A stretch of DNA of 19,393 nt, from the IMG/VR virus record IMGVR_UViG_3300018432_000003, positions 1-19,393 of that record; one strand, written 5' to 3'. The translations under genes were made by a program, and so were the position numbers. Source of the stretch: a virus. Its lineage: Duplodnaviria > Heunggongvirae > Uroviricota > Caudoviricetes. Positions 1-19,393 of this stretch are shown here, one piece after another. A model generated the notes under the pieces. The model saw nothing but the letters and a program-made list of their open reading frames with translations. It made no database searches and had not been told where the DNA came from. Position 1 is the stretch's first letter; the number at the start of each line of letters is the position of its first letter.

Positions 1-366
1 GACGCCACCTTCCCTACCGAACGCTCTCGGTATGAAGTAGGCCCTACCGCCACCACCACGTTGCTTGCTACCAGTACCCTCATTAGTGAAGATTGCTGGT
101 CCGTAGTCAGTCCTGCTCGTCGCAGAGGCAGAATTGTTGCGCCTTATAACCCTTGCTGGCTTTATACTGCGGGGTATTCTACCGTGGGGTCCCTCACCAG
201 TCTCACCTATCGGTGCATACTGACGCTGGTACCTCTGCATTGCGTTGATGCCTTCCAATACGACTTGTGACATGTCGTTCGGAAGTGCGCTGTTAATACG
301 TCGAACAGCTTCGAGGTACTCACCCCAATTTTCCCACACTGAGAATGTCAGTGTTGCTTTCGCCAT
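1..366 (-). CDS. HK97 gp10-like neck/tail-completion protein (runs off the window edge; not in ORF track)
   Basis: Translated by hand from ATG at 366, 1 nt after the upstream TAA: MAKATLTFSVWENWGEYLEAVRRINSALPND...RQYAPIGETGEGPHGRIPRSI...TDYGPAIFTNEGTGS.... Open for 122 codons. AP-x-x-TG...R-SI and (Y)-x-x-x-x-x-x-GT patterns resemble gp10-like proteins; position follows the adaptor gene. Confidence 0.7.
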   Translation of the reverse strand, partial: MAKATLTFSVWENWGEYLEAVRRINSALPNDMSQVVLEGINAMQRYQRQYAPIGETGEGPHGRIPRSIKPARVIRRNNSASATSRTDYGPAIFTNEGTGSKQRGGGGRAYFIPRAFGREGGV

Positions 367-367
367 G

Positions 368-811
368 TTACGGCCTTATGATGTAAATTGTAGGTCCGAT
401 GTAGCTCGCCTCCAACTGGTCGTACTGGTCGAAGTCGGATAGTGCGAAGAAAGAACCCTCCATAGTATCCACCTCAGTTGAGGGGTCACCTTGCGGCATG
501 CCACCTATGAGGCCAAGCCCAATCTTGTCGTCCACTCTATCGAGCCTACGGTATGCCTCTCTGCGAAGCGTGTCAGCCTTCTCCATATCATCTGCGTTTG
601 GTGCGGTCAATGCATATATGCTTGCCGCCACAGTCAAGTCACGGATTATACTTGCGAGGATAGGGTTTGAAGGTGGAAGTTCGGTCAGCTTTAGGGCAGT
701 CTGTACGTAGTACTCCTGCTCGGTCATTATCTCGTCGATGGTATCCTCCGCCAAGGCGTTGGCACCACGCATGTGCTGTCTAATGTCGTCAGTGTCTACG
801 TAGAACCCCAC
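368..811 (-). CDS. Head-tail adaptor/connector (Mu gp36/DUF1320-like)
   Basis: 147 aa, GTG start with GGGAGG SD. N-terminal Y-x-x-x-DD-I motif and a helical LPPSNPILASIIRDLTVAASIY segment; located downstream of the capsid gene. Confidence 0.7.
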   Translation of the reverse strand: MGFYVDTDDIRQHMRGANALAEDTIDEIMTEQEYYVQTALKLTELPPSNPILASIIRDLTVAASIYALTAPNADDMEKADTLRREAYRRLDRVDDKIGLGLIGGMPQGDPSTEVDTMEGSFFALSDFDQYDQLEASYIGPTIYIIRP

Positions 812-832
812 GCTGACCGTCCTCCCGTTAGG

Positions 833-1315
833 TTACTTGTTGTCGTCAGTAGGCTCGTCGGCGGGAGCCTCTTCCTCGTCCTGGGTGTCATCTTCCTCAT
901 CCTCTTCCGCCTGCGCTTCCGCAGTGCGAATCTCGATGCCTTGGGCAACGTCGTTGTCCGTACCGTTGTCCTCACCCAATAGGCCGAATGAACGGGGGTC
1001 ATCGCTCGGAGCCTCAATCTCGTCTGCATCAATTTCCTCTAGTGCGTCCAGAGAAACAAACCTGTCGATTTCCTCCTGGTTGTACGCATAGAATGCAGTT
1101 GACTGCTTGTGCTCTGGGATGTTCTCGAAGTCAGACCCATCAGTGTACACGACGTAGCCGCGCATTAGTGGGAACCTAATCTCCTGAATGTTACCCTTCT
1201 CGTCCTTGGCCTTCTCGCTGTCCTTTGCGTCAGGGCCAGCAGCACCGCCTGAGCCGCCACTCAAGCGATGCGCACCTAGCCTAAGACGCTCTGTTACTAC
1301 TTGGTAAAGAGCCAT
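833..1315 (-). CDS. Hypothetical protein with very acidic C-terminal tail
   Basis: 160 aa, AGGAGG SD upstream of ATG. D/E-rich C-terminus. Fills the gap between capsid and adaptor genes. Confidence 0.75.
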   Translation of the reverse strand: MALYQVVTERLRLGAHRLSGGSGGAAGPDAKDSEKAKDEKGNIQEIRFPLMRGYVVYTDGSDFENIPEHKQSTAFYAYNQEEIDRFVSLDALEEIDADEIEAPSDDPRSFGLLGEDNGTDNDVAQGIEIRTAEAQAEEDEEDDTQDEEEAPADEPTDDNK

Positions 1316-1333
1316 CTATATTATCCTCCTGTG

Positions 1334-2242
1334 TTATGGCAGTACAAGTCCAGTGAACTTGACAATTGCGCCAGGGTCAGTAAGGAAGGCGATGGTCGTC
1401 CTCTTGCTACGCAAGTAGATACGCTCGTTACGCTCAATCCTCTCGACTGGCTTCATCTGAAGTGGTTCCTCGTCCGCGATACCACCAATCTCGCCTAGCT
1501 GTAGCGCGAAAGCGGTGTCCTTAGCCACGTACTGAGACTTCATGATGTTGAGTCCAGCGAGTTCGCCTACGGTATCCTTGAAGTAAGGATTCTCCGGCCT
1601 GTCACCGAAGAGTTCGCGGAGGTCAGCGTTCTGCTTCAACCTGTTGTAAGTGAAGTTACTCACTACCAACGTGTTCGGCGTGTAAACACCGCCTGCCGTG
1701 TCCTCATCCTCAATCATGTTCGACGCTTCCAAGAGGTCGTCCCAAATTCCTACGGAAGTCGGGTCGTTCCAGTTAACTGTCGGATATGTGCGGATACTCG
1801 GGTTCGTCTTGAGCATCGTCATCGTAACGCCGTCAAGGTGCTTCACCATCGTGTTCAGCATACGGGTAGTAGCTCTTGCGAGTACTCCTAGCTGGTTACG
1901 ACGCTCGTCCTCAAACGTAACGTACGCCTCGATACCGTACTTACGAACCTTGGCAACCTGTGGACCTACGTCCTCCATGTACACGGTATGGAAGTCAGAA
2001 CCTTCCGCGATAGCGAAGTTCTCGTTCGGTTCGTTCTTAGACTCTTCCATGTACGGGTAGGTTGACTCCTGGTATGATACTGCTCCACCTTGTGCAGAGT
2101 ACCCACCAGTGAACAAACTCTCCGCCAAGAACTTGCCCCGGCCCGCTAGGGTAAGGGTTTTCTTGATGATGGTCGGCTCCTTTAGGTAGTCGGCCACTGT
2201 GTGCGAAGTCTGGTTATTACTGAAGTGTGCGTTCAAAGGCAT
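1334..2242 (-). CDS. Major capsid protein (HK97 fold)
   Basis: 302 aa following protease/scaffold and decoration genes. Capsid-like segments: IAEGSDF, VAKVRKYGIEAYVTFEDERRN, PNTLVVSNFTYNRLKQN, GELAGLNIMKSQYV, AFLTDPGAIVKFTGL. Confidence 0.85.
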   Translation of the reverse strand: MPLNAHFSNNQTSHTVADYLKEPTIIKKTLTLAGRGKFLAESLFTGGYSAQGGAVSYQESTYPYMEESKNEPNENFAIAEGSDFHTVYMEDVGPQVAKVRKYGIEAYVTFEDERRNQLGVLARATTRMLNTMVKHLDGVTMTMLKTNPSIRTYPTVNWNDPTSVGIWDDLLEASNMIEDEDTAGGVYTPNTLVVSNFTYNRLKQNADLRELFGDRPENPYFKDTVGELAGLNIMKSQYVAKDTAFALQLGEIGGIADEEPLQMKPVERIERNERIYLRSKRTTIAFLTDPGAIVKFTGLVLP

Positions 2243-2262
2243 TAATCATTCACCCCCTTCTA

Positions 2263-2643
2263 TTACTGGTACTTGAGCACCCAAATCTTGTCGCCCTGCG
2301 CTGCTGCCGCCTGCAATGCGCGTCCGTAAACGCGGTCTGTTGCAGGGGTAACTGCCTGGGCCACACGACCGGCTGCTGCTGGTGTGACATCAGTGTTGAA
2401 TGCAATTGCGCCGTTGGCGGTCAACTGCTGTACACCACGGGTGCTTACGCTTACCCTCTGGTCTACAACGGCATCTTCCTCCACGGCTCCGATTGCATAC
2501 TCGGTTGCTGCTGTGGTGTGCTCAACCCTTGGGGTCGGGCCGTTTGCCACAGTAGGCTTAACCAATCTACCACCTGTTACTGCGGCGTTCGCCACTAGCG
2601 GCAGGAAGTCTGCTACTGTAAAGCGATGCTTTAGAATTCCCAT
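2263..2643 (-). CDS. Capsid decoration/cement protein (DUF2190-like)
   Basis: 126 aa, Ala/Gly/Val-rich, AAGGAGG SD. Pattern AIGAVEEDA...VSVSTRGV...ANGAIAFNTDV...AAAGR...YGRALQAAAAQGDKIWV. Lies between scaffold and capsid genes. Confidence 0.7.
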   Translation of the reverse strand: MGILKHRFTVADFLPLVANAAVTGGRLVKPTVANGPTPRVEHTTAATEYAIGAVEEDAVVDQRVSVSTRGVQQLTANGAIAFNTDVTPAAAGRVAQAVTPATDRVYGRALQAAAAQGDKIWVLKYQ

Positions 2644-2672
2644 ACTACATCCTCCTTCCTTCTAATGGCTGT

Positions 2673-3194
2673 TTAGCTCTCTACTGTCTCGTACTCAAGG
2701 TGCGCTAGGTCTGCAAGGTATGCAGCGGCGTCATCCTGTACCTTCTCGCTTGAGAGGTCAGTCTCGTCCGGGTCCTCGCCAGTGCCCTTCTCAACGCCTA
2801 GGTCGATAGCACCCTTAGTCTCGTCAAGCATCTTCGTGATAAGCTGCACTGGATTCAACTTGACATCCTTCGCGTCGTCACCACTGCCGACACTCAACTC
2901 AATTGCCTCGTTCCTCTGTGACTCGTCTAGCGAGAGCATGAGGGCCTCAGCGTAATCAAGAACAATCGGCGGAACGCCAGCATTCCTGTAGGTGTTGACC
3001 GCAGCCTTCACCGTAGCTGAATAGCCAGCCTTCTGCTGCTCCTGTACCTTAGTCTCAAGAGCCTCATTCTTCTTACGTAGGTCCTCGGTCTGCGCGTCAA
3101 CGGCGAGCTTCAGCGCATCCTTGAATGCGTCACTCTCCATTACAGCAGAGAGGTCAAAAGTCTGCTCGTTCTTCTCGTCGGTCTTGTCAGCCAT
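2673..3194 (-). CDS. Nested in-frame scaffold protein (173 aa) from an internal start
   Basis: AAGGAGG at 3199-3205 lies 4 nt before an in-frame ATG (MADKTDEKNEQ...). Same arrangement as Mu I/Z and lambda C/Nu3. Confidence 0.6.
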   Translation of the reverse strand: MADKTDEKNEQTFDLSAVMESDAFKDALKLAVDAQTEDLRKKNEALETKVQEQQKAGYSATVKAAVNTYRNAGVPPIVLDYAEALMLSLDESQRNEAIELSVGSGDDAKDVKLNPVQLITKMLDETKGAIDLGVEKGTGEDPDETDLSSEKVQDDAAAYLADLAHLEYETVES

Positions 3195-4361
3195 AGTACC
3201 TCCTTCCTCAATTCCTTTATCGTCGTTTACACTCTCGTCCGGGGTTACTCCCTCGAACTCCCCGGCTGAGAGGTCGATTGTCTCATCGTCCGGGTCAATT
3301 CCTGCCTTGACTGCCTCCCACGCACCCATCTCACCTAGGCGCGGGAAGTGTGTTCCTGCAACGTGCAAGAGCGTCGGGCCGTAGTACTTGCCTGTGCTCG
3401 GATGCACGAAGTTCGGGTGTACTTTCACGCTCACACCGAACTCAGGGTTGTGCTCTACAATCTTCTTCGCCTCATCAGTGAGTGAGAAGTCTGCATACAT
3501 CTTCGTAGGGTTCTCTTCGTCGTCCAGTGATAGGGAAGTCACCCTGCCAGCGTAGTCCCTCGGGTGGTCCGTGCCAGCATTGCTCTGGTGTAGGAACTGG
3601 AATGGTACGTACGCGAACGGCTTCTCTTTCCAGTTTGCGTATGCCTTCTTCAGCATCTCTGCCGTGAATCGTACCTTCCTACCTTGGTAATTGATGTCAC
3701 CAACTCTCCAGATTTCCTTGCGGAATGTACCGTCTGCACTCGCTGTCGCGGCATTACCCAACTCAACGACTGGTAGACGGAGCGCAAGCTCTGGCGCTGC
3801 TGACAACTCCATAATATCTAACCACTTGTTTGTGTCCACTTCTGTGTTCACCCCCTCCCCCCAATCATCGGACAACTCTATGATGGCATAGTCCATAAAC
3901 ATCTCGTCAGAGAGGGCGATGCTCTCAGTGATTTCCTTGCCGTCTGCACGGCGCTGTACGCGCCTCTTGGCCTTCTCAAGTTCCAGTATGTCAATCTCAC
4001 CCTCTGCTGCGGCGAGAATCATACCATCAATGAACTCTTCTGACGCCTTCGCCTTCCTCTTCTCCCACTGTGCCACTGCGCTGCATGCTGCGGTCTGTAC
4101 GGCCTTAGAAACGCTGACCTTACCGCCGAATGCCTTGCCGGTTGCACACGTTTTCTTCGCCCAATTGACTGCCGTCGCAATAACCCTGCTTATACTCCAG
4201 CCTGGGTTCTCGCGTAGGATTGCAGTCGCAACACTGTTGATGTATGTAGGTAGGCCACCATTCTTCTCCACCCAATTCTTCAAGGGTGAGAGATTAAGCT
4301 GACCCTTGCGCTCGGGATGGAGGGCTGGTACACCGCCAGCTAGTTCAATCACTGTTGTCAT
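2673..4361 (-). CDS. Capsid maturation protease (Mu gpI-like) fused to an N-terminal helical domain and a C-terminal scaffold
   Basis: 562 aa; ATG overlaps the portal stop (ATGA). Central FRKEIWRVG...LHQ...YAGRV...GVSVKV...LLHVAGTHFPRL is typical of Mu-like prohead protease. Acidic coiled-coil C-terminus. Confidence 0.85.
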   Translation of the reverse strand: MTTVIELAGGVPALHPERKGQLNLSPLKNWVEKNGGLPTYINSVATAILRENPGWSISRVIATAVNWAKKTCATGKAFGGKVSVSKAVQTAACSAVAQWEKRKAKASEEFIDGMILAAAEGEIDILELEKAKRRVQRRADGKEITESIALSDEMFMDYAIIELSDDWGEGVNTEVDTNKWLDIMELSAAPELALRLPVVELGNAATASADGTFRKEIWRVGDINYQGRKVRFTAEMLKKAYANWKEKPFAYVPFQFLHQSNAGTDHPRDYAGRVTSLSLDDEENPTKMYADFSLTDEAKKIVEHNPEFGVSVKVHPNFVHPSTGKYYGPTLLHVAGTHFPRLGEMGAWEAVKAGIDPDDETIDLSAGEFEGVTPDESVNDDKGIEEGGTMADKTDEKNEQTFDLSAVMESDAFKDALKLAVDAQTEDLRKKNEALETKVQEQQKAGYSATVKAAVNTYRNAGVPPIVLDYAEALMLSLDESQRNEAIELSVGSGDDAKDVKLNPVQLITKMLDETKGAIDLGVEKGTGEDPDETDLSSEKVQDDAAAYLADLAHLEYETVES

Positions 4362-5866
4362 GAATCATTCCTCCTGCGCTTTCTCCTGCTTGGGGTACGT
4401 GGGGTTTCAGGTCCACGCATCTGAGAGACTATACTTAGCTCGTCACTCACTTCCTTGCTGCTCGTAGTTGCGCTTAGCTTATCCTCTGCGGCTGTCTTTT
4501 GGTTGTTGTTGTTCTTGTCGTCGCCAGTCACCGCATTCTGACCACTACCCGCACGAGCCTCCTTACTCAAGAGGTTCTCACGTGCAGTCGGTATCGCCTT
4601 AACAATCTGCCTGTACTCTTCGTCGTCGTACTCAATCATCGGGTCAATTTCAAGGCCGAGGATGTCCTCAACACGCTGCATTAGCTGGAGCATGAAGTTC
4701 GGTGTCACGTTCGGTGCGTTTGAACCTATGATTGCCTTGTATGTCTCCAACACTGCGTCGGCAGTCTCGTCGTTGAGAGGACGGAACCTCAGCTTCGGGT
4801 ATGATGCATCCTGTCCGAAGTTGTACTGTACGAGGTCGGCTATCACATAATTGTTTATTGTCTCAGCCATATCGTCCAAGACCCCTTCAAGCTGGTTGAA
4901 GAAGAAGCTGGACTTGTCCTTTGAGAGTGCAAAGGAGCCTCGTTCGCCACTGGTTCCGAGGTCCAAGAACTGTCCGAGAGCCGCTCTAGCCATTTCCCAG
5001 TTAAGGTACTCAAGTGCGCTCTGATAATCTCGTGTGTTTCGCTGTGATTCATAGCTCTCAATCTCTTCATGCTCGTAAAGACCCATGATGCCGTTATGTG
5101 CGAGCATCCTAGCCTTGTCGAGCAAGTGCCTCAACTCAGTCGGGTCGTCACCAGCTACCTTTGCAATCGTACGTGGGAATGCCACGTTCTCTAGGAATGC
5201 AAAGTAGAAGAATGACACCTTCAGCTTCGAGAGGTAGTTCTTGTAGATTGTATCGAAGGGAGTCATACCAAGGATAGGGTTCTCGTCCGCACCGTGGATG
5301 TACACTAGGGCACGCTTCGGGTCGAAGTTCTGCTTTATGTACTTGTTCCCTTTGTATGCATCCTGCTGGAATCCATTGAAGCTACCGTTGGTGTCAGTAC
5401 GCAACTTGCACGTTGCCGGTGGACGCCAACCTAGCTTGTGGAGAACAACCTTGTCCTTGTACTTGCCCCTCTCCTGCACCTTCCAGACCTTCTCGAACGC
5501 CTGGAACCTGTAGATGATTGCGTTAGACATCTGTGCAATCACTTGCTTGAATGGGGTTGTCATGCCCCCTTGCTTGTAGGATGATAGTAGCGCATACTCT
5601 ACGAAGTCACGCTCACCGTTATCCCCTTCGGTGGCGAGGAACTCAAACTGCGCCCCTTTAATGGGTAGCTTCAGTGCAGTCGCAAGCTGTCTAGCCTGTG
5701 CGTCGTTCCTCAACATCTTCTCTAAGTCACGTACACTCGGACCACCGTCCAACTCCATGACCGTCATATCTTGTGGGTTTCGATACACTCGGGCAGGGTC
5801 GTAGGCTGTGCCCGACTCGTACTTGCGAGTATTCGGTATCTCGACCTCTACCTTAGTGATTGGCAT
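4358..5866 (-). CDS. Portal protein (Mu gp29/DUF935-like)
   Basis: 502 aa directly after terL. Segments LEKMLRNDAQARQLATALKLPI, YRFQAFEKVW, HGADENPILG, LNWEMARAALGQFL, GSFALS, INNYVIADLVQYNFG, YPKLRF. Confidence 0.9.
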   Translation of the reverse strand: MPITKVEVEIPNTRKYESGTAYDPARVYRNPQDMTVMELDGGPSVRDLEKMLRNDAQARQLATALKLPIKGAQFEFLATEGDNGERDFVEYALLSSYKQGGMTTPFKQVIAQMSNAIIYRFQAFEKVWKVQERGKYKDKVVLHKLGWRPPATCKLRTDTNGSFNGFQQDAYKGNKYIKQNFDPKRALVYIHGADENPILGMTPFDTIYKNYLSKLKVSFFYFAFLENVAFPRTIAKVAGDDPTELRHLLDKARMLAHNGIMGLYEHEEIESYESQRNTRDYQSALEYLNWEMARAALGQFLDLGTSGERGSFALSKDKSSFFFNQLEGVLDDMAETINNYVIADLVQYNFGQDASYPKLRFRPLNDETADAVLETYKAIIGSNAPNVTPNFMLQLMQRVEDILGLEIDPMIEYDDEEYRQIVKAIPTARENLLSKEARAGSGQNAVTGDDKNNNNQKTAAEDKLSATTSSKEVSDELSIVSQMRGPETPRTPSRRKRRRNDS

Positions 5867-5869
5867 TCA

Positions 5870-7471
5870 TTAACTCCTGTACAGTTCGTAGTTGTAATCG
5901 AATGCTGCCACCAGTTCATTGTCGTCGCCCTCTGCTGCGTTGTCGTTGTAGGCGAACTGTGCGACTGCATCTCTCTCAACCCTAGGCTGGTCACTCCCGT
6001 AGAATGCCATAATCAGTGCCTCAAGTTCGTCCGGGGAGAACCCATGCTTAGCACGTAACTTCTCCTTGCTGTCAATCTGCACCTTACCGTTACCGTCAGG
6101 ACGCCACGTTATCACTGCGGCCTGTTTCTCCACTTGCTCTCTCACGTTGTTATCGAGGGCAGACATGTCAACCCTAAACTCCTGCAAGCGGAGCCTGAAC
6201 TGCCAGTACGCCTCTGCCTTCTTGTTAGTGAAGAAGTTCTCGCGTATCGGCTTAGCCTGTGCTATGAATGGACGGAACCTCAGATTCCTGTACCGAGGGT
6301 CACTCTTCTTGTGCTTCTGTGCATACTTGTATATAATCTGACCAGGACCAACCGCGTCAATCTGTACTAGGTTTGGCATGTACTGGTCTACCCACCTGTA
6401 TAGGCTCGGTGCCATCGGGTTACTCTCTGCGATGACTAGTTCAGACGTGTCAATCTCCTGCCAGCCTACCAAGTCCAACACCTTACCGCCATCACGGTAT
6501 GCCAAGGCGTTGTTGTCAGCACCACCGGCTGCAACGTCGAATCCGAATGTACCGTCACCTACTGCTAGGTCCGGTAGCCCCTTAACCAACTCAGGGCCAT
6601 CTGCGGTGTCCACTATGATGTCCTCAGTCTCGTAGTTGAATGCACGCTCCAACCACGCGAGCGGGAACATAGACATACCACCAGTCTTGGGGAACTCACC
6701 CAGAATACGAATCTGGTACATTGGGGAGTTCACACCCCACTCGTGCTTCTTCTGCTCTACGAACTCAGCAGTCACGAGGCCGTCCACGACCTTGCGACCC
6801 GCCTTCACGTTCGGAGTGTCGTAAGCACTAATCTTTATCGTTTTCTTGACTCCCTTCTTGTTAGGGAGCTTGCACTTCCTTGCAAAAGGACTCTCAGGGT
6901 CATTCGGGTTACCGATTGCAAGCAGGCGGTCCTCTTGGAAGTCAGTGAGGTTACCGTCGATTGAACCCCATATCTCTTCGTTGTCGATACCGCTCGCCTC
7001 GTCAACTACCACTAGCACCTTACCGTGGTAACCCTGGAAACGCTCAGGCTGTCGTGTAGACAACCCTTCCGCGAATACGTCAGGACCAACGTCCAGTCTA
7101 CTCTGCAAAGGCTTCATGCCTAGTACTGGTGCCTTCTGGCACTGCACTGCAATCTTACTCCACAGGATGCTCTTAACCTGACGCCACGTTGGGGCAGTCG
7201 TTATGACCTTACCGTTACGTGTTGACAGCCACCATATCACAATGCCAGCAGCCAACCACGACTTCCCGGCAGAGTTACAGGACTGTACGTAGGTTTCCTT
7301 GTTCAGCAGGAGTGAGTCGAGAATCTCTTCCTGTCTCTCCCACGGCTCCCACTTTAGTACGGTCTTGAAGAAGTATGCAGGGGATGCCCTCCACTTTCGT
7401 ATGAGGTTCTTCTCGCCGTCAGAGAGTCCCTTCCGCTTCCTGCTGTCTGAGAACATTGCATTGGTTGTCAT
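5870..7471 (-). CDS. terL: Terminase large subunit
   Basis: 533 aa. Walker A VQSCNSAGKS, ITTAPTWRQV, Walker B VLVVVDEASGI, coupling motif IGNP, RILGEFP, nuclease motif GFDVAAGGADNN, C-terminal SPDELEAL. Confidence 0.95.
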   Translation of the reverse strand: MTTNAMFSDSRKRKGLSDGEKNLIRKWRASPAYFFKTVLKWEPWERQEEILDSLLLNKETYVQSCNSAGKSWLAAGIVIWWLSTRNGKVITTAPTWRQVKSILWSKIAVQCQKAPVLGMKPLQSRLDVGPDVFAEGLSTRQPERFQGYHGKVLVVVDEASGIDNEEIWGSIDGNLTDFQEDRLLAIGNPNDPESPFARKCKLPNKKGVKKTIKISAYDTPNVKAGRKVVDGLVTAEFVEQKKHEWGVNSPMYQIRILGEFPKTGGMSMFPLAWLERAFNYETEDIIVDTADGPELVKGLPDLAVGDGTFGFDVAAGGADNNALAYRDGGKVLDLVGWQEIDTSELVIAESNPMAPSLYRWVDQYMPNLVQIDAVGPGQIIYKYAQKHKKSDPRYRNLRFRPFIAQAKPIRENFFTNKKAEAYWQFRLRLQEFRVDMSALDNNVREQVEKQAAVITWRPDGNGKVQIDSKEKLRAKHGFSPDELEALIMAFYGSDQPRVERDAVAQFAYNDNAAEGDDNELVAAFDYNYELYRS

Positions 7472-8016
7472 GCACCCTCGTCCTCATATATGACCTCAGC
7501 ATCCTCAATGACCTCATCCTCGCGGTGGACTTTCGCTTGGTCCATCGGAGACATGTTATCGAACTCACCGGACGCCTGCGCCCTCTCCATCATGTCACGG
7601 ATTGTATCCTGTGGGATTTCCCCGTGCATCGTAGGTGCCTCGTGACCGCCTAGCTTGTCCAGCCTAGTAGCCGCCTGTATAGCAGCCTCGAACGACTTAG
7701 CCTGCAAGAGTGCTGGATGACCCTGCGGGTTCTCCATAATCTCAGTGGCCTTCTCCAATATGAACCTGTATACTGCGATGTTCGCCATCTTGCTGTCGCC
7801 ACCAGTGGCACGCTCGAATGCCGCGTGCTCGTTGATGAGAGTCTGTGCGCTCTCCCTGTTCAGACCGTGGTCACGTGCGAGTGCGCTCACGCTCTTCCCT
7901 TTGGCGTTCTCAAGGAACAGGTCGTAACCTAGTTCCGCTCTCTCGTCCAGCGTAAGGTCACGTAGTCTAGTCGTGGCCGGTAAATCCTGCTGACTCATCT
8001 TACTCTGCTCTCCCAA
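7468..8016 (-). CDS. terS: Terminase small subunit
   Basis: 182 aa with an HTH (KSVSALARDHGLNRESAQTLINE), helical core and acidic tail. Stop overlaps the terL start (ATGA). Confidence 0.75.
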   Translation of the reverse strand: MGEQSKMSQQDLPATTRLRDLTLDERAELGYDLFLENAKGKSVSALARDHGLNRESAQTLINEHAAFERATGGDSKMANIAVYRFILEKATEIMENPQGHPALLQAKSFEAAIQAATRLDKLGGHEAPTMHGEIPQDTIRDMMERAQASGEFDNMSPMDQAKVHREDEVIEDAEVIYEDEGA

Positions 8017-8477
8017 TGAGGTATCTGTTTAGAGAATAGGTCCTGTATGACTTTCATCTCGTTCCGCTTAACTATGTCCAGGTTCTCAGTTACGTGCTTT
8101 CTGAATCTCTTCCACTTGGACCTATCCGACCCGCGTTCCTGTCCTTTGACCTCGATGTAAGCCACTTCACCGGGAAGGGGATGGAGTCCGCACTCTGGAA
8201 GTAGCTGTGCAATCTTCTTCTTACTAGTGTTCGTCCATCGTACGACGAAATCTGGACGGTAGGTAAAGGGTCCACGCTTGTATTCGAGGTTCTGAAAAGT
8301 GAACTCTTGGGGTTCATACTCCCATCCATCTATGACCCCTCTGACGACCAGAAGATTGAGGAATCTGGCAAAGTCTCGCTCCCATCCTGATGCAAACTTA
8401 GTGGGTCCGAGGTCTGGGGCTGCTCCCTTCTTAACATTCCCATACTTAGCGTTCCGTCGTCTATTCCCATTTCCCAT
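7995..8477 (-). CDS. PD-(D/E)XK endonuclease (DUF1064-like)
   Basis: 160 aa: NAKYGNVK...FASGWERDFARFL...WEYEPQEF...YRPDFVV...IEVKG...KWKRF. Contains PD and E-x-K catalytic motifs; overlaps the terS start. Confidence 0.75.
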   Translation of the reverse strand: MGNGNRRRNAKYGNVKKGAAPDLGPTKFASGWERDFARFLNLLVVRGVIDGWEYEPQEFTFQNLEYKRGPFTYRPDFVVRWTNTSKKKIAQLLPECGLHPLPGEVAYIEVKGQERGSDRSKWKRFRKHVTENLDIVKRNEMKVIQDLFSKQIPHWESRVR

Positions 8478-8590
8478 AGGGCTATCTCTTCCTCAATTTC
8501 CTGTCTAGCGGAGTACCTCTCGCTACTGCCGCCGTAGGTGTCTTTTGGTCCGAACGTCGGGTCGGTCTGGTCCTTGCGGGTGTTAGACAT
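8330..8590 (-). CDS. Hypothetical protein
   Basis: 86 aa with AAGGAG upstream at long spacing (13 nt). The 3' half overlaps the nuclease gene by 148 nt, so only the N-terminal half is independently supported. Confidence 0.45.
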   Translation of the reverse strand: MSNTRKDQTDPTFGPKDTYGGSSERYSARQEIEEEIALWEMGIDDGTLSMGMLRREQPQTSDPLSLHQDGSETLPDSSIFWSSEGS

Positions 8591-8609
8591 CGTAGTTCAG
8601 TTATTCTCC

Positions 8610-9149
8610 TTATGCACCGAGCAAGTCGTGGTTCCACGTGATTGTCAGTGTGTCGCCAGCACCCTTGTCGAATGATGTGAGCACTGCACGTGCAATCGTG
8701 TTTGCTGCGGTACCCGCCACGTTAGTGATTGGGGTTTCGTTAGTGATTACAACTTCCTGAATACCAGTGTCGGTTGCGACACCAGCAGCCCAGGTGCTAA
8801 CCCATGCTATGCGCCTTGCAGTGCCAGCGCCTCCAGGCTGTGAACTCGTCGGTCCTGATGAAATCGCCACCTGTGAGGCAGTGATGTACGTGCCGATGAA
8901 TGCACCAGCGCCAGTCTTTGCGGCAGCGGTGCTGCTCTTGCCTAGACGCATACCAGTCACTTGGTTCGGCGGTGAGCCGATGCCAGCCGCACGCTCTGCA
9001 TAGTACTGGTCGCCAACGTCGGTAATCCTGTTGATTACTTCCTCATAATGCTTCAGCTTACCGCGCTGGTCGAATAGCTCTACTACTACTAGTCCTTTGA
9101 TACCTACTTCGTCCTCTGGTGTCCAGAGTTCTCTCTTACTCGTCGTCAT
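8610..9149 (-). CDS. Putative virion structural (tail/fibre-associated) protein, about 179 aa
   Basis: Start revised from 9332 to ATG 9149 (GTG 9152 possible) to avoid overlapping the 70-aa gene. Pattern GLVVVELFD...NRITDVG..YYA...MRLG...AAAK...KGAGDTLTITW resembles common small phage tail proteins. Confidence 0.7.
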   Translation of the reverse strand: MTTSKRELWTPEDEVGIKGLVVVELFDQRGKLKHYEEVINRITDVGDQYYAERAAGIGSPPNQVTGMRLGKSSTAAAKTGAGAFIGTYITASQVAISSGPTSSQPGGAGTARRIAWVSTWAAGVATDTGIQEVVITNETPITNVAGTAANTIARAVLTSFDKGAGDTLTITWNHDLLGA

Positions 9150-9348
9150 CACGATTGATGTACACCCCTTCCGAATCTGTCTCCCACTCCGGGCCGGGGC
9201 CTTTAATCTCGTAGTCCACTTCCTCACCAGTTGCGGCTTCCGCCTCCTGCTTGCGGAGGTACTCATCGCGCCACTTCCACTGCTTTCCGGGACCTTTGAC
9301 TTCGACCTCAACGCCGTCAGCGAGAGTAGCATTGTCCGTATTGTCCAT
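9136..9348 (-). CDS. Hypothetical protein (70 aa, acidic, internal EVKGPG/EIKGPG duplication)
   Basis: AAGGAG SD; ATG immediately follows the upstream TAA. Confidence 0.6.
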   Translation of the reverse strand: MDNTDNATLADGVEVEVKGPGKQWKWRDEYLRKQEAEAATGEEVDYEIKGPGPEWETDSEGVYINRDDDE

Positions 9349-9744
9349 TTACGCTCCTTGTGTTACGCTCACTGTGAACTTCCACTTGCCCTCGGCTACG
9401 GTCCACACGTCGCCGGTCAGCCCCTTGACTTGTACATCGCAGAATAGCGTTAAGTCGGCGGTGATGGGCCTTAATGCATCCAAGTCCTCACGGTTGACCT
9501 TAACGTAGACGAGGTTATCCTCCACGGTAATCTCACCGTCAGTTAGTGTCTTGCTCAGTACTGCGTCGGCGTCGTCGTCAGTTTTCAGACGCTTACCAGT
9601 GAACCACACCTCCAACGCACCAGTCTCCACTGGATACGGGTCACCAGCAGTCACACCGAGTTCCGGTACGGCTACAGGGTAGGTGGCGGTGAACTTCGCA
9701 GTCCTGTCGTTATTCGAATTTGTCTTGAAACTGAAGTTCGCCAT
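9349..9744 (-). CDS. BppU N-terminal-like (baseplate/fibre adaptor) protein
   Basis: 131 aa, TAATG-coupled to the 1068-aa gene. Beta-rich with VYVKVNREDL...LFCDVQV...WTVAEGKWKFTVSVT, the usual layout of BppU-like Ig domains. Confidence 0.6.
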   Translation of the reverse strand: MANFSFKTNSNNDRTAKFTATYPVAVPELGVTAGDPYPVETGALEVWFTGKRLKTDDDADAVLSKTLTDGEITVEDNLVYVKVNREDLDALRPITADLTLFCDVQVKGLTGDVWTVAEGKWKFTVSVTQGA

Positions 9745-12700
9745 TACGGTTCAATCACCCCTGTCGCAGATGGTATGCCTAGTAGTTGTCCTATTGCGTT
9801 CGGGCTACCGAGTAGCTCAGCCTGCGCAGTGGGTATGGCAATCAATTCCGCCGTCATGAACGGTGCGACTGTGAACCCAATGACTCTCCACTCTACACCG
9901 TCTGCCAACCCTAGTGTGTCAGTGACATCAATGAACTTGCCGACTGCCTTGCCAGTGTCATCCGTAACCGTGATTACGTCAGTGAGATTCCTCACTATGT
10001 TCTTGATGTATTCCTGGTTGTCAATCAACCCTAGCTCGTCGGTAATAGTCCACGCTAGGTGTGAAATCTTGCTGACTGCATCAGACATGCCCAAGGTGTC
10101 AGTCCGCACTATGTGTACGTCCTTAGTCCTGCTGTCTACTATGCCCACACTGTCAGTTACAGTGCGTGCAATGAGCCTGAACTTCTCGTCGTCAGCTACG
10201 TCGGTGATACCCAACGTGTCGTTGATTGTGCGCTGTATGAACGATGTCTTTACCGGCAACGTAGAATCAGCAACACCTAACGTGTCTAGGATTATACGGT
10301 TACGGGTCATCGTCTTTGTCAGTGTGTCGCTTATACCTATGCTGTCGTTGATTCCCTTAGCGATGGCCTTCGTGACTACCCTGCTGTCCTGTATGCCGAG
10401 CGTGTCGTTGACGTTCTTCACTACGTTCTTAATGACAACCCTGCTGTCTGTGACTCCGAGGTTATCTGTTATTGTACGTGTGATTATGAGTAGCAACTGC
10501 TTGCTCGCGCTGTCAGTTATACCCAACGAGTCGCTTACGGACTTCACGTACGCCTGTGACTTCAAAGTAGAATCCGTCATACCCAAGGTGTCATTCACCA
10601 CACGGGCCACTCCTTTAGAGAGAACCCTGTTGTCGGTGATGCCTAGGTTGTCGGTGATGCTCTTCGCAACCGTACGTACTACAGTCCTGCTGTCACCGAT
10701 ACCCAAGGTGTCAGTGATTGCACGCTGTACAGTCCTCACTAGTGCTCTGCTGTCTGTGATGCCTAGTGCGTCTGTGACACTCTTAGATATCACAGTAGTG
10801 ATTGCCGGGGTAGCGACATCCACTATACCCATACTGTCGGTGAGTATGCGTGTCCTAGTCATGCTCTTGTTTGCGGTGTCAGTGATGCCTAGCGCATCAG
10901 TCACACTCTTAGGCATGGTTTTCGCTCTAGTTGCCACGTCGAGCACACCGAGAGAATCGGTGATTGCACGCTGCACTGTTCTAGTGACAGTCCTGCTGTC
11001 CGTCATCCCTAGTGCATCTGTGATGGCACGTGTCAAGGTTCGCGTGACAGTCCTACTGTCTGTGATGCCAATACTGTCAGTTACAGTGAAGGACTTGCCT
11101 CTCTCCTGCGTCCTGCTGTCGTTGATACCCAACGTGTCAGTCACACTCTTCGGTAGGGTCCTAGCCCTATCCTGCGAGTCACTCAACCCTAGTGCATCCG
11201 TCACTGCCTTCGCTACGGACTTCACCGTATTCGCACTATCTGACAACCCTAGGGTGTCGGTGATAGTCTTAGTGATGGCTTGCACTTGCGTGAGTTCTGC
11301 GTTCCACTCGACTGCATCGAATTCAACTGCGCCACCTGGGACACCAGTGCCGATGAGCCATACTTCGGCGTTGTTCTTGTCGGTGAACACATTGTTATTG
11401 AAGAACCCACTGAGTACAGTTACCGTACCTGACGACGTTACTGCCGTGTCCGGTATTGGTGTCGCAAGTACAGTCCCACTTGCGTTCTCGTGTATCTCAG
11501 CGCGTACAGTCGGATTACCCGCACCTGAGTCCGGTGTACCCTTCCTGTTCACTGCCAGTCTAATCTCACCACTGCTGGCACCGCTTGCGAGTCCTCCCGC
11601 TGGATTACCTAGCAATACCTCCGCCTTGGTATTTAACGTAGTACCTGGGATTATGTACGTCACAGTCACCTGTACACGGTACAGTTCCAAGGTGGCCGAG
11701 TTCGACCTACGCCATCTCAACCTGATACCGAACGTACCAGACACTAGCTGTGCCCTGGTGGGTACGGCATTCAAGGCAGGCACGGTGTTTGCACCGTAAT
11801 CAGCTACCGTAGTACCTAGGGGTGTTCCACCGTCTGCCTGTCCTTCAGCGCCTATGACGGTACCGCCGTTTGCGGTCATGGCCTGCATGAACAGAGATAT
11901 CCTGTTGTTTGTGGTCGCCCTAGCCCTAACCCTGAGAGTCATACCAGTTATCACCGCATTCGCTGGCAAACCAGTGAAGTCAGCAGCAGGGAACTGGAAG
12001 TATCTACCGTAGTCTACGTTGTTAGTTGCCGGTGCGTGAGTAGCGGCAGTAGCGTCCGACGTATCGAACACGTTCGCCTCGCTCGTCAACGTAGTTGCAG
12101 TGAATCCCGTCACCGCCAGTGATGGTGTGTTCGGGTCCTGTGCAGGGTGAGTACCACCACTCCCCGTAGGGTCTGCTAACGTCAACGGGTCCAGCAATGT
12201 AGACTGGTCCGGGTCCTCCGCCAAAGCAGCAGCAGCCGGGGGGTCTACATTCGGATTATACGCTGCCGACACGTTCCTAGTGGCAGTCGGCCTCATCGTT
12301 TCCCTGCTAGGTTCCAACGCAAACGTCATAGCGTGGCTGTTCGCACTAACATCTATAGTGAAATTACCAGGGTCCTCAGATGTTGCTGCCAGTTCTCTGA
12401 AAGCCCAAGCCATCGCCTGCGCTGCACCGTGACTAGTTGTTATGCTCCCGGTGTTGACGTAACCACTCGGGAATCCTGTGAAAGTCCTCGTGCCTGCGTT
12501 AGCAGTGGAGAACGCCAACCAGAGATATTCCTTCAACCCGAACGACGGTATCAAGTTCGGTGGGTCCGGTGTAGTAGTACCTATGAATGAACCAGCAGCC
12601 TCTAAGTTACCAGACCATCCACGCAGTCTGAACACTACCACTGAGGGGTCGCCCGCAGCAGCAGGAGTCTCTATGTTTATACCTTCAGTGGCAGATATAG

Positions 12701-12950
12701 CACCAGTGACAGGAACCATGTATGCTCCGAAGTACACCTGAGTGCCGTTACGTAGTGAGTACTTTTTCTCAGCAGCAAGTGTGTCGAAAGTAATTGGGTC
12801 GTCACTGACCTGACCTTTCACACCTATGCATATTAGGAGTTTCTCTCCTATGACAGAACCAGTGTCCAGGTTTATGTTGTATTCCGCTTGGCTGAACGTC
12901 CCTGTTGGCAGGGTTAATGCTGGCGTGCCCTGTAACTGTGGGTGTGCCAT
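9744..12950 (-). CDS. Large putative tail fibre/adhesin with globular N-terminal domains and a 20-aa repeat shaft
   Basis: 1068 aa, GGGAGG SD, no signal peptide. Thr/Ala/Gly-rich beta domains in aa 1-560, then tandem TD-x-LG-x-x-D repeats. Confidence 0.7.
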   Translation of the reverse strand: MAHPQLQGTPALTLPTGTFSQAEYNINLDTGSVIGEKLLICIGVKGQVSDDPITFDTLAAEKKYSLRNGTQVYFGAYMVPVTGAISATEGINIETPAAAGDPSVVVFRLRGWSGNLEAAGSFIGTTTPDPPNLIPSFGLKEYLWLAFSTANAGTRTFTGFPSGYVNTGSITTSHGAAQAMAWAFRELAATSEDPGNFTIDVSANSHAMTFALEPSRETMRPTATRNVSAAYNPNVDPPAAAALAEDPDQSTLLDPLTLADPTGSGGTHPAQDPNTPSLAVTGFTATTLTSEANVFDTSDATAATHAPATNNVDYGRYFQFPAADFTGLPANAVITGMTLRVRARATTNNRISLFMQAMTANGGTVIGAEGQADGGTPLGTTVADYGANTVPALNAVPTRAQLVSGTFGIRLRWRRSNSATLELYRVQVTVTYIIPGTTLNTKAEVLLGNPAGGLASGASSGEIRLAVNRKGTPDSGAGNPTVRAEIHENASGTVLATPIPDTAVTSSGTVTVLSGFFNNNVFTDKNNAEVWLIGTGVPGGAVEFDAVEWNAELTQVQAITKTITDTLGLSDSANTVKSVAKAVTDALGLSDSQDRARTLPKSVTDTLGINDSRTQERGKSFTVTDSIGITDSRTVTRTLTRAITDALGMTDSRTVTRTVQRAITDSLGVLDVATRAKTMPKSVTDALGITDTANKSMTRTRILTDSMGIVDVATPAITTVISKSVTDALGITDSRALVRTVQRAITDTLGIGDSRTVVRTVAKSITDNLGITDNRVLSKGVARVVNDTLGMTDSTLKSQAYVKSVSDSLGITDSASKQLLLIITRTITDNLGVTDSRVVIKNVVKNVNDTLGIQDSRVVTKAIAKGINDSIGISDTLTKTMTRNRIILDTLGVADSTLPVKTSFIQRTINDTLGITDVADDEKFRLIARTVTDSVGIVDSRTKDVHIVRTDTLGMSDAVSKISHLAWTITDELGLIDNQEYIKNIVRNLTDVITVTDDTGKAVGKFIDVTDTLGLADGVEWRVIGFTVAPFMTAELIAIPTAQAELLGSPNAIGQLLGIPSATGVIEP
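9900..11270 (-). repeat. About 23 imperfect tandem 20-aa (60-nt) coding repeats
   Basis: Units such as KTITDTLGLSDSANTVKSVA / KAVTDALGLSDSQDRARTLP / KSVTDTLGINDSRTQERGKS. A few units are 18 or 22 aa. Confidence 0.9.
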
Positions 12951-12959
12951 ACTGCCTCC

Positions 12960-15092
12960 CTAGAAGTTATCGTGGCAGTATACCTTACCGTTATTGAACC
13001 CTGCTGCCGTCTTGCACCCTGCCGTTATGTCAGTACCGTTGAATCTTACCTTCTCACTGCCGATGTTATTGTTGTATGCCTCTGCATTAAGCATGTCAGT
13101 CCTGTGGTCTGCTCCATCACTGAACTGCAACGCCCTCAGATTAGGGCCGTACGACACTCCACCGAAGGTAGCCGCACCGAAAGTGTTACCCCTCGCAGTG
13201 CAGTTCTGTGCGTCGTGGCATATGAATCCTGCTCCGTCACTTGCGTTGAATCCATTACCAGCGAACACGTTGTTCTCAATCAGTGAAGTCTCTGCTGTAG
13301 ATACCTGACCAGGGTCAAGTTGAGGACTGAACTCGTAACGAACACCGCTCCTACCGTTGTTGGCGAATGCACTGTCATGAATCCAGTAACCGTTCGTGCG
13401 TGCTGCGATGTTGTCGCAACCAACGTCACACCACAACCCTACTGCGGGGTTATCGTGTACCCATACCCTGTCGAACTCTGCTTCCTTAACGCTCTTACCT
13501 ACACTCGATGCCCAACCCCATGCATTCGGGTCGTACCCGCAGTTAGTGAACTCAGACCTACGTACAATCCCCGACATACCGGCGATGCACTGCACTGGTC
13601 CGTCCTTCACTTCCACGTGGTCTAGCACCGTCCCTGGTCCAGACTCGCCTAGTCCCAACACGTTACCGCTGCCTGTTACAATGCAGTAATCTGGTCCTGG
13701 GTTCCTGTCCGTGCAGCGAGGGTCGTCGAACGCCACGTCAGTCATTAGCTGGTGGTGTCCAGTCCATTCGTGCCACGTCATTGTGAAGTTTGCACCAGTC
13801 TGCGCTGTAAGCATCCTAGTAATCGTCGGTCCTGGGTCGGAAGTGTAGATATGCACACCGTTGTTAGGGTCAACCCCTGGTCCCTTCGGTGAGGTAGTTC
13901 CAGGTTGTCCCTCGAAGAAGTCACCTTCCTGCGCTACCACTGTAGTGCTGCCAGTGTTGTAGTCTCCATTCTCAACGCAGAAGTGTGCGCCCGCTGGTGT
14001 GTTATTTACGATAGATGCATAATCATCACCATTGCGTATCTTAGTACCCTCGCAAGTGTCAATCCATGCCTGCTGAGGAACACCGCCTACGTTAGTGTTG
14101 TTCTGTAGTGTAGTCCCACAGCCGTTTGCACACAACTGAATCCTGTCACCACCGAGGTCATTGTTAGACACTAGGTTGTTGGAGTTCACAGGTGCTCTTG
14201 CATCATCCAGTATTCTTATGCCTTGTCCGTTGTTCAACTCAGTGTGTCCGTCGAATGTGTTGTTGTTAACAGTCACGTCACTGGCTGAATTGATTAAGAA
14301 CCCTAGGTGTTGATTAGCTGGAGCCAGCCACCCATTAGATGTGAAGGTGTTTCCTTCAATCAGACAAGTGTTCAAGCAGTCAGTGATTTCAACTGACACC
14401 CCACCCTTGCCATTGTTAGTGAAGTCTGAATTCTGAATGTCAAAGTCGTCACACTGGATGTCGCACCATGCACCCATCCACCTGTTGTCCTTGACATCTA
14501 CATTATCGAGAGTTGCTGAACTTACAGTCTTGAGTCCCGCCGCTGATACTGGACCTTCACTCTCTCCTGAGAATACGGTGCTGCCGTTTGCATCAAGAAT
14601 AGAGTCTTGTATCAACAACCCTGGTCCGGTTCCGCCAACTCCTTGGTTCTCGTTACCAGTCGCTCTTACATCCTTGATTGTAAGGTTACTGCCTCCACCG
14701 CCGATTCCACGCCCACAGTCTGGTGAGCAGTCCTCATTACCCACAGCGCCAGTGACCGTCAACCCTTGTATCAGGGCACCACTGCCACTGCTAGTGTCGA
14801 AGATGTGCTGTGCCGTAGTGGTCGAAACCCTCGGCCTAGTGTTGTCAGAGTATGCGCCAATCCACTGGTCACCATTCTGTACAGGTATATCACTGTCAAC
14901 AGTGTACCTTCCGTCACGCAGACAGAATAAGCTACCAGCCTCTCGGTTGTTTGCTACGTTAACGAGATTACTCCCGGATGATACGTTCGGTGTACATGCA
15001 GTTGGGGGTTTTGGTGCGGCTACAGCGGTCGCTGCAAAGAGTAGGGAAGTGCAGATGATAAGAATGAATACAAGTAGTACGCGCTTCGTCAT
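12960..15092 (-). CDS. Secreted protein with two right-handed parallel beta-helix (pectin lyase-like) domains, 710 aa
   Basis: Start revised to ATG 15092 (GAGGTG upstream) because the track start lies in tRNA-Gln. Signal peptide MTKRVLLVFILIICTSLLFAATAVAA. Asn/Gly ladders and many Cys. The two halves begin similarly (...AGSLFCLRDGRY / ...AGAHFCVENGDY). Confidence 0.85.
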   Translation of the reverse strand: MTKRVLLVFILIICTSLLFAATAVAAPKPPTACTPNVSSGSNLVNVANNREAGSLFCLRDGRYTVDSDIPVQNGDQWIGAYSDNTRPRVSTTTAQHIFDTSSGSGALIQGLTVTGAVGNEDCSPDCGRGIGGGGSNLTIKDVRATGNENQGVGGTGPGLLIQDSILDANGSTVFSGESEGPVSAAGLKTVSSATLDNVDVKDNRWMGAWCDIQCDDFDIQNSDFTNNGKGGVSVEITDCLNTCLIEGNTFTSNGWLAPANQHLGFLINSASDVTVNNNTFDGHTELNNGQGIRILDDARAPVNSNNLVSNNDLGGDRIQLCANGCGTTLQNNTNVGGVPQQAWIDTCEGTKIRNGDDYASIVNNTPAGAHFCVENGDYNTGSTTVVAQEGDFFEGQPGTTSPKGPGVDPNNGVHIYTSDPGPTITRMLTAQTGANFTMTWHEWTGHHQLMTDVAFDDPRCTDRNPGPDYCIVTGSGNVLGLGESGPGTVLDHVEVKDGPVQCIAGMSGIVRRSEFTNCGYDPNAWGWASSVGKSVKEAEFDRVWVHDNPAVGLWCDVGCDNIAARTNGYWIHDSAFANNGRSGVRYEFSPQLDPGQVSTAETSLIENNVFAGNGFNASDGAGFICHDAQNCTARGNTFGAATFGGVSYGPNLRALQFSDGADHRTDMLNAEAYNNNIGSEKVRFNGTDITAGCKTAAGFNNGKVYCHDNF

Positions 15093-15133
15093 ATACACCT
15101 CGAAAACTGAATGATAGTATTGAACAATGAAAG

Positions 15134-15208
15134 TTGCACCGGAAGGAATCGAACCTTCGACATTGTGGTTCAAAGCCACAACACCAATGCCAGCATAGTA
15201 ACAGTGCA
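15134..15208 (-). tRNA. tRNA-Gln(TTG)
   Basis: Acceptor TGCACTG/CGGTGCA, anticodon arm TGTGG-CTTTGAA-CCACA, T-loop TTCGATT; no CCA. Confidence 0.9.
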
Positions 15209-15213
15209 ATGCG

Positions 15214-15581
15214 GATTATACTTGGGTATAGGCGGGGTTCTGTATTAACCTAGCATCCATCTGAGCCTCTACCCGTTTCCTATGTAGGCCATTTTCTTGG
15301 GCAAGAAAACGGTCGCATACAGGAAACTGTTTGAGTTGCACACGCCGGAGATTGCCTGCGTCATGGTATTACCCACAACCCTGCCCTTGTTCGGTGCGCT
15401 TGGCACCATCTCGGCTGGACAGCTTTCAGTAAGTGCCTACCTTACCTTCTCTCTGTTGCTCTTATCGTCTACAGCCATCACTGACTGCATCCCCACCTTA
15501 TTAGGGTGAGCGGTTTTAGTGTGCCCCGACCTTCCTCGATAGGGGAAAGTCCCTACCGCGCTAGGAGAGCCAAGTATAATC
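15214..15581 (-). ncRNA. rnpB: RNase P RNA (bacterial type-A-like, lacking P18 and P19)
   Basis: 12-bp P1 (15570-15581/15214-15225). P2 CCTAGCG/TGCTAGG. P3 hairpin. P4 pseudoknot GAGGAAGGTCGGGGC ... ACAGAACCCCGCCTA with the bulged U. P5 CACAC/GTGTG. P8; P9 with GUGA loop. CR-II GCAACAGAGAG. P12 then TGAAAG. P13 GGTGC/GCACC. P14 with GTAA. GCAGGCAATCTCC. P15 CTC/GAG with L15 AAACA/GGGTA. P16/P17. AGATGGATG before P2. Confidence 0.92.
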
Positions 15582-15585
15582 TAAG

Positions 15586-15657
15586 TCGGCACGGTGAGAA
15601 TCGAACTCACGACTTCCGCTTTATCAGAACGGCGCTCTACCCCTGAACTACGTGCCA
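15586..15657 (-). tRNA. tRNA-Ile(GAT)
   Basis: Acceptor TGGCACG/CGTGCCG, D stem GTTC/GAGC, anticodon arm CCGTT-CTGATAA-AGCGG, TTCGATT; no CCA. Confidence 0.92.
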
Positions 15658-15857
15658 GTGCGTACTAAATCTTCCCTGTCGAATACAGGCTCCCAATCCT
15701 CATCCACTAAGGTGACCGATGGATACCCTGCAATGTGCAAGAACCCTCCGGTAGTGGAGATGACGGGCTGTATGCTATTCTTAGGGAAAGTCTTGTTAAT
15801 CATCATCTTGGCTCGGAGCAACCGCACCCTAAATTGCATGGGTTCGTGGTCGCTCAT
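15648..15857 (-). CDS. Hypothetical protein (69 aa)
   Basis: AAAGGA SD. Fills the spacer between tRNA-Gly and tRNA-Ile; the TAG stop is positions 8-10 of tRNA-Ile. Confidence 0.65.
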   Translation of the reverse strand: MSDHEPMQFRVRLLRAKMMINKTFPKNSIQPVISTTGGFLHIAGYPSVTLVDEDWEPVFDREDLVRTGT

Positions 15858-15891
15858 ATCGGGTGGTCCTTTCCAAGTGATGTACTAAAAG

Positions 15892-15963
15892 AAGGGCATA
15901 CGAGAGTCGAACTCGTGACACTTGGGTGGAAGCCAAGTACGTTACCAGCTACGCCAATGCCCC
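15892..15963 (-). tRNA. tRNA-Gly(TCC)
   Basis: Acceptor GGGGCAT/ATGCCCT, U73, anticodon arm CTTGG-CTTCCAC-CCAAG, TTCGACT; no CCA. Confidence 0.92.
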
Positions 15964-16170
15964 AAATTGTGAGTCATACATGAATGATGCATCAGCGACT
16001 CCATTAGCCGCCTTGTTCTTTCCTTCTTCCTTCAGAACCTCAGCTACGGTCCCTGCCGTGATGTTCGGTCCATATCGCGTGACTATACGTAGGTTCCTTA
16101 CTGCTGCCTTGTTCTCTTCCGAGAGTTGGGCCTCCACATCCTTGTAGAGTACCGTATCCTCAACACCCAT
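15949..16170 (-). CDS. Hypothetical protein (73 aa)
   Basis: AAAGGA SD; stop TAG lies in the D arm of tRNA-Gly(TCC). Confidence 0.7.
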   Translation of the reverse strand: MGVEDTVLYKDVEAQLSEENKAAVRNLRIVTRYGPNITAGTVAEVLKEEGKNKAANGVADASFMYDSQFGALA

Positions 16171-16193
16171 AGTATAATCCTTTCGATTGTGAG

Positions 16194-16265
16194 TGTGGCT
16201 TACGGGAATCGAACCCGTCTTTCAGCGTTGGCAACGCCACGTAATAGCCGATATACCAAAGCCAC
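16194..16265 (-). tRNA. tRNA-Gly(GCC)
   Basis: Acceptor GTGGCTT/AAGCCAC, anticodon loop TTGCCAA with a weak stem (two G-U pairs), TTCGATT; A73; no CCA. Confidence 0.85.
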
Positions 16266-16268
16266 ATA

Positions 16269-16517
16269 TTACCAGAACTTCCACCAAGGTGTGGTCGCTT
16301 CCTTCCACAACCTCTCTGCAAGTCGTCTTGTGTCGTCATACTCAATGAATGAGTAGTAGGGTCGTTCCCCTTCCCATCCTTGCCGGAAGAACACTCGTAT
16401 GTGGTCGCCCCTGTCCTCTGACCCGTCCATGTGCATGTACATCATGCGGTGCCAGTTCAGGACCTCGATGCGCCCATACTTTTCGAGTGTATCCTTATGT
16501 AAGTCTACGTACCACAT
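16269..16517 (-). CDS. Hypothetical protein (82 aa, aromatic-rich)
   Basis: Exactly fills the Arg(CCT)-Gly(GCC) spacer; ATG 2 nt after the tRNA discriminator. Confidence 0.7.
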   Translation of the reverse strand: MWYVDLHKDTLEKYGRIEVLNWHRMMYMHMDGSEDRGDHIRVFFRQGWEGERPYYSFIEYDDTRRLAERLWKEATTPWWKFW

Positions 16518-16519
16518 AG

Positions 16520-16593
16520 CCTTCCTAGTAGGAGTCGAACCTACGGCCTACCGCTTAGGAGGCGGTCGCTCTGTCCATCTGAGCTATAGGAAG
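16520..16593 (-). tRNA. tRNA-Arg(CCT)
   Basis: Acceptor CTTCCTA/TAGGAAG, D stem GCTC/GAGC, anticodon arm ACCGC-CTCCTAA-GCGGT, TTCGACT; G73; no CCA. Confidence 0.93.
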
Positions 16594-16881
16594 TCACTTG
16601 TGCGTGAACATGCTCTCAAGGATTTGGTACCAACCCTCGTCGCTCTGTATCACGTCTTGCTGTATTAGGACGGGGTACTCGGTCAGTACTATGACCCAAC
16701 GTAGAGTCTGCATGTCTTTCCAACTCCATCGTATGTGCCAACCCTTATACTTCTCGGGGATGATGTAGTCCAACCAGCTTGCACCCTCTGGGAGTTCTTC
16801 CTTCCACTCAGGCTTAGGCCAGCGACGGTACTCGTCCTCTGGGAACTCAATTACCACTATGTCGTCTGTTATCTCTATCAT
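16594..16881 (-). CDS. Hypothetical protein (95 aa, Trp-rich)
   Basis: Start revised to ATG 16881 (MIEITDDIVVIEF...), since the track start is inside tRNA-Arg(TCT). Stop abuts tRNA-Arg(CCT) with a 0-nt gap. Confidence 0.7.
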   Translation of the reverse strand: MIEITDDIVVIEFPEDEYRRWPKPEWKEELPEGASWLDYIIPEKYKGWHIRWSWKDMQTLRWVIVLTEYPVLIQQDVIQSDEGWYQILESMFTHK

Positions 16882-16883
16882 AG

Positions 16884-16956
16884 CACGCCCCGTAGGAATC
16901 GAACCCACATAATCCAGCTTAGAAGGCTGGCGCATTCTCCGTTCTGCCAGAGGCGC
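16884..16956 (-). tRNA. tRNA-Arg(TCT)
   Basis: Acceptor GCGCCTC/GGGGCGT, anticodon arm CCAGC-CTTCTAA-GCTGG, TTCGATT; G73; no CCA. Confidence 0.92.
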
Positions 16957-16959
16957 ATG

Positions 16960-17121
16960 TTATCTACAGCAGCAACACTTGCACTTGCAAGTACTGTTTG
17001 CTTCCTCTACTTCTTTCGGTGTGACGACCCTGCCGCACGATAGGCACTTCAATTCAAGAATTGCCTCAGCGCCAGTTCGTCCCTTGGTCACCATCTCCAC
17101 ATTGTCATGTTTGCAACTCAT
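16960..17121 (-). CDS. Cys-rich small protein, 53 aa (not in ORF track)
   Basis: MSCKHDNVEMVTKGRTGAEAILELKCLSCGRVVTPKEVEEANSTCKCKCCCCR. ATGA-coupled to the upstream gene; stop 3 nt before the tRNA. Confidence 0.7.
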   Translation of the reverse strand: MSCKHDNVEMVTKGRTGAEAILELKCLSCGRVVTPKEVEEANSTCKCKCCCCR

Positions 17122-17348
17122 ACTTGGAGTATCACTTGATACTTCTGCCGTATGAACTGGACTTGCACTGCAAGCTCGATGTTGTTGTCCTCGATTTTAC
17201 CTACAGTCCAACTAGGTCCGAACATCTCTGACAGTGTGCGTATCGCCTTAGTCTGCTTATCCTGCCAGTCAACTTCATTCTTAGGGAAGAAGCTGTACGG
17301 TATGCGTACAATCCTACTGTCGAATACGCTTATTGTCGTGTTATCCAC
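17118..17348 (-). CDS. Hypothetical protein (76 aa)
   Basis: GTG start overlaps the upstream stop by 8 nt; the TGA is coupled to the next ATG. Confidence 0.65.
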   Translation of the reverse strand: MDNTTISVFDSRIVRIPYSFFPKNEVDWQDKQTKAIRTLSEMFGPSWTVGKIEDNNIELAVQVQFIRQKYQVILQV

Positions 17349-17514
17349 GTGCTCTCAGCACCGCCTTAACCCAAGCTATCGGAACGTACCATCCTTCACC
17401 ACGCACATGGTAGCTGTCGGGTTTCCTGTTCAGCAGACCCAACGCCCTAAGTGCGGTACACACATAGTGGTACTTGTGTCCTCTGAATCTCGCGTCCTCC
17501 GGTATACGCATCAT
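17341..17514 (-). CDS. Hypothetical basic protein, 57 aa (not in ORF track)
   Basis: MMRIPEDARFRGHKYHYVCTALRALGLLNRKPDSYHVRGEGWYVPIAWVKAVLRARG; ATG 2 nt after the tRNA-Arg(ACG) discriminator. Confidence 0.65.
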   Translation of the reverse strand: MMRIPEDARFRGHKYHYVCTALRALGLLNRKPDSYHVRGEGWYVPIAWVKAVLRARG

Positions 17515-17516
17515 AG

Positions 17517-17588
17517 CCTGTCTCCCAGGAATCGAACCCGGATTTGAGCGTTCGTAGCGCCCCGCACTCTCCGTTGTACTAGAGACAG
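17517..17588 (-). tRNA. tRNA-Arg(ACG)
   Basis: Acceptor CTGTCTC/GAGACAG, anticodon arm GGGCG-CTACGAA-CGCTC, TTCGATT; G73; no CCA. Confidence 0.92.
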
Positions 17589-17592
17589 ATTG

Positions 17593-17778
17593 TTATAGAG
17601 GGTTGACAATGACCCTCACTTTCTGTTCATCGTACACCTGACCGTCCTCATCCTTTATCGTCTGAACTGCGTTGGCGTCCAAGCTGTCCAGAGCAAAGAG
17701 ATGGAGGGGCTTATGGTTGTCGATGTACACCGTAAGGTTTCCATTATAGTGCCGCTCTATTTCTATTATGTGGTCCAT
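17593..17778 (-). CDS. Hypothetical protein (61 aa)
   Basis: Fills the Lys(CTT)-Arg(ACG) spacer; ATG 2 nt after the discriminator. Confidence 0.65.
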   Translation of the reverse strand: MDHIIEIERHYNGNLTVYIDNHKPLHLFALDSLDANAVQTIKDEDGQVYDEQKVRVIVNPL

Positions 17779-17780
17779 AG

Positions 17781-17849
17781 TGAACTGCCAAGGAATCGAA
17801 CCTTGCCTCCTGAGATTAAGAGCCTCTGATGCGTGCCACCGCGCAGTCC
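17781..17849 (-). tRNA. tRNA-Lys(CTT), atypical (69 nt, shrunken D arm)
   Basis: Acceptor GGACTGC/GCAGTTC, T arm CAAGG-TTCGATT-CCTTG, anticodon GAGG-CTCTTAA-TCTC. D arm is only GCG-GTGGCA-CGC. Confidence 0.7.
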
Positions 17850-17852
17850 ATG

Positions 17853-18011
17853 TTATTGGTTCTGAAACTTCTCGTCGTCGAACGCCCTGTCCACTTGCTT
17901 GAGCAACTTGATTGCAGCCTCCACCATCGTCTTGACTGGCTCGCCGTAACCGTAGTGTTCACTGCTGTCCTGCTGTACTAGTTCAATTGCCTTCTCAATC
18001 TTTGTCTTGAT
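17853..18011 (-). CDS. Hypothetical protein, 52 aa, apparent ATC start (not in ORF track)
   Basis: AGGAGG, then 5 nt, then ATC AAG ACA AAG...: (M)KTKIEKAIELVQQDSSEHYGYGEPVKTMVEAAIKLLKQVDRAFDDEKFQNQ. An in-frame TAG lies just upstream; the ORF fills the spacer between the two Lys tRNAs. Confidence 0.55.
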   Translation of the reverse strand: MKTKIEKAIELVQQDSSEHYGYGEPVKTMVEAAIKLLKQVDRAFDDEKFQNQ

Positions 18012-18027
18012 GACTGCCTCCTATAAG

Positions 18028-18097
18028 AGAGCCGTGCAGGAGTCGAACCCGCCTTCTGAGATTAAAAGCCTCGTGAGGTCCACCAGACCGACGGCCC
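18028..18097 (-). tRNA. tRNA-Lys(TTT), atypical (70 nt, 5-nt D loop)
   Basis: Acceptor GGGCCGT/ACGGCTC, D arm GGTC-TGGTG-GACC, anticodon GAGG-CTTTTAA-TCTC, T arm GCGGG-TTCGACT-CCTGC; U73. Confidence 0.75.
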
Positions 18098-18100
18098 ATG

Positions 18101-18334
18101 TCAACCCTTCTTCTCCAACAACTGTATGTTGAACTTCTGGGTTTTGTTGTTGTAGAACGTGAACTGGCTTATGTCAGTGCCGTCCAACCCCATCTCGTCA
18201 ACTACGTCCGCAATCTCTCGCAGTATATCAGTGAATGCCTCCTTGCTGCCCTCGAAGTCTATCTTCCGGGTTATGGTGAACCCTTGCATGTAGAACGTCC
18301 GATTGCCTATGGGTGGAAGTTTTTCTTCACTCAT
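18101..18334 (-). CDS. Hypothetical protein (77 aa), probably leaderless
   Basis: Start revised to ATG 18334 (MSEEKLPPIG...); the track extension runs through two tRNAs. ATG lies 6 nt after the -10 box and there is no SD. Confidence 0.75.
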   Translation of the reverse strand: MSEEKLPPIGNRTFYMQGFTITRKIDFEGSKEAFTDILREIADVVDEMGLDGTDISQFTFYNNKTQKFNIQLLEKKG

Positions 18335-18340
18335 AACTAC

Positions 18341-18369
18341 ATTATACCATACTTTCAGTGGTTTGTCAA
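18341..18369 (-). promoter_or_regulatory. Consensus sigma70/SigA promoter with extended -10
   Basis: TTGACA (18369-18364), a 17-nt spacer ending TGG, then TATAAT (18346-18341): perfect -35, -10, spacing and TGn. Confidence 0.9.
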
Positions 18370-18376
18370 GTGGGAG

Positions 18377-18448
18377 AGCATCTACCGGGAGTCGAACCCA
18401 GGACTGGTCCGTACCAAGGACCCGTTTTACCACTAGAACTATAGATGC
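18377..18448 (-). tRNA. tRNA-Thr(GGT)
   Basis: Acceptor GCATCTA/TAGATGC, anticodon arm GGTCC-TTGGTAC-GGACC, TTCGACT; no CCA. Confidence 0.92.
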
Positions 18449-18495
18449 GGGTGCGAGGGCAACACGCGGTTTGGGCCGCGCCCCTCGCATGTGAG

Positions 18496-18568
18496 TGGAG
18501 ATACAGGGACTCGAACCCTGAATACTGCGGTGCAAGCGCAGCGTGTTCCCAATTAGCACTATATCCCC
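18496..18568 (-). tRNA. tRNA-Ala(TGC)
   Basis: Acceptor GGGGATA/TATCTCC with the G3-U70 Ala determinant, anticodon arm CTGCG-CTTGCAC-CGCAG, TTCGAGT; A73; no CCA. Confidence 0.93.
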
Positions 18569-18641
18569 ATGTGCCCCGAGTTTTGATTACTGGATACGGG
18601 GTGAACCAGATTGCTACGCTACCGTCGCACGTAACTCTAAG

Positions 18642-18712
18642 AGCATCCTACCGGAGTCGAACCGATACCAACTGCGTACGAAGCAGCCGCAATCCCATTA
18701 TGCTAAGGATGC
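18642..18712 (-). tRNA. tRNA-Thr(CGT)
   Basis: Acceptor GCATCCT/AGGATGC, anticodon arm GCTGC-TTCGTAC-GCAGT, TTCGACT; no CCA. Confidence 0.9.
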
Positions 18713-18833
18713 TGGTGGTAGCTCACTCACCCACTACCGCGCCTCTCGGCCCTCTCCCCTGCGTCACACCACTTCCTAGTAGGCCGATGGTTTCCTAGGA
18801 CGCTTCGACCGTTCGGGGTAGGTGTCACCCGAG

Positions 18834-18904
18834 AGCACGTAACAGGAATCGAACCCGTACCAGAGGTGTACAAAACCCCCGCAATACCATTATGCTATAC
18901 GTGC
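18834..18904 (-). tRNA. tRNA-Thr(TGT)
   Basis: Acceptor GCACGTA/TACGTGC, anticodon arm GGGGT-TTTGTAC-ACCTC, TTCGATT; D arm nearly identical to that of Thr(CGT); no CCA. Confidence 0.9.
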
Positions 18905-19035
18905 TTACGTTCTTTCATTACTGCCAGTCCTACTGCGAGTGCAGAGCAGAACGAGAAGAGTATGGAATAACCCTCCGCTCTCTGCGCCTTGTAGGTGCCC
19001 TCCGCGAGAGTCGCCGCCAATTCTATCGGGTTCAT
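18895..19035 (-). CDS. Small protein with a hydrophobic segment, 46 aa (not in ORF track)
   Basis: MNPIELAATLAEGTYKAQRAEGYSILFSFCSALAVGLAVMKERKHV; ATGA-coupled; TAG is positions 8-10 of tRNA-Thr(TGT). Confidence 0.55.
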   Translation of the reverse strand: MNPIELAATLAEGTYKAQRAEGYSILFSFCSALAVGLAVMKERKHV

Positions 19036-19130
19036 CCCACAGGCTCCATGCAAGAGGGACAGCACCCAAAGTTCTCATCGACTTCCTGCTCGTCGAGTTC
19101 CTCACCGCAAACCTCACAGTACCAGTTCAT
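19032..19130 (-). CDS. Mini zinc-ribbon protein, 32 aa (not in ORF track)
   Basis: MNWYCEVCGEELDEQEVDENFGCCPSCMEPVG: CxxC...CPxC; ATGA-coupled at both ends. Confidence 0.65.
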   Translation of the reverse strand: MNWYCEVCGEELDEQEVDENFGCCPSCMEPVG

Positions 19131-19237
19131 CCGAACTCCTGATAGCTACGAAGCAACCACTTCAATCTCTCTGCGGCATCCTCGTCGCCAGCTAGAACCT
19201 TCTCAACCAACTCGTCTACGAACGTATAATCATTCAC
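19127..19237 (-). CDS. Small helical protein, 36 aa (not in ORF track)
   Basis: MNDYTFVDELVEKVLAGDEDAAERLKWLLRSYQEFG; GTGA-coupled to the upstream stop. Confidence 0.55.
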   Translation of the reverse strand: MNDYTFVDELVEKVLAGDEDAAERLKWLLRSYQEFG

Positions 19238-19392
19238 TTCTTGTTCTTGCTCCCCTTCTTGGGTCCTGGCTTACTCCCACGCTGTGACGGTGACTTCTTC
19301 TTCCGTCTAGGGTACTTGCGCTTTGAGGCTGACTTTGCCGCATTCTTGTTGCCCATCTTCTTGCCTTGGGCACCTTTCTTCACGCGACCAGA
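19234..19392 (-). CDS. C-terminal part of a highly Lys/Arg-rich protein (starts outside the window)
   Basis: ...SGRVKKGAQGKKMGNKNAAKSASKRKYPRRKKKSPSQRGSKPGPKKGSKNKK*; open to the window edge. Confidence 0.65.
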   Translation of the reverse strand, partial: SGRVKKGAQGKKMGNKNAAKSASKRKYPRRKKKSPSQRGSKPGPKKGSKNKK

Positions 19393-19393
19393 C

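Follow-up and report, generated by a model that had tools for sequence, protein, structure and literature searches.

The tRNA array and its 3' trailers

The window, a 19,393-nt stretch belonging to a complete phage genome of 95,940 nt, contains 13 minus-strand tRNA genes, located where the sequence-only reading had placed them (ARAGORN, Rfam). With coordinates that include the two bases behind the discriminator, here C74 and U75, these are tRNA-Gln(UUG) at 15132..15208 (C74 at 15133, U75 at 15132), tRNA-Ile(GAU) at 15584..15657 (15585, 15584), tRNA-Gly(UCC) at 15890..15963 (15891, 15890), tRNA-Gly(GCC) at 16192..16265 (16193, 16192), tRNA-Arg(CCU) at 16518..16593 (16519, 16518), tRNA-Arg(UCU) at 16882..16956 (16883, 16882), tRNA-Arg(ACG) at 17515..17588 (17516, 17515), tRNA-Lys(CUU) at 17779..17849 (17780, 17779), tRNA-Lys(UUU) at 18026..18097 (18027, 18026), tRNA-Thr(GGU) at 18375..18448 (18376, 18375), tRNA-Ala(UGC) at 18494..18568 (18495, 18494), tRNA-Thr(CGU) at 18640..18712 (18641, 18640) and tRNA-Thr(UGU) at 18832..18904 (18833, 18832). 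A gene for a type A-like RNase P RNA (15214..15577, minus strand; 76.6 bits, E 1.8e-23, model positions 1-367) sits between tRNA-Ile and tRNA-Gln; it forms part of the context and lies outside the CU motif itself.

Reading the strand from each 7-bp acceptor stem confirmed what had been claimed for this array, namely that all 13 genes lack CCA and carry C-T right behind the discriminator, with the trailers as originally listed (CTT in five, CTC in four and CTA in four). An ATG follows the CT directly in the three Arg genes and in tRNA-Lys(CUU).

The same holds for nearly all tRNA genes of the phage. There are 34, every one on the minus strand (15133-22380), and none encodes CCA. C74 is present in 33 of them and C74-T75 in 31, so that U follows C74 in 31/33 cases (94%); at position 75, U occurs in 31/34 genes and C never. 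Two of the exceptions, Met-CAT at 20581 and Asn at 21200, have CAACA, and the third is an initiator-like Met at 21702 (TG). Position 76 is not conserved (T16 A11 C5 G2). As the CT dinucleotide has a frequency of 0.056 on the transcribed strand of the array, the probability of at least 31 CT in 34 genes is 6e-36 against local composition, and the description of the motif as far beyond chance was well founded. Genes of 20 amino-acid identities, whose acceptor stems are unrelated, share the motif, which is not restricted to tRNAs: A-C-T stands behind the acceptor end of the phage tmRNA (about 21781) and behind a tRNA-like structure at 30981-31056 on the plus strand. An ATG comes after only four of the 31 CU trailers; what follows the others is mostly another tRNA or a spacer. 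Most tRNA leaders in the array finish with A(-2)U(-1). A search of sequencing runs for this stretch matched one soil DNA run, from which the stretch may originate, with no RNA run among the matches.

C74 in other genomes and phages

Judged from the genes sampled, C74 is the first C of CCA, templated by the genome, and its presence is ordinary in CCA-less tRNA genes outside the Firmicutes. In a sample of 1-3 genomes per phylum, with about 10-37 tRNA genes per genome, C74 was found in 109/109 CCA-less genes of Actinomycetota (Nocardioides 29/29, Streptomyces 31/31, and 49/49 from mixed Actinomycetota loci, these last being mostly one orthologous tRNA-Met), in 12/12 of a Porphyromonadaceae MAG (Bacteroidota), in 10/10 of a cyanobacterial Oscillatoria MAG and in 7/8 of a Dormibacterota MAG. 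Three unrelated phages add a further 34/34 CCA-less genes (Rhodococcus phage Weasels2 8/8, Arthrobacter phage Racecar 6/6, Cellulophaga phage phi17:2 20/20). Position 75 is mixed in every non-Firmicutes comparison set, for example A14 T12 G3 C2 in Streptomyces and C17 G6 A4 T2 in Nocardioides. Phages of Firmicutes differ, with T74 in 10/12 genes of Enterococcus phage EFDG1 and TT in 3/3 of Bacillus phage C30-3. Because C74 is near-universal where no phage ribozyme is known, it cannot mark phage substrates.

Dehalococcoidia hold prophages with distant TerL relatives (33-35% identity). As candidate hosts they were uninformative on CCA-less trailers, since CCA is encoded in 32/32 sampled genes. 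Our literature search found no statement of a C74 rule for CCA-less bacterial genes and no description of phage trailers; Ardell and Hou 2016 counted only the full CCA (PMC5143459).

U75 as a trait of the phage group

From the gene counts, the strong U75 preference is particular to this phage group and is a clade-level trait. In five relatives, U follows C74 in 44/63 genes; the sampled bacteria have about 33%, a yardstick from which the host's own position-75 preference may differ. For six clade members pooled, C74 occurs in 96/102 genes, CT in 75/102, and U75 after C74 in 75/96. Among C74-bearing genes of the phage and its closest relatives the counts are 31/33, 3/3, 6/7 and 11/13. U is the commonest base at position 75 in this phage and in each of the relatives L008, L010 and L015, at about 60% in the first two of these (61% in L008) and 85% in L015. 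The AT-rich phages phi17:2 (45% U75) and Weasels2 show no such excess. Tabulating trailers across the genome, its relatives and bacteria has therefore divided the motif: the possibility, named as a refutation, that CU is a host trait is upheld for the C, which is general, while the excess of U75 is absent from the sampled bacteria and is the clade-specific part. U75 is probably either the favoured first trailer nucleotide at the processing cut or a means of avoiding CC; CC blocks RNase Z.

The closest full-length relative, P0003, is a 96-kb contig with 83% TerL identity. Related-loci searches found no relative when a 749-aa neighbour protein served as query and, with TerL as query, one 6-kb contig only, which has no tRNAs; neither the array (megablast) nor the ribozyme (blastn) matched cultured phages.

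The phage RNase P RNA

In bacterial RNase P (E. coli, B. subtilis), the RCCA end of the precursor pairs with L15 through G292-C75, G293-C74 and U294-R73; the G293-C74 pair matters for catalysis, and the identity of G292 matters beyond its pairing (PMC1874595). Syntenic RNase P RNAs are found by Rfam in L008, L010 and L015 as in the phage itself. L15 is CGGGU here and in L008, and AUGGU in L010, so that GGU is kept, in agreement with the sequence-only reading, which had noted the retained GG. The L015 RNA has lost the P15-P17 internal loop, although GG persists in the short remaining segment. On the substrate side, where RCCA-L15 pairing calls for C74 plus C75, C74 is present and C75 absent. 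The complete phage genome contains no gene for RnpA, the RNase P protein. The match to the RNase P RNA model starts directly behind tRNA-A-C-T in both L008 and L010.

Enzymes of 3' processing

CCA-less precursors need a nucleotidyltransferase, as had been pointed out, and the phage encodes one. The gene at 58435-59865 specifies a protein with PolyA_pol head, RNA-binding and HD domains (Pfam) and the motifs GGFVRD, RRDFTINA, EDPLR and ERIRDELCKML. Its best family is TIGR02692 tRNA_CCA_actino, matched over the full length with E 7e-83, below the equivalog cut-off. The CCA type is recognised by an ERxxxExxxhh motif (PMC10673834), and the phage enzyme carries such a motif. To judge from its sequence, this actinobacterial-type enzyme could supply the missing C and A. 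Matches to it occur in 381 phage records, including Cronobacter phage CR9 and Tunturiibacter phage Tunturi_5. The search for the second processing gene, RNase Z (Lactamase_B_2), found none in the complete phage genome. A DHH/DHHA1 protein adjoining the CCA enzyme gave only sub-threshold Pfam matches and no NCBIfam match.

Published 3' ends from Actinomycetota indicate where such precursors are cut. Differential RNA-seq in P. acnes, which reportedly lacks RNase Z, placed the cuts in encoded CCA "always between the Cs" (PMC3848588), and in S. coelicolor encoded CCA is likewise cut between the Cs (PMC4681348). In the part of Table S4 of the latter study considered here, the cut lies right behind C74 in 12/12 CCA-less rows, with examples such as c|tg, c|tc and C|ag; one of the 12 also has a cut after N73 (PMC4681348). 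In mycobacteria, RNase E cleaves on the 5' side of C, at RN|CNU (PMC10641625); a cut of this kind would precede C74, contrary to a model of cutting behind it.

Interpretation

We favour, with a probability of about 0.6, a reading in which the phage carries a templated C74 and conforms to the 3'-end pathway of host tRNAs, while U75 reflects a preference of its clade. The host is probably an actinobacterium. The minus-strand array would be transcribed as long precursors, and RNase P would cleave the tRNA 5' ends. By analogy with S. coelicolor and P. acnes, some host endonuclease would cut between C74 and U75, after which C75 and A76 would be added by the phage-encoded or a host CCA-adding enzyme. 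C74 can also form a pair with the counterpart of G293 in L15 whenever an RNase P RNA is of type A, whether it comes from host or phage, and this could partly account for the wide retention of C74. Of the two functions originally proposed for CU, this reading takes up the second, a signal for 3' processing, and adds to it the published cuts behind C74 and the CCA enzyme. It leaves unexplained why U75 reaches 94% here and about 60% in L008 and L010.

The other proposed function was a tag co-evolved with the phage ribozyme, in which the L15 guanines would bind C74 by a G-C pair and U75 by a G-U wobble, marking phage precursors for the phage enzyme. The conserved GGU of three ribozymes, the synteny of RNase P RNA in four phages that are each U-richest at position 75, the clade-wide 75/96 and the dependence of catalysis on the G293-C74 pair are all consistent with this. 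However, C74 is near-universal also where genome or phage lacks such a ribozyme, and the published work finds that at G292 identity counts, beyond pairing alone. Also, with no RNase P protein encoded, the ribozyme would use the host protein on host-like substrates. The frequency of U75 does not follow the shape of L15, as L008 has the identical CGGGU loop with 61% U75 against 94% (Fisher p = 0.003), and L015 without the internal loop still has 85%; a ribozyme-specific tag is therefore unlikely. Slightly less so, though still doubtful, is that a dedicated step of a kind not known from hosts lies behind the near-fixation of U75 in this phage and its closest relatives. This may be a phage-directed cut tuned to N73-C-U that frees tRNAs, tmRNA, RNase P RNA and leaderless small-ORF mRNAs together, or the G-U wobble may bring cleavage by the phage ribozyme a real kinetic gain.

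It is quite unlikely that U75 serves mainly as mRNA punctuation, with a cut on either side of U75 freeing small ORFs as leaderless or nearly leaderless mRNAs and, in the relatives, the same cut freeing the 5' end of RNase P RNA. The four CT+ATG junctions of the window fit such a role, as do C+ATG, CT+ATG and CTT+ATG behind tRNAs of relatives and actinophages, the annotated genes of Weasels2 and Racecar that begin right behind tRNAs, and the position of the RNase P RNA model in L008 and L010, but an ATG behind 4/31 CU trailers leaves their near-invariance unexplained. Finally, a functionless relic of gene duplication or an effect of composition is extremely unlikely. Paralogues with similar trailers may exist within isoacceptor families such as the three Arg and the three Thr genes; yet the motif extends over 20 identities with unrelated acceptor stems, conservation ceases from position 76 on, the probability given above speaks against local composition, and the AT-rich phages phi17:2 and Weasels2 have no U75 excess.

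What appeared to be a private code between ribozyme and substrate is thus found by the controls to contain an ordinary C, which cautions against treating C74 as special. In the sampled non-Firmicutes sets, CCA-less genes retain the initial C of CCA, and phages do as their hosts do. The base behind the discriminator, C in the non-Firmicutes sets and U in two Firmicutes phages, may accordingly hint at little cost at the lineage to which the host of an uncultured phage belongs. The U75 preference of the ribozyme-carrying clade becomes a modest question of how a 3' processing site is tuned.

Comparison with known systems

The phage resembles the RCCA-L15 system of bacterial RNase P in the GGU of its ribozyme and its near-universal C74 (33/34), but differs in having U for C75, a wobble at best. 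As the C74-only state also occurs in hosts and in phages without a phage ribozyme, it does not indicate a special pairing system. Phage arrays with their own tRNA nucleotidyltransferase, such as those of CR9 and Tunturi_5, likewise combine a large tRNA set with a CCA-adding enzyme, although the enzyme matches are at most 38% identical and the phages unrelated.

The RNase Z precursors of Firmicutes share the lack of CCA, a U near the cut and the later addition of CCA (B. subtilis; Streptococcus, PMC8549757), but the two Firmicutes phages have U74, whereas here C74 is found in 33/34 genes and RNase Z is not encoded. The likeness to CCA-less tRNA genes of Actinomycetota (S. coelicolor, P. acnes; PMC4681348, PMC3848588) extends to the missing CCA, the C behind the discriminator, a following base that varies and is frequently U, and a class II CCA-adding enzyme of actinobacterial type. 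The cut has been mapped in those bacteria and is a prediction for the phage; position 75 is mixed in the hosts, while in the phage U is nearly fixed. In B. subtilis, a downstream U reportedly activates RNase Z, as described by Pellegrini and colleagues in 2012.

CU trailers in the phage tRNA array

The CU trailer is real and highly non-random. ARAGORN and Rfam agree that the minus strand of the window carries 13 tRNA genes, between 15133 and 18904, and on the transcribed strand all 13 show a 7-bp acceptor stem followed by the discriminator and then C-T, with CCA encoded in none (0/13). This bears out the sequence-only reading of CCA-less genes with an invariant CT, and its list of third letters for the 13 trailers agrees exactly with our strand reading. 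A complete virus record of 95,940 nt, with direct terminal repeats, opens with the 19,393 nt of the window and has its 34 tRNA genes in a single minus-strand array (15133-22380). When the remaining genes are tabulated, C74 is found in 33/34 and C74-U75 in 31/34; at least 31 CT would occur by chance with a probability of 6e-36, given a local CT frequency of 0.056. The genes without CU are those for elongator Met and Asn (CAACA each) and for an initiator-like Met (TG). Position 76 is not conserved. The 34 leaders have A at -2 in 22 cases and U at -1 in 23, and many short spacers between adjacent tRNAs read C-U-U...A-C-A-A-Y-A-U.

Two further tRNA-shaped ends of this genome obey the C-T rule. One is a mini tmRNA (21773-22019, minus strand; 1773-2019 of locus L003), whose acceptor stem carries a G3:U70 pair and whose discriminator A is followed by C-T. 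The other, detected by ARAGORN at 30981-31056 on the plus strand, opposite to the array, is a tRNA-like structure with a 2-nt "anticodon" and C-T after the discriminator. The initiator-like tRNA-Met starts 8 nucleotides after the tmRNA discriminator.

C74 is general, U75 is not

None of the cultured phages is close, the capsid being 27–28% identical to those of actinophages. Uncultured relatives with syntenic tRNA arrays were reached via homologues of the terminase TerL, and trailers were counted over their CCA-less tRNA genes. C74 and C74-U75, respectively, occur in 3/3 and 3/3 genes of L281 (87% TerL identity), 7/7 and 6/7 of L280 (61%), 28/29 and 17/29 of L008 (56%), 13/13 and 11/13 of L015 (50%), and 12/16 and 7/16 of L010 (50%). 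Because of these counts in five relatives, C74 is a feature of the whole clade; at position 75, U outnumbers each other base in every member but comes close to fixation in some only. Distant TerL relatives (33–35% identity to the window TerL; L018-L028) are prophages in Dehalococcoidia chromosomes.

To ask whether host CCA-less genes share the bias, bacteria and phages were sampled broadly in place of the host itself. Every CCA-less tRNA gene of the sampled Actinomycetota has C74: 29/29 in Nocardioides, 31/31 in Streptomyces and 49/49 across some 75 genomes sampled as 8-kb loci, the last set being mostly one orthologous tRNA-Met and so not independent. The same base is found in MAGs of Porphyromonadaceae (12/12), Oscillatoria (10/10) and Dormibacterota (7/8), and in Rhodococcus phage Weasels2 (8/8), Arthrobacter phage Racecar (6/6) and Cellulophaga phage phi17:2 (20/20). 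Outside Firmicutes there are thus almost no exceptions among the sampled Actinomycetota, Bacteroidota, Cyanobacteriota, Dormibacterota and their phages (L187-L246, L250-L279, L012-L014, L248, L249), and our literature search found no paper stating such a rule. The two Firmicutes phages sampled differ: EFDG1 has U74 in 10/12 genes, and C30-3, a Bacillus phage, in 3/3. Full CCA is encoded by most genes of Pseudomonas phage PaBG and of Dehalococcoidia genomes, and is present in all sampled tRNA genes of the Dehalococcoidia genomes with the distant TerL prophages.

Since C74 is present in bacteria and in unrelated phages, it is simply the first C of CCA, templated as usual, and no phage tag. Position 75 varies freely in all non-Firmicutes comparison sets, so that of the CU bias, which would be a host trait if shared by host CCA-less genes, the sampled bacteria share the C74 but not the preference for U75.

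The phage RNase P RNA and the preference for U75

A type A RNase P RNA lies between tRNA-Ile and tRNA-Gln (15214-15577, minus strand; 76.6 bits, E 1.8e-23, full model), and its L15 loop retains, as CGGGU, the GG on which the sequence-only reading built its proposal of a co-evolved substrate tag. It occupies the same place in the arrays of L008 (7948-8314; 134 bits, above the Rfam gathering score), L010 (4855-5242) and L015 (7875-8169), the last being only 295 nt long and devoid of the P15-P17 region with its internal loop. No RNase P protein gene was found in the complete phage genome. The G293-C74 contact is a true Watson-Crick pair in which an isosteric swap is possible, and for G292 the nature of the base is important as such (PMC1874595). 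It is nevertheless unlikely that C74-U75 marks phage precursors for the phage ribozyme, because C74 cannot tell them from host precursors and U75 does not track the ribozyme: it reaches 94% in this phage and 61% in L008 despite identical L15 (Fisher p = 0.003), and 85% in L015, whose ribozyme lacks the P15-P17 internal loop. What the widely kept C74 serves could well be RNase P in general, of host and phage alike.

The U75 preference is a peculiarity of the clade. U follows C74 in 31/33 genes of the phage vs 46/138 in pooled bacterial samples (p = 7e-11), and the U:A ratio at this position is 31:2 vs 12:14 in Streptomyces (p = 6e-5). AT content does not account for it, as phi17:2, at 37% GC, has 45% U75. 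Possible explanations are that U is the favoured first trailer base at a cut, that it avoids CC, which blocks RNase Z (PMC7479834), or that it is a G-U wobble partner for L15. A role in freeing downstream RNAs is also possible: CU is followed by AUG after four window tRNAs, and the RNase P RNA model begins directly after tRNA-A-C-U in L008 and L010. In the window, small ORFs have their ATG right after tRNA-N73-C-U at four places (16518, 16882, 17515 and 17779, minus strand), with related cases in L012 and L014; if the cut falls after C74, such mRNAs would have no leader or almost none. In the cultured actinophages Weasels2 and Racecar, annotated genes begin 1–3 nt past C74.

Host and 3' end completion

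The complete genome encodes a class II nucleotidyltransferase (58435-59865, plus strand) with head, RNA-binding and HD domains and the motifs GGFVRD, RRDFTINA, EDPLR and ERIRDELCKML. The last fits ERxxxExxxhh, the signature of enzymes that add the complete CCA (PMC10673834). Among protein families, the model TIGR02692 for actinobacterial CCA enzymes matches best, over the whole length of the protein (E 7e-83) and below the equivalog cut-off. Of the two 3' processing genes proposed for a genome search, the CCA-adding enzyme is thus present, and no RNase Z-type metallo-beta-lactamase was found in the complete genome. Directly upstream of the CCA-adding enzyme is a DHH/DHHA1-like protein (sub-threshold in Pfam; the pair spans 57287-59865, plus strand), preceded by a class II ribonucleotide reductase.

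The host is likely an actinobacterium, because of the family that the CCA-adding enzyme matches best, because the nearest cultured relatives of the capsid are from actinophages, and because relatives carry the mycobacteriophage domain families PF25735 and PF23140. The stretch was found in one DNA run only, a soil metagenome that is perhaps its source. Non-Firmicutes phyla cannot be told apart by C74 alone; the base at position 74 may help to place uncultured phages by host lineage.

For the phage precursors, the most economical model is that a host nuclease would cut at C74|U75 and that CA addition would then complete the 3' ends. With a preference of the RNase E type, the mycobacterial enzyme cutting preferentially 5' of C (RN|CNU; PMC10641625), the cut would instead fall before C74, not after. 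In P. acnes, differential RNA-seq located endonucleolytic cuts within encoded CCA ends "always between the Cs", and its authors proposed that nucleotidyltransferase repairs the cut ends (PMC3848588). The same group reported the between-Cs cut for the majority of S. coelicolor tRNAs with encoded CCA, a species in which 53/65 tRNA genes are without CCA (PMC4681348). In the 12 CCA-less rows of its Table S4 considered here, the cut is directly 3' of C74 in all 12, one having an additional cut after N73; several of the cuts fall at C|U (e.g. GCTc|tg, CGAc|tc, beside GTAC|ag; PMC4681348). In M. tuberculosis, 32/45 tRNA genes lack CCA and need its "final or partial" addition (PMC10673834).

What the first reader, a model, noticed from the sequence alone, without database searches (positions are those of the whole stretch)
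15134..15657. The RNase P RNA is itself punctuated by tRNAs and could release its own 3' end
Seen in sequence: P1 starts 4 nt after the tRNA-Ile discriminator (15586 to 15581). P1 ends 5 nt before +1 of tRNA-Gln (15214 to 15208), whose leader ends in A(-2)U(-1). No promoter or terminator is evident in either gap. Inference: 3' processing of tRNA-Ile would make the ribozyme's 5' end. RNase P cleavage of pre-tRNA-Gln would make its 3' end. This gives a self-amplifying loop seeded by host RNase P. U(-1) occurs in 8 of 13 tRNAs here, consistent with the known bacterial RNase P preference.
Basis: partly seen in the sequence, partly recalled or inferred. Interest (0 to 1): 0.7.

Follow-up and report, generated by a model that had tools for sequence, protein, structure and literature searches.

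The report
tRNA-punctuated phage RNase P RNA
A complete 96-kb phage genome carries its own RNase P ribozyme gene wedged 4 and 5 bases from two tRNA genes, so the enzymes that trim tRNAs, RNase P included, most likely cut the ribozyme out of a long transcript; this layout is known from yeast mitochondria, and here it also recurs in many large uncultured phages.

Summary
A divergent bacterial type-A RNase P RNA (Rfam RF00010, 76.6 bits, E 3e-23) occupies 15214-15581 (-). That is 368 of the 377 nt between tRNA-Ile(GAU) and tRNA-Gln(UUG). The spacers are CUUA (4 nt) and CGCAU (5 nt).

The ribozyme looks functional. P4 carries two compensatory changes against the consensus, and the one close relative keeps the fold through 15 compensatory pairs.

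Co-transcription is well supported:
- The genome has 12 perfect TTGACA-N17-TATAAT promoters. All six on this strand lie upstream of or inside the tRNA array, the nearest at 18369.
- No terminator was predicted on this strand before the ribozyme.
- In the relative, a strong terminator follows the downstream tRNA-Gln.

The layout is general. Of 30 RNase P RNAs in viral records, 26 lie in same-strand tRNA arrays and 11 are flush on both sides, in at least 4 different tRNA contexts. None of 60 bacterial rnpB loci has a tRNA within 30 nt.

The phage has no rnpA and no RNase Z, so host enzymes must seed the process. Cleavage is probably in trans.

The idea has a precedent in yeast mitochondrial tRNAfMet-RPM1-tRNAPro. 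This scan has already found phage RNase P RNAs in other genomes. No end-mapping data exist, and the feedback loop is inferred.

The parts
15586..15657 (-). tRNA-Ile(GAU). No encoded CCA; discriminator A at 15586. Its 3' processing site would define the ribozyme's 5' end.
   Evidence: ARAGORN; Rfam tRNA 59.4 bits; cloverleaf.
15582..15585 (-). 4-nt spacer CUUA, the tRNA-Ile trailer. It starts with the CU found after 31 of the 34 tRNAs of this genome.
   Evidence: Sequence; trailer statistics.
15214..15581 (-). RNase P RNA, bacterial type A, divergent, 368 nt from the first to the last P1 base pair.
   Evidence: RF00010 76.6 bits, E 3e-23, model 1-367. 84 predicted pairs, 15 of them compensatory against relative L121.
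15570..15581 (-). P1 5' strand (GAUUAUACUUGG).
   Evidence: Read from sequence; helix search; forms in the MFE fold of the precursor. L121 has a matched 1-nt deletion on both P1 strands.
15521..15537 (-). CR-I / P4 5' strand (GAGGAAGGUCGGGGCAC).
   Evidence: Pattern match; Rfam alignment. The A-to-G and C-to-G changes relative to the consensus are matched on the 3' strand.
15229..15243 (-). CR-V / P4 3' strand (ACAGAACCCCGCCUA), carrying the two changes that compensate those in CR-I.
   Evidence: Rfam alignment; sequence; fold_alignment pairs columns 61-69 with 360-367.
15214..15225 (-). P1 3' strand (CCAAGUAUAAUC).
15209..15213 (-). 5-nt spacer CGCAU. It is the 5' leader of pre-tRNA-Gln and ends A(-2)U(-1). 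After RNase P cleavage it would be the ribozyme's 3' tail.
   Evidence: Sequence. The Rfam consensus also ends in about 4 unpaired nt.
15134..15208 (-). tRNA-Gln(UUG), no encoded CCA. RNase P cleavage at its +1 (15208) would free the ribozyme's 3' end.
   Evidence: ARAGORN; Rfam 40.5 bits. Conserved in L121, where the anticodon stem differs in sequence but still pairs.
18341..18369 (-). Nearest strong promoter upstream: a perfect TTGACA-17-TATAAT with a TG extension, inside the tRNA array.
   Evidence: No perfect promoter or predicted terminator lies between it and the ribozyme on this strand.
12960..15092 (-). Next gene downstream: a 710-aa beta-helix protein with a signal-like N-terminus, starting 41 nt after tRNA-Gln with no predicted terminator in between.
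   Evidence: ORF list; Pfam Beta_helix; terminator scans.

Best explanation
The phage's RNase P RNA is an internal unit of a long stable-RNA transcript, started by host sigma-70 RNA polymerase at consensus promoters upstream of and within the 34-tRNA array. It has no transcription signals of its own. Its 5' end is made when a host 3'-tRNA endonuclease, most likely RNase Z/BN, cuts after the discriminator of the CCA-less tRNA-Ile and leaves a 4-nt CUUA overhang before P1. Its 3' end is made when RNase P cuts at +1 of tRNA-Gln and leaves a 5-nt CGCAU tail after P1. The first cuts are made by host RNase P. The released phage RNA then binds host RnpA protein, since the phage encodes none, and adds to the RNase P pool, which processes further precursors in trans. 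What is shown here: the anatomy, the structural conservation of the ribozyme, the placement of promoters and terminators, and the recurrence of the layout in phages but not in bacteria. What is inferred: co-transcription, the identity of the cutting enzymes, activity of the phage RNA with host protein, and positive feedback.
For: (1) Anatomy. The ribozyme fills 368 of the 377 nt between two same-strand tRNAs, with gaps of 4 and 5 nt. Added together, the gaps (9 nt) equal a typical tight tRNA-tRNA spacer of this array, which run 5-14 nt.
(2) The ribozyme is real and under selection. It gives a full-length RF00010 alignment at E 3e-23. P4 has two compensatory pairs against the consensus. J5/15 GCAA and L15 GGU are retained. 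There are 15 compensatory pairs and a matched P1 indel against L121.
(3) Transcription signals. The genome has 12 perfect TTGACA-N17-TATAAT sites. All six on the minus strand sit at 18369 and 22553-23711, upstream of or within the array. No minus-strand terminator was found in 14800-19393, and no terminator of either strand in 19300-24500.
(4) The relative L121 keeps the order tRNA-like, RNase P RNA, tRNA-Gln. Its gaps are 1-3 nt upstream and 3-5 nt downstream, depending on whether two terminal A-U pairs are counted in P1. A 13-bp-stem terminator sits only after tRNA-Gln.
(5) Recurrence. Of 30 viral-record RNase P RNAs (22 sequence clusters), 26 lie in same-strand tRNA arrays. Eleven are flush on both sides, with a 5' gap of 1-5 nt and a 3' gap of 3-7 nt. 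Four different tRNA contexts occur: Ile/Gln, Thr/Gly-GCC, Cys/Gly-UCC and Val/Arg. Eight more are flush on one side.
(6) Control. None of 60 bacterial rnpB loci has a tRNA within 30 nt; the nearest is 574 nt away.
(7) Substrate signals. U(-1) occurs in 23 of 34 tRNAs (p = 3e-8) and A(-2) in 22 of 34, including pre-tRNA-Gln.
(8) Dependence on the host. No PF00825 (RnpA) and no metallo-beta-lactamase RNase Z was found in this complete genome, but a CCA-adding-type enzyme is present.
(9) Other structured RNAs in the same array sit equally tight: the tmRNA lies 5 nt before tRNA-Met, and a manA-like RNA lies 5 nt after tRNA-Glu.
(10) Precedent. In yeast mitochondria the tRNAfMet-RPM1-tRNAPro unit is matured with tRNase Z and RNase P (PMC3866640; PMC3797045).
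Against: There are no transcript or end-mapping data for this uncultured phage. The Rfam score is below the family's gathering threshold, and the P18 region aligns to 0 of 24 model positions, so activity is not guaranteed. The single-stranded leader before tRNA-Gln is only 5 nt and abuts a helix, which may weaken the protein-leader contacts of RNase P (inference). The MFE fold of the whole 524-nt precursor pairs the 5' half of tRNA-Ile with the 3' half of tRNA-Gln instead of forming two cloverleaves. This is probably an in-silico artefact that ignores co-transcriptional folding, but it shows misfolding is possible. The promoter and terminator scans are crude consensus scans. Only one close relative exists, so conservation within the lineage rests on two sequences. 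Positive feedback needs spare host RnpA and needs the precursor to be less active than the product; neither is known.
Confidence: 0.7

Rival explanations
1. The tight spacing is only genome compaction. The ribozyme is transcribed from its own weak promoter inside or just upstream of tRNA-Ile, or its ends are made by other nucleases such as RNase E, RNase III or exonucleases. On this view tRNA processing is incidental.
For: A 9/12 promoter-like site lies at 15600->15573 and another at 15799->15772. The yeast unit has a second promoter just upstream of RPM1 (PMC3866640). Phage genomes are compact.
Against: The number of promoter-like sites equals that in shuffled sequence. The -10 of the nearer site is part of P1, so a start there would remove the conserved P1 5' strand, and its -35 is not conserved in L121. 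Spacing in this array is not uniformly tight: gaps range from 5 to 560 nt, yet both ribozyme junctions are at or below the smallest tRNA-tRNA gap (5 nt). The same 1-5 / 3-7 nt spacing recurs in four unrelated tRNA contexts. A 4-nt single-stranded CUUA is a poor RNase E target (inference).
Confidence: 0.14
2. The RNA is not a working enzyme. It is a decaying captured host gene, or a decoy that soaks up host RnpA, so the flanking tRNAs say nothing about a catalytic loop.
For: The score is below Rfam's threshold, P18 is missing and there are insertions in P13 and P16/17. No phage rnpA was found.
Against: There are two compensatory changes in the catalytic P4 helix, the J5/15 and L15 substrate-contact motifs are retained, and 15 compensatory pairs separate it from a relative about 82% identical across the aligned tRNA-ribozyme-tRNA stretch. 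A decaying gene would not keep these. A decoy would not need the catalytic core, although this cannot be excluded from sequence.
Confidence: 0.08
3. True cis self-processing: each precursor molecule folds and cuts the tRNA-Gln attached to its own 3' end.
For: Engineered RNase P RNA-tRNA conjugates can self-cleave (Frank, Harris and Pace 1994, cited from my own knowledge). The ribozyme and its substrate are on one molecule.
Against: The linker is only 5 nt (3-7 nt in other phages). It leaves the distal end of a 12-bp P1 helix, which stacks away from the P4 active site in published bacterial RNase P structures. The tRNA 5' end probably cannot reach the site (inference, not modelled here).
Confidence: 0.03

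Closest known systems
Yeast mitochondrial tRNAfMet-RPM1-tRNAPro transcription unit (Stribinskis et al. 1996, cited within PMC3866640; Skowronek et al. 2014, PMC3866640; Turk et al. 2013, PMC3797045)
   Same: An RNase P RNA gene lies between two same-strand tRNA genes and is co-transcribed with them. tRNase Z at the upstream tRNA and RNase P at the downstream tRNA contribute to releasing the RNase P RNA, so the enzyme takes part in making its own RNA subunit.
   Different: The yeast unit has long AT-rich spacers, a second promoter in front of RPM1, exonucleolytic 5' trimming by Pet127, and a dedicated protein, Rpm2p. Its RNA is highly reduced and becomes fragmented. Here the RNA is a near-complete bacterial type-A ribozyme, the spacers are 4 and 5 nt, no promoter lies between, and the setting is a phage that must borrow the host's protein subunit.
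Bacterial rnpB (E. coli M1 RNA; Rfam RF00010 type A)
   Same: A homologous ribozyme. It has CR-I/CR-V and P4, J5/15 GCAA, L15 GGU, and specificity-domain helices aligned over the full model.
   Different: Cellular rnpB stands alone: 0 of 60 sampled bacterial loci have a tRNA within 30 nt. From my own knowledge, E. coli rnpB has its own promoter and terminator, and its 3' end is matured by RNase E. The phage copy has no signals of its own, lacks P18 and scores below the family threshold.
Mitochondrial tRNA punctuation model (Ojala, Montoya and Attardi 1981, cited from my own knowledge; review PMC3790967)
   Same: Genes abut tRNAs with almost no spacer in a polycistronic transcript, and RNase P and RNase Z cuts at the tRNAs create the ends of the neighbouring RNAs.
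   Different: That model applies to an organelle, not a virus of bacteria, and animal mitochondria use a protein-only RNase P. Here one of the punctuated products is the RNase P ribozyme itself.
Ribozymes placed against phage tRNA genes (theta / HDV-like ribozymes, Kienbeck et al. 2024, PMC10879173)
   Same: Catalytic RNAs sit directly next to tRNA genes of uncultured phages and are linked to tRNA end maturation.
   Different: Theta ribozymes are small and self-cleaving, and each acts on its own neighbouring tRNA in cis. The RNase P RNA is a multiple-turnover enzyme acting in trans, and it is itself released by tRNA processing.
Phage T4 tRNA operon with the co-transcribed stable RNAs 'species 1 and 2' (Broida and Abelson 1985, cited from my own knowledge)
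   Same: Non-tRNA stable RNAs are embedded in a phage tRNA transcript and cut out by the host tRNA-processing enzymes. The tRNAs lack CCA and need host RNase BN and CCA addition.
   Different: The T4 extra RNAs are small and of unknown function. They are not the processing enzyme itself.

Membership tests
Bacterial type-A RNase P RNA (Rfam RF00010) | Score at or above Rfam's gathering threshold (100 bits) | tested here: not met
   76.6 bits, E 3e-23, but the alignment is full-length over model positions 1-367.
Bacterial type-A RNase P RNA (Rfam RF00010) | P4 long-range helix formed by CR-I and CR-V, with a bulged U | tested here: met
   GAGGAAGGUCGGGGC (within 15521-15537) pairs with ACAGAACCCCGCCUA (15229-15243). 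Two changes from the consensus are compensated on the partner strand, and the U is retained.
Bacterial type-A RNase P RNA (Rfam RF00010) | Substrate-contact motifs: J5/15 adenosines (N-1 contact) and L15 GGU (3'-RCC contact) | tested here: met
   GCAA and GGGUA align to the consensus positions. Their function is inferred from E. coli work recalled from my own knowledge.
Bacterial type-A RNase P RNA (Rfam RF00010) | Full helix set P1-P18 | tested here: inconclusive
   P1-P5, P7-P14 and P15-P17 align or covary with L121. The P18 segment aligns to 0 of 24 positions, and there are insertions in P13 and P16/17. From my own knowledge, loss of P18 occurs in some bacteria.
Bacterial type-A RNase P RNA (Rfam RF00010) | Cleaves pre-tRNA 5' leaders | not testable with these tools
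   Needs an in vitro assay.
tRNA-punctuated RNase P RNA (yeast mitochondrial RPM1 type) | RNase P RNA gene lies between two same-strand tRNA genes | tested here: met
   tRNA-Ile lies 4 nt upstream and tRNA-Gln 5 nt downstream, all on the minus strand.
tRNA-punctuated RNase P RNA (yeast mitochondrial RPM1 type) | Single transcript spanning tRNA, ribozyme and tRNA | tested here: inconclusive
   Support comes only from signal placement: consensus promoters upstream, none credible in between, no terminator before tRNA-Gln, and a terminator right after tRNA-Gln in L121. No RNA data.
tRNA-punctuated RNase P RNA (yeast mitochondrial RPM1 type) | Mature ends depend on RNase Z and RNase P | not testable with these tools
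   Needs end mapping or nuclease depletion.
Self-contained viral RNase P (RNA plus protein) | Phage-encoded RnpA protein subunit | tested here: not met
   No PF00825 match at E <= 1 in the complete 95,940-nt genome. The same search hits 10 of the 14 control genomes.

The most novel reading that the evidence does not exclude
Flush tRNA-ribozyme-tRNA packaging is a selected, phage-specific maturation circuit found across many large phages. The viral RNase P RNA can be produced only through RNase Z and RNase P cuts, so its output is autocatalytic in trans and gated by host RNase P and RnpA activity. The same arrays use tRNAs as universal 'cut here' handles for every structured RNA they carry: the ribozyme, the tmRNA and a manA-like RNA. 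This would be the first bacterial-world counterpart of mitochondrial punctuation in which the processing ribozyme is itself a punctuated product.
Probability: 0.35. Interest if true: 0.75.

Novelty: new variant of a known kind. Interest (0 to 1): 0.6.

Why it matters
RNase P is the universal tRNA 5'-end maker. In bacteria its RNA has been regarded as a stand-alone housekeeping gene. Seven literature searches of the open library found no report of a virus encoding it, and BLAST searches with two other phage ribozymes found no annotated copy in a cultured reference phage. I did not BLAST this window's own ribozyme on its own.

This analysis shows how such viral ribozymes are probably made. They are units of the phage's tRNA transcript, cut out by the same enzymes that cut out the tRNAs. 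The enzyme therefore helps to produce its own RNA subunit.

That links phage biology to a mechanism known only from yeast mitochondria. It gives a clean, testable example of trans-autocatalytic ribozyme maturation. It also explains why the genes lack promoters and terminators, which matters for annotation. The spacing rule (1-5 nt after a discriminator, 3-7 nt before the next tRNA) could help find more divergent or miniature viral RNase P RNAs that covariance models miss.

Tried and rejected
(1) Looking for more members of this ribozyme lineage. Three lineage-specific patterns were used: two in viral contigs and one in metagenome contigs. They returned only the L121 contig or nothing. A looser pattern in metagenomes gave one hit, L216, with no RNase P RNA or tRNA, so it is a chance match. 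A terminase-based search found only a 6-kb fragment lacking the region.

(2) Host inference from the unusual double-compensated P4. The exact CR-V variant occurs sporadically in a Nitrospirota MAG, two Flavobacteriaceae and an Eggerthellaceae MAG. This is not informative, and the host remains unknown.

(3) GenBank phage records. BLAST with the window's 601-nt stretch (tRNA-Ile, ribozyme and tRNA-Gln) matched only tRNA-Ile genes. BLAST with two other phage ribozymes hit a few unannotated faecal 'Bacteriophage sp.' fragments, two 'Acinetobacter phage' contig records without annotation at the match, and a misfiled Salmonella contig. No annotated cultured phage was hit.

(4) Literature. Seven searches found no paper on a phage-encoded RNase P RNA. 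This covers the open library only.

(5) MFE folding of the whole 524-nt precursor. P1 and most ribozyme helices form, but the two tRNAs mispair with each other. I treated this as uninformative about the co-transcriptional fold.

(6) An internal promoter for the ribozyme was considered and rejected; see the first rival explanation.

(7) A full-length covariance model of the phage ribozymes was not built, because a model of about 370 positions exceeds the tool's calibration limit. Rfam coordinates obtained through the genome search were used instead.

(8) Two control loci from genomes marked unpublished (L209, L213) were left out.

Full report
**What the window is**

The window is the first 19,393 nt of a 95,940-nt IMG/VR virus record with direct terminal repeats, rated 100% complete. 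On the minus strand it carries a major head protein, a portal, a large terminase, two large proteins and a 710-aa beta-helix protein. Upstream of these lie the last 13 genes of a 34-tRNA array. All 34 tRNAs are on the minus strand, between 15133 and 22380.

**Checking the observation**

- tRNA-Ile(GAU) is 15586-15657, with discriminator A at 15586. tRNA-Gln(UUG) is 15134-15208.
- At Rfam's gathering threshold nothing but tRNAs is reported. A permissive scan aligns bacterial class-A RNase P RNA (RF00010) end to end, model 1-367, to 15214-15577 at 76.6 bits, E 3e-23 (the same match appears).
- Read directly, P1 is a 12-bp helix: 15581-15570 pairs with 15225-15214. That leaves CUUA between the tRNA-Ile discriminator and P1, and CGCAU between P1 and tRNA-Gln +1.
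- U(-1) is 8 of 13 in the window, as stated. In the whole genome it is 23 of 34 (p = 3e-8 against the array's base composition), and A(-2) is 22 of 34.

**Is the ribozyme real?**

The catalytic P4 helix differs from the consensus at two positions on its 5' strand (GAGGAAAGUCC to GAGGAAGGUCG). Both changes are matched on the 3' strand (CCCGGCUUA to CCCCGCCUA), so pairing is kept. The J5/15 GCAA and the L15 GGGUA motifs, which in E. coli contact N(-1) and the 3' RCC end (my own knowledge), are retained. The P18 segment is absent, and there are insertions in P13 and P16/17.

The only close relative I could find is a 23-kb IMG/VR fragment (L121). Its ribozyme scores 74.1 bits, and the aligned tRNA-ribozyme-tRNA stretch is 82% identical. 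An alignment fold of the two ribozymes gives 84 pairs, 15 of them kept through changes on both sides. P1 carries a matched single-base deletion on both strands. This is an RNA under selection for its fold, not a decaying capture.

**Is it transcribed with the tRNAs?**

- The gaps of 4 and 5 nt cannot hold a promoter or a terminator.
- The genome has twelve perfect TTGACA-N17-TATAAT sites, where about 0.01 are expected by chance. The six on the minus strand are at 23711, 23425, 22902, 22669, 22553 and 18369. All lie upstream of or inside the array and point toward the ribozyme.
- No minus-strand terminator-like site is found in 14800-19393, and none on either strand in 19300-24500, where shuffles give about 4.
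- The only promoter-like match near the ribozyme (15600->15573, 9/12) is at a count no higher than in shuffled sequence. Its -10 lies within P1, so a start there would delete the conserved P1 5' strand. Its -35 is not conserved in L121.
- In L121 the order is a promoter-like site, tRNA-Gly(UCC), ORF(s), a tRNA-like element, the ribozyme, tRNA-Gln, then a strong intrinsic terminator (13-bp stem, T-run) 15 nt after tRNA-Gln. The terminator placed only after the downstream tRNA is what a single transcription unit predicts.

**The relative's upstream element**

ARAGORN does not call it a tRNA, and Rfam gives it 31.2 bits. Its fold keeps a 7-bp acceptor stem and a canonical T arm, but the middle is irregular. 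P1 still starts 1-3 nt after its discriminator, depending on whether two terminal A-U pairs are counted in P1. This is compatible with the acceptor/T-arm module being kept as a processing handle, but with one example I only note it.

**How general is the layout?**

About 41 of them also have the CR-V strand at the right distance. For 30 records I obtained Rfam coordinates and tRNA positions.

| Measure | Count |
|---|---|
| Records with at least one same-strand tRNA within 1.5 kb | 26 of 30 |
| Records with an opposite-strand tRNA | 0 of 30 |
| tRNA flush on both sides | 11 (9 after removing near-identical pairs) |
| tRNA flush upstream only | 4 |
| tRNA flush downstream only | 4 |

- Measured from P1 itself, the flush cases have 1-5 nt after the upstream discriminator and 3-7 nt before the downstream +1.
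- The flanking tRNAs differ between lineages: Ile/Gln here, Thr(GGU)/Gly(GCC), Cys/Gly(UCC) and Val/Arg.
- The 30 ribozymes fall into 22 clusters at 75% identity, so the rule is not one inherited accident.
- As a control I located rnpB in two samples of bacterial genomes drawn from the phyla of two arbitrary genomes, and ran ARAGORN on 60 loci, leaving out two from unpublished genomes. None has a tRNA within 30 nt, only 7 have any tRNA within 1.5 kb, and the nearest is 574 nt away.

**Other RNAs in the same array**

- The tmRNA (RF00023, 47.4 bits) ends 5 nt before tRNA-Met.
- A manA-like RNA (RF01745, 43.9 bits, below its threshold) begins 5 nt after tRNA-Glu.
- 31 of the 34 tRNAs lack CCA and are followed by CU.
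- The genome encodes a CCA-adding-type nucleotidyltransferase. It encodes no RnpA and no metallo-beta-lactamase RNase Z.

**Most likely mechanism**

1. Host RNA polymerase starts at the consensus promoters and reads through the array (inferred).
2. Host RNase P cuts 5' of every tRNA, including tRNA-Gln. This frees the ribozyme's 3' end with a 5-nt tail, about the length of the unpaired 3' end in the family consensus (inferred).
3. A host endonuclease of the RNase Z/BN type cuts after the tRNA-Ile discriminator. With only 4 nt before a stable helix, an exonucleolytic route is unlikely (inferred).
4. The ribozyme binds host RnpA and adds to the RNase P pool, which then acts on further precursors (inferred).

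The linker leaves the distal end of P1 and is only 3-7 nt long, so I expect cleavage in trans rather than within one molecule. This rests on the published architecture of bacterial RNase P, recalled from my own knowledge and not modelled here. Whether the loop really amplifies depends on spare host protein and on the precursor being less active than the product. In yeast mitochondria, Rpm1r precursors support activity only poorly (PMC3790967).

**What is known**

The closest precedent is the yeast mitochondrial tRNAfMet-RPM1-tRNAPro unit. It is listed as one primary transcript (PMC3797045). Depletion of tRNase Z lowers mature RPM1 and piles up precursors, and RNase P removes tRNAPro (PMC3866640). 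The concept is therefore not new. The differences are:

- a viral setting;
- a near-complete bacterial-type ribozyme;
- spacers of a few nucleotides instead of long AT-rich ones;
- no intervening promoter;
- reliance on the host's protein subunit.

Seven searches of the open literature found no report of a phage-encoded RNase P RNA. BLAST of two other phage ribozymes against 50,697 GenBank phage records hit no annotated cultured phage, and the window's own 601-nt stretch matched only tRNA-Ile genes.

Earlier follow-ups of this scan have already reported such ribozymes in at least seven other phage genomes. None addressed punctuation or the RPM1 parallel.

**Verdict**

Self-release should be read as trans-autocatalysis that depends on host protein, and it remains untested. 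I rate it a new variant of a known kind, with interest 0.6.

Noticed in passing
window 18341-18369 (-); L217:3226-3254, 3342-3370, 3575-3603, 4098-4126, 4384-4412 (-): There are six perfect TTGACA-N17-TATAAT promoters on the minus strand, all upstream of or inside the tRNA array. Six more lie on the plus strand between 25.7 and 71.2 kb of the genome. The phage appears to use unmodified host sigma-70 consensus promoters in two divergent blocks.
   Followed up: partly
L217:2479-2720 (-) and L217:2763-3004 (-): A tmRNA (RF00023, 47.4 bits) ends 5 nt before tRNA-Met. A manA-like RNA (RF01745, 43.9 bits, below its cut-off of 55.2) starts 5 nt after tRNA-Glu. All three non-tRNA structured RNAs of the array therefore abut tRNAs.
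   Followed up: partly
window 15133-18904 and the rest of the array; L148 (genome 58528-58911 +): 31 of 34 tRNAs lack CCA and are followed by CU (C at +74 in 33 of 34, U at +75 in 32 of 34). The phage encodes a 483-aa CCA-adding-type enzyme. C74-U75 could still pair (G-C, G.U) with the ribozyme's L15 GGU before CCA is added; this is an untested idea.
   Followed up: partly
L121:1418-1494 (+): In the relative, the element upstream of the ribozyme keeps a 7-bp acceptor stem and a canonical T arm but has an irregular middle (Rfam tRNA 31.2 bits, not called by ARAGORN). It may be a tRNA-Ile remnant kept as a processing handle.
   Followed up: partly
L119:1501-1707, L120:1501-1743, L122:1501-1742: Miniature RNase P RNAs of 207-243 nt sit in tRNA arrays of 190-499-kb viral records. 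One of them still scores 118.5 bits at 207 nt. L120 and L122 have a tRNA 2-5 nt downstream.
   Followed up: no
window 15092-15133 versus L121:1936-1980: In the window, tRNA-Gln is followed after 41 nt, with no predicted terminator, by the start of a secreted-looking beta-helix protein gene. In the relative, a strong terminator sits at that place. In the window, tRNA-Gln 3' processing may therefore also create the 5' end of the structural-gene mRNA.
   Followed up: no
window 15648-15857 (-), 16269-16517 (-), 16594-16935 (-), 17341-17514 (-), 17593-17778 (-): Small ORFs fill several of the longer tRNA-tRNA gaps on the same strand, some starting or stopping within a few bases of a tRNA end. I did not test whether they are real genes.
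   Followed up: no
L130 and L131: Two viral records of 372 kb and 497 kb carry identical, high-scoring (247 bits) RNase P RNA loci with no tRNA within 1.5 kb. This may be cellular DNA within giant 'viral' bins, or a different arrangement.
   Followed up: no

Follow-up and report, generated by a model that had tools for sequence, protein, structure and literature searches.

A predicted class A RNase P RNA gene in the tRNA array of a soil phage, with counterparts at the corresponding position in four relatives

The tRNA array and the RNase P RNA gene

The stretch of DNA analysed here (hereafter the window) comprises the first 19.4 kb (19,393 nt) of the IMG/VR record IMGVR_UViG_3300018432_000003, a complete 95,940-bp soil phage genome with direct terminal repeats (DTRs) and a CheckV completeness of 100%. 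Among the genes of the window are those for the major head protein, the portal and the large terminase. The completeness of the genome, its DTRs and these head, portal and terminase genes rule out a host edge, a prophage edge and a chimera, and the viral nature of the contig, listed as a point to be checked in an earlier note made from the sequence, is settled. When the whole genome was scanned with ARAGORN, 34 tRNA genes were detected, spread over 15133-22380 and all encoded by the minus strand, and a tmRNA lies within the same array (Table 1). The gene with which this work is concerned, that of an RNase P RNA, is co-oriented with all 34 tRNAs and constitutes the second-to-last element of the array, near its 3' end, in a tRNA-free gap of 376 nt (15209-15584).

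The identity of this RNA was addressed with covariance models. A cmscan of positions 15100-15700 with permissive filters matched RF00010 (RNaseP_bact_a) at 15214-15577 on the minus strand, from model position 1 to 367 of 367, with a score of 76.6 bits and an E value of 1.8e-23, and a search of the whole genome with the same model led to the same place (E 6.7e-25). The earlier note had read 15214-15581 as an RNase P RNA, which is essentially the gene delimited by this match, and the covariance-model search that it had proposed thus returned a significant, end-to-end match. One correction to that reading is that the match lies below the curated gathering score of RF00010, which is 100 bits. As 76.6 bits falls under this threshold, the RNA is silent in a default Rfam scan of the window, in which 11 tRNAs only and no RNase P were reported. 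The class B model (RF00011) gave no match in the phage at E <= 0.01. Folded alone, the window RNA reached -130 kcal/mol (z = -2.84), and none of its shuffles folded equally well. As judged from its sequence, the segment 15214-15577 is genuinely a gene: it encodes a P18-less variant of class A RNase P RNA, carried by a phage.

The earlier note had described a type A fold followed helix by helix. That description stands for the type A core and fails at the periphery, with no P18, a short P12, extended P13 and P17 and no obvious pairing partner for P6. Its account of the catalytic helix was confirmed: in P4, A46-G48 and C50-G54, on either side of the bulged U49, pair with C346-U348 and C341-G345, respectively, so that AGG[U]CGGGG is matched by CCCCGCCU where E. 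coli has AAG[U]CCGGG with CCCGGCUU, and the bulged U is kept. Also present in the sequence, as that note had it, are the P5 strands CACAC/GUGUG, the GNRA loop of P9 (here GUGA), and both GCAACAGAGAG and the L15 GGGUA, which the window RNA has in common with E. coli M1 RNA. Helices P5.1, P10.1 and P15.1 are features of class B, as opposed to P13, P14, P16 and P17 of class A, and all four of the latter peripheral helices are present in the window RNA. Between the GGUA of L15 and AGAUGGAUG there are 7 nt. The loop of the P18 hairpin docks into P8 in RNase P RNAs that have it; this hairpin is missing from the window RNA and from the RNAs of the four related phages described below. At the site of the P6 pseudoknot, L17 reads GCCC and J5/7 reads UAAAAC, with no evident complement, alternatives having been partly searched. 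Activity could be lowered by either departure: the missing P18, or a P17 loop whose GCCC has no obvious complement to form P6.

Table 1. Coordinates of the tRNA array, the RNase P RNA gene and its elements, and the corresponding RNAs of related phages. Positions are those of the phage genome unless preceded by "RNA" (numbering of the RNA, counted from 15577 on the minus strand) or by the name of a related contig.
Feature	Position	Strand	Remarks
tRNA array, part in window (13 tRNAs)	15133..19393	-	ARAGORN; array continues to genome position 22380
tRNA-Gln(UUG)	15133..15208	-	5' end 5-6 nt after RNase P RNA match
RNase P RNA gene (type A, P18-less), 364 nt	15214..15577	-	RF00010 end-to-end match; kept in place in 4 related phages
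tRNA-Ile(GAU)	15585..15657	-	ends 8 nt before first base of P1
tmRNA, 242 nt, within array	21778-22019	-	RF00023, 47.4 bits
P1	RNA 1-8 / 353-360	-	8/8 paired in window, L217 and L221
P1 3' strand, CCAAGUAU	15218..15225	-	partner AUACUUGG at 15577-15570
P2	RNA 13-18 / 324-329	-	
P3	RNA 21-27 / 34-40	-	
P4	RNA 46-48, 50-54 / 346-348, 341-345	-	bulged U49; 8/8 pairs in window
CR-I, GAGGAAGGUCGGGGC, P4 5' strand	15523..15537 (P4: 15532-15530 + 15528-15524; bulged U 15529)	-	paired in 5/5 phages, U invariant
CR-V, ACAGAACCCCGCCUAU, P4 3' strand	15228..15243 (P4: 15237-15233 + 15232-15230)	-	sequence; covariation
P5	RNA 55-59 / 235-239	-	CACAC/GUGUG
P7	RNA 65-67 / 231-233	-	
P8	RNA 69-73 / 81-85	-	
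P9	RNA 90-96 / 101-107	-	GUGA (GNRA) loop
P10/P11	RNA 112-120 / 223-230	-	
J11/12, ACAGAGAGAAGG (CR-II, specificity domain, T-loop recognition region)	15445..15456 (RNA 122-133)	-	agrees with Rfam consensus and E. coli
P12	RNA 133-137 / 145-149	-	short (5 bp)
J12/13, CUGAAAG (CR-III)	15423..15429 (RNA 149-155)	-	UGAAA invariant in 5/5 phages
P13	RNA 156-161 / 192-197	-	6 bp, 30-nt insert
P14	RNA 198-205 / 212-219	-	7/8 bp
P15	RNA 243-245 / 309-311	-	
L15/J15-16, CGGGUAGAG, contains GGU	15267..15275	-	model alignment, sequence
P16	RNA 251-256 / 298-303	-	6 bp
P17	RNA 266-275 / 280-289	-	long, 10 bp
CAGAUGGAUG, directly 3' of P15, P18 site empty	15254..15263	-	0 residues in the model's 24-position P18 insert
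RNase P RNA of L217	L217 1080-1436		86 bits; terminase 87% identical
RNase P RNA of L218	L218 7948-8314		134.1 bits, above gathering score; terminase 56% identical
RNase P RNA of L220	L220 4855-5242		79.4 bits; terminase 50% identical
RNase P RNA of L221	L221 7875-8169		61.1 bits; terminase 50% identical
P4 strands, window			AGG[U]CGGGG / CCCCGCCU
P4 strands, L217			AGC[U]CAGGA / UCCUGGCU
P4 strands, L218			AAG[U]CCGUG / CACGGCUU
P4 strands, L220 and L221			AGG[U]CGGGA / UCCCGCCU

Conservation in related phages

Relatives of the phage were reached through homologues of its terminase, on contigs from other assemblies and studies. Four of these relatives carry tRNA arrays that are syntenic with the array described above, and each has a full-length RF00010 match just before the terminal tRNA-Gln (Table 1). 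The flanking tRNAs are close to the RNA in several of them: in the window, L218 and L220 tRNA-Ile(GAU) stops 2-8 nt short of it, and tRNA-Gln begins 1-5 nt downstream in L217 and L220. The RNA of L221 is without P16 and P17, and its P15 region is reduced. Moreover, in a soil run from another study (X3) a relative of about 93% identity was detected, in which the contig of tRNA-Gln continues into ...ACCCGGCUUACUCCAGCCAAGUAC..., the 3' end of an RNase P RNA with a canonical P4 strand. Homologues of the 1068-aa protein led to a best relative, an ENA contig of 96,244 bp with an ORF-free gap of 568 nt at the corresponding place, and also to contigs L083-L085, on which no tRNA arrays were found. For the neighbouring 710-aa protein no relatives were found in viral contigs or in a set of 5.8 billion proteins.

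Pairwise identities among the five phage RNAs range from 51 to 70%. Pairing was counted over 43 core pairs (P2, P4, P5, P7-P11 and P15) of a structure derived from the window sequence; with n = 5 the sequences are few. Of 213 core pair cells, 208 (97.7%) were found paired and 28 of the 43 pairs covary, compared to 32-42% paired and 4-6 covarying pairs in controls in which the 3' partner was slid by 1-3 columns. Neither observed value, paired or covarying, was reached in any of 2000 column shuffles, and RNAalifold predicted 76 pairs, 44 of them with compensatory changes on both sides. The catalytic P4 is part of this pattern: five of its eight pairs covary across the five phages, none is broken, the bulged U is invariant, and the helix exists in four sequence versions, each fully paired (Table 1). 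Similarly, P10/P11 is paired in 30/30 cells, J11/12 reads (A/G)CAGAGA and AGAUGGAUG is invariant in all five RNAs, the L15 GGU is kept in four (window, L217, L218 and L220), and the CR-I to CR-V motifs are kept. Covariation among homologues on related phage contigs had been proposed in the earlier note as a check, and it proved strong, P4 included. Since these RNAs differ by 30-49% and yet retain 97.7% of their core pairs, purifying selection rather than decay is supported.

These data bear directly on whether the RNA is a decaying passenger, that is, a functionless fragment of a host rnpB captured recently together with tRNA genes, or else the product of a chimeric assembly. The low covariance-model score is in favour of such an origin, as is a P4 sequence shared exactly with cellular RNase P RNAs of the Acidimicrobiia. 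It is, on the contrary, largely refuted, and we consider it extremely unlikely: five phages, taken from assemblies and studies independent of one another, have the gene at one and the same position, the core pairs have been kept despite the divergence just described, and the genome is complete with DTRs. In addition, the RNA has a GC content of 51%, compared to 67% in the Acidimicrobiia copies, which argues for a long residence in phage DNA.

Occurrence elsewhere, origin and host

In cells and organelles, RNase P RNA counts as a universal housekeeping ribozyme. A blastn search with the window RNA and the L218 RNA against 50,697 GenBank phage records gave no match, nor was RF00010 matched in seven tRNA-rich or CCA-enzyme-bearing GenBank phages (Tunturi_5, LR756501.1, pPa_SNUABM_DT01, pCD1602_4, SRB7757, Bxz1 and Jay2Jay). 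As these seven phages are without the gene, tRNA-rich phages do not in general require an RNase P RNA of their own. The 15-mer GAGGAAGGTCGGGGC had 80 matches in IMG/VR, mostly due to chance, and only two of the contigs also carried the 3' P4 strand; one of them (L014) is of cellular type with 71% GC, and the other (L050) has an unrelated mini RNase P RNA of 242 nt in a 498-kb phage contig. Matches to the 18-mer GGCGTGTGCAACTCAAAC (one viral and seven metagenomic) were rejected as homologues; all were attributable to chance, and the sequences concerned carried neither RNase P nor tRNA. A full-text literature search found no publication describing a phage-encoded RNase P RNA, and the only "viral RNase P-like RNA" that it brought up was that of camelpox. 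A 2024 review of RNase P presents phages only as sources of substrates (PMC11143913), and a survey of huge phages lists tRNAs, tmRNAs and translation factors and does not mention RNase P (PMC7162821).

As for its origin, the exact P4 strand pair of the window RNA was found in at least 120 species genomes. Among the titled matches listed, all belong to Actinomycetota, mostly to Acidimicrobiales, Microthrixaceae or Iamiaceae. P18 is absent from at least 70 of the 120 P4-matching cellular RNAs listed, and because these cellular Acidimicrobiia RNAs also do without it, its absence from the phage RNAs is compatible with membership of class A. The sequence AGAUGGAUG can be read in 110 of the same 120 RNAs; in a search across the phylum it was also present in 14 of 15 parseable Actinomycetota loci, so it is not specific to Acidimicrobiia. 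(Two unpublished genomes, G004 and G051, are counted in the phylum-wide Actinomycetota tallies; no sequence-level claim depends on them.) The exact P4 match to Acidimicrobiia may be due to convergence, since P4 varies within the phage clade itself, where L217, L218 and the X3 relative differ.

The portal and the terminase of the phage point in the same general direction. Among cultured phages, 448 of 494 portal homologues come from actinophages, and the best terminase matches are actinophages as well, with 28-30% identity; the database is rich in actinophages, and for this reason such similarities are weak evidence on the host. Taken with the P4 sequence and the loss of P18, they tentatively suggest a host or donor among the Actinomycetota, and a host there is an assignment that we favour by a small margin. 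A host within the Acidimicrobiia in particular is a more doubtful proposal, possible on the same signatures but more likely wrong than right. Lineage signatures of this kind in an RNA may help to assign hosts to uncultured phages.

Proposed function and comparison with known systems

Taken together, the data make it likely that the locus is a selectively maintained gene for the catalytic RNA of a class A RNase P in a tailed phage of lytic type, and that its product is an active ribozyme that matures the tRNAs of the phage. The RNA would probably be transcribed within a long minus-strand transcript of the tRNA array: a perfect consensus promoter was found upstream of it at 18369-18341, and no terminator-like sites were predicted on the minus strand within 14800-19393, a scan with consensus motifs being weak evidence. 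A promoter-like site at 15600-15573 (9/12 matches) was rejected as a dedicated promoter, as it overlaps tRNA-Ile and the start of P1 and such sites are as numerous as expected by chance. In the metatranscriptome run X16 only conserved core stretches were matched, at low identity and with unrelated flanks, which correspond to the conserved cores of other organisms; run X5 gave no match, and run X2 matched only part of tRNA-Gln. From such a transcript the ribozyme may be excised by the tRNA-processing machinery (tRNA punctuation), as tRNA-Ile ends 8 nt before it and tRNA-Gln starts 5-6 nt after it. Its own 3' end would be formed by RNase P cleavage at the 5' end of tRNA-Gln, and its 5' end by 3' trimming of tRNA-Ile.

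The gene content of the phage is consistent with a role in tRNA maturation. The phage encodes a nucleotidyltransferase of the CCA-adding type (PF01743, 113.8 bits), and none of its 34 tRNA genes encodes CCA; no RNase Z-type metallo-beta-lactamase (PF12706) was found in it. The ribozyme would remove the 5' leaders from the 34 CCA-less pre-tRNAs and from the tmRNA, and the CCA-adding enzyme of the phage would rebuild the tRNA 3' ends. The benefit may lie in a sufficient, or faster, maturation of tRNAs in a phage whose GC content is about 52% and whose codon usage is probably unlike that of a high-GC host. Directly after the discriminator, 30 of the 34 tRNAs have C-U, against a background CT frequency of 0.068. 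In E. coli the GGU of L15 binds the RCC at the tRNA 3' end, and it may be speculated that the clade-wide C74 of these CCA-less precursors, usually followed by U75, could pair with the L15 GGU of the phage RNA.

With regard to the protein subunit, no RnpA (PF00825) was found in the phage genome, even at E <= 1. The mature RNA would thus most likely bind the RnpA of the host, although a very divergent small protein could escape such a search; the borrowing of host RnpA put forward in the earlier note fits the lack of a detectable phage gene, and the host partner itself is deduced from that lack. The same finding lends itself to a different reading, in which the RNA is a non-catalytic mimic that sequesters host RnpA or host pre-tRNAs and so depresses tRNA maturation in the host, since any RNase P RNA from a phage without rnpA competes for the host protein. 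The RNase P-like RNA of camelpox, which is inactive in vitro, has been discussed as a possible decoy (PMC3001073), and a score under the gathering threshold, the absence of P18 and a P6 without evident partner could all be accommodated by an RNA of this type. A decoy, however, needs only a surface for protein binding, yet it is the catalytic elements that are conserved here (P4 with its bulged U, J11/12, J12/13 and the L15 GGU). Furthermore, the 34 tRNAs of the phage themselves need RNase P, and blocking it would harm the phage. We therefore regard sequestration by an inactive RNA as very unlikely.

An active ribozyme could also serve mainly to cut the transcript of the array into separate mRNAs, thereby timing expression, or to sustain processing should the RNase P of the host be shut down or come under attack. 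The inter-tRNA gaps measure 177-559 nt in this half of the array, and those at 15648-17778 are occupied by ORFs of 53-113 aa, putative genes; moreover, the ribozyme itself is flanked by tRNAs. The chemistry would be the same as in tRNA maturation and is compatible with that role, and as the main function of the RNA we consider either of these unlikely.

A broader scenario, which we put forward as a possibility below even chances, is that an entire clade of soil phages, with high-GC Actinomycetota as their probable hosts, has acquired from a host lineage a catalytically active RNase P ribozyme that is self-punctuated and that would free the 5' maturation of phage tRNAs from the host RNase P RNA. 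If true, the production of phage tRNAs could continue after the shut-off of host transcription, or under defences that act on RNase P or on tRNA maturation. Catalytically competent RNase P RNAs would then be known from viruses for the first time, and these would provide a natural set of minimised type A ribozymes, with a P18-less one in the window and one without P16/P17 in L221.

A virus-encoded RNase P RNA that is maintained by selection would add the tRNA-maturing ribozyme to the parts of translation already known to be taken over by viruses, namely tRNAs, tmRNA and the CCA-adding enzyme. Being reduced by nature and strongly diverged, with compensatory P4 changes built in, the phage RNAs lend themselves to structure-function work, and a ribozyme flanked by its own substrates is a module that invites a test of self-maturation. 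Phage RNase P RNA genes that score below the Rfam gathering threshold, as most of the present ones do (L218 being above it), are missed by standard annotation.

Among known systems, the closest structural reference is E. coli M1 RNA (rnpB, RF00010), with which the window RNA shares the order of helices P1-P5 and P7-P17, the P4 pseudoknot with its bulged U, CR-I to CR-V, J11/12, J12/13, the GNRA loop on P9 and the GGU in L15. It differs from M1 RNA in being encoded by a phage within a tRNA array, in its periphery (P18 absent, P12 short, P13 and P17 extended) and in two swapped P4 pairs. The cellular RNase P RNAs of Acidimicrobiia have identical P4 strands (GAGGAAGGUCGGGGC ... ACAGAACCCCGCC) and often lack P18 as well, but they score 206-236 bits at about 67% GC, whereas the phage copy reaches 76.6 bits at 51% GC. 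In the organellar rnpB genes of plastids, cyanelles and some mitochondria, a reduced RNA is likewise encoded in a small, tRNA-bearing genome and its protein comes from another genome. Those genes descend vertically from endosymbionts, whereas the window RNA is viral and has a nearly full bacterial core.

The nearest precedent met in the literature is a pair of additional RPR (rnpB) homologues, in which the specificity domain is altered and the catalytic residues are conserved, described from Mycobacterium austroafricanum and M. sp. YC-RL4 (Behra et al. 2022, PMC9569102). Their authors attributed them to horizontal transfer, and supernumerary tmRNA genes in these two genomes were traced to a mycobacteriophage (PMC9569102). 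These copies, which we liken to the window RNA from their description, reside in bacterial chromosomes and were neither shown nor claimed to be phage genes. The camelpox (Orthopoxvirus) RNase P-like RNA showed no cleavage of pre-tRNA in vitro (PMC3001073); it belongs to a eukaryotic virus and bears a loose structural resemblance to RNase P RNA, whereas the phage RNA is clearly homologous to it and its core is intact. Finally, the Theta (HDV-like) ribozymes of gut phages adjoin tRNAs and have been proposed to act in the maturation of tRNA ends (PMC10879173). They resemble the present case in being phage-encoded ribozymes beside phage tRNA genes, but they are small, self-cleaving and directed at 3' trailers, whereas the phage RNase P RNA belongs to a class of trans-acting, multiple-turnover endonuclease RNAs that cleave at the 5' side.

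tRNA 3' ends and a putative CCA-adding enzyme

None of the 34 tRNA genes of the phage (window 15133-19393 and onward to genome position 22380) encodes CCA. The discriminator base is nevertheless directly followed by C in 32 of the 34, and by C-U in 30 of them, against a background CT frequency of 0.068. This C74 is near-universal also in the four related phage contigs L217, L218, L220 and L221 (29/29, 12/16, 13/13 and 3/3 tRNAs, respectively), whereas the tRNAs of L050, an unrelated huge phage, carry TT after the discriminator instead. Retention of C(-U) could preserve pairing with the GGU of L15 in the ribozyme; alternatively, it could guide 3' trimming and CCA repair. The phage genome itself contains an ORF with the head domain of PolyA_pol/CCA-adding nucleotidyltransferases, homologues of which are common across large phages (381 GenBank phage records).

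Other elements of the array and its flank

A predicted promoter located inside the tRNA array, immediately downstream of tRNA-Thr(GGU), could drive transcription of the array's distal half from within, the RNase P RNA included. Predicted small ORFs of 53-113 aa (window 15648-17778, minus strand) occupy the inter-tRNA gaps of 177-559 nt in this half, and the relatives likewise have called ORFs between their tRNAs. A tmRNA also lies inside the array, 2.4 kb past the window end. Adjoining the array are two large genes that differ between close relatives and probably encode components of tail fibres or spikes. A search among 5.8 billion proteins returned no relative of the 710-aa product except itself, and relatives of the 1068-aa product are often fused to PhoD-like domains.

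Coordinates of the features discussed in this part
Feature	Position	Strand	Remarks
1068-aa protein gene	window 9744-12950	-	
710-aa protein gene	window 12960-15092	-	precomputed beta-helix domain PF13229
Predicted sigma-70 promoter	window 18341-18369	-	perfect consensus: TTGACA, 17-nt spacer with TG, TATAAT
tmRNA, 242 nt	genome 21778-22019	-	RF00023, 47.4 bits, barely exceeding the gathering score of 47
476-aa ORF	genome ~58435-59865 (L214:1408-2838)	+	PF01743, 113.8 bits
L050 miniature RNase P RNA, 242 nt	L050:3875-4116		RF00010, 55.5 bits, model 1-367
L221 RNase P RNA, 295 nt	L221:7875-8169		
L014 RNase P RNA	L014:1-352		200.7 bits

Reduced and additional RNase P RNAs

The miniature RNase P RNA of L050 (IMGVR_UViG_3300020429_000529, a contig of 498,568 bp) is located within a tRNA cluster and lacks most of the specificity domain, and its P4 strands are identical to those of the window RNA. 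Within the clade of the window phage, the L221 RNA has lost the entire P16/P17 arm, with P15 shrunk to a short hairpin; as P4 and the S-domain joints are retained, it is a naturally minimised variant.

The P18-less RNA of L014 (IMGVR_UViG_3300044703_000110, a 31.7-kb IMG/VR "viral" contig) is of cellular type, with 71% GC, and sits at the extreme edge of the stored part of the contig. This could represent a prophage or element that borders on an rnpB of the Acidimicrobiia type or has integrated there. Finally, one of the sampled actinobacterial genomes (G071, Actinomycetota) gave two full-length class A matches on separate contigs (234.6 and 193.8 bits). This could reflect contamination of the bin, or an extra copy of the kind reported for RNase P RNA in mycobacteria.

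Follow-up and report, generated by a model that had tools for sequence, protein, structure and literature searches.

Does excision of tRNAs from a phage transcript also define where some of the phage's messages begin and end? The question is raised by an uncultured phage from soil (Caudoviricetes, genome 96 kb), in which 34 tRNAs form an array together with small genes wedged between them, a phage-encoded RNase P RNA and a tmRNA. The window analysed here is the whole stretch of 19,393 nt, and the tRNAs, ORFs and other elements given below with window coordinates lie on its minus strand.

As claimed in the original prediction, the ATGs at 16517, 16881, 17514 and 17778 each lie exactly one C-T past a tRNA discriminator (N73), with the A at position 76, and the minus strand reads N73-C-T-A-T-G at all four junctions. 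In the direction of transcription, tRNA-Lys(CTT) (17779–17849; detected by ARAGORN, not reported by Rfam at the gathering score) has its N73 at 17781, placed by acceptor pairing (7/7), and C74-T75 at 17780–17779; behind it, ORF C (17593–17778, 61 aa) starts flush and ends on TAA ahead of tRNA-Arg(ACG) (17515–17588; N73 17517, then C-T at 17516–17515). The latter is followed by ORF D (17341–17514, 57 aa), which has a flush ATG-ATG start and overlaps the GTG-started ORF E (17118–17348) by 8 nt, and by the Cys-rich ORF F (16960–17121), which ends on TAA before tRNA-Arg(TCT) (16882–16956; N73 16884, then C-T at 16883–16882). ORF G (16594–16881, 95 aa) begins flush behind this tRNA and its TGA abuts the +1 of tRNA-Arg(CCT) (16518–16593; N73 16520, then C-T at 16519–16518), behind which the likewise flush ORF H (16269–16517, 82 aa) runs to a TAA before tRNA-Gly(GCC) (16194–16265). 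Matches to the Rfam tRNA model end on N73 at 16520, 16884 and 17517; tRNA-Arg(CCT) was identified by Rfam (67 bits) and acceptor pairing, and tRNA-Arg(ACG), tRNA-Arg(TCT) and tRNA-Gly(GCC) by ARAGORN, Rfam and acceptor pairing. The flush ORFs (82, 95, 57 and 61 codons, in the order of the ATGs given above) take up the whole interval before the next tRNA or ORF.

Six ORFs (A, B, C, F, G and H) were also said to stop 0–4 nt ahead of the next tRNA +1, and they do, with spacers of CAT (A, B and F), CAAT (C), TAT (H) or none (G); for u4, I and J the stop codon is supplied from within the next tRNA. Coding regions directly flanked by same-strand tRNAs, the punctuation-type layout, were found both in the window and in L121, a syntenic relative with 31 tRNAs. 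The expectation that all released messages would be monocistronic failed, as D, E and F overlap as one three-gene unit from tRNA-Arg(ACG) to tRNA-Arg(TCT). A further flush ORF, behind the tRNA-like end of a large non-coding RNA (genome position 31056), was rejected as a candidate, the gene having an ordinary Shine-Dalgarno sequence (SD).

The chance of finding an ATG at that single position in at least 4 of 34 tRNAs is P = 0.0015–0.0023, a calculation that leaves aside the long open frames behind each ATG. The 2 nt are not a spacer; they are the invariant genome-wide tRNA trailer C74-U75, carried by 31/34 tRNAs in the window phage genome and 28/31 in L121, and it is this invariance that makes the ATG spacing exact. 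Mimicry of A76 by the start codon was considered and rejected, since all four bases occur at N76 among tRNAs with no ORF behind them.

Relatives in which to follow the junctions were sought in several ways. Alignment of the array to GenBank phages (blastn) gave tRNA matches only, IMG/VR scans with ORF G, a beta-helix protein, TerL, ORF J, a tRNA-Arg 20-mer and a tRNA-Lys 31-mer returned only a 6-kb TerL fragment (L001), and two metagenome scans found none. L002 and L003, found via a 1068-aa protein, are distant (24% TerL identity for L002), and L004, from an IMG/VR scan for the RNase P motif, carries a high-GC cellular-type RNase P and was discarded as a relative.

Conservation of the 2-nt spacing, which had been proposed as a check, was borne out: three phages have G-CT-ATG after tRNA-Arg(TCT), and two have it after tRNA-Arg(ACG). 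The counterparts of tRNA-Arg(TCT) in L120 and L121 have other acceptor stems and the same G-CT-ATG, and the ORF behind them is an orthologue of ORF G. The L121 counterpart of tRNA-Arg(ACG) is 57% identical and is also followed by CT-ATG, the slot behind it being taken by ORF D in the window phage and by the ORF E orthologue in L121. At the kept junctions the tRNA bodies are 57–64% identical and synonymous sites are near saturation (pS 0.44–0.86); tRNA-Lys(CTT) is 100% identical between the window phage and L121. Behind tRNA-Arg(CCT) of L121 come CTT-ATG and a different 44-aa ORF, and another CT-ATG junction in L121 begins a 218-aa DUF6065 gene (Pfam E 1.9e-43). A scan of IMG/VR for a T-arm followed by 11 nt and CTATG gave more than 115 single matches, 41% of which reach 30 codons vs 33% for control ATGs; because ORF lengths are barely above those of the controls, these matches are mostly chance and have no bearing either way.

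In both phages the distance from a tRNA to the first ORF behind it is bimodally distributed, with 3, 3, 3 and 3 vs 13, 17, 17, 24 and 35 in the window and 3, 3, 3, 3, 4 and 4 vs 14, 15, 21 and 21 in L121, the range 5–12 being empty. Each of the window starts at +13 or more lies behind an AGGAG- or AAAGGA-type SD, whereas the flush starts (+3/+4) have none outside the tRNA. All 11 flush starts in the window and relatives are ATG, the codon strongly preferred in leaderless initiation (PMC8459731). The first 30 nt of these ORFs have 39% GC and a mean MFE of −1.4 vs −3.9 kcal/mol for internal windows (p = 3e-4), a difference that discriminates weakly because low structure near starts is general to genes. 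Both AUG preference and an accessible start region, as in leaderless-type initiation, were thus found at the flush starts.

The same starts could be served by the unprocessed or partly unfolded precursor, either with purines of the T stem and acceptor acting as an SD or by SD-independent initiation at an A/U-rich start, in which case processing would compete with translation. Anti-SD pairing upstream of the four flush ATGs (−4.2, −5.0, −6.9 and −2.1 kcal/mol, at a spacing of 4–6 nt) is comparable to that of the SD-led ORFs I and J (−4.6 kcal/mol), and SD-like 3′ strands are commoner, and pairing stronger, in tRNAs before flush ORFs than in the other 30 (p = 0.005 in the window; p = 0.011 with relatives included). 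However, no such enrichment was seen in L121 alone (p = 0.28), whose Arg-ACG and Arg-TCT junctions retain CT-ATG with 0 kcal/mol of SD-like pairing, and the Lys(CTT) junction has essentially none. As for the related claim that any SD is buried in the tRNA, SD-like purines are present at three of the four junctions, lie in acceptor and T stems and are predicted to be paired (positions −14 to −3 of predicted precursors are mostly paired, P(unpaired) 0.09–0.25); the tRNAs next to the flush ORFs do show the mild purine enrichment given above. Space for the 30S subunit would presumably also be taken up by a tRNA folded 2 nt before the start. When the window phage does use an SD, the motif stands beyond the tRNA (+3 to +9) and the ORF starts no earlier than +13. 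On balance, initiation on the precursor appears unlikely.

Evidence that the flush ORFs are genes is uneven, and bears on a further explanation: that the layout arose through compaction, with small ORFs coming and going like cassettes while the tRNA flanks stayed fixed (CU on the 3′ side, a leader ending in U on the 5′ side), C, D and H being little or not expressed and processing having no coupling to translation. ORFs B, C, D, F and H are missing from L121, where the tRNAs lie 5–9 nt apart and the spacers retain CT and a leader (CT-TAC-tRNA at the site of ORF C). No search returned homologues of C, D or H; GenBank phages searched by tblastn had no match to H or D, a word-indexed homologue search with G and H recovered the query itself only, and ten array ORFs had no match in Pfam or PHROGs. 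ESM models of C, D and H were of low confidence, and their ESM Atlas look-alikes scored below 0.9 (C and H) or exactly 0.90 (D). The codon scores of D (0.07) and H (0.08) each exceed those of 97% of spurious ORFs and are borderline, falling among the lowest 8% of true-gene scores, and ORF F (−0.24) scores as non-coding. Yet ORF J, which is 83% conserved, scores below both D and H; ORF C (0.26) is above 71/71 spurious ORFs, and the frames of C, D, G and H are each the best of six.

By comparative sequence measures, moreover, ORF G and the orthologous flush genes are clearly real. ORF G has homologues P0008 (52% identity, E 5.7e-15) and P0009 (41%, E 1.9e-10) that align from residue 1, a dN/dS of 0.29 that points to purifying selection, a codon score of 0.34 and an AF2 model (pLDDT 68) in which residues 1–70 are folded. 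In L121 the ORF E orthologue starts at a flush CT-ATG; it shares 74% identity in an alignment that begins at residue 1 and is under purifying selection (dN/dS 0.07), and the DUF6065 gene with its Pfam match stands at a flush junction too; ORF A is 73% identical in L121 (dN/dS 0.28). Conservation of the flush ORFs therefore stands for G and does not extend to C, D and H, which lack homologues. Compaction alone predicts neither the empty range of 5–12 nt, nor the ATG-only starts, nor a CT-ATG kept across exchange of the ORF behind it, and we regard it as a rather improbable account.

Leaderless messages of another origin seem to exist in this phage. A promoter matching the consensus at 12/12 positions (TTGACA-17-TATAAT, 18369–18341) is separated by 6 nt from the ATG of ORF A (18334–18101), and promoter and gap are conserved in L121; from this layout the ORF A message is predicted to be a promoter-born leaderless mRNA, and comparable arrangements are present at genome positions 62575 and 44220. 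Because a consensus promoter positioned to start on the ATG is conserved, the phage appears to use leaderless messages. Promoters within the tRNA genes could then start transcription on the A of each flush ATG, giving primary leaderless transcripts, and TATAAT-6 does stand directly ahead of +1 of tRNA-Gln(TTG) and tRNA-Cys, but a motif scan found no promoter-like site in or near the four junction tRNAs and their −12 to −7 positions (ACTAGG, ACGGGG, TGGGAG and TGGCAG) are none of them of the TANNNT type, which makes this a highly improbable origin. Motif scans also located five 12/12 promoters upstream of the array, and no terminator-like site on the minus strand from 24000 to 14900.

Our preferred reading, which we hold to be somewhat better than an even bet, is that tRNA 3′ processing yields near-leaderless mRNAs. 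As the relative keeps the layout with other genes, tRNA excision probably releases ready-to-translate messages; that the genes are co-transcribed, where the precursor is cut and how translation initiates are what we infer from the DNA. Long precursors would start at the five tandem upstream promoters and one internal promoter and span the 34-tRNA array with its small genes, each tRNA bearing two marks, a short 5′ leader usually ending in U (U at −1 in 23/34) and the invariant 3′ C74-U75. RNase P, whether the host's, one built on the phage RNA or both, would cut at each tRNA +1 and leave the upstream message ending 0–4 nt past its stop; the cut at the 5′ end of tRNA-Gly(GCC) would thus end the ORF H message. 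The phage-encoded RNase P RNA (15214–15577; class A-like; cmscan against RF00010, 76.6 bits, E 1.5e-23, under the gathering score), which retains the L15 GGU and has a homologous stretch at the equivalent location in L121, is a candidate enzyme for these message-ending cuts.

The signature of this RNA was found in Actinomycetota only among the matches listed, mostly in Acidimicrobiia, from which we infer an actinomycetotal host, with Acidimicrobiia as the lead. Among tRNA genes sampled from three such genomes, 38/39 encode C74 and 18/39 the full CCA. RNase Z cleaves directly after N73 (PMC8549757), and endonucleolytic tRNA cleavage at C74 has been described in Actinomycetota (PMC4681348, PMC3848588); either activity could act as the 3′ endonuclease that frees the tRNA for CCA completion. 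The downstream RNA would then begin 5′-P-(C)U-AUG, and this near-leaderless end would direct SD-independent, leaderless-type initiation. RNase Z-type cuts would leave a 5′ phosphate, which leaderless translation needs (PMC9031893). The messages are best termed near-leaderless because a cut after N73 leaves 2 nt, and one after C74 leaves 1 nt, before the AUG; a 0-nt leader would require an as yet unknown activity that cleaves behind U75. Each extra leader base roughly halves leaderless initiation in Caulobacter, and one base inhibits it in E. coli (PMC8459731). We propose that the ORFs abut CU because the tRNA needs CU, and a leader longer than that could only make initiation less efficient.

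A fuller version would have complete mitochondria-like punctuation operating in a bacterium. The phage RNase P ribozyme and the invariant C74-U75 would drive excision of the 34 tRNAs, C74-U75 perhaps docking on the RNase P L15 GGU as CCA does, though it is not CCA; excision would be obligatory for the interspersed genes, as it would create both the 5′ and the 3′ ends of their messages, and the tmRNA of the array would rescue ribosomes where the stop codon leaves with the next tRNA (u4, I and J). We consider this extension doubtful.

Mitochondrial tRNA punctuation, reportedly described by Ojala, Montoya and Attardi in 1981 with a companion paper by Montoya et al. in the same year, is the model to which the original prediction likened the array. 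The likeness holds for the anatomy, which is conserved: coding regions are butted on tRNAs, starts coincide with a tRNA 3′ end or follow it by a few bases, stops fall at the border of the next tRNA or within it, the unit is polycistronic (presumably so in the phage), mRNA ends are presumably made by RNase P and a 3′ endonuclease, and translation would be leaderless. It breaks down in that a short leader would remain, of 2 nt for a cut after N73 and 1 nt for one after C74, and the D-E-F message would be polycistronic. In contrast to mitochondria, the setting is a bacterial virus that relies on bacterial ribosomes; only some of its array genes are flush, others having a canonical SD; an invariant C74-U75 stands between tRNA and AUG; and stop codons are complete, with no need for polyadenylation.

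Leaderless mRNAs are familiar in bacteria and phages, lambda cI and about one quarter of mycobacterial mRNAs being examples (PMC4633059, PMC9031893, PMC8459731). With promoter-born messages of this kind the flush ORFs would share the lack of an SD, the AUG start, an unstructured 5′ region and the need for a 5′ phosphate, but their 5′ end would come from RNA processing, with 1–2 extra bases and a monophosphate. In the mixed tRNA-mRNA operons of E. coli (secG-leuU, metT; PMC2241853), tRNA and mRNA are co-transcribed and separated by RNase P, as would be the case in the phage; there, however, the mRNA retains a normal leader with its SD, and excision creates no translation start. Leaderless messages made by cleavage just upstream of the AUG have one earlier bacterial proposal in MazF of E. 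coli (Vesper et al. 2011, as reviewed in PMC9031893), whose endonucleolytic cut was said to yield leaderless mRNAs, a result not reproduced by other laboratories (PMC9031893); that proposal differs in concerning a toxin-driven stress response with no link to tRNA processing. We found no paper describing phage genes that start flush at tRNA 3′ ends.

Gene callers miss or mis-start such genes: the JGI calls on L121 omit the 218-aa DUF6065 gene and move another start to the second ATG. For this reason, the tRNA arrays of large phages are probably under-annotated. If the preferred reading is true, RNA processing rather than a promoter or ribosome-binding site would set the translation starts for a class of phage genes, whereas processing-defined starts have so far been established only for organelles. 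It would also tie early accessory gene expression to the tRNA-maturation capacity of the infected cell, a dependence that could serve timing or dosage.

The virus record is 95,940 nt long (52% GC), the window being its first 19,393 nt, and ARAGORN identified 34 tRNA genes in it (13 in the window), all of them minus-strand genes located from 15133 to 22380. At four of these, the minus strand reads N73-C-T-A-T-G (N73 being the discriminator), with the ATG opening frames of 82 codons at 16517 (ORF H, behind tRNA-Arg(CCT)), 95 codons at 16881 (ORF G, behind tRNA-Arg(TCT)), 57 codons at 17514 (ORF D, behind tRNA-Arg(ACG)) and 61 codons at 17778 (ORF C, behind tRNA-Lys(CTT)). The original prediction placed each ATG 2 nt past a discriminator, and all four coordinates were correct: the Rfam tRNA model stops at 16520, 16884 and 17517 for the three tRNA-Arg genes, while acceptor-stem pairing (7/7 pairs) sets N73 of tRNA-Lys(CTT) at 17781. 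Coordinates also bore out the termination of six ORFs 0–4 nt ahead of the next tRNA +1; in three further ORFs the stop codon is supplied from within the next tRNA. The probability of an ATG at exactly that position in at least 4 of 34 tRNAs was ~0.002, a value which leaves out the length of the open frames behind each ATG.

The C-T trailer is not particular to these ORFs, as N74 is C in 33/34 and N75 is T in 31/34 tRNAs. Position 76 is unconstrained (T 16, A 11, C 5, G 2); the A of ATG does occupy the place of A76, as predicted, but this coincidence has no visible meaning. At the other end, 23 of 34 5′ leaders finish in T, frequently as (A)CAT or AAT, so that stop codons are joined to them as TAA-CAT or TGA-CAT. 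The flanks of the tRNA units are fixed, and ORFs occupy exactly the space between.

Word-indexed searches returned no homologues of ORFs G and H. However, an exhaustive HMMER search with G produced two, P0008 (52% identity, E = 5.7e-15) and P0009 (41% identity, E = 1.9e-10), both aligned from residue 1, on contigs L120 (1.5 kb) and L121 (8.7 kb). L121 shares its metagenome with L001, a fragment carrying the sole TerL relative found, and its 31 tRNAs follow the order of those in the window, with CT after N73 in 28. The predicted 2-nt spacing was kept at two of four junctions. Behind tRNA-Arg(TCT), whose copies are 64% identical with differing acceptor stems, the G orthologue begins at G-CT-ATG in both L121 and L120. 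The tRNA-Arg(ACG) junction of L121 likewise reads G-CT-ATG (tRNA 57% identical to that of the window), here leading into an orthologue of array ORF E that aligns from its first residue at 74% identity, with ORF D missing. By contrast, tRNA-Arg(CCT) in L121 is followed by CTT-ATG and a 44-aa ORF unrelated to that of the window, and tRNA-Lys(CTT) by no ORF (CT-TAC-tRNA). Additional 'flush' genes in L121, those beginning at +3 or +4 after a tRNA, were a 62-aa ORF behind tRNA-Met and a 218-aa ORF behind tRNA-Gln(CTG), a clear DUF6065 member (E = 1.9e-43). With dN/dS of 0.07–0.29 in orthologous pairs and synonymous sites near saturation, these comparisons indicate that the junction was kept despite near-total change around it, and that real genes use it. 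JGI calls on L121 omit the DUF6065 gene (L121:1427-2083) and begin the ORF E orthologue (L121:4614-4847) at its second ATG; evidently, gene callers mishandle starts abutting tRNAs. Separately, two short, aberrant tRNA-Lys genes (window 17781-18097, minus strand; L121:4385-4533), not reported by Rfam at gathering score, were 99–100% identical between the phages, while neighbouring tRNAs were 57–93% identical and synonymous sites saturated.

Start offsets of the first ORF after a tRNA fell into distinct classes. Flush starts without a Shine-Dalgarno sequence (SD) lay at +3 (four in the window, four in L121) or +4 (two in L121). SD-led starts lay at +13, +17, +17, +24 and +35 in the window and +14, +15, +21 and +21 in L121, every one with an AGGAG-, AGGAGG- or AAAGGA-type SD outside the tRNA. 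A start behind a perfect TTGACA-17-TATAAT promoter, 6 nt from the end of the -10 box to ATG, was found at +43 in the window and +37 in L121. Neither phage had starts at +5 to +12.

In the main rival reading, which we consider unlikely, flush ORFs would instead be translated from the precursor via SD-like purines in the tRNA 3′ strand. Speaking for it, SD-like pairing in the window was stronger in the four flush-ORF tRNAs (mean -4.6 vs -1.4 kcal/mol in the other 30, p = 0.005), and enrichment pooled over three phages was nominally significant (p = 0.011). However, L121 by itself showed no enrichment (p = 0.28), SD-like pairing was zero at its counterparts of the Arg(ACG) and Arg(TCT) junctions, the purines are base-paired in predicted precursors (P(unpaired) 0.09–0.25), and the phage's actual SDs are placed outside the tRNA.

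The preferred model is tRNA punctuation, in which 3′ processing of the tRNAs would free near-leaderless messages. RNase Z cuts CCA-less precursors directly behind N73 (PMC8549757), in which case the downstream RNA would begin CU-AUG. The cut falls one base further on, between C74 and C75, in precursors of S. coelicolor and P. acnes (PMC4681348, PMC3848588), and a cut after C74 here would leave U-AUG. One or two leader bases reduce leaderless initiation in species tested (PMC8459731), and a leader of this length would be a weak point of the model. Released messages were predicted to be monocistronic, which is wrong for D-E-F, an overlapping three-gene unit.

The orphan status of three of the four focal ORFs is another weak point. 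ORF G is a real gene: homologues exist, purifying selection acts on it, its codon score is 0.34 and its AF2 model shows a folded core. Conservation did not extend to ORFs C, D and H, for which no homologues were found and which are not present in L121. Their proposed frame was the best of six in each case. ORF C had a codon score above every one of 71 spurious ORFs of comparable length, and D and H above 97% of these, yet within the lowest 8% of true-gene windows. Array ORF J, 83% conserved, scored below D and H, so a low codon score does not exclude a gene.

Other small ORFs in the array deserve mention. ORF B (window 17853-18011, minus strand; absent from L121) had the top codon score among array ORFs (0.48) and none of the usual starts (ATG, GTG, TTG) close to its 5′ end; an ATC 5 nt past a perfect AGGAGG suggests a non-canonical start. 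ORF F (window 16960-17121, minus strand; 53 aa) has CxxC pairs and a C-terminal run of Cys and Lys; it is absent from L121, scored as non-coding (-0.24) and may not be a gene. Tiny strong-SD ORFs between tRNA-Met(CAT) and tRNA-Gln(CTG) (genome 20480-20582, minus strand, beyond the window; L121:1285-1352) have Trp as their last codon before the stop (this phage: MTRRFW; L121: (M)IKRSW and MTRRCW) and may form a conserved device of the leader-peptide or arrest-peptide kind.

Five tandem 12/12 TTGACA-17-TATAAT promoters lie directly upstream of the array (genome 22525-23683, minus strand; locus L272), among at least 13 perfect ones genome-wide. Since the minus strand showed no terminator-like sites between 24000 and 14900, and the four focal tRNAs no promoter-like sites, tRNAs and ORFs are likely co-transcribed. 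The promoter of array ORF A and its 6-nt spacing to ATG are both kept in L121, and similar layouts stand ahead of two other frames, a 139-aa gene (62575) and a 48-aa ORF (44220), with no in-frame alternative starts found near either; from these layouts the phage is predicted to use leaderless messages. A TATAAT box also lies 6 nt ahead of +1 of tRNA-Gln(TTG), in L121 as well, and of tRNA-Cys (window 15133-15215; genome 20732-20746, minus strand), which could thus acquire a mature 5′ end straight from transcription, RNase P being unneeded.

Three leads to the putative host point in one direction. TerL is nearest to actinophage terminases (<30% identity). The phage encodes an RNase P RNA (window 15214-15577, minus strand; RF00010, E = 1.5e-23) whose CR-I/CR-V variant was confined to Actinomycetota, with Acidimicrobiia making up nearly all, in the 80 matches listed (loci L122-L201) from a scan of one genome per prokaryote species, a lead to host or to gene donor. 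Among 39 distinct tRNA genes sampled from three Acidimicrobiia genomes (loci L242-L271), 38 had C74 and 18 had CCA, so C74 is kept even in CCA-less genes; these counts fit C74 retention and the cut after C74 reported in Streptomyces and P. acnes. In E. coli, the L15 GGU of RNase P RNA pairs with C74 and C75. As the phage RNA retains this GGU, one idea is that C74-U75 could dock there as C-G plus U.G.

Our literature searches turned up no report of leaderless messages punctuated by tRNAs in either phages or bacteria. Particular to this case is the invariant U75 between C74 and AUG, as are a junction shown to outlast replacement of both tRNA sequence and ORF, start offsets that are cleanly bimodal, and the lead to an Acidimicrobiia host. 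The junctions would relate to two known kinds, tRNA punctuation and leaderless translation, and appear to be of real interest.
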